Under the pieces are notes generated by a model. It did no database searches, was not told the origin of the DNA, and was given only the letters and a program-made list of their open reading frames with translations. Positions 1 to 64,000 of a stretch of 64,000 nucleotides of DNA are shown one piece after another (the first letter of the stretch is position 1; the number at the start of each line of letters is the position of its first letter). The translations under genes were made by a program, and so were the position numbers. The DNA is taken from contig OX597830.1 of assembly GCA_951406725.2 (NCBI GenBank), forward strand, positions 27,218,001 to 27,282,000, in the 5' to 3' direction. Source of the DNA: Octopus vulgaris (lineage: Eukaryota).

Positions 1-156
1 ATGACGCCAACCACTCTGAGTGTGTAGTGGGTGCTTTTACGTGCCACCGGCATGCGGGCCAGTCAGGCGGTACTGGCAATGGCCATGCTCAAATGGTGCT
101 TTTTATATGCCACCTGCACAGGAGCCAGTCCAGCGGCACTGGCAACGGCCTCGCTC

Positions 157-189
<33 letters not shown>

Positions 190-350
190 TATTATATGCG
201 TATATATATGTGTATATATATGCGTGTATATATATATATATAATTAAAATCACAATAAGGGTGAAAAAAATTGAATATTAATTAATAACATCAATTTAAA
301 ACACCAAGTGGCCTAGCGTAAAAAAACTGGGATACAGTAAAAATTATTAA

Positions 351-601
351 TACAAGTAATAAGAGAGAGACACATGTGGTCACTCTAACGCTAGAAATAG
401 ATCCGCAAAGGGAATCCACCACTAAAGAATTGTTCTCAAGCATTAATTCTATTTTTTCGTTATTTTTCATTTGTCCTGCCCGCTTACATTCTTGGCGTGT
501 TGAATTAATGCTTGAGAACAATTCTTTAGTGGTGGATTCCCTTTGCGGATCTATTTCTAGCGTTAGAGTGACCACATGTGGTCTCTCTCTTATTACTTGT
601 A
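351..601. repeat. ~99-bp-arm inverted repeat with ~52-nt spacer, flanked by (TA)n
   Basis: 351-449 is the near-perfect reverse complement of 502-601; this explains the identical N-termini of ORFs 291..575(-) and 376..723(+). Confidence 0.95.
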
Positions 602-655
602 TATATATATATATGTATGTATGTGTGTATATCTACGTGTGTGTGTGTATTTGTA

Positions 656-888
656 CAGAGTTGGTCAAAAGTCACCTGACAGTAAATCAAAACCATTTAA
701 TTCCAAGATTTATTTATGTTTAACAACTGAATGAATTTAATAAAAGCATCTAAATGTGAAACATCATGAATATTGTCCAAACTGAAGTCCTTCCTGAGCG
801 ACTCATTTTCCCATTCGAGTCAATACAGAATTCCAGAGAGTATTTATGGACTTTTGATTTACTGTCGGGTGACTTTTGGCCAACCCTG
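656..888. mobile_element. Tc1/mariner-type MITE
   Basis: TA|CAGAGTTGGTCAAAAGTCACC...GGTGACTTTTGGCCAACCCTG|TA; same TIR at 62417-62655. Confidence 0.85.
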
Positions 889-1007
889 TATATGTGATTA
901 TGAACATGATTCGTGACAGGCATATGCATTTGTGAATGTTTATTCCTACATGTCTTCACACTGGCATTTTTTGGATGAGATGATGATGATGATGATGACA
1001 TATATAT

Positions 1008-1168
1008 AGGTGCAGACGTGATTGTGTGGCAAGTAGCTTACTTACCAGCCACATGGTTCCGGATTCAGTCCCTCTGCGTGACACCTTGGGCAAGTGTCTT
1101 CTAACATAGCTTCGGGCAGACCAAATCCTTGTGAGTGGATTTGGTAGATGGAAACTGAAAGAAGCCCG

Positions 1169-1170
<2 letters not shown>
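1008..1170 (+). mobile_element. tRNA-derived SINE family A (head)
   Basis: A/B-box-like head ...CATGGTTCCGGATTCAGTCCC followed by CACCTTGGGCAAGTG; more than 10 copies in the window. Confidence 0.85.
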
Positions 1171-1234
<64 letters not shown>

Positions 1235-1235
1235 A

Positions 1236-2631
1236 TTGGGTCATCCCATAAATGATGCAGTTTTTTCAATTGTATGAACTTAAAGTCAGAGGGGGATGGG
1301 ATAAACTACTTGATCATCTTGCTATAAAAGCAGGTAGTAATTTTACCTTGTCCTTATTCTCAGTGCAAGTTTTGAAGAGTACAGTTTGATTTTAATAGTT
1401 ATTTTTTCAAAGCTATAATGGAATTGACAAAATAGCATATTCGGCATATTTTACTTTATGAGTTCAATTAAGGCAACAAGGCAACGGAATGTGCAAGGAA
1501 TATTAATGCAGTATTTGGGGATTGGACAATAAGCGTAAGCAAGTGTCAACAGTGGTTCCAGAAATTCTGAGCTGGAACTACGGCCTAGAAGACGAGCCTC
1601 GTCCTGGAAGATCTGTATAGCTTGACGAGGACATCCTGCAAAACCTGGTGGAACACAATCCCATCGTAACTGTTGAGGAACTAGGAGAGACGCTTGGATT
1701 TGATCATTCGACCGTTCATCGACACCTGCGTGCTATCGGAAAAGTCAGCAAATTGGGTCAATGTGTTCCTCACAAACATGTCCAGTCTAATCGCACGTAG
1801 TGATTGAATGTGTGTTCTTCTTTGCTCTCACGTCTCACGAATGAACCTCTTCTGGGCCGAATAGTGATTGTTTATGAGAAATGGGTTCTCTATAAAAATG
1901 TCAAGTGCCGAAGATAGTAGGTAGGGAAAGGAGAAACACTGGTACCTCAGGCTAAAGAAGGTCTTCACCCACGTAAGGTGTTGTTATCTGTTTGGTAGGA
2001 TTTGAAAGGATTTGAAAGGTTTTAAATCTTCAAGCCTACTAGATAGATGGAAGAGCATTGTAGAAAATGAAGGAGAGCATATTTTAGATTAAAAGAACTT
2101 TATTTTAATTTTGGAAAATAAAAATATGAAAAACCATATTATTTATGGGATGACCCAAAACAAGCGATAACAAAGGACACATACTGTGAGCAGCTTGAGC
2201 GGCTTAAGACAGCACTAGAAGAAAAACGACCGTCTTTAGTTTCAAGATGAAAGGTGTTCTTCCATGAGGATAATGCTCAGCCACATACAGTGAGGATGAC
2301 ATTCCAAAGGCTGGAGGAGTTTGAATGGGAACCGATGCCCCACTGAACATATTTTGCTGGACATTGTCCCATTTGATTATCACTTATTCTGCAATCTTCA
2401 AAATAATTTAGAGGGAAAAATATAAATTCTAGATGAGATCAGAACAGTACTGAAGGAGTATTTTTTGTTGCAGAAAAGTGAATTTTGGAAGAGGGGCTTT
2501 GCAAGCCTACTAGATAGATGGAAGAGCATTGTAGAAAATGAAGGAGAGCATATTTTAGATTAACAAAGAACTTAATCTTAATTTTGAAAAATAAAAGTAT
2601 GAGAAACCATATTATTTATGGGATGACCCAA
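1236..2631 (+). mobile_element. Decayed mariner (DD34D) transposon with TIRs and TA TSD
   Basis: TIR TTGGGTCATCCCATAAAT / ATTTATGGGATGACCCAA. Broken transposase from ATG 1418 with CVPHK (WVPHEL), RIVIVYEKW (RIVTGDEKW), EDNAQPH and DYHLF motifs; many stops. Confidence 0.93.
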
Positions 2632-3181
2632 TATATATTTATGTGTGTGTTTTTGTGTGTCCTACATTACCACTTGACAACCAGTATTGGTGTGTTTACA
2701 TCCTCATAACTTAGCAGTTCAACAAAAGATACTGATAAAATAAGTACTAAGCTTAAAAAAAAGTTCAGTTGGGCGATTTGTTCGACTAAAACTCCCCAAG
2801 GCTGTGCTCCAGCTAAAGAATAAAAAGTTTTGAATGGTAAAACAATGCACTATAATACAAACAACGGACTAATACATCTTATAGAAAGAGTAAATATAAG
2901 ATAAAACATATAACAATGATTAATTGTCTTATATTTAACCTTTCTATAAGATGTCATTTTTTAAATGGTATAATTTAATTTTTCATTGTTGAATTGATAA
3001 AACGTGGGTTTTTTTCTAATTTATATATATATATATATATATTATCATCATCATCATCATTTAACGTCCGTTTTCCGTGCTAGCATGAGTTGGTCGGAGG
3101 AGCACGGGTTGATTTGTTGAAATTTGATTTAGTATTTCTAAATTGAATTTTTCCATGTAAGTTTGGTATAATATTCCCTCA

Positions 3182-3227
<46 letters not shown>

Positions 3228-3391
3228 ATATATATATACACACACTCATGCACATGCTGTGGTTCCCCAAATTGAAGTATATATATATATATCCAGTCCA
3301 ATGACCAGGACTCCAAAAATGGGAGTAATTGTGGAAAGTTAAATTATATGTGGCTTTCAAATTCCCAAAAATGGCTGTTTACTTTTGAAAG

Positions 3392-3516
3392 GTGATGAAA
3401 TATCGCAGCTGATTGTCAAATACGTAGACAAAGAAACCTTGAACCCCTCTTCCAAGAAATGTCTCACGACTTTTGCCGAGAATTTGTCCACAATTCAAGA
3501 TTATCGGCAGGCTGAG
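3392..3516 (+). CDS. CIBAR1: FAM92/CIBAR BAR-domain protein, first visible coding exon (phase-1 start; upstream exons outside window)
   Basis: ttttgaaag|GT...GCTGAG|gtaaga. Encodes (G)DEISQLIVKYVDKETLNPSSKKCLTTFAENLSTIQDYRQAE, matching the FAM92 motif F...LQDYRQAE. In-frame TAA upstream at 3340. Confidence 0.9.
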
Positions 3517-3716
3517 GTAAGATGCATTTTTGATTTGTTTGTGGAAACATAATTTCCGTTATTGAAGATGTTGTAGTTGTTGTTGTTGTTATTTTGTGTC
3601 CAGCTATCTTCCTAGAAGGTTTATGGTCAAAGATGTTCCAGTTTTGTCTTTTCATACTCCATCTGGTACTATAATAGCCAATGCCTCCTCCTTCTCTTGA
3701 AATGGTTGGGTAGGAT

Positions 3717-4208
3717 TTAACCCTTTAACATTCAGATTCCTGTCTTAAGTGCAATGCTTATTTATTCATCATCATCATTTAATGTCCATCTTCCATGCTG
3801 GCATGGGTTGGACAGTTTGACAAGAGTAGGCAACCTAGAGGACTGCACCAAGCTCCACTGTTTTGGCAAGGCTTTTACAGCTGAATGCTCTTCCCAACAG
3901 CAACCACTTTACAGAGTGGACTAGGTGCTTTTTACACGGCCCAGCACCAGCGAGGTCTGTTTTGGCATAGTTTTCATGACTGGATGCTCTTCCAAATGCC
4001 AACCACTTAACAGTGTGGACTAAGTGCATTGTTTTCCATCAATCATATGTTATTTTGTAGCATCAAGGTTTCTATGATGCGATTGTTTATTTTTTTAAGA
4101 ATGACGTTGTAGGGTATGTGTGAGAGGCTGTACCTGGCCCACTAGAACATCAAACATGTAGGTAGAATATTTTGGCCAGATATGGCTAGTTTGAATGCTA
4201 AAGGGTTA
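3717..4208. mobile_element. piggyBac-type MITE interrupted by SINE C
   Basis: TTAA-CCC(C)TTTAACATTC...GAATGCTAAAGGG-TTA; homologous to 11497-11708 and 41305-41531. Confidence 0.7.
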
Positions 4209-4639
4209 GAGAAGATTATACTGCTATTTCTAGTGGATCAAGGAATTATATGTAAAATCCCTTGTTAAGTTTTGCTCATTGAAGCTCTCTATATGTCTCT
4301 GGAAGGGGACCTTGTAAGGTGATGAAATATTTAGTATTACAGTGTTTTTTGCTTATGTCACTGGAACATTCCACCTTGCAATACCGATTTACATCTTGGT
4401 GGAATGGCCAGTTTGAAACTTTGGCACTTTTGCCGAGGATATAGTTTAGCCCCAAAAGTATTAAATAAAATCAGGTTCTGACTCTTCAGCTGGTGGACCA
4501 ATACCTTTGCAACATGACTGGCTGCTAATGTCAAGAACGAAATATTTTATTTATTATATATATATATATACACATGCACATAGGCGCAGGAGTGGCTGAT
4601 CAACTGTCAGCTCCACCATGGCCACCACACATATACTTC

Positions 4640-5060
4640 ATCATCATCATCATTATCGTTTAACGTCCGTTCTCCATGCTAGCATGGGTTGGACGGTTCG
4701 ACCAGGGATCTGGGAAGCCAGAAGGCTGCACCAGGCTCCGGTCTTATCTGGCAATGTTTCTACAGCTGGATGCCCTTCCTAATGCCAACCACTCCATGAG
4801 TGTAGTGGGTGCTTTTTACGTGCCACATGCACTGGTGCCAGGCGAGGCTGGCATCGGCCACGGTCAGATTGGTGCATTTTACGTGCCACCTGCACGGAAG
4901 CCAGTTGAGGCGGCACTGGCTTCGGCCACGATTCGGATGGTGCTTTTTACATGCCACCGACACGGAAGCCAGTCGAGGCGGCGCTGGCATCGGCCACGAT
5001 TCGGATAGTGCTTTTTACGTATCTCCAGTCCAGGGGTCCTGGCATCTGCCGGGTGCCAAG
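4640..5060 (-). mobile_element. SINE family C ((ATG)n tail, internal ~63-bp tandem repeats)
   Basis: catcatc..tttaacgtccg..ccatgctagcatgggttggacgg then repeated GTGCTTTTTACGTGCCACC units. Also at 1-155, 7760-8210, 10080-10248, 27800-28066, 36905-37250. Confidence 0.75.
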
Positions 5061-5407
5061 AATTAAGTACTCTGTGTATGTAATAGAGTTTATTTGTATT
5101 CATATTTATTTAAAACTGTTAATTCACTTTGTAGTTGCTCATAGTTCCTCAAAGCTTGTGATCCTTCATCCAACAAAAATGAGTCATTTAATCACCTGAT
5201 TGATCATGTGATCGTATCGTTTTGATTGACATATTTCCATTTCACTTCCTCTTCTCACTTTGCCTAGTCATAAAAACTTCTTCAGCAATAAGGGTAACAT
5301 TCTGTTAACTAAACTCCCTAATATTTATGACAATTACAAAACAACTAACAACGTAACTCACCTAGCTTTAAAAAAAGTGATTTCCATTTACAAATTGTTG
5401 ATTTTAG

Positions 5408-5476
5408 GTGCAACGCCTTGATGCCAATGTCTTGAGACTTCTCTCTGATTATGGGCCCAAGTGTAAACAAAAGAAG
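5408..5476 (+). CDS. CIBAR1: FAM92/CIBAR exon (69 nt)
   Basis: attttag|GTG...AAG|gtaagc. VQRLDANVLRLLSDYGPKCKQKK aligns with FAM92A VERLEAKVVEPLKTYGTIVKMKR; phase 0-0. Confidence 0.92.
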
Positions 5477-5962
5477 GTAAGCTGTTCCCTAACTCCAATA
5501 AGCATCTCTGCACCCAAATCATTCCCTTTCTCTAATCATCTGTCACGATATTCTCACTCTAGCAAACTTACCAACCCGTTCACTTTTCCTGTTCCTCTGT
5601 TTCTCTATCCTATTCGTCTTCATATTTACTTTGTACCTTGACCTCACATCCCTGTCTGTCTGGCTGTCCATCTGTCTGTCTATGTCTCTCTTTCTCTCTC
5701 TTGTCAGCTACACACACCTGCTCCTGTCCCTTGAATTCTATACCCTTACTTAGTTGAGGGCTCTTGTCTTGTAAGTACTTAGTGGCCACACCAGTGCTGG
5801 TGCCACAAAAAAAGAAAAAAAGCACCTTGTACACATTGTGAAGTGGTTGATATTGGAACACAGCATAGCCCTCTAGCTCATCTGTTCATATTGAACTGTT
5901 CAACTCATTCTAGCATGGAAAAAGGTGATGAGCTGACAGAATCATTAGTGTGCTGTCAGCTG

Positions 5963-6180
5963 GTGGCGAGCTGGCAGAATCGTTAGCATGCCAGGCGAAA
6001 TGCTTAGCGGTATTTTGTCTGCCATTATGTTCTGAGTTCAAATTCCGCCGATGTCGACTTTGCCTTTCATCCCTTTGGGGTACCAGTTACGCACTGGTAT
6101 CGATATAATCGACTTAATCCATTTGTCTGTCCTTGTTTGTCCCCTCTATGTTTAGCCTCTTGTGGGCAGTAAAGACATAA
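5963..6180 (+). mobile_element. tRNA-derived SINE family B, nested in another B copy
   Basis: GGCGAGCTGGCAGAATCGTTAG...GAGTTCAAATTCCGCCGA..GACTTTGCCTTTCATCC. Host copy is split at gaatcattagtgtgctg, which is duplicated at 5938 and 6181. Confidence 0.8.
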
Positions 6181-6409
6181 GAATCATTAGTGTGCTGAAC
6201 AAAATGTTTAGCGATATTTCTTCTAGCTCTTTACAATCTGGAATTCAAATTCCATCAAGGTCAACTTTACCTTTCGTCCTTTTGGGGTCGGTAAAATTAA
6301 GTATCTGTCAAGTACTGGGGTCAATGTAATCGACTCAGCCTTAAATGATAATGGCGAAGACGATGATGATGATTGAATGAGTTCTAAATTAAAAACTGTC
6401 TTTATTCTT

Positions 6410-6623
6410 CTTTTATTCTTTTATTTGTTTGAGTCATTTGACTGTGGCCATGCTGGAGCGCTGCCTTTAGACGGGCAAATCGACCCCAGGACTTATTCTT
6501 TGTAAGCCTAGTACTTATTCTATCAGTCTCTTATGCCGAACCGCTAAGTTACAGGGACCACACCAGCATCGGTTGTCAAGCGATGTTGGGGGGACAAACA
6601 CAGATACACAAATATATGCACAC

Positions 6624-6673
<50 letters not shown>

Positions 6674-6858
6674 GTATATATGTATATATATACATATATA
6701 CGACAGGCTTCTTTTAGTTTCCGTCTACCAAATCCACTCACAAGGCTTTGGTCGGCCCAAGGCTATAGTAGAAGACACTTGCCCAAGGTGCCACGCAGTG
6801 GGACTGAACCCCGAACCATGTGGTTGGTAAGCAAGCTACTTACCACACAGCCACTCCT
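6410..6858 (-). mobile_element. SINE family A, full length with internal (TA)n/(CA)n
   Basis: Reverse complement of the 63677-64000 copy including the body and the AAAAGAAT tail. Confidence 0.88.
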
Positions 6859-8295
6859 GTTTCAATTAAATTTTTTCAAATTTAATTGAAACAGAGTCTG
6901 TGTATTTTAAAATGTCATGCAAAGGTTGATTGAGAAACAAGTAAGGGACAGTTATAAAAAGGGCATCTGATCATTGCCTGAATAAGTCTTTTCCAACTTA
7001 ATTTACTAGTTGTATATCTAATGCAGTAAGTATTAATCTGAATTGAATTAAAGAAATTCTTCCTCAGTCACTGTAGTTTGATAGTGGTGGTGGTGGTGAT
7101 TGTGGTGATTGTGGTGCTGGTTGAGTAATCTGAAGAGTTAGTGTTTAGTTCCAGTATCATGTCTTTAAGAAATTATGAAGTAAATTCCTCTTTCTCCCTC
7201 TCCCCACCATATGGGGATCAGTTGGTGATGTATTGAAAGAAACACTCCCAAATGATTTAGTGTGCCTTGGTGAACGGGTGCCCTTTATGTGTCACCGGCA
7301 CAGGTGACTTTTACCTGTCACTGGTATGGGTGCTGACTTCTTTTGGTTTTCATCTACCAAATCCACTCACAAAATTTTAGTCAGCTAGGGGTGCCCAAGG
7401 TGCCATGCAGTGGGACTGAACCCAGAATCCTGTGGTTGGGAAGCACACATTTTAGTCACACAGCCACTTCTATGTATGTATTCAGTGGTCCCCTCTAGTG
7501 TGATAATACTTGTCATCATCAAAACCACCACCACCACCGTCATTGGCTCAAATCCTCACTTCATACAAGTAAAGCAATTATATTCTGACATGTCCATAGC
7601 AATATAGAATATCATTACTTTGGTTGCCCTGCTACAAACCAAAGTAATATCCTAACTGGTTACCCCTTTTTTTATCATTCCATTTGTCTGCTTTCTGTTT
7701 ACTGATTTTTGGCTTATGCCAGTGTCACGTAACTGACCCTTCAATCATCAGGCAATATGCTGTGCTTGAGAAGACCTGTTGACTCAAGTTAAATTGTCAT
7801 GGCTGATGCCAGTACCGCCTGACTAGTACCTGTGCCGGTGGCATGTAAAAAGCACCATTTGAGTGTGGTTAATACCACTGCTTCCTGACTGACTCCTGTT
7901 CTGGTCGCATATAAAAAGCACCATTTGAGTGTGGTCAATGCCAGTGTTGCCTGAGTGGCTCCCATGCAAATGGCACATAAAATACACCATTTGAGTGTGG
8001 TTGATGCCAGTGCCACCTGACTGGCCCTCATGCCAGTGGCATGTAAAAAGCACCCACTACACTCTCAGAGTGGTTGGTGTTAGGAAGAGCATCCAGCTGT
8101 AGAAACCTTGCCAGATCAGACTGGAGCCTGGTGCAGCTTCCTGGCTTGACAGTTATCAGTCAAGCCGTCCAACCCATGCCAGCATGGAAAGCAGACGTTA
8201 AATGATGATAAGCATACATGTTTATTTAATATAATGCCCTGATAAGTTGAATTTAACATTGTCATCTTTTTATTAATGCAAGTGTTCATTAAATA

Positions 8296-8808
8296 CAAAG
8301 GGGTTCTGAAAAGTTCCTGGTTTGGGGTAGAAGAAAATACAGGAGGATCAGTTAATTATGATTTCATTCAACATATTCACACACTTATTGCAGCGGTCCT
8401 TCAATTTTTCTAAGCCCTGTAAAAAACCTTGGAAGGTTGAAACTTCAACCTGACTTTTCGCGACACCCTTAAAGCCAGGAACTTTCCAGCACCCCCTTGT
8501 ATAATTCACTCATTGCCAAGCCTCTTTTGCATTTCACTTATGTATGTGTTCATTCATATTTGCTGGTGTGATGATTATGATGGAACCCTTCCTACCCTGT
8601 GGAGAATAGGCCATTGACAACTTTCCACTGCTGTTCTTTACACTGCTTGACAATGAGGGAATTATACAAGGGGGTGCTGGAGAGTTCCTGGCTTTAAGGG
8701 TGTCGTGAAAAGCCAGGTTGAAGGCTCAGCCTTCCGAGGTTTTTTTACAGGGCTTAGAAAAATTGAAGGACCGTTGCAATAAGTGTGTGAATATGCTGAA
8801 TGAAATCA
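8296..8808. mobile_element. Two mariner-derived MITE copies in inverted orientation
   Basis: 8296-8499 (GGGGTTCTGAAAAGTTCCTGG...CCAGGAACTTTCCAGCACCCC) and an inverted partial copy at 8668-8808; third copy at 34490-34680. Confidence 0.8.
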
Positions 8809-10371
8809 TTTGAGTCTGTCTTTTCTGCTGCTGGTCAGTTGGATCCCTGCTTTTTCCATGCAGCTTCATTTCAGATTTTGTTACCCCTTGTTATATGTTT
8901 CCCAGAAGGAAGACCTTCCTGTCCCAAGTTGTGTTGGTTTTGAATTATCATCAATGCATGTGACTTTGCTTTTTTTTCTAGGTAAAGGTGTTGGTCTTAC
9001 ATGAACCCATTTTCACCTCTGGGAAGAGGTGTTCCATATTACTCTTGTCTCTATCCTTTGACCTGTCCAGCATGGGAAGCCCTATGAGGCTTGCATTCGG
9101 CTAGCATACTTCTCAAGTATGAGGCTTAGTGGTTAAGGTGTTGGACTCATGATTGTAAGATTGTTGTTTCGATTCCTGGACCGGGCATCATGTTGTGTTC
9201 TTGAGCAAAACACTTCATTTCACATTGCTCCTGTCCACTCAGCTGGCGAAAATGAATAATCATATGATTGACCAACGTCCCATCCAGGTGGGGAATTTAA
9301 ACGCCATGAAACTGTGAATCTGGCCTTATGAGTTGACATGACTTGAGAAAGTGGCAGTGGCATCAAACATACTCAAATGGTGCCTTTTACATGCCACCGG
9401 TGCAGGTGCTAGTCAGGTGGTGCAAGCCCCCACACTGCAATAAGGATTGATCTGTGTGACTATTCATGTTTGTTAATGTAACTGTTCATTAAATACACTA
9501 GCAAAAATGAATGTGCAAGCAATTAATATCTACCAGTCATTAATTTAATTGCTTGATCAGCTGGCCTCTTTCTCATCTTACCTGTATTTATTCACTCATT
9601 TTCATTAATGTAAGCATTCATTAAATGTAACACTTTAACTGGCCAGTCTCTTTCTTATCTCTGATGTCTGTCTGTCTGTTAATTTTTATTCATGTCAAAC
9701 CCTCATTAATTAAACAGCTTGATTGGCTTGGTTCTGTCTCATCTCACTTACATGTGTTTATGTATTTTTGTTAACGTATTCGTTAAATGTAATACGTTAA
9801 TTGGCTGGTCACATTTTCATCTTTCCATGTCTGTTCTTCAATTACATTAATGCAAAGCAATTGTTAATCATCAATAGCCTGATTGATTTGCTTCTCATCT
9901 AATTAGTGTATCCTTTTACTCATTTTCATCAACTTAAGTGTCCACTTAATGCAGAGGTCAGCAGATAAATTATGTCATTGATCTCTTTATGGCAATGTCG
10001 ATAACTTACTGACCTCCAGCATATAACATTGAATTTCTCTTTTGAAAGTAAAATTATGCTTCCCCTGTGCTTGTGACATGTAAAAAGCATTCTGTTCACT
10101 CTGTTGGGTGGTTGGTGTTAGGAAGGGCATCCAGCTGTAAAAACCATGCCAAAACAGACACAGAAGTTTGGTCAGCTCCTGTCAAACTGTCCACTCCATG
10201 CCAACATGGAAGGCAGACAGTTAAACAATGATGATAATGATGATGATGAATTAATAAAATATTTCTTGATTTAAAAACAATAATTTCTTTGTCCTTCTGT
10301 GTCATTACCACTTTTCGATAAGAACTATTTAACAAAATTTAATGAAAATACTGAACAGCCGCTCCTATGCG

Positions 10372-10533
10372 TAGGCGTAGGAGTGGCTATGTGGTAAGTA
10401 GCTTGCTTACCAACCACATAGTTCCAGGTTCAGTCCCACTGTGTGGCACCTTGGGCAAGTGTCTTCCACTATAGCCTCAGGCCTACAAAAGCCTTGTGAG
10501 TGGATTTTGATAGACAAAAATTGAAAGAAGCAT

Positions 10534-10586
<53 letters not shown>

Positions 10587-11027
10587 CTATGTGTGTCCCC
10601 CCAACCGATGCTGGTGTGTTTACGTCTCCGTAACTTAGTGGTTCGGTGAAAGAGGCCGATAGAATAAGTATTAGGCTTACAAAGAGCATATCGATCCTGG
10701 GATCAATATGCTCAACTAAAAGGCAGTGCTCCAGCATGGCCACAGTCAAATGACTGAAACAAGTAAAAGAATAAAATTGATAAAGAACAATAAAATTTCA
10801 GTCATATATTATTGTTATGTTCTTTTATTCTTTTACTAGTGTCAGTAATTTGACTGTGGCCATGCTGGAGCACCTCCTTAAAGGGTTTTAGTCAAACAAA
10901 TTGACCACGGAAGTTATTTTTTAAGCTTAGTACTTATTCTATCGGATACTTTGTGCTGAACTGCTTAGTTATTGAGGTGTAAACATATCAACACCTGTTG
11001 TCACATGGTGATGAGGTACAAACAAAG

Positions 11028-11059
<32 letters not shown>

Positions 11060-11066
11060 ATGTATG

Positions 11067-11129
<63 letters not shown>

Positions 11130-11284
11130 TTGATGGGCTTCTTTCAGTTTCTGTCTATCAAATCCATTCACAAGGCTTTGGGCAGCCCGAGGCTGTAGTA
11201 GAAGACACTTGCCCAAGGTGTCTCGCAGTGGGACTGAACCCAGAGCCATGTGGTTGGGAAGCTAGCTTCTTACCACACAGCCAT
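10372..11284. mobile_element. Two SINE A copies tail-to-tail (+ 10372-10775, - 10820-11284)
   Basis: Both match the family A head and body in opposite orientations. Confidence 0.85.
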
Positions 11285-11788
11285 TGGAACATTTCTTGTG
11301 AAGTATGCCTTTAGTTAGTACTAGTTAGTGAATCCATATTTGACCTGGAAAATAGTTTCTGCATTTGTCCAGAGTTAGTTTGCTAATAATTCAGCACCCT
11401 AAATGCTCAAAATCATTTTAGGTGTTTATTGATCCCTTGGATATCTCATAGGCTGCCTAGGGGTTCAGTACAAGCCACTTTGCTGATCCTTGCTTTAACC
11501 TTTTATAATTCAGATTGCTATGTCAAAGGTAATGTTTATTTAGTCATATTATTTTGAATTAATCATGCATTATCTTGTAGCTTTGAGATTTTGAATTTGT
11601 GATTGTTTATTTTTAGAATGACATTGTTGGGTAAGTCTGAGAGGCTAGATCTGGCTACTTTGAGCATAAAACAGATAGAGTATTTGGACCAGATATGTTA
11701 AAGGGATAATGTATTTACTCTCTGGTTGCAGGCTCCTTTCTCATTTCTTGATAAATTTCCAAATAATTTTGAAATTATTCATGTTTTT

Positions 11789-12600
11789 TTATTCATTTAC
11801 TAAAGGGACTTGTGAATATTTCACGGAATTAAACGTATTGGGTTATTTCTGAAAACATTATCGAAAAAGTCTTAAAGCGTAGCCTGTGTTGTGTCTGTAT
11901 GGAAAGATAGTTGCTCATCTGCTACTCATTGAAAAATGAACGAAATTGGAATACGATGATTACTTAAGGCATTTTATATATACACTTTATATACTTTATG
12001 CCCAATTTTATAAACTTACTACACAGCACTTGTAAAATAAATGTTCACTCTTATTTTTCTATTTTTCCCTTAAACAATTGCACTTATGCACATGTGTTAA
12101 GTGATAGGTGATTTAAAAAACTTAGTTCAATTAAAAAAAATACACTTTTCACTATCCAATCACCACCACCACCTCTATCATCTCTCTCTCTCCCTCCTCT
12201 GTCACCCTTTCTCTCTCCCTCCTCTGTCACCCTTTCTCTCTCACCTTCTCTCTCTCCCCTCTCTCTCTGCTTTTCTTTAACCTCATCATCAGAACATCAC
12301 CCCTCTGCTAAAATTATATTTTTAACTCTCCTCCTCTATACCATCACTACTTTCAACTAACTTTTTTAACCATGTGATGAATATTACATTCCCCCTACCT
12401 CTTGTCATGGATGCTTCTCTCTCCCTCTTTCTGTCTCACACTTTGCCTTATCCTCTTTTTCTTTCTCGTTTTCCTTTCTCTCCTCTTTTCCTTTAAATAA
12501 TCATCTGAAAGTTTTACAATTACCTTCCCTCTGCCTCACAACTCCCTCCCTCTTTTCTTTCTCTTTTTCTCTAATCATATGAAAGTGTTACTGATGGGCT
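11789..12600 (+). mobile_element. Non-autonomous Helitron/Helentron-like interspersed repeat
   Basis: Homologous to the inverted copy at ~44830-45496, which begins ACTAGCAAGACCCGTG with a subterminal hairpin. Right boundary approximate. Confidence 0.55.
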
Positions 12601-12669
12601 AAGTAACACAATGACAAGCAGAATTATCATAAGATTTATTTTTTACCTTTTATCCTCTCTTAATTGCAG

Positions 12670-12771
12670 AATGAATTAAAGACTTCATTCGCAGCTCAAG
12701 AGCGTGAAGGAAAGAAAAGACAAGAGATGAACAAATTACTCCTTCGAAGTCCCACCAATCAACATCAGATT
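12670..12771 (+). CDS. CIBAR1: FAM92/CIBAR exon (102 nt) ending at a U12-type donor
   Basis: ttgcag|AATGAA...CAGATT|gtatcctct. NELKTSFAAQEREGKKRQEMNKLLLRSPTNQHQI aligns with DDLKATLTARNREAKQLTQLERTRQRNPSDRHVI. Confidence 0.9.
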
Positions 12772-13206
12772 GTATCCTCTAAGGCAATGATATAAATTAT
12801 ATTCATCTTTTTTTTTATTTGATTATTTCATATTTTCTAATTTATCATTTTTAATTTCATTCAATTTTTTTTATTCAATTATTTGTTTATTATTTTTATT
12901 TAATTATTTATCATTTCCTGCATGAGGCATGAGTTGGGGTGGGTGGGGATATCTTTATTCTATTATTATTATTGTTATTTTTGTTGTGTCTTGGGAGAGT
13001 CATAGCACCAATAACACACACACGGGTTCAATTCCACTTCTTTACTATTGTTAGTCAATTAATTAAATATCTAACCAATTAGTTGATTGTTTTTTTAACT
13101 TGTTAGTTAAACATACAATTGTTATTATTATTATTATTATTATTAACCCTTGTGGTTAATAAAGCAATCATTATTATTATTATTGCTATTATTATTATTA
13201 TTATTA

Positions 13207-13248
<42 letters not shown>

Positions 13249-13492
13249 GAGTAGTAGTAGTAGTTGTTATTGATTCTGGTTGCTGTTTATTAAAAACCCC
13301 CGAGTCACTTATGATTTGAGCAGACCTACTATTTGAAGTAATTCCAACTGTGGCCATCCCTTCTAATCCCTTCCGATTTTTCTAACACCATGGTGTCCAA
13401 CACTACATTTTTGGCTGCTACTCCTTACCAGTTGAGTGACTCCTTAGAGGTTTGTCTTTTGGCTCTACTACTACTACTACTACTACTACTAC

Positions 13493-13523
<31 letters not shown>

Positions 13524-14298
13524 TAGTAGCAGTAGAAGTAGTTGCTGCACCACCTGTAGTTGTTTAACCCCACCCAAGGCCAATCCAGATCCAGTGTGCT
13601 TATGATCAAAGACAGTCCAGTCGTAACCATCCCTTCTGATTATTCCGACCAGTTGTATCCAGGACCACATTGTGCAATGCCTTTCCTTTTTGAGGGAGAT
13701 TCGCCTGCTATTTCTACCAGGTCAAGTGACTGTACCAAGGTTGCTTTGTTGGCTCAGTATTAGTTGGTCAACATCCAGACGTTTGACATCTTTCACTTGC
13801 AACAGTTCTTAATCTTACTATAGGTGTTTGTTCCTTCTTAAGCCATGCCTGGCTCATAAGGGCCGGTTTCCAAGTTTCATTAGCGTATAGGTTCCCTACC
13901 TGGATGGGATGCCAGTCTGTCACAGGTGAGCTGCTAGATGCAGGAGGAAAGAGTGAGAGAAAGTTGTAGCCAAAGAATCAGCAGAAGTTCGCCATTAGCG
14001 TGGAGCTTAGGTGTTTCGTTCATAAACACACACATCACCTGGTCTGAGATTTGAACCCACGATCCCTTGATCGCGAGTCCGCTGCTCTAACCACTAGGCC
14101 ATGTGCTTCCACTACTATGGATGTAGGGATTGTTTTTCTCTATTTTCTATTCTAGGTTTTTCTTGTTTTTTTTTTGTGTTTTGTTTTACAAAACTTAAAA
14201 ATACAGTTAGATAAGATTATTCAACTGATATTCCTGTCAGGAAATCAAGCATGTCTGCTACCCAAAGACATGATCTTATTTTAGTAGTAATAGTCTCT

Positions 14299-14355
<57 letters not shown>

Positions 14356-15790
14356 CAGTAGTAGTGGTAGTGGTAGTAGAAGTAGTAGTAGTTTGTGGTT
14401 GGTGTTTGTTTAATCCTGGGTCATTTCAAATTTCACAGTCATATGATCTGAAGTTATTCCAATTGTGACCATCTCTTATGATCACTTCTAATCATTCAGG
14501 CACAGTAGTATCCAACACTAAATTTCCCAGTGTCTTCTAAAAATTTTTTTTCCGTTTTTTTTTTGTTCTTTCTTTCAAGATTTGAAGTTGATTTTGCTGC
14601 TATTTCTTGCCGGTCAAGTGACTGCATAATAAAGGTTCCCTTGTTGGCTCAAGCCATAGTAGTATTATTAGTAGTAGTAGTAGTTGTAGTAATCATAGTA
14701 GTAATAGTTGTGGTGATGGTGGTGGTGATAGTAGTAGTAGTAGTAGTGGCATCAGCAGCAGTAGCAGCTACAAAGCCTGTGAAAAATCTATCTGTATTTC
14801 AGGCTGCATCTCAGATTCTGACTTGCATGGAAACCTGTTTTTCTTTTTTCTTTTTTTTTTTTATCTGGGTGACTACGGAGGCCCTGTAGTTTGGGAGGAA
14901 TTTTGAAAACTTGAAATCGAAAAGGTGTTGTGTGGGGTTGTTTGTTGAAAGGTATAAACGCATGGCCGACTGAACGTACTTGCAATTATGAATTTTGTTC
15001 TTTTTGTTTGTTTTTTTTACATTGCTAGTTCTTTCCACGTTCAAAGTTTGTGTAACTATGTAACTATTGTTTTCAATATTGTTGTTGTTGTTGTTGTTTC
15101 TGATTTCGGTACAAGGCCAGTTGTTTTTCTTGGAGGAGGAAATTGATACCTTTGATTAATCGATCCCTTCTCCTGTAATTACTACTACTACTTTATTTTA
15201 TTAACCGCTGAGGGATGGAAGACAAAGTTAATCCTCATGGGATTGAGTTAGCCCTTCATCACCCCCAGGGCTGACAAAATGAAATATCATTTTTGTATTG
15301 AAGTCAATGGTATTAACTAACCCTGCCTCCCTCAAATTGCTGGCTTTGTGCCTAAATCATCATCATTATCATGATCATCATTATTATTATCATCATCATT
15401 ATTGTTATTATTATTAAGAAGGCGGTGAGCTGGCAGAATTGTTAGTGCACCAAACGAAATGCTTAGCAGTATTTTGCCTGTTGGTATGTTCTGAGTTCAA
15501 ATTCTGCCGAGGTCAACTTTGCCTTTTGCCCTTTTATTGTTGATGAATTAAGTACCAGTGAAACACTTGAGTTGATGTAATTGACTAGTCCTCTCACCCA
15601 GAATTTCAGGCCTTGTGCCATAGTAGTAAGGATTATTATTAAGGTGGTGAGCTAGCATAACAGTTAGTATACTGGCATGACAGTTAGTACACCGGACAGA
15701 ATGGTAGTAGCCACAAGGGCTGAACACAAAACAAAAAAGGGACAATACAACACAGAGAACAAGTGGAGCTAAGTACAAAAATTTGTATAT

Positions 15791-15941
15791 TGGCTGTGCG
15801 GTAAGAAGCTTGCTTCCCAACCACATGGTTCCGGATTCAGTCCCACTGTGTGGCACCATGGGCAAGTGCCTTCTACTATAGCCTCAAGCTGACGAAAGCC
15901 TTGTGAGTGGGTTTGGTAGACAGAAACTGAAAGAAACCCAT

Positions 15942-16018
<77 letters not shown>

Positions 16019-16220
16019 ACGCGTGTGTGTGTGTCTTTGTTTGTTCCCCCATCATTGTTTGACAATTAATATTGGTGTGTTTATGTCCCTGTGCCTTAGC
16101 AGTTCAGCAAAAGAGAACAATAAGTACTAGGCTTACAAAGAAAAAGTCCTGGGGTAGATTTGTTCAACGAAAGGCGGAGCTCCAATATGGTTGCAATCAA
16201 ATAACTGAAACAAGTAAAGG
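15791..16220 (+). mobile_element. SINE family A
   Basis: Head, (TA)n(TG)n and body match the family. Confidence 0.85.
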
Positions 16221-16676
16221 AATAACAGAAAGTATTAATAAAAATTCAATAATAATGATAATCATTTCACAAGGCCTGAAATTTGGGGAAGGGGACTAAT
16301 CAATTACATTGACCTCAGTATGTAACTGGTACCTATTTTATTGACCCCTGAAAGGATGAAAGACAAAGTCAACCTTGGCAGCATTTGAACTCGGAACATA
16401 AAGTGGGATGAAATGATGCTAAGCATTTTGTCTGGTGTGCTAACGATTCTGCCTTAATAATATTAATAATCATAATAATAATTCTTTCTACTAAAGGCAC
16501 AAGGCCTGATATTTTGAGGGGAGGGGATTAGTCAATTTCATCAACACCATTATTTCACTGGTACTTAATTCATTGACCCCACAAAGATGAAAGGCAAAGT
16601 TGACCTTGGTGGAATGTGAACTCAAAACATAGTAACGGGCGAAATACTGCTAAGCATTTCTCCTAGCTCGTTGTCC

Positions 16677-16745
<69 letters not shown>

Positions 16746-17235
16746 TAATAATAATAATAATGATAATAATAATTGTTGTTTCAAATTTTGTCACATGACC
16801 AACAATTTTGAGGGGAAGGGAAAGTCAATTACATTGACCATAGTACTCAGCTTGTTCTTATTTTATTGACCCCGAAAAGATGAAAAGCAAAGCTAAATTT
16901 GAACCCTAGAACACAAAGATGGATGAGAGGCTGCTAAGAATTTTTTGTCGGGCATGTTACTGTATATGCCACCTCACTGCTTTAATAATGATAATAATAA
17001 TAATAATAATAATAGTATTGATTATAATGTAAAGCATGTCTGTTTGACCACCATACTCTTGCTCTGCATAAAATTTTTGTCCAAAGCATGGCATTTTTTG
17101 ATATTGACAAGCATACAGCATTTGCACTTTCTCTCAGCACGCTGTTTATTTTGAAACATGGCATTATTGTATAAAAGCATTGTTAATTTTTTTTTTTTCT
17201 TTTTGCAATAAGTGAATATTTCTTGTATATTTTCT

Positions 17236-17842
<607 letters not shown>

Positions 17843-18425
17843 TAAATTTTTTCTGATTAATATTTTCTTGTGAAATTATTATTTTTTCTGATTAATATTT
17901 TCTTGTGAAATTATTATTTTTTTTTGTGTGCATTTTTGTTTTGTTTCATTTATTTGTTATTTGTTATTTTTATATTTTGGTGAGGCTATTCGTGAAAATA
18001 CATACTTCTGATTGTAATTTTATACTATTCTATAGATTTTGCCTTTTCTGTCTCTTACGTTCACCATTTACATACACACAATCTCTTTCCCTTTAACATA
18101 CAAACAGACATTCTCTTGTTGTGTATGTATGTGTATATATATATATATATATAAATATATATGTATATAAGTATATATAAGTATGTGTATATATAGAGAG
18201 GAAATTAAGATGTACATCATTATAAATATTTAGTTCCTTTGTACATTTTACCATTGCAGTTTTTCGGAACTCAATACTGGATGTTTCAAGTACATTTGGA
18301 TGCTTAACTGGAATGGCACATCCGGGGAACACTTTTTTGGCATTCTGTTACAGAGATCAAATAAGTATACAAGGGTCAAGTAGCCACTTATACTGGAAGC
18401 TGAGTAGATAATGGTAATCTATATC

Positions 18426-18709
18426 AATAGTTCTCAACCAGGATCCATATGACCCCTGAGGGCCCATATAAGATTTTTGGGGGTCCACACAGCAAAATAG
18501 TAAATTATGGATCCACAATAGAATTTCACTTTAGATGTATGTATTGGTATGTATTACAAGAAACATTTTACATAGGTCAACCTACACAAATTAATGTGTA
18601 GAAAACAAAATAGGAATTTTGAAAGATGTTTCTATAAAACTAGTTTTTAAACATTTAATGGCTATGGGGGTCCACCAGAATAAAATAGTAATCAAAGGGG
18701 TTCCATATG
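18426..18709 (+). mobile_element. hAT (Charlie-like) MITE fragment
   Basis: Begins CAATAGTTCTCAACC with GGGGTCCA subterminal repeats; related inverted end at ~45950-45993. Confidence 0.6.
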
Positions 18710-19182
18710 TGATGTAATGGCATTGCGCAATTTGACTTTGTAACAGAATGGATTCTCTCATATCTGCTTAATATAAATGGTTGTAGTTGAAATGTCTTAT
18801 TGTTTTCTCAAAATGTCTTATTTTCCCTTCTATCACCATAAATTGTTACAGTTTGCCATGCCTGCTTGATATTACTCCACCAAACAACAGCACAGTTTAT
18901 AATAGCATTGCTTAGGTGATATCTGTTTCATATCATCACAGCCCTTCACAGTTTGTGTAGTTAAAGCTTGTATGGTATCTGCTTGATATCATCACAGTCA
19001 CTTACAGTTTGCTTCTTTCTATGGGCCTTTAGCTCCTAAGGGAGTCGTTCGGGTAGTCTTGTGACTGACATATGGCATGTGTTGGGCATTTAAACCTGGC
19101 AGAGCCCATCTCTTTCCGAGTCTGAGGTTAGTGTGTTTCTTTGAGAGAGAGAGAGGAGAAATGAGAGAAGCAAAGAGACAGA

Positions 19183-19234
<52 letters not shown>

Positions 19235-20667
19235 GAGAGAGAGAGAGAGAGAGAGGGAAAGAAAATGAGAGAGAGAAACAAGAATTGATGCCATTACTGT
19301 ACTGATACTTTTTCTATCAACTCCTGATGAGATTCAAACAGTGTTGACCTTGGCAGGATTTGAACCCAAAACCAAGAAATGTGGACCAAATATTGCCAAG
19401 CAATCTACCCTCTATTCTAACAACTTTGCCAGTTCATTGCCTGTAACTGTTTTTAACTCTACATAACTCTTGTCACACACGACTGACATGACCTCAGTCA
19501 CTCACAGTTTGTAACTTCAGTTAGATTTACATTTCTCACCCTGTGTCACAGTTTCTCGTACCTGTTTGATATCTCCTCACCTCAACCCACCATAGTTTGC
19601 CATAGAACTGCTTCTGTTAAACCATCACAGTTTGCATTGATATAGTTTATGCATTATCTGTTTTGTTGGTCGTTTCAGACAACTGACGCCTTTCACTTGC
19701 AACATCTTCATATTGTGGCATGTATCAGAAAAATATGTTATATTTTCGTATTATGGGTATGGGGCTTGTTGCAGTTAAAAGAGGGTACAGTTGGCAATTA
19801 ACTAACATTATTGCCAGAAATCTGGCACAAAATAAATTGAAGGATGTAATCTTTTATGATGTGATTTTGTTAATATTTCTTTCTAATTTTGGCACAAGAT
19901 AAGCAATTTTCAGGGAAGGTGAAGTAGATTACATCTACTCCAGTGCTTAAGTGGTTCTTATCTTATTAACCCCAAAAGAACAAAGCTGACCCAAAGGGGT
20001 TCAAATGCCACAGAGGTTGACTCAGAGTTGGCCTCTGTTGCATTTGAATTCAGAATGTATAGAGTTCGAGGAAATGCCTGCTAAATATTTTGTTCAACTC
20101 ACCGATTATTCTGCCAACTTGTGGACAGTGTTAATAATGGTTCTGTAACACATGCAGAAGACCTCAGATTTTGTTATGGGATGGTAAAGTTTTGTGAATC
20201 ACACCAACATCAGTACTTGCCTAGTTTCTGTGTCACCAACACTGGACATAAGGCCAAAGAAGAAGAAAACTCTGGTTTTCTAAGCAAAGCTCATATGTGT
20301 TCTCAGGGTCTTTAATTTCGTTCTTATCAAGAAAACCAGCATGTTTTATGATGTGTCTGTGACATACTGGTTTGTCGTATTCAAGGGTATCCAATGTTGA
20401 ATGGTTACCAAAACACTTGAGAATGATGGTGTGGGGCATAGCCTTGGAACTACCTCTTCTTTACTCAGACATGAAGACTCCTTGGAATCAGTTTGTTTTT
20501 ATGACAGCATGCCTCTAAAATACAGTCAGGATGGTCTATGGCTGAATGCACTGACTAGGCCCATCAGTTGATTTACTGATAATCTGCTTTAGTTTTATTC
20601 AAGCTGAGCTGGCCACCTCTATCAAATAATAAAATATATATATTGTTATTTGATAGATGTGGTCTAT

Positions 20668-20712
<45 letters not shown>

Positions 20713-20715
<3 letters not shown>

Positions 20716-20946
20716 ATATAAATTAAAGAAGAACCACCATGTAGCAATTCAACAATGATATAATTAAATCATACCATATAGAAAATAATTAAATATACGA
20801 TAAAACATTTACCTAGAACCAAATAAAGTACTTTATTTGGTTCTAGGTAAATGTTTTGTTGTATATTTAATTTTTTTCTATATGGTATGATTTAATTATA
20901 TCATTGTTGAATTGCTACATGGTGGTTCTTCTCTAATTTATATACA
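20713..20946. repeat. Loop-less ~234-bp palindrome
   Basis: Centred on AAATAAAGT|ACTTTATTT (20829/20830); 117-bp arms with few mismatches; flanked by (TA)n. Confidence 0.95.
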
Positions 20947-21036
20947 TATATTATATATTGTGAAATTTGATTTAGTATTACTAAGTTGAATTTTTCCCTG
21001 TAAGTTTGGAATCATATTCCCTAATATTATTATCAT

Positions 21037-21073
<37 letters not shown>

Positions 21074-21082
21074 TCTTTCTAG

Positions 21083-21388
21083 CACTCCATTGGTTACGAT
21101 GACGAAGGTTCCAGTTGATCCAGTCAATGGAACAGCCTGCTCATGAAATTAAGTGGCTGAGCACTCCACAAACACATGTACCCTTAACATTAGTTCTCAG
21201 GGAGATTCAACGTGACACAGAATGTGACATGGCTGGCCCTTTGAAATACAGCTACTAATAATTTCTGCCAGCTGAATGGACTGGAGCAACATGAAATAAA
21301 GTGTCTTGCTCAAGGACACAAGTGTCACCTGGAATTGGACTCATGCCCTTACAGTCATGAGCTGAATACCCTAACCACTGCCATGTGT
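21083..21388 (-). mobile_element. tRNA-derived SINE family D
   Basis: GCACTCC..GACGAAGGTTCCAGTTGATCC...GTGTCTTGCTCAAGGACAC...CTAACCACTG. Related copies at 54553, 57590, 62757 (-) and 9121, 35195 (+). Confidence 0.75.
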
Positions 21389-21619
21389 TTTCACACACAC
21401 ACACACGATAAAATAATAGTAATGATAATAATAATAATTCTTTAAATTTTGACTCAAGACATGCAATTTTAAGGGAAGGGGTAAATGTATTGATCCCAGT
21501 TCCTGACTTGTACTTATCTTATTGACCCCGCAAGGATGAAAGGCAAAGTCGATCTTGGCTGGATTTGAATTCAGAACATGAAGTGCTAGAAGAAAAGCCT
21601 CTGTATGGACTGTATATAC

Positions 21620-22510
21620 TTCGAAGCCGAAATGCTTATGTAGACCAAGCAACAACCCATAAATGGCTGAGAAGCTCATGACTGAAAGCAGGGACTGAAA
21701 GTTTCATATTAGTGACACAAAATCAAGAGCTTGCTTACCAAAAACTACCAGGCTAACGTTCTTCAAAATGGTTCCGACTCTAAATGCAGATTCAGCGATA
21801 AATTTGATGAAACAATAGACCATATCATCTCGGGATGCCCTGTACTGACACCAAATGAATACAAAAATCACCATGATAGGGTAGGACAGTAGTTACATTG
21901 GGAAATATGTAAACCCTATGAAACCAATACTCCTGCTTACTTGTATGAATATCATCCTGAGCCAGTTGTTGAAGGTAAAAACGTCACTATCCTCTGGGAT
22001 TTTCCAATCGACATCAAGGCTAATTGACCAGATAGTCATTAAAGACAGAGAAGAAAATACTTGTAGACTAATAGACTTGTTTTCACTGATAAAAATATAT
22101 CTGTAAAGGAATTTGACAAATTAAGTAAATATAAGGACCTGGAAATTGAAATACAAAAGATGTGGCATCTTAAAGCTAGAACTGTTCCTATTATTGTGGA
22201 TGCCCTAGCTATGATTAGAAAAGGATGTCAGAAACATCTAGATAGTATCACAGGAGAACCATGTCTCAGAGAAATTCAAAAGATTGTGCTGACAAGTACT
22301 GCCCACATCCTTAGAAAAACTCTATCAATTTAAATGCCTGTGTTGTATTACATGAAGATATTTTGCTACTGCCCCTACCACTTCCCTCCCCAAGCTTTTA
22401 GTCATACTGTAACATCTCTTATCCTTCACTTGCCCTAGGATGCTGGGTGTATCTCAGTAAGTGGTTTAACAAACATGCAGATTAAAAGTAAATAATAATA
22501 ATAATAATAA
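21620..22510 (+). mobile_element. 5'-truncated R4/Dong-clade non-LTR retrotransposon 3' end (restriction-like endonuclease), pseudogenised
   Basis: CRF..ETIDHIISGC (CCHC knuckle), HDRV, ILWDFPI, PDIVIKD..C.LID, KLSKYKDL, ...HILRKTLSI* (TAA 22331-22333). 3' UTR ends in (TAA)n, the known Dong target. Confidence 0.85.
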
Positions 22511-23543
22511 TCCTTTCAACTATAGGCACAAAACCTAAAAATATTGCAGGAGGGGACTAGTTGATTACATCGACCCTGGTGTTTCACTGGTACTTAATCT
22601 ATTGACACCAAAAGGATGAAAGGCAAAGTCAAACCTTGCAGAACATGAAGAAGGATGAAATGCCTCTAAGCATTTAGCTTGGCATAGAAACAATTCTGCT
22701 AATTCACTGCCTTACTAATGAAAATTGTTTCTACTAAAGGCTCAAGGCCTGAAATTTGTCAGGGAGGTGAGTAGTCAATTACATCAACCCCAATGTGGTA
22801 TTTATTGATCCGGAAAGGAGAAAAGCAAAGTCGACCTTGGTGGAATTTGAACTCAGAACATAAGGTTGTATGAAATGCCGCTAAGCATTTTACCTGGTGT
22901 GCTAATGATTTCGCTAGCTCACTGCCTTATTAATAATAATAATAAAAATTGTTTCTACTAAAGCCACAAAGCCAGAAATATTGGGGAAGCAGGTAAGTCA
23001 GTCATATTGACACCCAGTCCTTGACTGGTATGTATTTTATCAACCCTGGAAGGATGAAAAGCAAAGTCGACTTTGGCGGAATTTGAACTCGGAACATAAA
23101 GATGAACGAAATGCCACTAAGCATTTTGCCTGATGTGCTAACAATTCTGCCAGCTTGCTGCCTTAATAATAATAATAGTAATATTAGGGATTTCTTAAAT
23201 AGGCACAAGACTTGAAATTTGGTTTGAGGGTAGAGAACAGTTGATTATCTTAATTCGGGTACTTGACTGGTTGTTATTTCATTGACTCTAAAGAGAATGT
23301 AAAGTTGACTTCAAGATTTAAATGTAAAGGGTTGAACTAAACAACACTAGGTATTTTGTCTAATGCTGTAACGATTGTACCAACCTATCATTATCGTCAT
23401 TATCATCATCATAATCATCCTCATCATCATTACCATGCTCATCATCTTTAGCTTTGTTGTTATCATCGTTACCATCATAGCTTATATTCTAAATTTGAAA
23501 TTTTTTTTTCCTGGATTTAAATATTTTCTTAACGACTTCCCAG

Positions 23544-23549
23544 GCTCAG
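23544..23549 (+). CDS. CIBAR1: FAM92/CIBAR 6-nt microexon (Ala-Gln)
   Basis: ttcttaacgacttcccag|GCTCAG|gtaata. Supplies exactly the two residues (SQ in human FAM92A) missing between ...HQI and AKSD...; keeps frame. Confidence 0.8.
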
Positions 23550-23866
23550 GTAATAATTTTTGTTTTTGTTTTAGTTGAATCAGTAAACTCTTGGATCACT
23601 GTACGTAATCTATTTTTTGTTGTTGTTGTTATTGTTGATGATATTTTGGTTTCTTTTTCCTTTGGTGCGTTTGATGTAGCTCTAAATTGTCTGAAGTGCG
23701 TTACTAATGTATAATATATTCCACGCTAGTCCTTAGAAGAGGAATTGCTTTATGGTTTTCTTCTGTTTTCTGCCAAAACTTTGTGCTTCAAATATTTTTT
23801 ACTTCACCCTTGCGATAACTTACTATATCATGCTATACTAATACTGCAACTATTAGCATCATATTA

Positions 23867-24407
23867 CAGGGTGACCCCCCCCCACCCCAAAAAAAAACAG
23901 AACCCACAAATCTTTGAATAAACAATGCATAGGGATAGATTGAGATGCACAGTGGTTCCAGCAAGACGGGGCCACCCAACATGCATCATATGACTCCCAA
24001 GCGTGGCTGAGAGAGCAATTTCAGGAGAGACTGATCGGCAGGAAGTGTGACATTGAGCAGGCACTGCATTCATTGGACTTGAACCCCACCACCAAATTTT
24101 TATCTGTTGGGGTATCTCAAGGATAATGTTTACCAGAACAACCCTCAAATGATTGGTGAACTGAAGGCAGCGATCACGGCAAAAATCAGGGAAATCTCCA
24201 AAGAGGAAGGTGTTTGAGTAATTGACAATTTTGCGCGACGTATACCATTTGGAGTATATTTTGAAAAGAACATGACTTTTCTGCAAAGGGAATGATGATA
24301 CACAGACCAAAGTTTAAGTCCAGCAAATTTCCTGAAATTTGCTGGACCTTTGTAGGATTCAATAAAATTCTTATGGATTCTGTTTTTTTTTTGTAGGGGT
24401 CACCCTG
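23867..24407 (+). mobile_element. Internally deleted Tc1/mariner-superfamily element
   Basis: TA|CAGGGTGACCCC...GGGGTCACCCTG|TA; remnants WFQQDGA and WGYLKDNVY..NPQ..ELKAAI. Confidence 0.85.
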
Positions 24408-24964
24408 TATATTGTTATAACTCATACTATCTCATTACGGATGTGTCATTCATTCTGTCTCACTACAATAGTGTCACTTGTATTAATTCACTACACTCAT
24501 ACAATTTATGTTTCTCATCTTACCCTGACATATGCTCTCATACTACTCTAACTAATAAGGCTTATGTCATCTCATTACATTGATTAATGTTATGACTATT
24601 TCGGAGATGTAATTTTTTGCAGTAGCATAGCCAGGTTCTATAGTTAGGGGGACTGAGCATATAAAAAAAAAGGTGCCATGATCCATACCAAACAATTTTT
24701 AAGTGATTTCTCTTACAGTATACCTAATATTTCATTAACTATGATATACATAATTGTATTCTACATGCATTAATTCCATGTTTTAGTGACATGCCATTAT
24801 GTATGAAACTTAGAAATTCTGACATAAAAAAGCTGAAACTTCATGGGATCATCCAATGTTGAGAGCTTATGATGTCAGGATTTCTTCAGATGTTGATTAA
24901 AAGTGTGAGAATTTTAAGTGCAAGTCTGTCAACACAATGCAATACAGACTCCAAAAGAAGGCTA

Positions 24965-25010
<46 letters not shown>

Positions 25011-25012
<2 letters not shown>

Positions 25013-25833
25013 GGCTGTGGTGAATAAACTGTTGTCTAAGTTATGCAAAAATGAAACTAACACTGACATCTCATTTTAACAGACATATTTACCAAAATTG
25101 CATAAACAATATCTTGAAATACTAAAGAGTAAATTTATTGATTAAAATCACCATTGGCTTCAACCACGACCGCCAGACAACTTCAGAATCTCCTGCAACT
25201 CTTCTGAATGGTCTCCTAGTTTAAGTTGGCGAATGCTGCCATAATCCTTGCCTTCAGTTCATCTTTGATGTTACAAGGAGTTTTGTTGGTCTCTCACTCA
25301 ACTGTGCCCTACACATATTAATCAAGGGGGTTGCAGTCTGGGGAATTAGGTGGCCAGTTGTTAGGGCTGTTGTGGTCACAGAAATTGTCTGACAGCCATG
25401 ACTGGACTCTCCTGCTTGTGTGGCCTGGTGCAGAGTACTGGTGCCAGACATAGATTCTTCCAGCAACTGCAGTTTTGACCCAGGGCAGCACTACATCCTC
25501 CAGGCACATGATGTATGCCACCATGTTGAGATGAATGGAGGCATAACGTTGCCATCACTAGTGTTGACTGGATGTTTGATTATTATCACTCTTGCTACAT
25601 GTCCTCAGATTGACACTCAAACACTCTGAAATGCTTCTGGCACGAATGCCGAACAGTACAGCATGTCGATTCCAAATTTCTGGCAGAGTGAATTGCATCA
25701 TGGTACTGTTTTTGTCACAGACGGTGCCCAACTGACCCTGCTATACTGTGTAGTTGACAAAATCAAAAACAAACACTGCGCATTGCACAAAATTAAAAAT
25801 ATAAAACGGCAACAACTTACCCATCGCACCCTG
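25011..25833 (-). mobile_element. maT-like (DD37D) transposon remnant
   Basis: TIR CAGGGTGCGATGGGTAAGTTGTTGCC; minus-strand YVWHQYSAPGHTS..WLSDNF..WPPNSPDCNPLD. Confidence 0.85.
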
Positions 25834-27046
25834 TATAAATATGTAGTTGTTGTTTTGGTTGTTTGGGGGTTGTGTGTTTCTGTGTCTTTCAACATATAGA
25901 CAACACAACACAGACTTTAAAAAGAAGACCTTCACTTTGAAGCATGTGCATGATTAACAAATATTTTTACCAGCAGCATAGTAATGGGTAATGACTTAGT
26001 AGTTGTTTATTTACTAATCCTTTACTAAATAAAAAAAATATTAACTGTTGATAATAGGAAAGTACCCATTTTCTTACTACATTCAATTTGGTTACCCAGT
26101 AATTGCTTTTGACCCTGGCTCCAACATTATAGTCCTGATATAGTGACTCATTTCATTACTCTCATATATCACCTACTAGTTTAACTTACTAGTATAACTT
26201 ATGTAATTTTACAACTTCAGTATAACCACAGTATTTCCTTTGCCTCTGGTCCACCATTTAACTACACAGTTATTAATTTATTTTAGCCTGTTATTCTGTT
26301 TAATATAATTCCTGTTACATCACTACTTTGATGTGACTCATGCTATCTCAATTTACTAGCACAGCTCTTATTATCTTATTTGTCTGGATCATAACTCACG
26401 TTTTGTCACTACCTTTATATAACTCATCTTATATAAACATAATTACCTTATGCTACCTTACTATGCTGGCTGATATAATAACTATCCCAAAGTTGCATTT
26501 TCCTAGCAAGTGACTTGATTGGGATTAATATAGTAATATAAAACAGTGATAATATATCACTTAGTATTTCACTTCTCTGGTAACATATCTGTCTAAACAT
26601 TGTATCACTATAGTAATAGCATTTCTAATATACTTCATTACATTTTCAGAATATTCTCATAGTATATCTCACTACACCGTTATATTCTATTACTAGCCAA
26701 CCCCTTGCACTGATATCATAGCCTGTGTTATCTCAGGTCCCTGATAATATCATAAGGTCTAATGTTTTATTGTTCTCGTAATATCTCATTTCTCTTGTAT
26801 CTCTGGTTATCCATGTGATAGGATATTACATGGATGTATTAATATAACATTGATATAATTTTCCTTGTTTCCTTATGCTTGTATCACAGTTTGTCTTCCG
26901 ACAGGGACATCATAACACATTATTTTCCTACATTAGTGGTTCTCAAGCAGAACATCACAGTATATATATATATATATATATATATAGGTATCTGGCAAAT
27001 TATTTAAAATGTGATTTAAGATTTTTTAAAAATCTGTGCTCTTGAC

Positions 27047-27274
27047 TTAACCCTTTCGTTTCTGTATTTATTTTGAGATGTTCTGTGTTTCTTTCAATTA
27101 TTTTAAATATAACAAAGAATTTAGTAAAATAACTTAGTTATCATTAAGCTAGTGTTAGGAATGTAAATTGTGACTAAGGCTTGGTGAGATATTTTAATTC
27201 AAAACTTAGGAAAACAAGACATTTTACTACAGAGCCAGAGACAGTTTTGGCTGGGTTAGTAACAAAAGGGCTAA
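27047..27274. mobile_element. piggyBac-type MITE (second family)
   Basis: TTAA-CCCTTTCG...CAAAAGGG-CTAA; related fragment at 33495-33590. Confidence 0.6.
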
Positions 27275-29493
27275 ACATGCTGCTGCTGTGTGGTAAGAAG
27301 CTTGTTTCCCAACCACATGGTTCTGGATTCAGTCCCACTGCGTGGCACCCGGGGTAAGTGTCTTGTGTCATAACCTCAGGCCTACCAAAGCCTTGTGAGT
27401 GGATTTGGTAGACAGAAACTGAAAGAAGCCCATCATGAATATATACATGTGTGTGTGTGTGTATATATATATATACTTATTAATAAGGGTTCAGCAAAGA
27501 GTCCCTTTTTAAAGTAGAAGAAATAGCTAAGATTTTTGGCTGCTATTTCTAAACTTCGGTATGTGGTAAAGCAAATCTTTGCTGAACCCTTATTAATAAG
27601 TATTACTTAAGTTTACCGTGAAATGGTCCTTTTTTCATACCGAATTCTACTTAGTGAAATTATTGATTACTTCTTAATTAATTAATTTTACCCTTTGTTA
27701 TTATTGCTATATATATATATATATTTATATATAAAGAGTACCTTTTGAACTTTGGGCCTCACAGAAGCAGTGACCGAGACCTTTGTCAATACATTGTGCT
27801 TGAGAAGACCTGTCAAGCCAAGTGATTTTGCAATCATGGCTGATACTGGTGTTTCATAACTGGCACCCTTGCTGGCGGCATGTAAAAAGCACCCACTACA
27901 CTCTTGGGGTAGTTGGTATTGGGAAGGGCATCCCAGCTGTAGAAACCATGACAAATTAGACTGGAACTTAGTGCAGTTCCCTAGCTTACCAGTTTTCAGT
28001 CAGACTGTCCAACCCATGCTAGCATGGAAAACAGTCATAGAGTCATAATGATAATGATGATGATGATATATGTATGTGTGTGTCTTTGGGTCTGTGTTTG
28101 TCCTCTTACCACTGCTTGACAACTGGTGTTGGTGTGTTTACATTCCTGTAACTTAGTGGTTCAGTAAAAGCGGTCGATAGAATAAGTACCAGGCTTAAGA
28201 GAAAAAAAACGGACTGGAGTTGATTTATTTGTTTGATTTAAATTCTTCAAGGCAGTGCTCCAGTATGGCCACAGTCAAATGACTAAAAGAAGTAAAAGAT
28301 AGACGATAAAAGATAATTTTCATTAAAGCCACTTCCCTCTAAAGCCACGTCTCTCCCAAATACTTCTTTGTAGTGGGAACTTTTTAATCTCTTTCCTTCT
28401 TCTCTTCCTCTGTTCTTTTCTGTCTTGTAAATGACATGGCAACTTCACTAGTGTTGGTGGCATGAAAAAATAAAGAAGCACCCAGTGCCCATTGTAAGGT
28501 GGTTGGCATTTGGAAGGGTATACAGCCATAGAAACCATGCCAAAGATGACATTGGAGCTTGATGCAACCATGCTGCCGGCTCTGTGCCAGACTGTTTTCT
28601 ACCTATGCCAGCATGAAAAGTCGATGTTAAATAATGATGATGATGATGATGATAACAAGTATGTTTAATGAACTAAGTTAGAAATAGTGTTCTAGATTTT
28701 TAACTTGGAAGGATGATCTTCATTTTAACAATAACATCTTTGCCTTGTATCATAACTTGCTTTGTCTTACTTGTATTCATGTAACAACTATACTATATCA
28801 CTACAGTGATTTCATAACATGTAGCACTTCATCATACTAATATCATAACATTACTACATCTCATTGTATTAATGTCATAACTAGAGGTATCTCACCACAA
28901 TATCATAACTCTTGTTATGTCACCAGAATGTTCTCTTAATTTGTAACATCCCCATCATATTAATATTGTGCATACTGTATCTGTCTCTGACACAACATGC
29001 TTGTGTCTCTCTGTATCAGTGTCATAATTATAGGACCTCACAACATTTAATGCCATATTATTGTATATCTCATCTAACCAGAATGTCATCATAATTCCAG
29101 TGTCTGATAAGCTCATTATAATGAAAGCCTATCATAAAATATCTCATCATACTCTCTTATGTCATAAATACATGCTGCTTTGCTAATATGATACAACACT
29201 TGTACTGACATCAGTCTTAACGCATAACTAATATCATAACATGCTGTCATAACATGTTATATCTCGTTGTAACAATAATTGCCATTTCTTTTTATTTATC
29301 AGTGATGTGCTTTTTTTTTTTTATTGCTTTAACTTCATCATTGGGCTGTGGTTTGTTGTTGTTTTGTAAAAATGATTCTGATGTAGGATTGCATTGGTTA
29401 GTAAATATTTTCTTTTGTGGACGTAGCTTCTGAGGGTTTGTTTCCCTTTCAGCTCAGCAGTTGTTATTATTATTATTACTATTATTATTATTA

Positions 29494-29535
<42 letters not shown>

Positions 29536-31471
29536 TATTATTATCATTATTATTATTATCATTATTATTATTATTATTATTATCATCATTATTATTTTAT
29601 GAAATAATCACAGTAAGTATCATTGCCTATTAATTCTTTCAAGTGTTTCCTTGCTCTCTTTTCTATTTTCTTTTCTTTTCTTTTTCTTTTTGGTGTATGC
29701 TTCATAAGCAGCATATATATTTCTTTGATTTTTAAAACAAAACTTTTAATTAATATAATGTAATCTAACCATTTGTGCATGCACACATGCACATGCGCAT
29801 GCACACATGCCCACATGCATGCATGCATGCATTTTAAAGTAGTACTCTGTAAAAATCTAAATTAACTAGCCCCTATGTCTATGCTTGCTTAATATATATA
29901 TGTCTATGCTTGCTTAATATATATATATATATACCAGAGTAAGCAGATAAATATGAAACAAGGTGGAAAAAAATAGTTCTCAAATACCGGGGGCTAGTAA
30001 TATACTTTATTAGTAAAGTATATATATACTAGCTGAGGTATCTGCTAATACCTGGGAGTGAAGATATTGAAATCAAGACATAGGACAGATAATAGAGGGC
30101 ATAAACAAATTCATTCACGAAACAATAATACAAATAAATATGTGTGGAATTGGAAAATGACAATTGTTTGGTGAGATGAGTGGAAAGCTGCAAATATATA
30201 ATCAATGGAAACATCAAGAAGGGAATTGTAAAAGAGTGCTATGAAGGAAAAAAGAACATAAAAGTTTGAAAAGTAAACAGAAAAATTATTTAGAAAAAAG
30301 AGATTTTTATACTTACAAAAACAGTTGGAGTGCAGAGGTGACAACGTGGCAGTCATAAGAGTTGTAAGATGCTATAAGGAGGGTAAAAAGTGGATGGTAC
30401 TGTACCCTTGGGGGCAGTGGAAAAGATCCAAGGCACATTGCAGAAAAGTGGGGGTAATGATGAAGTAGTCAAAAGGGGGTGATGGATGTAAAAAATTCAA
30501 AATAATAGGTTAATTGGGTAGAATTTTATTTGTGAAATTCTATTGTTTTGAATTTGTGGGAGAAAGTGATTTATGCTTTTGGTGGTGGTGGTGGTGGGGG
30601 GGCACCAGGATTGTGGCCTGTGTGCCAAAGGGAGCAGCAGTCTGAAAAAGTTTGGGAACCTCTGCTCTAGGGCAACCAAGGGATCCCACTCCACTGATCC
30701 TAGATCACCCTGACCACCAAGGATACCATTGGAGGTGCCTCCCTCCCATTCTTTCTTTTTCTAGCTTGCAGGCACAAGTTCCGACCAGGATCTGCTCACT
30801 TGAACAACCCTTGCCACATTCATCCATCTTTCAACAAACCTCCTATGTGCAGTGTGAGAAACAACAATAATACAACTCACAAACAACAAACAATCTTCAC
30901 TAAAGACAATGAGGGCTCCTCTATGCTGCTGCCTGGTCTGTGAGAAACAGTAGCTAGATCTCTCTCAGATCACATCCTGCTATCTTAAGAAATGGACAGA
31001 TGTTTTAGATGATTTTTCTCCTAGTTATTCCTTCAAAAACAAATGTGGGCTTGTTTTGACTGGAGTGCTTTTGAATGTATCGAGGCTTTTGAATGAATCG
31101 AGGCTGACATGGGACGAAGTAGCATCAACAGGGACAATGTGCAGCTTTGCTGTCTTGGTGATAAAATATTAAATGTTATATTACGGTTCAAAATATTTCA
31201 GACGTCCAGAGTCAAAATCTGGCAGAGGCATGTGCAATGTTGTTGGCTTGAGTGATCTTTGCGTGACATCGGCATGGGTGATTTTTAACATGGTGTTGGA
31301 GGGCTGCACCAGGTCTCAATCTACTGTTTTGGCATGTTGTCTATGGCTGGATGCCCTTCCTAATGCCAACCACTTTACAGAGTGTACTGGGTGATTTTTA
31401 TGTGGTGTGCAATGTGCAATGTTGTTTTGGAGAGACAGAAATTGTTGCCAGGAGTGAAACAATCATATGTA

Positions 31472-31502
<31 letters not shown>

Positions 31503-32206
31503 CTGTAAATGGAATATGTGACAATTATTCGATAGCCATGATGAATTGTCACATATTACATTTACAGATAAATTCCTCTATTTACATAATATCGAGGTCT
31601 CTTTCTTTCTTTTGTTATCTTACCGTTTTTATCAATATATATATATGTCCTCACACCTGTGAACATGCATGAGTATGTGCATGGATATCTATAACTGTAT
31701 GTGTGTGTGTTAGGTTATGGTGTTGTGTCTTGAGTTGCTTGTTGAGTGTACATGGTCCAGTGGTTGTGTGTTGCACTCACAATTGCAAGACCATAGTTTC
31801 AATTCTCAGACTGGGTGGGGCATTATTTTCTTGAGCAAAAAAAGCTACTTCATTTCATGTTGCTCCACTCCATTCAACCTTAAATATGTAACTGTGTGAT
31901 GGCCTGGTTTCCTGTTCAGGTGAATTTTGTGACCCCGGTCACTTATATATGCCATGAAAACTGGGTAAATGGTCCTATGAATTCTTGGGCTCCCAGACAG
32001 TAATGTCCTGGCGACTTACTTCTACTTGGGTTGCTTGTCATTTATTCATAGACAAAATTGGAGAGAAACAAACAACAATTAAAAAAAAAAGCACATAGCA
32101 TAAAGATGATATGGTTCAAATATTTCAGTGGCAGAAGTAAAGTTGTACAAGTGGGCCATGGTGCTGAGAGCGACTTTAACAGTTTCATTACCATTTTTCG
32201 TTTCAA

Positions 32207-33480
32207 ATGCAGTGCCTTTGTTTTATCATTGCCGTCATTGACATCATTGTCCATTTCCTATGCTGGCATGGGTTTGGATGGTTTGACAGGAGCTGGCAGA
32301 GCTGGAGGGCTGCACTAAGCTTCAGTCTTCTGTTTTGGCATGTTGTCTATGGCTGGATGCTCTTCCTAATGCCAACCACTTTACAGAGTGTACTGGGTGA
32401 TTTTATGTGGTGCTGGCTTGAGTGCTCTTGCGTGACATCGGCATGGGTGATTTTAACATGGTGTTGAGGGCTGCACCAGGTCTCAATCTTCTGTTTTGGC
32501 ATGTTGTCTATGGCTGGATGCCCTTCCTAATGCCAACCACTTTACAGAGTGTACTGAGTGATTTTATGTGGTGCTGGCTTGAGTGCTCTTTGCGTGACAT
32601 CGGCATGGGTGATTTTTAACATGGTGTTGGAGGGCTGCACCAGGTCTCAATCTTCTGTTTTGGCATGTTGTCTATGGCTGGATGCCCTTCCTAATGCCAA
32701 CCACTTTACAGAGTGTACTGGGTGATTTTTATGTGGTGCTGGCTTGAGTGCTCTTTGCGTGACATCGGCATGAGTGATTTTTAACATGGTGTTGGAGGGC
32801 TGCACCAGGTCTCAATCTTCTGTTTTGGCATGTTGTCTATGGCTGGATGCCCTTCCTAATGCCAACCACTTTACAGAGTGTACTGGGTGATTTTTATGTG
32901 GTGCTGGCTTGAATGCTCTTTGCGTGACATCGGCATGGGTGATTTTTAACATGGTGTTGGAGGGCTGCACCAGGTCTCAATCTACTGTTTTGGCATGTTG
33001 TCTATGGCTGGATGCCCTTCCTAATGCCAACCACTTTACAGAGTGCAGTGCCTTTGTTTTATCATTGCCGTCATTGACATCATTGTCCATTTCCTATGCT
33101 GGCATGGGTTTGGATGGTTTGACAGGAGCTGGCAGAGCTGGAGGGCTGCACCAAGCTTCAGTCTTCTGTTTTGGCATGTTGTCTATGGCTGGATGCTCTT
33201 CCTAATGCCAACCACTTTACAGAGTGTACTGGGTGATTTTTATGTGGTGCTGGCTTGAGTGCTCATTGCATGACATCGGCATGGGTGATTTTTAACATGG
33301 TGTTGGAGGGCTGCACCAGGTCTCAATCTACTGTTTTGGCATGTTGTCTATGGCTGGATGCCCTTCCTAATGCCAACCACTTTACAGAGTGTACTGGGTG
33401 ATTTTATGTGGTGCTGGCTTGAGTGCTCTTTCTATGGCACCAGCATGAGTGCTTTTTAACATGGTGCTGGCATCGGCACC
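32207..33480. repeat. Tandem array of ~164-bp SINE-C-derived units
   Basis: Units start at ~32307, 32468, 32632, 32797, 32962, 33143, 33308 and are nearly identical. 32207-32306 recurs at 33044-33142; an orphan unit lies at 31245-31408. Confidence 0.95.
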
Positions 33481-34745
33481 TTTTACGCGGCATTGAATTT
33501 TAAAAATAACAAAGAATTTAGGTAAATAATTTAGTCATTATTAAGCTAGTGTTTAGAACGTGCATTAGCATGGAATTTTGGTGGAATTTTGGTGTATGTG
33601 CATCTTTTTTTTTTTCCAGGCACTATAAGGGTACATAAGAGATTTATCTCTGTGTGTGTTATATGTTTGATACGGGGTAAATGGGTTTACCACATAATTA
33701 ATTAAGCTGACTTACTCTAGGTACACTGCTTGGAGATAAACTCTTCCTTCGTTACTGTCATGTCCAGTTTACTAACGAACTCACATACCTGTGTACCGTC
33801 TACTTTTGTTTCTGCCAACATTCACCACATATGCTACTTAAACTGCTTTGAGCTTTACACTTTTGCTATAGTTACTATTATGTATTACTGCTACTGTGAC
33901 CATGTGACTAGAAAAGAAATATACTAATATTTAGTAACATGCAGCACACACATACACCATGCATACATTGCACATAGCCAATAGATATGTATAGAATAGA
34001 CATGCACACACACATAGCCATCCTCTTATGTATGTATTTTCTTATATGTGTATATACATATGAACACACATGGATATGGTCATATCCAGAAGGATACACA
34101 CGGATAAAGATTAAATTAAGGAATGTTTACCTTTACAAACAGAGAAAAAAGTACTCAGTGTGTATTTTTAGTTTTTTATAAACACTGCCAGATCTGACTG
34201 GACTGGTGCAGCTTTCGGGCTCCCCAGACCCCAGTTGAACCGTCCAACCCATGCTAGCATGGAAAGCGGACGTTAAATGATGATGATGATGATGATGATT
34301 CTGAAGTGCTTTTTTAATCATAGCTCTAGGGTTCATGCATCTGGTTATTCCATTATTCAGATGGTTCTTTTGAATCTTTTGAACAATCAGAAATGTGAAA
34401 TTTAAACTTACTTTTATAGAAGCTTCAGTTTCTAACATATATACATGTGTGTGTGTGGGTATGAGATGTATGCATACACACACACACATGAGTGGTTGTA
34501 CTGAAAAGTTCCTGGCTTTGGGTAAAAGAAAATACAGGAGGATCAGTTAATTAGGATTTTGTTCAACATATTCCCTGGTCCTTCAGCTTTTCTAAGCCCT
34601 GTAAAAGAACTCAGGAGGTTGGGCCTCCAGCTAGGCCTCTCATGGCACCCTTAAAGCCAGGAACTTTACAGCATCCCATCATATATATATATATATATGT
34701 AAGTAAATAAAGATAGATAGATAGACAGACAGATAGATAGATATA

Positions 34746-35526
34746 CAAAGTGCATTTCAGACATTTTTGAGAGTGTTTTAAGAGGAGCAGTTGTACCTTT
34801 CCTGGATTATTGTAATTTTAGTATAGCATTACTTACTATACACCTAATTAGGTGACCTGTTAATGTTTTTATTCTTGATTGAAGCTGACAGCTGTTACAG
34901 CACTTTGAACTCACCCTACTAAACACTGGTTGTCCCAATTCCGTCCCGGTAACCAACTACTTGACAGAGATGAGCATCAAAACTCTCTCATCCTCCCTAC
35001 AGTCTAAACCTTGCTCCCCGTGAATTTTGGATGTTCCTCAAGCTGAAGAAGAACCTTGGGGACAGTTGTTTTGAAGGTGTTAAGAAAATGAAGGTTGTTA
35101 AAAGGCTCCTGAACACCCTCCTTTTCGAGGACTTCTATGGGGCTGACATGAAGTGGCTGGAGCACTATAAGAGGTGCACTGAAGTCATAGGGGTGGAGGC
35201 ATGTGGCTTAGGGGTTAGGCTGTTGGACTCCTGATTGTAAGATTGTGCTTTCAATTCTTGGACCAGGTGATGCATTATGTTCTTGAGCAATACACTTCAT
35301 TTCACATTACTCCCGTCCACTCGGCTGGCAAAAATGTGTAATCCTGTGATGGATCCACCTCCTGTCCAGGTGGAGGAATTTATATGCTATGAAACTGGGA
35401 AACTGACCTTTATGGGTCGGCATGACTCGAGAAGGTAATTTTATTGTTACCTTTTGAAGTCGGAGGGTCCAACTTTAAAATGAACAAATGTCTTGCCTGG
35501 AAAAGTCTCAAAACTTTTGGTATGCA

Positions 35527-35528
<2 letters not shown>
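34746..35528 (+). mobile_element. Deleted mariner remnant interrupted by SINE D
   Basis: YSLNLAPREFWMFLKLKKNL (YSPDLAPxDF.LF.KLK) and KWLEHYKRC; SINE at ~35195-35435. Boundaries approximate. Confidence 0.65.
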
Positions 35529-35571
<43 letters not shown>

Positions 35572-35606
35572 TATATATATATACACACACACACACACAT
35601 GTATAT

Positions 35607-35661
<55 letters not shown>

Positions 35662-36032
35662 AAATATGTATTTATATATATCTTGAGATATATTAAAACA
35701 AGAAACCAAGCAAAAAAGGGTGCTTAGAACTGCTAGAATTAGCAGCTTAATCTGCCTGAAAGCACACCCTGTTACCTTATGGTGCACTTATTGGATAACG
35801 TAGTCCTTGATATTGTGTCTGAAAAAAAAAAAGGACATGATGAACAACATTGGATCACTTTTGGCCATAATTATGATTGCATAGGACTGACCTGGGTGTT
35901 AACAATAATACCAATAACAAAAAAAATCTAAAGAGTTTGACATGTGCCCTTACTAACCCGTTACCTGTGCACTTTGAATAAAGCCACTAAACTGATGTTG
36001 GTTAACATGTGTCTTCTCTCCTTCACTTGTAG

Positions 36033-36137
36033 GCCAAATCAGACTATGCGAAAGCAAGTGTTGAGGCCACCCGGTGCAGTAAAGTCCTGGAGAAAGAAAT
36101 GGATGCATTTGAGTTGCAAAAGCTGACCGATATGAAG
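36033..36137 (+). CDS. CIBAR1: FAM92/CIBAR exon (105 nt)
   Basis: cttgtag|GCC...AAG|gtaagc. AKSDYAKASVEATRCSKVLEKEMDAFELQKLTDMK aligns with [35 protein letters not shown]. Confidence 0.92.
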
Positions 36138-37517
36138 GTAAGCAAAGAAGAAAAACACTGTCGTGTGTGTGTGTGTGTGTGTGTGTTCAAATGTTAAGTG
36201 AGTGAATGAATGAAGAAGATTTTAACATATACATAGTGTTATGTATATAAAAATTGAATGGAGACAAGAAGTGGAATGAACCGACAAATCGAAACGAACC
36301 TGATGCGAGGCGCTGTCAGACAATAATGTGATAAATAAAAATATATGCATACATACAAACATATATGTACGTACCTACATCTACATGTATATATACATGC
36401 ATATATAAATAAATATACGTAAGTACAGGATGCCACAACGACGTAGAAACGGGAAAAACAAAAATTTTACGACAAGTACAGGACATGCTACACAAGGAAA
36501 AATCCACCGTCATCAGCTGTCGCTAGTTAACTGAATTTGATTCTTGCATCTCAAGTTTCATGACAAAGTGGTAATCTGATGGAAAATTGCCTGATGATAG
36601 GTGTGATGTGAAATTTGTGTGCGTACGTGTATGTGTGTTTCAGTACATTATCTTTCAAGTGTATTATAGAGATTTTTCATCACCAGCCTTGTCTTTCTAG
36701 TATCAACCATCATTTGTGTATGTCTACATTTCTAACAGTTGACTGAATTACATACACATTTTTTTTTTCCTGTATTGCATTTGTGAACACCTCATACGCC
36801 ACACAATGTCTAAATACCTCTATTTTTCCAAAAATTTGCAATGAAACAAAATGCAATTAGCAGATAGAGTGTATTCAGAGAAGATGGTTCAAAGGAACCT
36901 CTTATATCATCATCATCATCGTTTAACATCTTTTTTCTATGCTAGCATGGGTTGGACGATTTGAGGACTAGCGAAAAAGATGGCTGCACCAGGCTCCAGT
37001 CTTGATCTGGCAGAGTTTCTACAGCCGGATGCCCTTCCTAATGCCAACCACTTCGAGAGTGTGGTGGGTGATTTTACGTGCTACTGGCACGAAGGCCAGT
37101 TAGGCAGTACTGACAATGGCCATGCTCAAATGGTGTTTTTTACGTGTCACCTGTACAGGAGCCAGTCTGGCGGCACTGGCAACGACCTCGCTCTAATGAT
37201 TTTTTTTGCATACCACCGGCACATGTGCCAGTAAGGTGATGCTAGTAACTATATATATATATAGAAACATAATGATGGAAGTTGGGTAGAGTGTTGAGGA
37301 TGATCTGATTCAGTTTCTTATACATGAGCCTAGTAAAAAGAGGCGAGGGCTGTGACAGATACAAATGGTGGTAGATGAGCCATTGGTTGTTTCTGAGCAT
37401 GAGGAATTGAGATGAGATGAGATGGGAGATTGAGGAGCATGAGTGACAGGCTGAGTGATGAGGATGGACTGTTAGTCTCTAATATGTAGGTGCAATGTCG
37501 TATGAGGGTGGACATTT

Positions 37518-37552
<35 letters not shown>

Positions 37553-37871
37553 GAGGAGCTTTGGATAAGAGGCATTTTCATCAGGATGACATTAAGGAGA
37601 TTGAATATGAGGAGTTTTCGTCTGGATGACAAACTAATAGGTATGCGTCCTGTGTACTGAGATAGGCGTAACACCAAAATTCTAGTTAGAACAGTGGTTG
37701 AAGTTGTGGTTATCTGATTGCCTTGTTAAAAAAAATACGGGTGATAGTGGTTCCCCTTTGAGTCAGTACCAGTTTGTACCATTTTTACCATTTTTAAAGA
37801 TTTAATTAAATAAAATCAAATGTCTTTGTTCTGCCCTGACTAATTGTTTGCCTTTCCTCACTACTTTAACC

Positions 37872-37921
<50 letters not shown>

Positions 37922-38180
37922 AATATATAATATACACACACGCATATGCACACTGATCCCAATTTCTGTCAGTACAGTACCCTTGCCTCAATGCACATTG
38001 CATCATGTTTTGTTGGTTGGGTTTCTGTAGCAATACCTTGTTGATGTAAACAGAGAGAATATCTTTCATCTTTAAAGATGAGATGAGATAAGATTAATCA
38101 AAAAAAAAAAAATAGAGAGAGAAAAAAAAGAAATATTTTAATTTTATGTTTATATTTGTATGTATTTATTTTCTTTGTAG

Positions 38181-38294
38181 AAAGTTTTATTGAATTTTGT
38201 ACGAACAGAGATGACGTTCCACTGCAAAGCTTTAGAATTATACACCATTTGTTTCCAGAATCTCTCAGATATCAATGTGGAGGAAGATCTTGAT
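38181..38294 (+). CDS. CIBAR1: FAM92/CIBAR exon (114 nt)
   Basis: ctttgtag|AAA...GAT|gtaagc. KVLLNFVRTEMTFHCKALELYTICFQNLSDINVEEDLD carries the FAM92 motif EMxFHxKALExYT. Confidence 0.93.
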
Positions 38295-38499
38295 GTAAGC
38301 CCCTTGTTTGTTATATACAATAGACATATATATATATATATATTATGTTGTCGTGAAGGTAGAAAATTGGCAGAAGGTGGTGTTTATTGGGATGTTGGAT
38401 AGAATAGCTTGTGGGTTTTTTTTTTTTTGTCTCTCTGCACTTTGGAGAGTCTAACCATCATGGGTTTGTCTTTGCCATTTATATTTAACATGGTTGAGA

Positions 38500-38680
38500 T
38501 TTGTGGCAAGACTGCATCCAGAATGCTGCAAGCAACTTTGAGAAGGCCAGAGCAGCTGTGGCAGACGAGAAACGCAAAAAAAGGGAATGAATCATTGTCA
38601 CAACCCTCGTTTGACCAAAGCCTACATATTTGCCCCAACTGTGCCAGAGCCTGTCGTTCCAGGGTTGATTTACATAGGTG
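38500..38680 (+). mobile_element. RTE/BovB LINE C-terminal fragment
   Basis: NFEKAR...EKRKKR then ICPNCARACRSRVDLH, the RTE terminal zinc finger. Confidence 0.6.
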
Positions 38681-39027
38681 TAGGCATGGCTGTGTGGTAG
38701 GAAGTTTGCTTCTTAGGCGGTGAACTGGCAGAAACGTTAGCACGGTGGGCAAAATGCTTAGCAGTATTTCATCTGTCTTTACATTCTGAGTTCAAATTCC
38801 GCTGAGGTTGACTTTGCCTTTCATCCTTTCGGGGGTCGATAAATTAAGTGTCAGTTGCGTACTGGGGTCGATCTAATCAACTGCTACCCCCTCCCCAAAG
38901 ATTTCGGGCCTTGTGCATAGAGTAGAAAAGAAGTTTGCCTCTGCTAGCTTGCTGCCTTAGACAGATAATATCAGCAATGAAAGTGGTAGTGGAGACAAAC
39001 ACAAAGACGCACACGCACACACGCACA

Positions 39028-39069
<42 letters not shown>

Positions 39070-39391
39070 GGGCTTCCGTACAGTTTCTGACTACCAAATT
39101 CACTTACATTGTTCAGCCTGGGGTTATAGTAGAAGACACTTGTCCAAGCTGGTATGCAGTAGGACTGAACCCCAAACCACATGGTTGCAAAATGAGTTTC
39201 TTAACACAGCAATGCCTATGCCTATCTAGAACTCCATTGTCCAATGTACCCATTAGTTTTGGAAGATGTGGTGTGATTGAAAATAGATTCTGCTGCTGTT
39301 TCTAGCAAGTCAAATGATTGCATGTGTCTTTGTGTATACTTCTCTTTTTTTCTCTTCCTTCACTGTTAACTTAATGTAACTTTTTTCGTAG

Positions 39392-39535
39392 GAATTTCGG
39401 AAACACATACACCCGCCAACTTTCACATCTCGAATGGAGATAGCTCAGAAAGCATCGATAGAAAGCTCACCTCGCATTTCAAAGCCAGACAGTGGTTCAC
39501 TTGGCAAGATCCCGCAGACTATGTCTTCGGTAATG
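39392..39535 (+). CDS. CIBAR1: FAM92/CIBAR exon (138 or 144 nt, two in-frame donors)
   Basis: ttttcgtag|GAATTTCGG. EFRKHIHPPTFTSRMEIAQKAS aligns with VFRNSLYAPDYSSRLDIVRANS. Donors at 39530 (gtaatg) and 39536 (gtatgt). Confidence 0.85.
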
Positions 39536-40512
39536 GTATGTAGCAGGGAAATTTTTTCAAATTTATATTTTCGGTGAAACCTTATTGATATCATGCGAAG
39601 TAGCTAGTTAGAAAATCTCTAATAGAAATGAAAGTAATGTCTATACTGAAAAGTAATATTTATCACCACTTGTACATGGTTGTTCCACTGGAACTGATGT
39701 TACTACTGTTTTTAACCCCAGGAGGAGCCTCCTCCAGCTACCTATCAATGCAATCTGCCTGGCAGAATGGTTAGCACGCCAGGCGAAATGCTTAGCGTTC
39801 TGAGTTCAAATTCCGCCGAGGTCAACTTTATCTTTCATCCTCTCGGGGTCAATTAAATAAGTACCAGTTACGCATTGGGGATCGATATAATCGACTTAAT
39901 CCCTTTGTCTATCCTTGTTTGTCCCCTCTATGTTTAGCCCCCTGTGAGCAATAAAGAAATAAATATATATTGCAAGCAGGGAAACAAACCCTTACCATCT
40001 TCTAGTGACTTGACAGGACCAGCAGACCAACTGGTTTTGGGCTATTTTGCACATCCTCTCCTGCTTGCAATTATTGTTTGGTGCAGATTGTATCGACAAC
40101 CACCTACAGGAAGCTTGACCCTATGCAAAACCATTTTTACCTCTTGGAAGAGGCGTCCATAATTAGTCTGACCTCTATCCTTTAACCTGTCCTACGTAGG
40201 AAGCTCTACCTGGAGCTTGCCCTCCTCTGGTATAGCTTTTGGAACTTGTTGGTTTTGAATTATTATCAATGCTTTCGTAGCTTTGCTGTTTTGTAGGTAG
40301 GGGCGTTGGCCCTATGTAAACCCATTTTTACCCCTGGGAAGAAGTGGCCTCTATACTTTGACCCATGCAGCATGGAAAGCAGTATTGACCTAGCTCTCAG
40401 GGTCGCAAGTCACACAAGCCACCACAATAAGGACTGGACGCCGTGGTGGACAACAATTATATATATATTTGTATATTTTTTCTTATACTTTTTCCTCTTT
40501 CTTTTTTTGTAG

Positions 40513-40686
40513 ACATTTGAGGATGTTGACGATGACGACGACGATGATGATGATGATGATGATGATGAAGATGACGATGACGACGACGATGATGAGGATG
40601 ACATTGAAGAAGATGATAAGCATACTACTTTTGATAGCTCCAACAGAATAAGCTCAATGCAAAGCACCAATATGTCAATTTATTAG
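40513..40686 (+). CDS. CIBAR1: FAM92/CIBAR last coding exon, acidic poly-Asp tail
   Basis: Long polypyrimidine tract then tgtag|ACA. TFEDV-D13-E-D8-EDDIEEDDKHTTFDSSNRISSMQSTNMSIY*, TAG at 40684-40686. FAM92A also ends in an acidic stretch. Confidence 0.8.
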   Translation, partial: TFEDVDDDDDDDDDDDDDEDDDDDDDDEDDIEEDDKHTTFDSSNRISSMQSTNMSIY

Positions 40687-40973
40687 CTGTCCTGCAATTC
40701 CCTCCCAGATCCCTGCATAGCCTAAACAAATGACTTTTTATTTTTTTTTTGTAATTTTCCTTACTTGTCCTGTTTTTTTTCTTTTTCTCTCTTCTTCTTT
40801 GGCAGATATGGCACATAAAGCGTTGGTCAGGCCCTGGGATCAATTTAATCGGATGATACATACCATTAAAAACTCCTAGCTTTGTGTCTGTCTAAGAAAT
40901 CATTACCTATTTGATATACCGTTAGAGAATGCTAGAGAAAAAAATACCTTGTGGTATTTAGTTATGCTATTCC

Positions 40974-41197
40974 GAGCTGGCAGAAATGTTAGCACGCCGG
41001 GCGAAATGCCTATTGGTATTTCGTCTGCCGTTACGTTGTGAGTTCAAATTCCGCTGAGGTCAACTTTGCCTTTCATCCTTTCAGGGTCGATAAATTAAGT
41101 ACTAGTTACGAACTGGGGTCAATGTAATCGACTTAATCCGTGTGTCTATCCTTGTTTGTCCCCTCTGTGTTTAGCCCCTTGTGGGTAGTAAAGAAAT
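40974..41197 (+). mobile_element. SINE family B
   Basis: Family B head and core, with apparent TSD gtatttagttatgctattcc at 40954 and 41200. Confidence 0.88.
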
Positions 41198-42155
41198 ACG
41201 TATTTAGTTATGCTATTCCAAGTTCAGATCCTACTACGGTCAGCTTTTTTTTTTTCACCCTTCCAAGTTTGATAAAATAACAAACACTCAGAACACTGGG
41301 GGTTTAACCCTTTAGCATTCAGATTATTCTGTCAAATGTAAAGCTTATGTATTCACACCATGTAAAATTAATCTTGTATCATTTCATGGCTTTGAGATTA
41401 CAATGATGTGATTGTTTATTTTTAAAATGACACAATAAGGTAGCTATGAATAACCATATCTGACTAGTTTGAACATAAAATAGGTAGAATATTTTGGCCG
41501 GATATGGCCAGTTTAAACACTAAAGGGTTAAAACAATATATTCTTAAATTTAGTCATGTTTCTTTGTAGTTCATGTTCAAATCCAAACTAAGATCATCTT
41601 TGTGTTTCATCATTCAGGGATCAATAAAATAAAGCACTTGTCAAGTACAAGCATCATCTTTACTTTTCACCTTTCTAAGTTTGATGAAGTTTATACCAGT
41701 TGAATCCTGGGGGTTTGAATAGGATGGCTGTACACTTACACGGAAAATGTTTGTTCCTTGTGCTTAAGATAGAAACAAGTGGTAGTTTCAATCATTAGTG
41801 TAGGGCAGTGATTTGGTAGAACTGTTAGAATATTAAATAAAGGGGTCTTGTGGTATTTTTTCTGGCCCTTTAAATTCTGAGTTCAAATCCTGCCAAGGTT
41901 TATTTTAACTTTTATCCTTTCTGGGTCAATAAAATAAATTACCTGTTAAGTACAGGAGTCAGTGTCATCAACTAATCTCCTACATTGCTTGTCTTGTGCT
42001 TAAGTTAGAAACTATTATTATTATTATTATTTGGGGTCAACTTTGCCTTTCCTCCTTTCAGGGGTCAATAAAATAAGTACCAGTTAATTACTGCGGTCAA
42101 TATAATTGACTGTCCCCTTCGCCAAATTTCAGGCCTTGTGCCTATAGTATAAAGG

Positions 42156-42197
<42 letters not shown>

Positions 42198-42321
42198 TGG
42201 GGTCAACTTTGCCTTTCCTCCTTTCGGGGCTCAATAAAATAAGTACCAGTTGAGTACTGGCGTCGATGTAATTGACTGACCTCTTCGCCAAATTTCAGGC
42301 CTTGTGCCTATAGTATAAAGG

Positions 42322-42359
<38 letters not shown>

Positions 42360-42578
42360 GGCAGTGAGCTGGCAGAATCATTAGCACACTGGACAAAATG
42401 CTTTACATTCTGAGTTCAAATTCTGCCATGGTCAGCTTTGCCTTTCCACTTTTCGGGGGTGGGGTGGGGGGGTGAAGAAAATAAGTACCAGTTTAGCATG
42501 GGTGGATGTAATCAAAAAGCTCCCTTCTCCACAAAATTTTAGGCCTTATGCCTGTAGCCGAAAGGATTATTATTATTA

Positions 42579-42623
<45 letters not shown>

Positions 42624-43987
42624 GTAGTAGTAGTAGTAAGGTGGTGAGCTGGCAGAATTGTTACCCTGCTGGGCAATATGCTTAGCAGCATTTCATGTCT
42701 TTACATCCCAAGTTCAAATTCCACCGAGGTCGACTTTAATTTTCATCCCTGGTGGGGTTCATGTTATCGACTTACCCCTCCACTAAAATTATTGGTCTTG
42801 TGCCAAAATTTGAAATCATCATTATTATTATTATTATTATTAATAGACAACAGGTGATCCGTCCAAGAAAAACAGAAAACTATCGGTAGTTTTTGTTTTT
42901 TTCTATTTTTCTTTTACATGTTTTCTTTCTATTTTATACAATTATTTCCTCCCTTTTTTTTTATATATATAAGAAAAAACGTAATTGATAATAAAATAAT
43001 TTCACAAATTTTGTTTTCTAATTTAAATTTCAATCTTATTAAAAAATGAACTTATTTGTGGAAAGCGCCACCAACATCCCAGATATGATAACCCATTTTA
43101 GGAGAGTTCCAACCGTGGCCACCAAATCTTTTAAAGAGCGTTCCAAATCTCTGTATTTACATGAATAGGTTATGTTGTGTCAAATCAAAAGTGTCAATGA
43201 AAATAGTGCAGTCTATATATGGTCGTGTGAAAAGAGCCAATGGAAAAATGCGTGGTCAATCGTCTATTTTGTCAGTGTGTGTGTGTGTGTGTGTGTGATA
43301 AGAACAACACCTAGATTTTAATGAAATGTTGTAAAATGCATAAAAATAACTCTTCTTGCAATGCCAGCAAAAGAAAAGGAGTTTTTTTTATTTTTTGGCG
43401 ATAGTTCTTTGTTCGAAGGTAAATGGACAGATAGATACCTTTCCATAGAAGTAAATGAAAAATGTGTGTGTGTGTGTGTGTTGTGTATGCATGCATGGCT
43501 TATTTGTAAAGATTTGGGTGTTATTCATAAAAAGTAGAATCTTGAACGCCATTATTTGACCAAGCAAAAGAAATATGGCGGTTTAAATGGTAACATTGTA
43601 TTTAGACGAGCTAGCACTTTTAAAAGAATCTTAATGCAAACAACAATCTATATTCAGAAGACTTATTAGTGAAAATATTTCCGTAGTGTATAAGCTAACT
43701 GCAAAGAAATTGAAACCACACGTAGAGGCAAGTCTATTAACGAGTGAATAGATTGCTACTGCATGAATTTGAACCCCACTGCCGAAAAAACCCCAAAAAA
43801 ACAGAAGCCGCCAACACAATGCGATGGCGTTGCCACAGAGAATGGTCAGCCGAAACTCGTAGCAGCTACACCACCTCGTGGGGTTCGTTTCTCGGGCAGG
43901 CAGCTGTTATCCAGATTTTACGGATGAAGTCGGTATTGTGGGGTTCGAGGACACTTGAAGTCTCGACGGTCACCGGCATAACCTGAT

Positions 43988-44400
43988 AGGCACAGGAGTG
44001 GCTGTGTGGTAAGTAGCTTGTTTACCAACCACATGGTTCCAGGTTCAGTCCCACTGCGTGGCATCTTGGGCAAGTGCCTTCTGTTATAGCCTCAGGCCGA
44101 CCAATGCCTTGTGAGTGGATTTGGTAGACAGAAACTGAAAGAAGCCTGTCGTATATATGTATATATATATATGTGTATGTGTGTGTATATGTTTGCGTGT
44201 CTGTGTTTGTCCCTCTAGCATTGCTTGACAACCGATGCTGGCGTGTTTACGTCCCCGTCACTTAGCGGTTCGGCAAAACAGACCGATAGGATAAGTACTG
44301 GGCTTACAAAGAACAAGTCCCGGGGTTGATTTGCCCGACTAAAGGCGGTGCTCCAGCATGGCCGCAGTCAAATGACTGAAACAAGTAAAAAGAGTAAAAA
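43988..44400 (+). mobile_element. SINE family A, full length
   Basis: Near-consensus copy. Confidence 0.9.
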
Positions 44401-46279
44401 AGATAGTGGCCGGTTACTCTCCTGTATTTATTTATTTTTCTCTCTTATGCATTACAGGCTTTGAAACCGATACCCGGTTTTGTAGCTAAAGCAGCAGTGT
44501 TGGAGCCGGAGAACATGTCGCTGTGCGTCACGTCCCACTTCAGGGATCTGCATCCCTCGAATGAGAAGGTTATTCTGTCGGGGCGATTACCGTCCCCGCG
44601 GTCAAGAGTTAGAATTTGTATTTTGTTTGATAGGCGTTGGAGTGGCTGTGTGGTAAGTAGCTTGCTTATGAACCACATAGTTCTGGGTTCAGTCCTACTG
44701 CGTGGCACCTTGGCCGAGTGTCTTCTAGTATAGCCTCGGTCCGACCAAAGCCTTGTGAGTGGATTTGGTTGACGGAAACTGATAGAAACCCGTCGTTTAT
44801 GTATGAGACAGAAAAAGGAAAAAAGAAAAAGAGGGAGGGAGAAGCGTTTATGACGTGAGGTAGGGGGAATGTAATATTTATTAATTGGTTAAAAAAGTTA
44901 GTTGAGGGTAGAGGAAATGAGTTAAAAATATATAATTTTAGCAGAGAGATGATGTTCTGATGGTGAGGTGAAAGAAAGACAAAGTGAGAGAGAGAGAGAG
45001 AGAGAGCGAAAATGATGGTGGCGGAAGAGATGGAGGTGGTGGTGGTGATTGGGTAGTGAAAAGTGTATTTAAAAAAAAAAACTGAACTTAGTTTTTTATA
45101 ACAGCTATCGCATGTGCATAAGTGTAATTCCGTGAAATATTCACGCTTATTTACGTAGCAGATTTAACGAAATTTAACGAAAGGCTGCATCATATATAAG
45201 AGATATTTTTTGTTTCGTTTATGCGAAAAATGGAAAAATAAGAGTGAATATTTATTTTCTGTGTGCTGTGTATTAATTCTATAAAATCCTGCAAGTATAT
45301 AAAGTGTATATATAAACTGCATTAAGTAATCATCGTATTCCAATTTCTTTCACTGTTCAATGAGTAGCAGATGAGCGACTATCGTTCTATACAGACGCGA
45401 TACAGGCTACACTTCCAGGTTTTTTGGATAAAGTTTTCAGAAGTAACTCAATGGGTTTACCCTTAATCCTGTGAAATAGTCACGGGTCTTGCTAGTCTTT
45501 GTTTAAATATACTGCCAGTTTCACAACTTTATATATCAACTGTTCTTCAATGCCACCATCTAATAAATATGGTGGGGCTAAAAAAAAAATGAAGTATATA
45601 AGGCTGTGACCAGTCAGTACATTATGAATAGCTAAATTCTATGTAGTAGCTCCAAACATGTTTTGGTCTTATTAGACCTCTTCATTAGACTAATTTCCCC
45701 CACAGGTGCATTTACCATAAAATGGATAGTGGTACTCAACCAGCTTTTACCTTTGAAACCCTTTCATTCATATTTTACTCGGGGTGGGTGGGGACATACA
45801 CTTCATAGTCATTCGATGTTTAAAAAAATCCTATTATATTTTTATAATTACATTTTATTAGGAATTGCATAAAACAATCGTTAGAATATTTTGTATATTG
45901 TAGAATTATGACCAATTTATGACACATAAATTTTAGTAACCAAATCTCATATGGATCCTTAAGGGTCATATGTACCCTGGTTGAGAATCACTGGTCTAAA
46001 GGAAGATCCCATGAACTTTAACATTCCCCCCTCCTGCCACATTCTGCTCCAAGACTGGGTTATTTTACTGGGGGCGATTTCTCCCACACCTTGAGGCATT
46101 TCTGTTGCGAAACTTAATGTGAATATGTGAGGGAAAAACACTTTCGAATATCGTTTCGATAGATGGATTCAATCGTTCATCAGAAAATATCATTGATTCG
46201 ACCTGAAACCATTTCTTGAAACTGAACTAATTACATTGTGGAAGAAACATTTTACTATTGAAGAAAAACATAAACTGTT

Positions 46280-46433
46280 GTGGCTGTGTGATAAGTAGCT
46301 TGCTTACCGACCACATGGTTCTGAGTTCAGTCCCACTGCGTGGCACCTTGGGCAAGTGTCTTCTACTTTAGCCGCGGGTCGACCAAAGTCTTGTGAGTGA
46401 ATTTAGTAGACGGCAACTGAAAGAAGCCTGTCG

Positions 46434-46480
<47 letters not shown>

Positions 46481-46675
46481 CTGTGTTTGTCCCCCAAACA
46501 TCGCTTGACAACCGATGCTGGTGTGTTTACGTCCCCGTAACTTAGCGGTTCGGCAAAAGAGACCGATAGAATAAGTACTAGGCTGACAAAGGATAAGTCT
46601 TGGGGTCGATTTGGTCGACTAAAGGCAGTGCTCCAGCATGGCCACAGCAGTCAAATGACTGAAACAAGTAAAAGA
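46280..46675 (+). mobile_element. SINE family A
   Basis: Near-consensus copy. Confidence 0.9.
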
Positions 46676-46764
46676 GTTTATTAATAATATCTTGGGTTAC
46701 CAGAAGTTTTGCCCAACCAACTGCAACCTTGTCATCGACCCACATTCACTGAATTATATTAGTT

Positions 46765-47777
46765 ACTAGCAGTATCACCCGGCGTTGCTCGGGTTTGTAA
46801 GGGAAATAACTATATAAGCATTTTTAGAGAGTTATAGCCAAAAAATAGCAAAAAAAAATGCATCAAAAATGGAAAAAAAATTATGGTAAATTTTTTTTTA
46901 AATCGTTGACTCATCGTAGACATTTTTAGAAAGTTACTTCCCTTATATAATAGCGAAAAAATGCATTAAAATGGAAAAAAAATGATGGTAATTTTTTTTT
47001 TTAAATCGTTGACTCATCGTAGACATTTTTAGAAAGTTACTTCCCTTATATAATAGCGAAAAAATGCATTAAAATGGAAAAAAATGATGGTAAATTATTT
47101 TTTAAAATCGTAGACTCATCGTAGACGCGCGTTAATACCCAGAAGGGCTCGATATGAATCACGACTATAAGATACCCGGTTTTGGTTAAGCTGCACCGCA
47201 AAATGTGGGAGTAGTTAGGAATCTAAATCGTAGGAGACAGACACACAACTTGACTTTTATATATAAAGACTAGCAGTATCGCCCGGCGTTGCTCGGGTTT
47301 GTAAGGGAAATAACTATATAAGCATTTTTAGAGAGTTACTTCCCTTATAAATTCGGGCTTTCTTAGCCATTTTTGTTTTGGTGTCTTCAAGCCATGAAGT
47401 CGTTGTTCTAAAAGAACGCTAGTTTCCTTCACAACGCATTACGACGTTGATTTCTTTACACTCCCTTCCCCACAGCTTCACGAGGGAGGGAAGGGGAGAA
47501 GCAAACAGGTGCAGCTGTGAGCGTGGACGCCAACTCCGCCGCCATCGACATACGATGCATTTTATGCATTAAAATGGAATAAAAAATGATGTTAAATTAT
47601 TTTTAAAATCGTAGACTCATCGTTGACGCGCGTTAATACCCAGAAGGGCTCGATATGAATCACGACTATAAGATACCCGGTTTTGGTTAAGCTGCACCGC
47701 AAAATGTGGGAGTAGTTAGGAATCTAAATCGAAGGGGACAGACACTCACACAACTAGAGTTTTATATATATATAGAT
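46765..47777 (+). mobile_element. Head-to-tail dimer of a non-autonomous Helentron/Helitron-type element
   Basis: Both units start ACTAGCAGTATC(A/G)CCCGGCGTTGCTCGGG (46765, 47269) with a CCCG/CGGG hairpin and end TTTTATATATA(A/T)AGA. The first unit has ~102-bp internal tandem repeats. Confidence 0.75.
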
Positions 47778-48216
47778 ATGGCATTGGCGGTGTCCCAGCA
47801 TGACCATAACCCTCGAGCTAAAACTAGTAAAAGAGTAAAAGAGAGTATAGAGGGCAGTGAAATACTCGAGAGAAAAAGCATGTCATTTTGTCATTGTAGA
47901 TCCTCGGGTAGACTGTATTTTCAACACTTAGTCTCAGAAAACTAGGGAGTTTTCCTATAAATTTCTTTTCAACTGTGGTCGCCTTCGCAGGTTTGTTGGT
48001 GAAGAGGACAGGGGCCTGGCTCCCACGCGGTGTTTGTAACTAACACTCAGTCACGGAACATTTAGAATTTACATATTCGACTGTTGAAAGAAAAAAAGGT
48101 TTCGCTGTTTGTTATAACAAACAGGAGCCGAGGGAGACCGAAAATGTCTCTAGGGCAAGAGAAAGAATTTGACGAAATAACACTAGCACACACACACATG
48201 TATGTTTATTCAAACA

Positions 48217-48263
<47 letters not shown>

Positions 48264-48317
48264 ATTTATTTAACATATATATGTATACGTATTTATACTT
48301 ATATATGTATGTATGTA

Positions 48318-48365
<48 letters not shown>

Positions 48366-48779
48366 TATATAGACATACATATATACATGTATGTGTGTGT
48401 GTTTATATATATATGTATGTATTTATGTATGTATGTACGTATGTGTATGTGTATGTATAAATAGATAGATAGATATTTATGTATATATCAGAAAAAAAGG
48501 ATACACACAATTTCACTAGTTAGGGTGTACTGACAGTTTCTCAACGTTTTATTATCGCTGTGAAACAGAATAGTTAAATTCTTTGCATTTTTTCAAACAT
48601 ATTATGTACTCAAAATGATAGTGAATACTTCAATTTCTGCTGAAAATATACCCAAAACCACACACGCTCAGGAATACACACATGTAAATATTCATACATA
48701 GGTATACATATATGTATGTATGCATGTATGTGTGTGTGTGTATGAATGTATCTATGTACGTCTGTATCTACTCAGAGAT

Positions 48780-48940
48780 TCTCCGACAAGGTGTCCAGTC
48801 CAATGTAAACGGTGCTTTAGCAACCATTGCCTCAATGCTCAGGCTTTCGGCTCTCGTCAAGACCTCTGTGTTTGGCTGTAGTTTGCAAGGATCAGCCAAC
48901 ATTTAGGCATCGCTGGTGGATCCTTTACATGATGCCTGTA
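48780..48940 (-). mobile_element. RTE/BovB LINE fragment
   Basis: Minus strand HQRCL..NTEVLTRAESLSIEAM..LKHRLHWTGHLV with frameshifts. Confidence 0.7.
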
Positions 48941-49270
48941 AAAGGTTCATATCTCACATAAATAAAGGAGGTACGTTAGCACACACGCAACTTTTGCTCG
49001 CCTTGTGATGCCATGTTGTAAGGACCGTAACTATGTACCACGTCGCATATTTCCGTAATTCTACCGTCGTTGCTGTGTTAACGTCCTCGCAAGTTAGCGA
49101 TTCGGCAAAAAGGCAACGACAGAATAAGTACCATGCTTAAATAAAAAGGTACTGGAGAAGGGGAAGGGCATTAATTCGACAAAAAGTTCGGTACCTCCGC
49201 ATGACCGCAATCAAATCACTGAAACAAGGAAAATGTAAAACAAAAAAAAAAACGTATAAGACAAATAGCA

Positions 49271-50561
49271 GGATTCTGGTTTAAACACCCCATATAATCC
49301 CATATAATCCGGCAGAACTTTCTTTTACGTTTTAGAATTTTCAGAAAATTTTTGCGAATTTCGTTTCTACACAGGGAAATTCATACGATAATGAAAAAAA
49401 TAAAATGTTTTCGATCTTATTTTAAAGCAACCCTCCGCCCCATAAATCCTAAAAGTTCCACTCGTTATTGAATTTAAAAAAAAAAGATTCTTTTATTCTT
49501 TTATTCTTTTACTTGTTTCTGTCATTTGATTGCGGCCATGCCGCAGCACCGCCTTTAGTCGAAAAAGTCGATCGCAGGACTTATTCTTTGTAAGCCTAGT
49601 ACTTATTCTGTCGGGCCCTTTTGCCGAACCGCTACGTTACGGGGACATAAACACCAAGATCGGTTGTCAAGCGACGTTTGGGGGATGGGAGACAAACACA
49701 CACACAAATATATTTGTATGTATATATATATATATACATACATACATACTTTCATTCTTTTGTTGTCTTACCATTTCTATCAATATATATATATATTTAT
49801 ATATAAAGATAGATATATAATATATTAATAAATAAAACATATGCATATATATATACATATATGTACGTACCTACCTCTACATGTATATATACACGCATAT
49901 ATGAGTACAGGACACCAAAAAAACGTCGAACACAATGAGAAACGAAAACATAGACACAAACCCAAGGAACTGGACATTTTTCTTAAACAACAAACAAAAT
50001 AGAGTACAGGACAAATAACACAAGGAAAAAACCCCTTCTTCAGTCGCCATGGTTTCATCTACTCTACGTTTCGAAGGTGAAGGCGAGACGTATCTTCGAT
50101 AGAAACTTTCCTTCCTGCGAAAAGCAAATCAAATAAAATTTGAGATCTTTTTGCAGAGGAGTAAAAATGGTAACAAAAACAGGACAGTAACGACAGTACA
50201 AAATATAAGCAGTAAAAGACAGGACAAGGAAAATAACAAGACAAGAAGGGCTGTTAACGCTGAACGAAAAAATGTATTACGAACGCTATTTCTGTGGACG
50301 GCGAAGGGGGCAAAGAAAATTGCCGTCCACACCTCAAGAAGGTCAGGCGAGAAAGAAGGTGGCAAGGCTCTCGTCGCGGGTTAACGGCGGGAGGGAGGAG
50401 GAGGAGTAAGAGAAAGGGGAATGGTTGTGAGGAAACCAGAAAGAATGAAGAATGAGAGAGAGAGAGTGAAGAATGAGAGAGAGGGAGAGACAGTTAAGTA
50501 GAAGAAAAGGAAATCAAAGAATGAAGGCTGAGAAAGGGAGCGTACAGAAAGGTTAAGAGTG

Positions 50562-50607
<46 letters not shown>

Positions 50608-51740
50608 GACGGGCTTCTTTCAGTTTCCGTCTACCAAATCCACTTACAAGGCTTTGGTCGGCCCGAGACTATAGTAGAAAACACTCGTCCAAGGTGCCAC
50701 GCAGTGGGACTGGACATGGAACCATGTGGTTGGGAAGCAAGCTTCTTACCACATACCCACTCCTACGCCGCAGTGTTTAAAATACGGACAGTCCAGATTT
50801 TTTACTTAAATCCCACCATGACCACCCCTGGGTGCATCATCATTTCATTACATGTGTTTAGGGAGAGAAAAATATTTAGGAACATCAATATATGTCAGTG
50901 TGACAAAGAAACGAGGAAGATATCTGGTGGTCGTGAGATGTGCTAAATACAACAACCAAATCGCCCTTAAATAACACACAAGAGAAAGAAAAAAGGATTG
51001 TTTTCTTCTGAATAATCGTTAGAATTCTCGACAGGTTTGGCTACAGCGCGTCATCAGTCTCCGGATCGGAACCCTGGTTCTGCCAAGAATTGAATTAGTG
51101 TTAAATGAACTGCTGTTGGTTTCTGTAACAGGTGTTTCTTTACGTGTATAGGGTGTTAGCCTATAGCACAAGCCCCGAATCTGGAGGGCCGATGTGGTAT
51201 ACTTTAGTCTGACTCCTCCTCTTCGACCAAACCAGCAAGGTTAAACCTACCAGGGAAACACGTCTCCCCATTGACACACGCTCTAGGGATCATAAGTGTA
51301 CGCAAGCCTCCCTGCCACGTCAAGACCACACACAGGGAGCCCATACGTGTTCAGATTAGATGAAGGAAATGGAGATAGATCGGAGACATACTGCGGAAAG
51401 AACCCTCAAATGTGACACGACAAGCACTTGACTGGAACCCGCAAGGGAAAAGGAAGCGAGGACGCCCGAAGCAGACATGGAAGCGGAGCATTTTGGACGA
51501 GCTCAGGACCACCGGTCTGACATGGGAAGCAGCCAAGAAACACGCCAAAGACCGCAAAAAGGGGAAAACAACTGTTGGGGCCCTATGCTACACAAGGGGC
51601 AAACAGGATTAAGAAGAAGAAGAATTCCCGAATGTAGAACAAAAAATTCGCAAAAATTTTCTAAAAATTCCAAGTTAAGAATTTATGAGGAATTATATGG
51701 GTGCTATGGGGGTGTTATGGGGGTACTTAAACCAGAATTC
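49271..51740. mobile_element. DNA element with ~110-bp imperfect TIRs hosting nested insertions
   Basis: GGATTCTGGTTTAAACACCCC..AATTTTTGCGAATTT..TTCTACA versus TGTAGAA..AAATTCGCAAAAATT..GGGGTACTTAAACCAGAATTC. Superfamily unclear. Confidence 0.6.
51032..51620 (+). mobile_element. Non-autonomous bipartite RTE retroelement (5'UTR-like part fused to ORF 3' end)
   Basis: RKWR.IG..LRK..NVTRQALDWNPQGKRKRGRPKQTWKRS...ALC*; (GAA)n tail; TSD agaattc(t/c)cga at 51021 and 51621. Confidence 0.8.
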
Positions 51741-51807
51741 AGCTAGACAAACTTCTATGACCTCTACTATATAGGTTCTAGTAGTTTATTATTGTTTATA
51801 TTATTCG

Positions 51808-52030
51808 GACTGGCAGAATCGTTAGCACGCCGGGCGAAATGCGTAGCCGTATTTCGTCTGTTGTTACGTTTTGGGTTCAAATTCCGCCGAGGTCGTCTTT
51901 GCCTTTCATCCTTTCGGGGTCGATAAATTAAGTTCCAGTTACGCACTGGGGTCGATGTAATCGACTTAATCCCTTTGTCTGTCCTTGTTTGTCCCCCTCT
52001 GTGTTTAGCCCCTTGTGGGTAATAAAGAAA
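51808..52030 (+). mobile_element. SINE family B, CpG-intact copy
   Basis: Near-consensus copy. Confidence 0.88.
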
Positions 52031-52440
52031 TATATTATTACTTGGAATCATTACTAAACATTATAGACCCTTAAATATTTTAGCCAACAAACGATGGTTG
52101 AGAAGTACAACTAAACTTTTGTCAGTCGCTGTTCTTTCAATAAAGCATTTGATCCTATCAACAGCGCTCTGCATAATCAATTCAAAAACCATCAACCCGT
52201 TCGGGCAGTCACCCTTAACTGAATACCTTTCCACTGACGTAGTTACTTATATTACCGGAAAACACACACGAACAGACACGGGACTCTTATACAATAATGG
52301 ATAAGCAACAAATGCTTACACGCAAACATACTTATATAGATATATACTTACGCACATGCACGCACGCATATACACACACACTTATATATATATATATATA
52401 TACATACATACATACATACATACATACATACATACATACA

Positions 52441-52476
<36 letters not shown>

Positions 52477-52498
52477 TGTGTGTGTGTGTATGTGTGTG

Positions 52499-52642
<144 letters not shown>

Positions 52643-52741
52643 CATACACAAATAAATAAAATAAAAAATGTATAAGATAAAAAATAAAATGTTTGTGTAT
52701 ATATCTATGTATATGTATGAACATGTAAATATATACATATA

Positions 52742-52781
<40 letters not shown>

Positions 52782-52847
52782 GTACATATATGTAGTATGT
52801 GTATATATGGGTGTGTATATTTATATCTATATTTGTGTTTGTCCAAA

Positions 52848-52903
<56 letters not shown>

Positions 52904-52965
52904 TACATATTCATATGCATATACGTGTGTGTATGTACACATGTAAATATATACATATATGTATA

Positions 52966-53004
<39 letters not shown>

Positions 53005-53017
53005 CGTGTATGTAGTA

Positions 53018-53050
<33 letters not shown>

Positions 53051-53088
53051 TGATAAAAATGGTGTGTGATTGTGTGTATGTTTGTATA

Positions 53089-53134
<46 letters not shown>

Positions 53135-53293
53135 TCATGTGTAGGTATCAACATCCTTATGCACAGCAGGAACTTCCATTGTTAGGAGGTAGGCTGTCGG
53201 ATGGGGAGAAGGAAACTGTGCTAGTGTATATATATGTGAGGTGACTGCGTCCTGGTGTGCAGTACTTATAGATTATGTGAGCGTGCGTATATA

Positions 53294-53324
<31 letters not shown>

Positions 53325-53855
53325 GCATATATATATTTGAATATATATGTGTATATACATACGTGTGTGCACATATGCTTTTTTTTATATATGTATTAAT
53401 TATAGTAGTAGCAGTAGTAGCAGGGGCAGCAGCAGCAGCAGCGAATGGAGGGCGCTATTATATGGATGTTAGTTTTTGACTCAGTCACCTGGTACAGATG
53501 TCAAATCATAAAAAGATAAACAACCGCAACAAACTGACATGAAACCCTGGCCACCTACCGGGTTTCGGGCGGAGCAGATTCGCTCCAGCGAGACCCGAGT
53601 GGAAGACGATGTGTGTTTTTCTCGAATATTGTTTTACTGACATCCACCCTGAATCACCATTACTACCGCCCCCACCACCACAACCACAACCACTGCCGCC
53701 GCCGCCGCTACCACACCGACAACGATGACGATGATTGCTGCCACCACCACCACCACCACCACCACAATCACCTCGACCACCGCAACCACCACCATCACCA
53801 CCATACCCGACTTTTTCACGCAGGACGCCCAAATGTCTTCGCTCATATTCTTCGC

Positions 53856-53897
<42 letters not shown>

Positions 53898-53997
53898 CTC
53901 TTTCTTTCTTTCTTTCCTTCCTTTCCTTCTTCGTTTCTTTCTTTCCTTCTTCCTCCCTTATTTCCTTCCTTCCTTCCTTTCTTTCTTTCTTCCATTC

Positions 53998-54064
<67 letters not shown>

Positions 54065-54436
54065 ATCTTTCTTTCCTTCTTTCTTTCCTTCCTTCCTTCC
54101 TTCCTTCCTTCCTTCCTTCCCTTCCTTCCTTCCTTCCTTCCTTCTTTCTTTCTTTCGTTTTACTTACTCTCTTTCCTTTTATTCTTTATCTTCTTTTCAT
54201 TCTCTTGTTCTCTTGCTCTTTTTTCCTTTCTCTGTTTCTTTTCTTTTATCTCTGCTTCTTTGTTTCTTTATTTCTACCGTTTGTTTCATTCTTTCTTTCT
54301 TTCCTTTCTTTCTTCCATCGCTTTACTCATTTTTTCTACTCTCCCTTCCTTCCTGTCTTCCTTTCTTCGTTCCTTCGTTCCTTCCTTTCTTCCTTCCTTC
54401 CTTCCTTCGTTCCTTCGTTCCTTCCTTCCTTCCTTC
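53856..54436. repeat. (CTTT)n/(CCTT)n polypyrimidine tract
   Basis: Direct reading; source of the spurious 334-aa ORF. Confidence 0.97.
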
Positions 54437-54871
54437 ATTGAGTCGTCTTTCTTTTACTTTTGAATCTCTGAGCCCTTCTATCTTACTTTTTCGACTCTTT
54501 GAAGCTGATGATGATGATGACAACGACCATACACACACACACACACGCCGTGGCACTCCGTCGGTTGCCACGACGAGGGTTCCAGTTAATCCGATCAACG
54601 GAATAGCCTGCTCGTGAAATTAACGTGCAAGTGGCTGAGACACTTACACAGACACGTGTACCCTTAACGTAGTTCTCGGGGAGATTCAGCGTAACGCAGA
54701 GTGTGATGAGGCTGACCCTTTGAAATATAGGTACAACAGAAACAGGAAGAAAGAGTGAGAGAAAGTTGTGCTGAAAGAGTTCAGCAGGGTTCGCCACCAC
54801 CCCCTGCCGGAGCCGCGTGGAACTTTAGGTGTTTTCGCTCAATAAACACTCACAACGCCCGGTCTGGGAAT

Positions 54872-56376
54872 CCATCTCGTTCATGTCCTGATGGAATCTC
54901 TCCTCCTGCTTGTCGCTCATTGATCCCAGATTTTCAAGAAACCGATCCACATGGAGGATAAGTAATGCATTTTAATGCTCATGGTGCATCCGAGATTTCT
55001 GAAAGCAGTCAGCATATTGGTGACGAGTTCTGCATAGTTCTTCGCATTGTTGTTGCCAAGAAAGTTCTTCACGGCCAGAACAAAAGCCTTCGACACTTCC
55101 AGTTCCACTTCGTACTTTGAGTTTTCAAACTCAGGCTCTTTGATGAGCTGACGGATTTGAGGACCATCAAAGATGCTAGCTTTCAACTTCTCAATGATCA
55201 ATCTTGGAAAAGCTTGGCACAAGTAAGTGAAGCAGCCACCATTCTTGTCCAGAGCTTTGGTGAACTGCTTGATCAATCCGAGCTTGATGTGCAGTGGTCG
55301 GAAGAGTATTCTGTCTCTGTCCACCAGAGGGTTAATTATGAGGTTCTTAGCACTGCAAGGCACTAATTCGTCCCTCAAAGGTCAGTCCTTCTTCTTGTAA
55401 TGCTGAGTAGTGTCCCTACTATCCCACATGCAAAAAAAGCGTGGGTACTTGGTGAACCCAAACTGTTGTCCCAACAAAAAATTCACCATCTTCAGGTCAA
55501 CACAAATAAACCACTAATGCCAATTATAACGAATTTTCTCCATACTTCACCGCTTCATAATTCTTCAGTGTAGTCGAGTGAGCGAGGGGAACAGAGGCAA
55601 ACTGGTTGCCGTTGTGCAGCAGAACACATTTCAGCGATCGCTAGCTGCTGTCAATGAATAGTCTTCAATCTTTAGGTTCGTACTGTGGCACTCCAAGCTT
55701 GTACAGAAGATGAGCAATATCTGTACAGTACACCAAGTGCTTCTCTTCAGAGATAAAACGGAGGTACTCTTGATGCCTGTAGCGGTAGACGGTGATACGA
55801 GCACTGTCAGAGAGGAGGTTGTTTTCCTTTCAATCTGGATGCCAACAGTTCGGCAGAGGACGTTGACAATCCGTGATCGCAAACTAGATCTTTTAGCTCC
55901 CTTTTGGAAAAAGGATGTGGAGCATCATCGTCAAAGACTGGAGGATTCTTCGTCTCTAGTGTTAAGAAGTTCTCCGAAGACGTACTGGAATTTCATCATA
56001 GTGAGCTACAGGATAACGTGCTGATTGAAGATCAGGATACTTGAGACTGCTCCGGTACTTTCTGTTGATCCCAGTCACATCAATAGCCCAGAAATAGCAG
56101 TCAGTGCCATGGTGTGTCGGCTCCCTCCAAACCACAGGAATTCCAAACTTCAGACAACTCTTGGTCCACTGACGCAGATTCTCGATGCATGCTTTGCATA
56201 ACTTATGTGGCGCCCAAGCTTTATCCTGGTCACCAAGTTTAATACCAAAATAAGCATGGTAAGCACGTTTCATGAAACTTTTGACTGGAAACCTGTTAAG
56301 AACAATGGTGTATTCACCGCAGATGTAGCAGAATACATTGGGGTTACATTTGCAAGATCTTCTGGTCGAAGCCGTT
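54872..56376 (-). pseudogene. Chapaev3-like transposase pseudogene
   Basis: FCYICGEY..GDQDKAWAPHKLCKAC..WREPTHHGTDCYF; LLHNGN; ICVDLKMVNFLLG; LHIKLGLIKQF..DGPQIR..MSIKMH..ERFHQD. Several frameshifts; probable start ATG>ACG after a tttacag acceptor. Confidence 0.85.
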
Positions 56377-56646
56377 TCATTCACCTGTAAAATATAAAAT
56401 AACAATTAATCATGAATAGGTGCATGCAAACTATTCTGAGTTCAGTTCTATATTTAAGGGATGAGTAATTATTTACATTATTTACATTTGACGGATATTT
56501 GTCCTCATCTTGTTTGTCCCACGGGCATATGGCGTAGTGGTTAAAAGCGCGGGCTACTAACCTCAAGATTCCGAGTTCGATTATTATTATTATTATTGTT
56601 GTTGCTGTTGTTGTTATTATCATTATTATTGTTATTATTACTATCA

Positions 56647-56808
<162 letters not shown>

Positions 56809-56887
56809 TAATAATAATAACAACAACAACAACAACAACATCGAAAAATACCTTAGGAATGAGAACACAGGTTTGAAATTTCCCCAA

Positions 56888-56933
56888 GACACCTGATGAA
56901 GGCTGGAGGGTATATCAGCGGAAACGTTGTGTT
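56888..56933 (+). ncRNA. Minimal type I hammerhead ribozyme motif (Penelope-like, dimeric form)
   Basis: GACAC-CTGATGA-a-gGCTG..CAGCg-GAAA-CG-TT-GTGTT. Stem I GACAC/GTGTT, stem II GCTG/CAGC, palindromic AACGTT helix III. Confidence 0.7.
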
Positions 56934-57901
56934 AACAACAAACAAGATGAGGACAAATATTCGTGAAATGTAAATAATGTATTCTGACTTTTGTTTATTT
57001 CAAGAAATAAAAAAGGATTTTGCGTCATATTAAGTAAAAATACCCGTACATGTAAACAAAAACGTAAAAAAAAAACATGTGGCCATAGTTCAAAAAGCTG
57101 ACAGGGTTGAGCAAAACTCATGTGATTTTGGGGTTTAGCACACCAGAATTGTTCTAAATCAGCTAAAAAAATTTAGACAATAATTTTGTTGTTGACCAGT
57201 GTTATTTCTTTTAATGTATGAACTCAACTTGGGGTCAAGTGAACTATTAACAAGAAACCCCATTTTTTTTTTAGATGAGTTGTGGTGGAGGCGGGAAATG
57301 CCTCTTAATTTTTTTTTTTCGGAGAGAGAGAGAGAATGCCTTTGTTTGTGATGGTACTAACAGTTTCTGTACTGGCTAAAAAACCCCACCTCCGTTACAG
57401 ATTAGGTCACCTAGGTAACTAAAAATATCAACTACAAATCGACCCCAGGACTTATTCTATGTAAGCCTAGTACTTGTTCTATCGGTTTCTTTTGCCGAAC
57501 TACTAAGTTCGGTTGTCAAGAGATGGTGGGGAACAAACACACATACACACACACACACACACAAATATATAGATATATACATGTTGAGCTGAGACCCCCT
57601 TCGGTCATGACTGATCATGGGATTGCACCTAGAAAGTTACCCTCCGAGGAACACGTCCGGGCAAGATTGATTATGGAAGACCAGCATACCAGCCTTCCCT
57701 CTCCACGCCACCAATGTTATCCAAGAGAAAGCTTGGCATCAGTGATGTTACAACTCATTTCTATAGTTGAGTGAACTGGAGCAATGTGAAATAAAGTGTC
57801 TTGCTCAAGAACACAACACACAGCCCCGGTCTGGGAATCGAACGCACTACCTGATGATTGTGAGCCTGACGCTCTAACCACTGAGCCATGCGCCTTCAAT
57901 A

Positions 57902-57948
<47 letters not shown>

Positions 57949-57952
57949 TTGG

Positions 57953-58064
<112 letters not shown>

Positions 58065-58446
58065 TTAGTGCTATTTCGATTGAAAGACTGCGGCAGTATA
58101 ATACTCTATGATTAAAAACTAAATGAAAATCTTACTCCATATCCAAATTTCAATCCAGTATTAAACATTATTTGTCCTCAGACATTCGTTCGGTATTATA
58201 CATACATTTGAATAATTTACAGTGTGTATATACGAGAGCCTGATTGAACAGGAGAGCTGGTTTAAGTGTTTTTATGACCAAAGCATTTCGTTTTTGTACT
58301 TAGTTTGCGAGATTATTGGTGCAATGACCCTACCGAAACATTACAAAAGCATGATATTGTAATAAAAACACTTACATCAACACTTCTGTTTTATTCTGCT
58401 CTCGGATATATATGTATGTATATATATTAATTTATTATATAGAAGG

Positions 58447-58497
58447 AGCTTCTACAGGACTAGTACTGTTTCATTCAAGAGAAATCTTCAGGAAGCT
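58447..58497 (-). ncRNA. Type I hammerhead ribozyme motif (inverted copy)
   Basis: Exact reverse complement of 60765-60815. Confidence 0.75.
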
Positions 58498-58762
58498 ATT
58501 TAACAAGAATTGTATTAGCATTTATACATTTAGGCAGGTTTAAAGGAGTGGTGGTGGGGGACTTTTTGGGGGTAGGCATAGCGCAAAATATCATACTTGG
58601 GGGAGTGGTCAAGGAGTCAGTGGTAAGTTGTATATATGTTTATATATGTGAGTATGTAGTGATATAAGTATATGCATGTGTATGTATGGGTATGTGTATC
58701 AGTGTATATGTATATATGTATGTGTGTGTGTATGTATATGTATGTATATGTGTATATATGTA

Positions 58763-58797
<35 letters not shown>

Positions 58798-58860
58798 GTG
58801 TATATGTGTGTATGTATGTGTATGTGTATGTATGTGTATATATATCTATATATGTATATA

Positions 58861-58924
<64 letters not shown>

Positions 58925-59201
58925 TGCGTGTGTGTATGTATGCATATATGTATGTATGCATGTATATGGGTATGTATATATATGTGTGTAAGTGTGTGCA
59001 TATATGTATTTGTAAGTATGTGTGCGCGTATGAGTATGTATGTATGCTTGCACACGTGTATATATATGTGTGTGTGTGTATATATATGGATGCGCGTGCG
59101 TGTGTGCACGTGTATGGGTACGCATGTATATGTGTATGTGCGTGTATGCGTATACGTGTATGTATGTATGTGTGTGCGTAGATTTGTATATGTATGTGTG
59201 A

Positions 59202-59238
<37 letters not shown>

Positions 59239-59424
59239 TATAGATGGGTGTGTGTATGCGTATAAATGCATGTAAGTATGGATGTATGGATGTATGTATG
59301 TATGTATACGTATGTATGTGTGTATGTGTGTATGTATATATATATGTGTGTATATATGTTTGTGTATGTATATATATGTGTATGTATGTGTGTGTATATA
59401 TATGTGTATGTGTGTATGTGTATG

Positions 59425-59470
<46 letters not shown>

Positions 59471-60342
59471 TATGTATCTGTATGTAGGAGTATATATGTG
59501 TGTGTGTGTATGTATATGCGGGTATATATATATATATGTATATTTATTGGTGTATATGTATAGACTAGCCTCCTAAAGTGTAGACACGAATCTGTAGGTA
59601 CGAGTACGTATGTGTATATACGTGAACGTATGTAGATGTTTGTATGTATGAATATAACGCGTGCGTACGTGTATGTGTATGAGTGTACGAATGGGTGAAT
59701 GTACGTGCTAATGAGTGTGCGTGCGGGAATGAGTACTTGCCTTCTAGTAGACAGACAAATGGACATGCAGCCATTGCCAGGATTCTTAGCCCTAGCGATC
59801 AAAGATAACAAAAGTAATAAATGAAGATAATAAAATTAAAATTAGGGAATGGGCCTGTATTGGATTGTATATATATATATGTATATGTATATTTGTATGT
59901 ATGAATGTGTGTATGTGTAGGTATGTATAGGTACACATGTGTATGTGTATGTATATATGTGTGTATGTATGTATGTGCACACATGTATATATATGTATGC
60001 GTGTATATGTTTATATATATATATGTGTACATAGGTGTATGTGGGTGTATGTATATATAGGTGTAAATATGTGTATATAGGGAACTAGGTGTGTTGTGTG
60101 TGCATGAGTGTATGTGCGTATGAATATATATTTTTTTATGTGTATATATGTATGTGTGGTCGTGGGTATATATATATATATATATACATGTGTGTATGCG
60201 TGCATGCATGGGAGTGAGTGTATGCATATATACGTGTGTGTATGTGTAGACAGGTATAGGCATGTGCATGTGTATAAATTTGTATATGTGGGCGGGTGTA
60301 TGTATGTGTGTATGTAGATATGTATGTATGTGTGTACATATG

Positions 60343-60391
<49 letters not shown>

Positions 60392-60764
60392 AGATATATG
60401 TGTATGTATGTATGTGTGTGTAGATACGTATACATGTGTGTATAGGTATAAGTGAGAATCTCCTTATTTACCTATAACTCTATCCCCCCTTTTTTTATAT
60501 ATATATTTTTTTATATATATATTTTATATATATTTTTTTATATATATTTTTTATATTTTATATTTTTTATTTTTTTATTTTATTTTTTTATTTTTTATTT
60601 TTTTATTTTTTTATTTATCTATTCTTTCATCTAACTTACCACTGACTCCTTGACCACTCCCCCAAGTATGATATTTTGCGCTATGCCTACCCCCAAAAAG
60701 TCCCCCACCACCACTCCTTTAAACCTGCCTAAATGTATAAATGCTAATACAATTCTTGTTAAAT

Positions 60765-60815
60765 AGCTTCCTGAAGATTTCTCTTGAATGAAACAGTACT
60801 AGTCCTGTAGAAGCT
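60765..60815 (+). ncRNA. Type I hammerhead ribozyme motif
   Basis: AGCTTC-CTGAAGA-tTTC tctt GAAt-GAA-ACAG tactagtc CTGT-A-GAAGCT. 6-bp stem I, 3-bp stem II, 4-bp stem III, GUA cleavage triplet. Confidence 0.78.
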
Positions 60816-60906
60816 CCTTCTATATAATAAATTAATTTTACTCTGCTATGTATTGAGTACCTTACTTACTGTGGTTAACCCCGAATCAACCCGGGACCTA
60901 CATATG

Positions 60907-60957
<51 letters not shown>

Positions 60958-60989
60958 GTATATATATATATATATATGTATGTATGCCC

Positions 60990-61044
<55 letters not shown>

Positions 61045-61077
61045 TGTACGTGTATATATATAATGCGTCCATATTAT

Positions 61078-61112
<35 letters not shown>

Positions 61113-61153
61113 TATGGTTTCACATTTTGGCAGAGCATATACCATGTGTATCT

Positions 61154-61202
<49 letters not shown>

Positions 61203-61249
61203 CTTATATCTATTTGTCTGTCTATTTGTCTGCATCTCTCTCACTCTCA

Positions 61250-61327
<78 letters not shown>

Positions 61328-62416
61328 TATATCATATATATATATATCATATATCATATATATCATATATATATATTATATATATCATATATATGGCAAC
61401 GAGAAACTCAGAGTAACAGATTTTGTTGAATTTATATATATATATATATTTCTATGTATTTGAATGTATGTGTGTGAGTGCATGCGTGCGTGCGTGCTTG
61501 TGTATCTATGCGATCTGTGCGTATGGACGCGTATAAGGTGTTGTTTAAATGGCTTTCTTTAGTTGCCTTGCTGTTTGATATTATTGTCGTCAAATTTCGT
61601 TGCCATGGAAATTCGCTCTCCAGCATAGATAGATGTGACACACCACTCAAGATTGCTCAACACTACCCTCAACTGCTGTAATCATCAGGAAAAAGAAGTC
61701 GTAGAAAAATAAGAAGCATTTCCCACCCCCCACCACATCTCATCTGGGAAAAAAAATGGGGTTTCTTGTTAATAGTTCACTTGACCCCAAGTTGTTCATA
61801 TTTAATGCGTTCATACATTAAAAGAAAAAAAAATAGCAAAAAAAAATACCAGCTAAAACTCTCTGTATTATCTCTTAATATCTTGCTGCAGTTATATCAC
61901 CATCACCAGCAAGCACCACCACCAACCAGCACCACCACTACCACCGCCACCACCAACGCTACCACAACGACGACGACCACCACCAAAACAATCCTCCTCC
62001 GCATAATTATTGTCGTCGTCGTCGTCGTCATCATCATAAAGGGTTTTAGTCGAAAATAATCGACTCCAATTCTTCGTTTTGTTACTTACGCTATCTTACG
62101 CTGAACCATTGAGTTACGCGGACGTAAATAAACTAACACCAGTTGTCAAGCGGTGGGGCACTGCAAACAAAAATACAATGACACACGCACACTCACGCAT
62201 GCATACACGCATACATACACACACATACACACATGGTGAACTGTTAATCTCTCCACATTTTTTCCCGTTTTTTCTTCTTAATCCTTTCTGTCGAAGATCT
62301 TAGGCTCGAAACGTAAAATACATTTCCATTCTTCCCAAGCGTGAAACTAATATATCTGCTTGTTGTTTCTACACCTGTCTTCGTCTTTTGCTTTCTGTAT
62401 ATTTGAACTAAATAGA

Positions 62417-62655
62417 CAGGGTTGGCCAAAAGTCACCCGACAGTAAATACAGCTCCATAAATACTTAGTATTCAAGTTTAGTTATTGATTTCAATTATGA
62501 ATGTTTAGTAATTGAAAGCTGTGAGTTAAAATCACCGTGTATTTATTCAAGATTTGTCTATTTATTAGCGAAGTCTCACATAAATCAATTTTTTGTTTTG
62601 ATCTTGGAATCAAATGGCTTTTGATTTATTATCAGGTGACTTTTGGCCAAATCTG
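62417..62655. mobile_element. Tc1/mariner-type MITE (same TIR as 656-888)
   Basis: CAGGGTTGGCCAAAAGTCACCCGA...TCAGGTGACTTTTGGCCAAATCTG|TA. Confidence 0.85.
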
Positions 62656-62673
62656 TATACACACACGCGCACA

Positions 62674-62736
<63 letters not shown>

Positions 62737-62971
62737 GCACACACTCATATATAGGAGCACTCCGTCGGTTACGGAACAGCTTGGTCGCGAAATTAACGTG
62801 CAGTGTGACAAGGGTGGCCGTTTGAAATACAGGTACTACTCATTTTTGCCAGCTGAGTAGACTGGAGCAACGTGAAAATACAGCGTCTTGCTCAAGGACA
62901 CAACCCGTCGCCAGGAATTGAACTCACGACCATACGATCGTCAGCCGAATGCCCTAACCACAAAGCCAGGC

Positions 62972-63028
<57 letters not shown>

Positions 63029-63095
63029 ATATATTAATTAATAATAAAATATTAGGGAATAATATTTGCCTAATAGTGGTTTTATCTCTAATTTA

Positions 63096-63148
<53 letters not shown>

Positions 63149-63151
<3 letters not shown>

Positions 63152-63377
63152 GGAGTAAACACATAAATGTGAAACAAGGTGGAAAAAAGACTACTCAAAT
63201 ACCAGTGGTAGAGTAATATGCTTTATTTAAAGCAGCAGAAAATTCAACAAAACCTGTTACTCTGAGTTTCCCGTTGCCTTTCATCGGACAGTTTCTGCTA
63301 ACAAAAACTGTCCGATGAAAGGCAATGGGAAACTCAGAGTAACAGGTTTTGTTGAATTTTCTGCTGCTTTAAATAAA

Positions 63378-63378
<1 letters not shown>
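63149..63378. mobile_element. Fold-back Penelope-like terminus in (TA)n with two hammerhead-like motifs
   Basis: Arms 63221-63294 / 63305-63378. CTGT-CCGATGA-..GGCAA..-GAAACTCAGAGTA-ACAG at 63308-63345(+) and 63254-63291(-). Left part homologous to 29932-30010. Confidence 0.7.
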
Positions 63379-63425
<47 letters not shown>

Positions 63426-63676
63426 CAAGAAAGTTAGAGGTTGTGAATCCAACCAACTAAGGGATAATATCTATCCAATATACTGGTGGTAGAATACCCA
63501 ATTATTAATACACAAGTGTTTTTTTATTGCATCGCACTTACAATACCTAGTGTACTAAATGGGTGAGGGTAAAGAGGTATTTTACCATTAATTCATAGAG
63601 CAATAAGAATATGGAGGGGATCAATAGGTAGTTCATCAACTTTTAGACATATTATGTCTATTTATTTATTATAAAT

Positions 63677-63846
63677 AGGCGCAGGAGTGGCTGTGTGGTA
63701 AGTAGCTTGCTTACCAACCACATGGTTCCGGGTTCAGTCCCACTGCGTGGCACCTTGGGCAAGTGTCTTCTACTATAGCCTCGGGCCGACCAAAGCCTTG
63801 TGAGTGGATTTGGTAGATGGAAACTGAAAGAAGCCCGTCATATATA

Positions 63847-63880
<34 letters not shown>

Positions 63881-64000
63881 GTGTCTGTGTTTGTCCCCCT
63901 AGCGTTGCTTGACAACCGATGCTGGTGTGTTTATGTCCCCGTCACTTAGCGGTTCGGCAAAAGTGACCGATAGAATAAGTACTGGGCTTACAAAGAATAA
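63677..64000 (+). mobile_element. SINE family A (runs off the window end)
   Basis: Consensus-like head GGCGCAGGAGTGGCTGTGTGGTAAG. Confidence 0.9.

Follow-up and report, generated by a model that had tools for sequence, protein, structure and literature searches.

Head-to-head hammerhead-bearing arms around two kilobases of microsatellite in Octopus vulgaris: a probable Penelope-like insertion

The locus and its parts

How some 2 kb of microsatellite came to lie between two identical, oppositely oriented arms, each with a hammerhead ribozyme motif, is the question raised by one region of a 64,000-nt stretch of the Octopus vulgaris genome (contig OX597830.1 of assembly GCA_951406725.2; the whole stretch is here called the window). 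Probably 58426-60901 was inserted recently, in a single event and in trans, by an endonuclease-bearing (EN+) Penelope-like element (PLE), an assignment drawn from its non-coding ends, with no partner protein in the window. The parts of the unit are as follows.

58410..58427 (+): left target-site duplication (TSD) candidate, an exact match to 60902-60919; 16 nt lie strictly outside the arm, 18 nt if the 2 AT letters common to the arm end are counted
58426..58629 (−): left arm, an inverted, 5′-truncated pLTR-like repeat end without tail, perfect complement of the right arm
58447..58497 (−): left-arm type I hammerhead motif, predicted cut after 58453
58630..60450 (+): interior cargo without coding signal, a TG/TA microsatellite that is degenerate and strand-polar
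near 59545-59620 and 59700-59870: unique islands in the interior, each found once in the window
60451..60632 (+): short unique stretch and T-rich tract before the right arm, family-borne from at least 60615
60633..60836 (+): right arm, pLTR-like repeat end, seen in the exact inverted match and in family contigs
60742..60766 (+): putative 3′ splice site, with its AG where stem I begins on the 5′ side and its branch-point A at 60747
60765..60815 (+): right-arm type I hammerhead motif, predicted cut after 60809
60806..60824 (+): predicted competing hairpin, which would hide the 3′ strand of stem I together with the cut site
60837..60901 (+): one-sided tail of ~65 nt, family-borne, covered by many contigs in all four runs compared
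60902..60919 (+): right TSD candidate, inside a (TA)n tract

Exact extension gives inverted arms of 204 bp (58426-58629 and 60633-60836) that are 100% complementary, bracketing 2 kb of microsatellite as the initial annotation had described. Its arm positions stand; the outer limit of 58426..60836 that it gave the unit does not, as the tail continues to about 60901 and the TSD follows. Elsewhere in the 64-kb window there is no second copy of arm, tail or islands, and the arm is not tandemly repeated there. The left flank (58227-58410), which is unique, shows weak inverted repetition (68% over about 190 nt) and may be an ancient MITE or foldback element. GTAAGT, a consensus-like splice donor word, lies antisense at the inner end of each arm (60634-60641 on the minus strand, 58621-58628 on the plus strand) and may be a chance occurrence.

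The interior is strand-polar and not mirrored, with 311 TG against 36 CA dinucleotides, and its tandem repeats are degenerate (67-69% matches by TRF). A host tract at 17.2 kb has a comparable polarity (TG 64, CA 5). The claim that no ORF lies between the arms is upheld: the frames there are repeat-derived only, and the four element frames tested gave no Pfam match. Ten frames chosen among the 96 listed ORFs of the window likewise gave nothing above the curated cut-off, no RT/GIY-YIG partner ORF was found in the window, and ARAGORN called no tRNA gene there. The marks of an autonomous PLE, an RT-EN ORF between the repeats or an ORF start in or near the hammerhead, are absent, and no frame with an ATG start extends out of the hammerhead to reach the tail; with no RT-EN ORF between the repeats, the unit is excluded as an autonomous PLE. 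If the unit is a single PLE insertion, then for the source of the interior host DNA upstream of the donor pLTR has slightly better than an even chance, and a fixed part of a non-autonomous family slightly less than that.

The hammerhead motif

In a descriptor scan the motif has a stem I of 6 bp, CUGAAGA, a stem II of 3 bp, GAAA, a stem III of 4 bp with a loop of 8 nt, and a GUA triplet. Both arms thus hold the CUGANGA/GAAA core, the three stems and the NUH triplet by which a hammerhead is defined, and the type I fold of the initial annotation, with predicted cuts after 60809 (+) and 58453 (−), is complete in each. The strict motif occurs twice in the window against a mean of 0 in 60 block-shuffled windows. 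The G10.1-C11.1 pair that closes helix II is absent, a U.U pair standing at the base of stem II instead.

Folding predictions for the isolated 51-mer give a firm stem I (P 1.0), a fair stem III (P 0.74) and a weak stem II (P 0.11). The stability of a 71-mer is no better than that of its own shuffles (z 0.20), and by folding z-score the motif cannot be told from shuffles. Rfam returned two matches at E<=10, neither of them a hammerhead, and in the scan of the window none of the 150 matches listed, of 212, is one; the Rfam miRNA matches were set aside as microsatellite noise. Helix III has a predicted energy of −15.2 kcal/mol in the dimer against −1.4 kcal/mol in the monomer. The hairpin at 60806-60824 is predicted at −5.9 kcal/mol and forms with P 0.55-1.0 in longer contexts, and the models suggest that a lone arm, too, would favour it over the cleavable fold.

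Comparison of copies of the repeat family gives nine positions with substitutions at 3% or more, and three of these are inside the 51-nt ribozyme: N7 (60775), loop II (60783) and loop III (60798). None is in a stem or in the invariant core, a conservation across copies that the initial annotation had counted on. That all three are at free positions has P about 0.02 when 15 of the 51 positions are counted as free, which is modest support, the copies being related. At 60798 the other letter (U) makes up 72, 88, 81 and 56% of depth in the four runs compared (X1, X9, X16 and X18). The ACUAGU palindromic loop noted earlier is therefore present at the locus but is not the family norm, which is CUAG, a palindrome of 4 nt; the 6-nt form is a variant.

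The AG at 60765-66, at stem I's 5′ edge, has a branch word 19 nt upstream, and similar words precede 168 of the 3333 YAG sites in the window (5%). Donor-like words, all weak, are at 60446, 60452 and 60666. From these words, 60451-60632 may be part of an intron, and a branch word placed just there is suggestive, only that, of an intron end.

A variable family in public sequence runs

The arm is the end of an abundant and varied repeat family. By word sampling of 60615-60895, 20 of the 24 listed runs, in 8 studies and under 3 organism labels, hold at least 79% of the sampled words. None of the runs that hold it is listed as RNA, although X18 may be. Family contigs were compared at a likeness of at least 85%, over the arm and tail region, for X1, X9, X16 and X18 (3 studies, all contigs), chosen among the runs that carry no mark as a possible source of the window (two rows carry one); the other 16 rows that hold the family play no part in the results. 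Contig pieces matching the family number 12310 in X1, 1303 in X9, 652 in X16 and 19 in X18; summed contig depth is not taken as copy number. Contigs from all four runs cover 60615-60632, and one X18 contig reaches 30 letters further upstream. Pattern scans of viral contigs, metagenome contigs and prokaryote genomes gave no matches. For octopus, 31 recently active PLE families are annotated, with ribozymes unmentioned in the accessible part of that source (PMC13282606).

Where copies end is seen from loose contig ends, among the 24 clusters listed. There are two kinds of 3′ end. Tail-less ends at 60832 (19 contigs in X1, 14 in X9) and at 60836 (10 in X1, 4 in X9) run into (AT)n; they are 23-27 nt past the predicted cut, and the left arm at the locus stops at the equivalent of 60836. 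X16 and X18 have tailed ends, near 60883-60893, with AT repeats beyond them. A further cluster, at 60765, is present in all four runs (19, 2, 4 and 1 contigs in X1, X9, X16 and X18). Its loose letters reproduce 60769-60781 in exact reverse complement in X18, and do so with the N7 variant in X1; in X9 and X16 they are mixed and a fold-back is not clearly visible. AGCT at 60765-60768 is thus a recurrent head-to-head fold-back junction of the family in two of the four runs (X1 and X18). A single X1 contig, which remains unexplained, joins 60826 to 60765.

Set against this diversity, the arms of the locus differ at none of their 204 bp although the family is highly variable, and they agree at 60715, 60763 and 60798 in alleles that are rare in most runs (X18 is the exception, having mostly the same alleles as the locus at 60715 and 60763). 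Rare alleles common to both arms are expected if both were copied from one template. Gene conversion or assembly polishing could also have made the arms identical.

A single insertion and how it may have been made

The 18-nt word of 58410-58427 and 60902-60919 occurs three times in the window. Among 7482 ordered pairs of 87 alternating tracts, matches of at least 16 nt are found in 51 and of at least 18 nt in 36 (0.5-0.7%), a background drawn from one window for a TSD that is itself in microsatellite. With the right flank held fixed, the true left flank alone matches. A single insertion of 58426-60901 is the simplest account, since the TSD is around the unit and the arms are identical and have rare alleles in common. 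Four marks of EN+ PLE insertion are there: a hammerhead in the terminal repeat, an inverted 5′-truncated copy, a one-sided tail and a TSD in (TA)n. A family with tail-less and tailed 3′ ends also fits two RT start sites that between them define a PLE tail. That the unit co-mobilised microsatellite, as proposed initially, is most likely, given the 18-nt TSD around the whole of it, the identical arms, the one-sided tail and the abundant family.

The template was likely an uncut RNA, with 2 kb of microsatellite upstream of its hammerhead-bearing end, that went into a (TA)n target. For such an RNA, consisting of microsatellite, pLTR and tail, an autonomous partner would supply the binding RT/GIY-YIG protein, and both target strands would be nicked, 16-18 nt apart. 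The first cDNA would start at the tail site and run for 2.27 kb; the second would start at the tail-less site and stop after 204 nt. Joining of the two cDNAs head to head, with repair leaving the TSD, would give the structure seen. Self-priming on one template (PMC3846280, in the portion available) is an alternative route that would lead to the same product. By either route the ribozyme would be a passenger of the pLTR, its cutting dependent on a dimer or on the element's protein, and it would not have set the ends of the window copy.

Other explanations

The structure might instead have arisen from two independent insertions of the same family, back to back in a long host microsatellite, the interior never having moved. 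Such a history draws on the family's targeting of (AT)n, on an interior that looks old and resembles the TG-polar host tract at 17.2 kb, and on one X18 contig with a copy truncated at 60700 and TG/TA repeat before it. It is nonetheless unlikely: the 18-nt duplication encloses the whole unit, there is a tail at one side only, and two separate events would have had to bring in, from a variable family, 204 bp without a difference and with rare alleles in common. Very unlikely is that the left arm, or the perfection of its match, is a product of assembly, whether by fold-back chimera or by the collapsing or polishing of a high-copy repeat. The interior is strand-polar rather than mirrored, the left arm ends at a family end found in independent runs, and the unique left flank and the TSD fit one another; on the other side are the high copy number of a family sited in microsatellite, the trouble that inverted PLE structures are described as giving assemblies (PMC8557442, in part), and the fact that no read or contig was seen across the unit.

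The other two alternatives concern what kind of element this is. A retrozyme-like unit, in which two ribozymes would cut the transcript to yield a circular or long-stem RNA as the mobile form, has in its favour the intact hammerhead core and the association of type I hammerheads with animal non-LTR retrozymes (PMC7229834; bioRxiv 10.64898/2026.07.22.740005; both in part). There are no tandem same-sense monomers and one sense core only per strand, pairing between the arms is predicted to shut out the fold, at a cost of about 86 kcal/mol, and family copies extend beyond the cut site; this reading has already failed on structure, and we hold it to be extremely improbable. The initial label of a recent non-autonomous PLE/retrozyme-like unit therefore keeps its first half (PLE-type, recent, non-coding) and loses its second, there being neither tandem nor same-sense ribozymes. 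An LTR retrozyme was also considered and rejected, as it would have a type III hammerhead, direct LTRs and a 4-bp TSD where the locus has type I, inverted repeats and a 16-18-nt TSD. Long perfect inverted ends with a TSD are what a non-autonomous DNA transposon with 204-bp terminal inverted repeats would show, the hammerhead-like words then being due to chance. Such an element would not account for a tail outside one arm only, for family sequence that continues inside one arm only, for several alternative end points and fold-backs, or for variants that spare the ribozyme core and stems, and it can scarcely be entertained. We return to the single PLE-mediated insertion.

The transcript and self-cleavage

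It had been proposed that transcription in either direction would give a self-cleaved, long-stem RNA. This does not hold. A transcript of either strand has one sense and one antisense hammerhead core; with one sense ribozyme per strand a circle cannot be cut out. In the full-length RNA all 204 arm pairs are predicted to form, and forcing the hammerhead fold is predicted to cost about 86 kcal/mol, so that, on these models, only fast co-transcriptional cutting could escape the block by the arm duplex. The recurrent family ends all fall beyond the predicted cut, which means a template that had not been cleaved at that point. As a weak negative, none of the 24 clusters of loose ends listed, with 85 more outside the listing, is at 60809/60810.

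Comparison with known systems

The nearest counterparts are insertions of EN+ PLEs. As described in the accessible text of Craig et al. 2021 (PMC8557442), these have an inverted 5′-truncated copy beside the 5′ end and a tail of 30-40 bp that is often confined to one end; their targets include microsatellites, where TSDs are often not discernible. In Arkhipova et al. 2013 (PMC3846280, likewise in part), pLTRs of 181-218 bp are reported with inverted ends, 8-10-bp TSDs and palindromic junctions, together with a host gene mobilised in trans and with TSD-flanked cases in which pLTRs have captured unrelated non-coding DNA between them. The octopus unit shares with these insertions the inverted truncated 5′ copy, the tail at one end, the TSD, palindromic junctions in the family, the microsatellite target, unrelated DNA between the repeats and an arm length (204 bp) within the 181-218-bp range. 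It departs from what is described there in having no ORF, a cargo of 2 kb of degenerate microsatellite, a longer tail (~65 nt against 30-40), a longer TSD (16-18 nt against 8-10) and two arms only, with no second direct pLTR. The unit is likely a case of the known PLE insertion pattern, with the size of its repeat cargo the sole unusual touch.

The ribozyme has its own parallels. Truncated PLEs give opposite-strand hammerhead pairs 100-700 bp apart, and PLE hammerheads have a small palindromic helix III, low monomer activity and a highly conserved G10.1-C11.1 pair; the Penelope of Drosophila virilis has an intron whose end falls at helix I (Cervera and de la Pena 2014, PMC4209133, from the portion available). 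Type I, a palindromic loop 3 and opposite-strand pairs are features in common, and an intron end at helix I may be another, whereas the octopus motif has a helix II of 3 bp without G10.1-C11.1, and a helix III of 4 bp that is longer than the minimal form described there. An axolotl hammerhead family also has U.U at the base of helix II (PMC7229834, in part).

For the mechanism, the comparison is with the Poseidon element PAc of Anolis carolinensis, from the parts of Frangieh et al. 2024 (PMC11167929) at hand. The PLE protein studied nicks and extends both strands of AT-rich DNA; two start sites define the tail, uncut RNA is used, and the ribozyme needs the protein. PAc and the octopus family are alike in having two 3′ ends beyond the hammerhead, in targeting AT-rich DNA and in an uncut template (PMC11167929). 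They differ in that the PAc ORF starts inside the hammerhead, no such frame being present in the octopus unit, and in that PAc was assayed in vitro while the octopus unit is known from its sequence (PMC11167929).

Animal non-LTR retrozymes, according to the available portions of PMC7229834 and bioRxiv 10.64898/2026.07.22.740005, are head-to-tail, same-sense tandems of 150-450 bp that give circles. The unit resembles them in being non-coding, in its type I hammerhead and in having likely been moved by PLE proteins, but it is head-to-head and cannot yield circles.

No paper on the family, or on PLEs that carry microsatellite cargo, was found in the open-access literature; the supplements of PMC3846280 and PMC8557442 may hold similar cases, and a general link between retroelements and microsatellites is already in print (PMC2678813, in part). 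The locus is a clean, young PLE example in which both kinds of 3′ end, a TSD and cargo are found together, and it could serve as a test for how inverted copies form. If many copies carry microsatellite cargo, this would show concretely how long microsatellites can be spread by retroelements, and repeat annotation would be splitting such elements into 'simple repeat' and fragments. A larger proposal is doubtful at present: that the PLE family routinely ships kilobases of TG/TA microsatellite into (TA)n and so is an engine of the genome's microsatellite load, that the downstream hairpin restrains the hammerhead so that read-through RNAs are copied, and that the fold-back hot spot at stem I is the 3′ splice site.

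Other elements in the window

Three unrelated hammerhead families within 7 kb were initially counted. The intact minimal core at 56893 is confirmed; the pair near 63 kb has an altered core, CCGAUGA in both arms (U4 changed). This second family, at 63150-63383, is a miniature version of the same plan, with 82-nt fold-back arms (96%) in (TA)n and a 66-nt one-sided tail at 63150-63215. The core change was likely already in the template, yet the copy moved. Fragments of the family are at 61395-61433 and 29932-30018.

The third family (56474-56981) has a minimal hammerhead with intact core at 56888-56932 (+), and 44 nt of its downstream end are repeated inverted at 56474-56517. The ends enclose a mirrored (ATT)n/(AAT)n tract as well as a stretch resembling a tRNA (about 56522-56580), which ARAGORN did not call. 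It is a second case of hammerhead-type ends that enclose microsatellite.

Broken frames on the minus strand at 54917-56405, which look like a decayed DNA-transposon-type gene, include an N-terminal piece that weakly matches zf-AD (E 0.002, below the cut-off). A tandem array of about 165-bp units occupies 32208-33470, with a dispersed copy at 31238-31407; motif scans found no hammerhead motif in the array. A SINE-like family that has a TA/CA tract inside it is abundant, with many copies, at 63675-64000, 43986-44405, 46280-46677, 10372-10782 and other positions.
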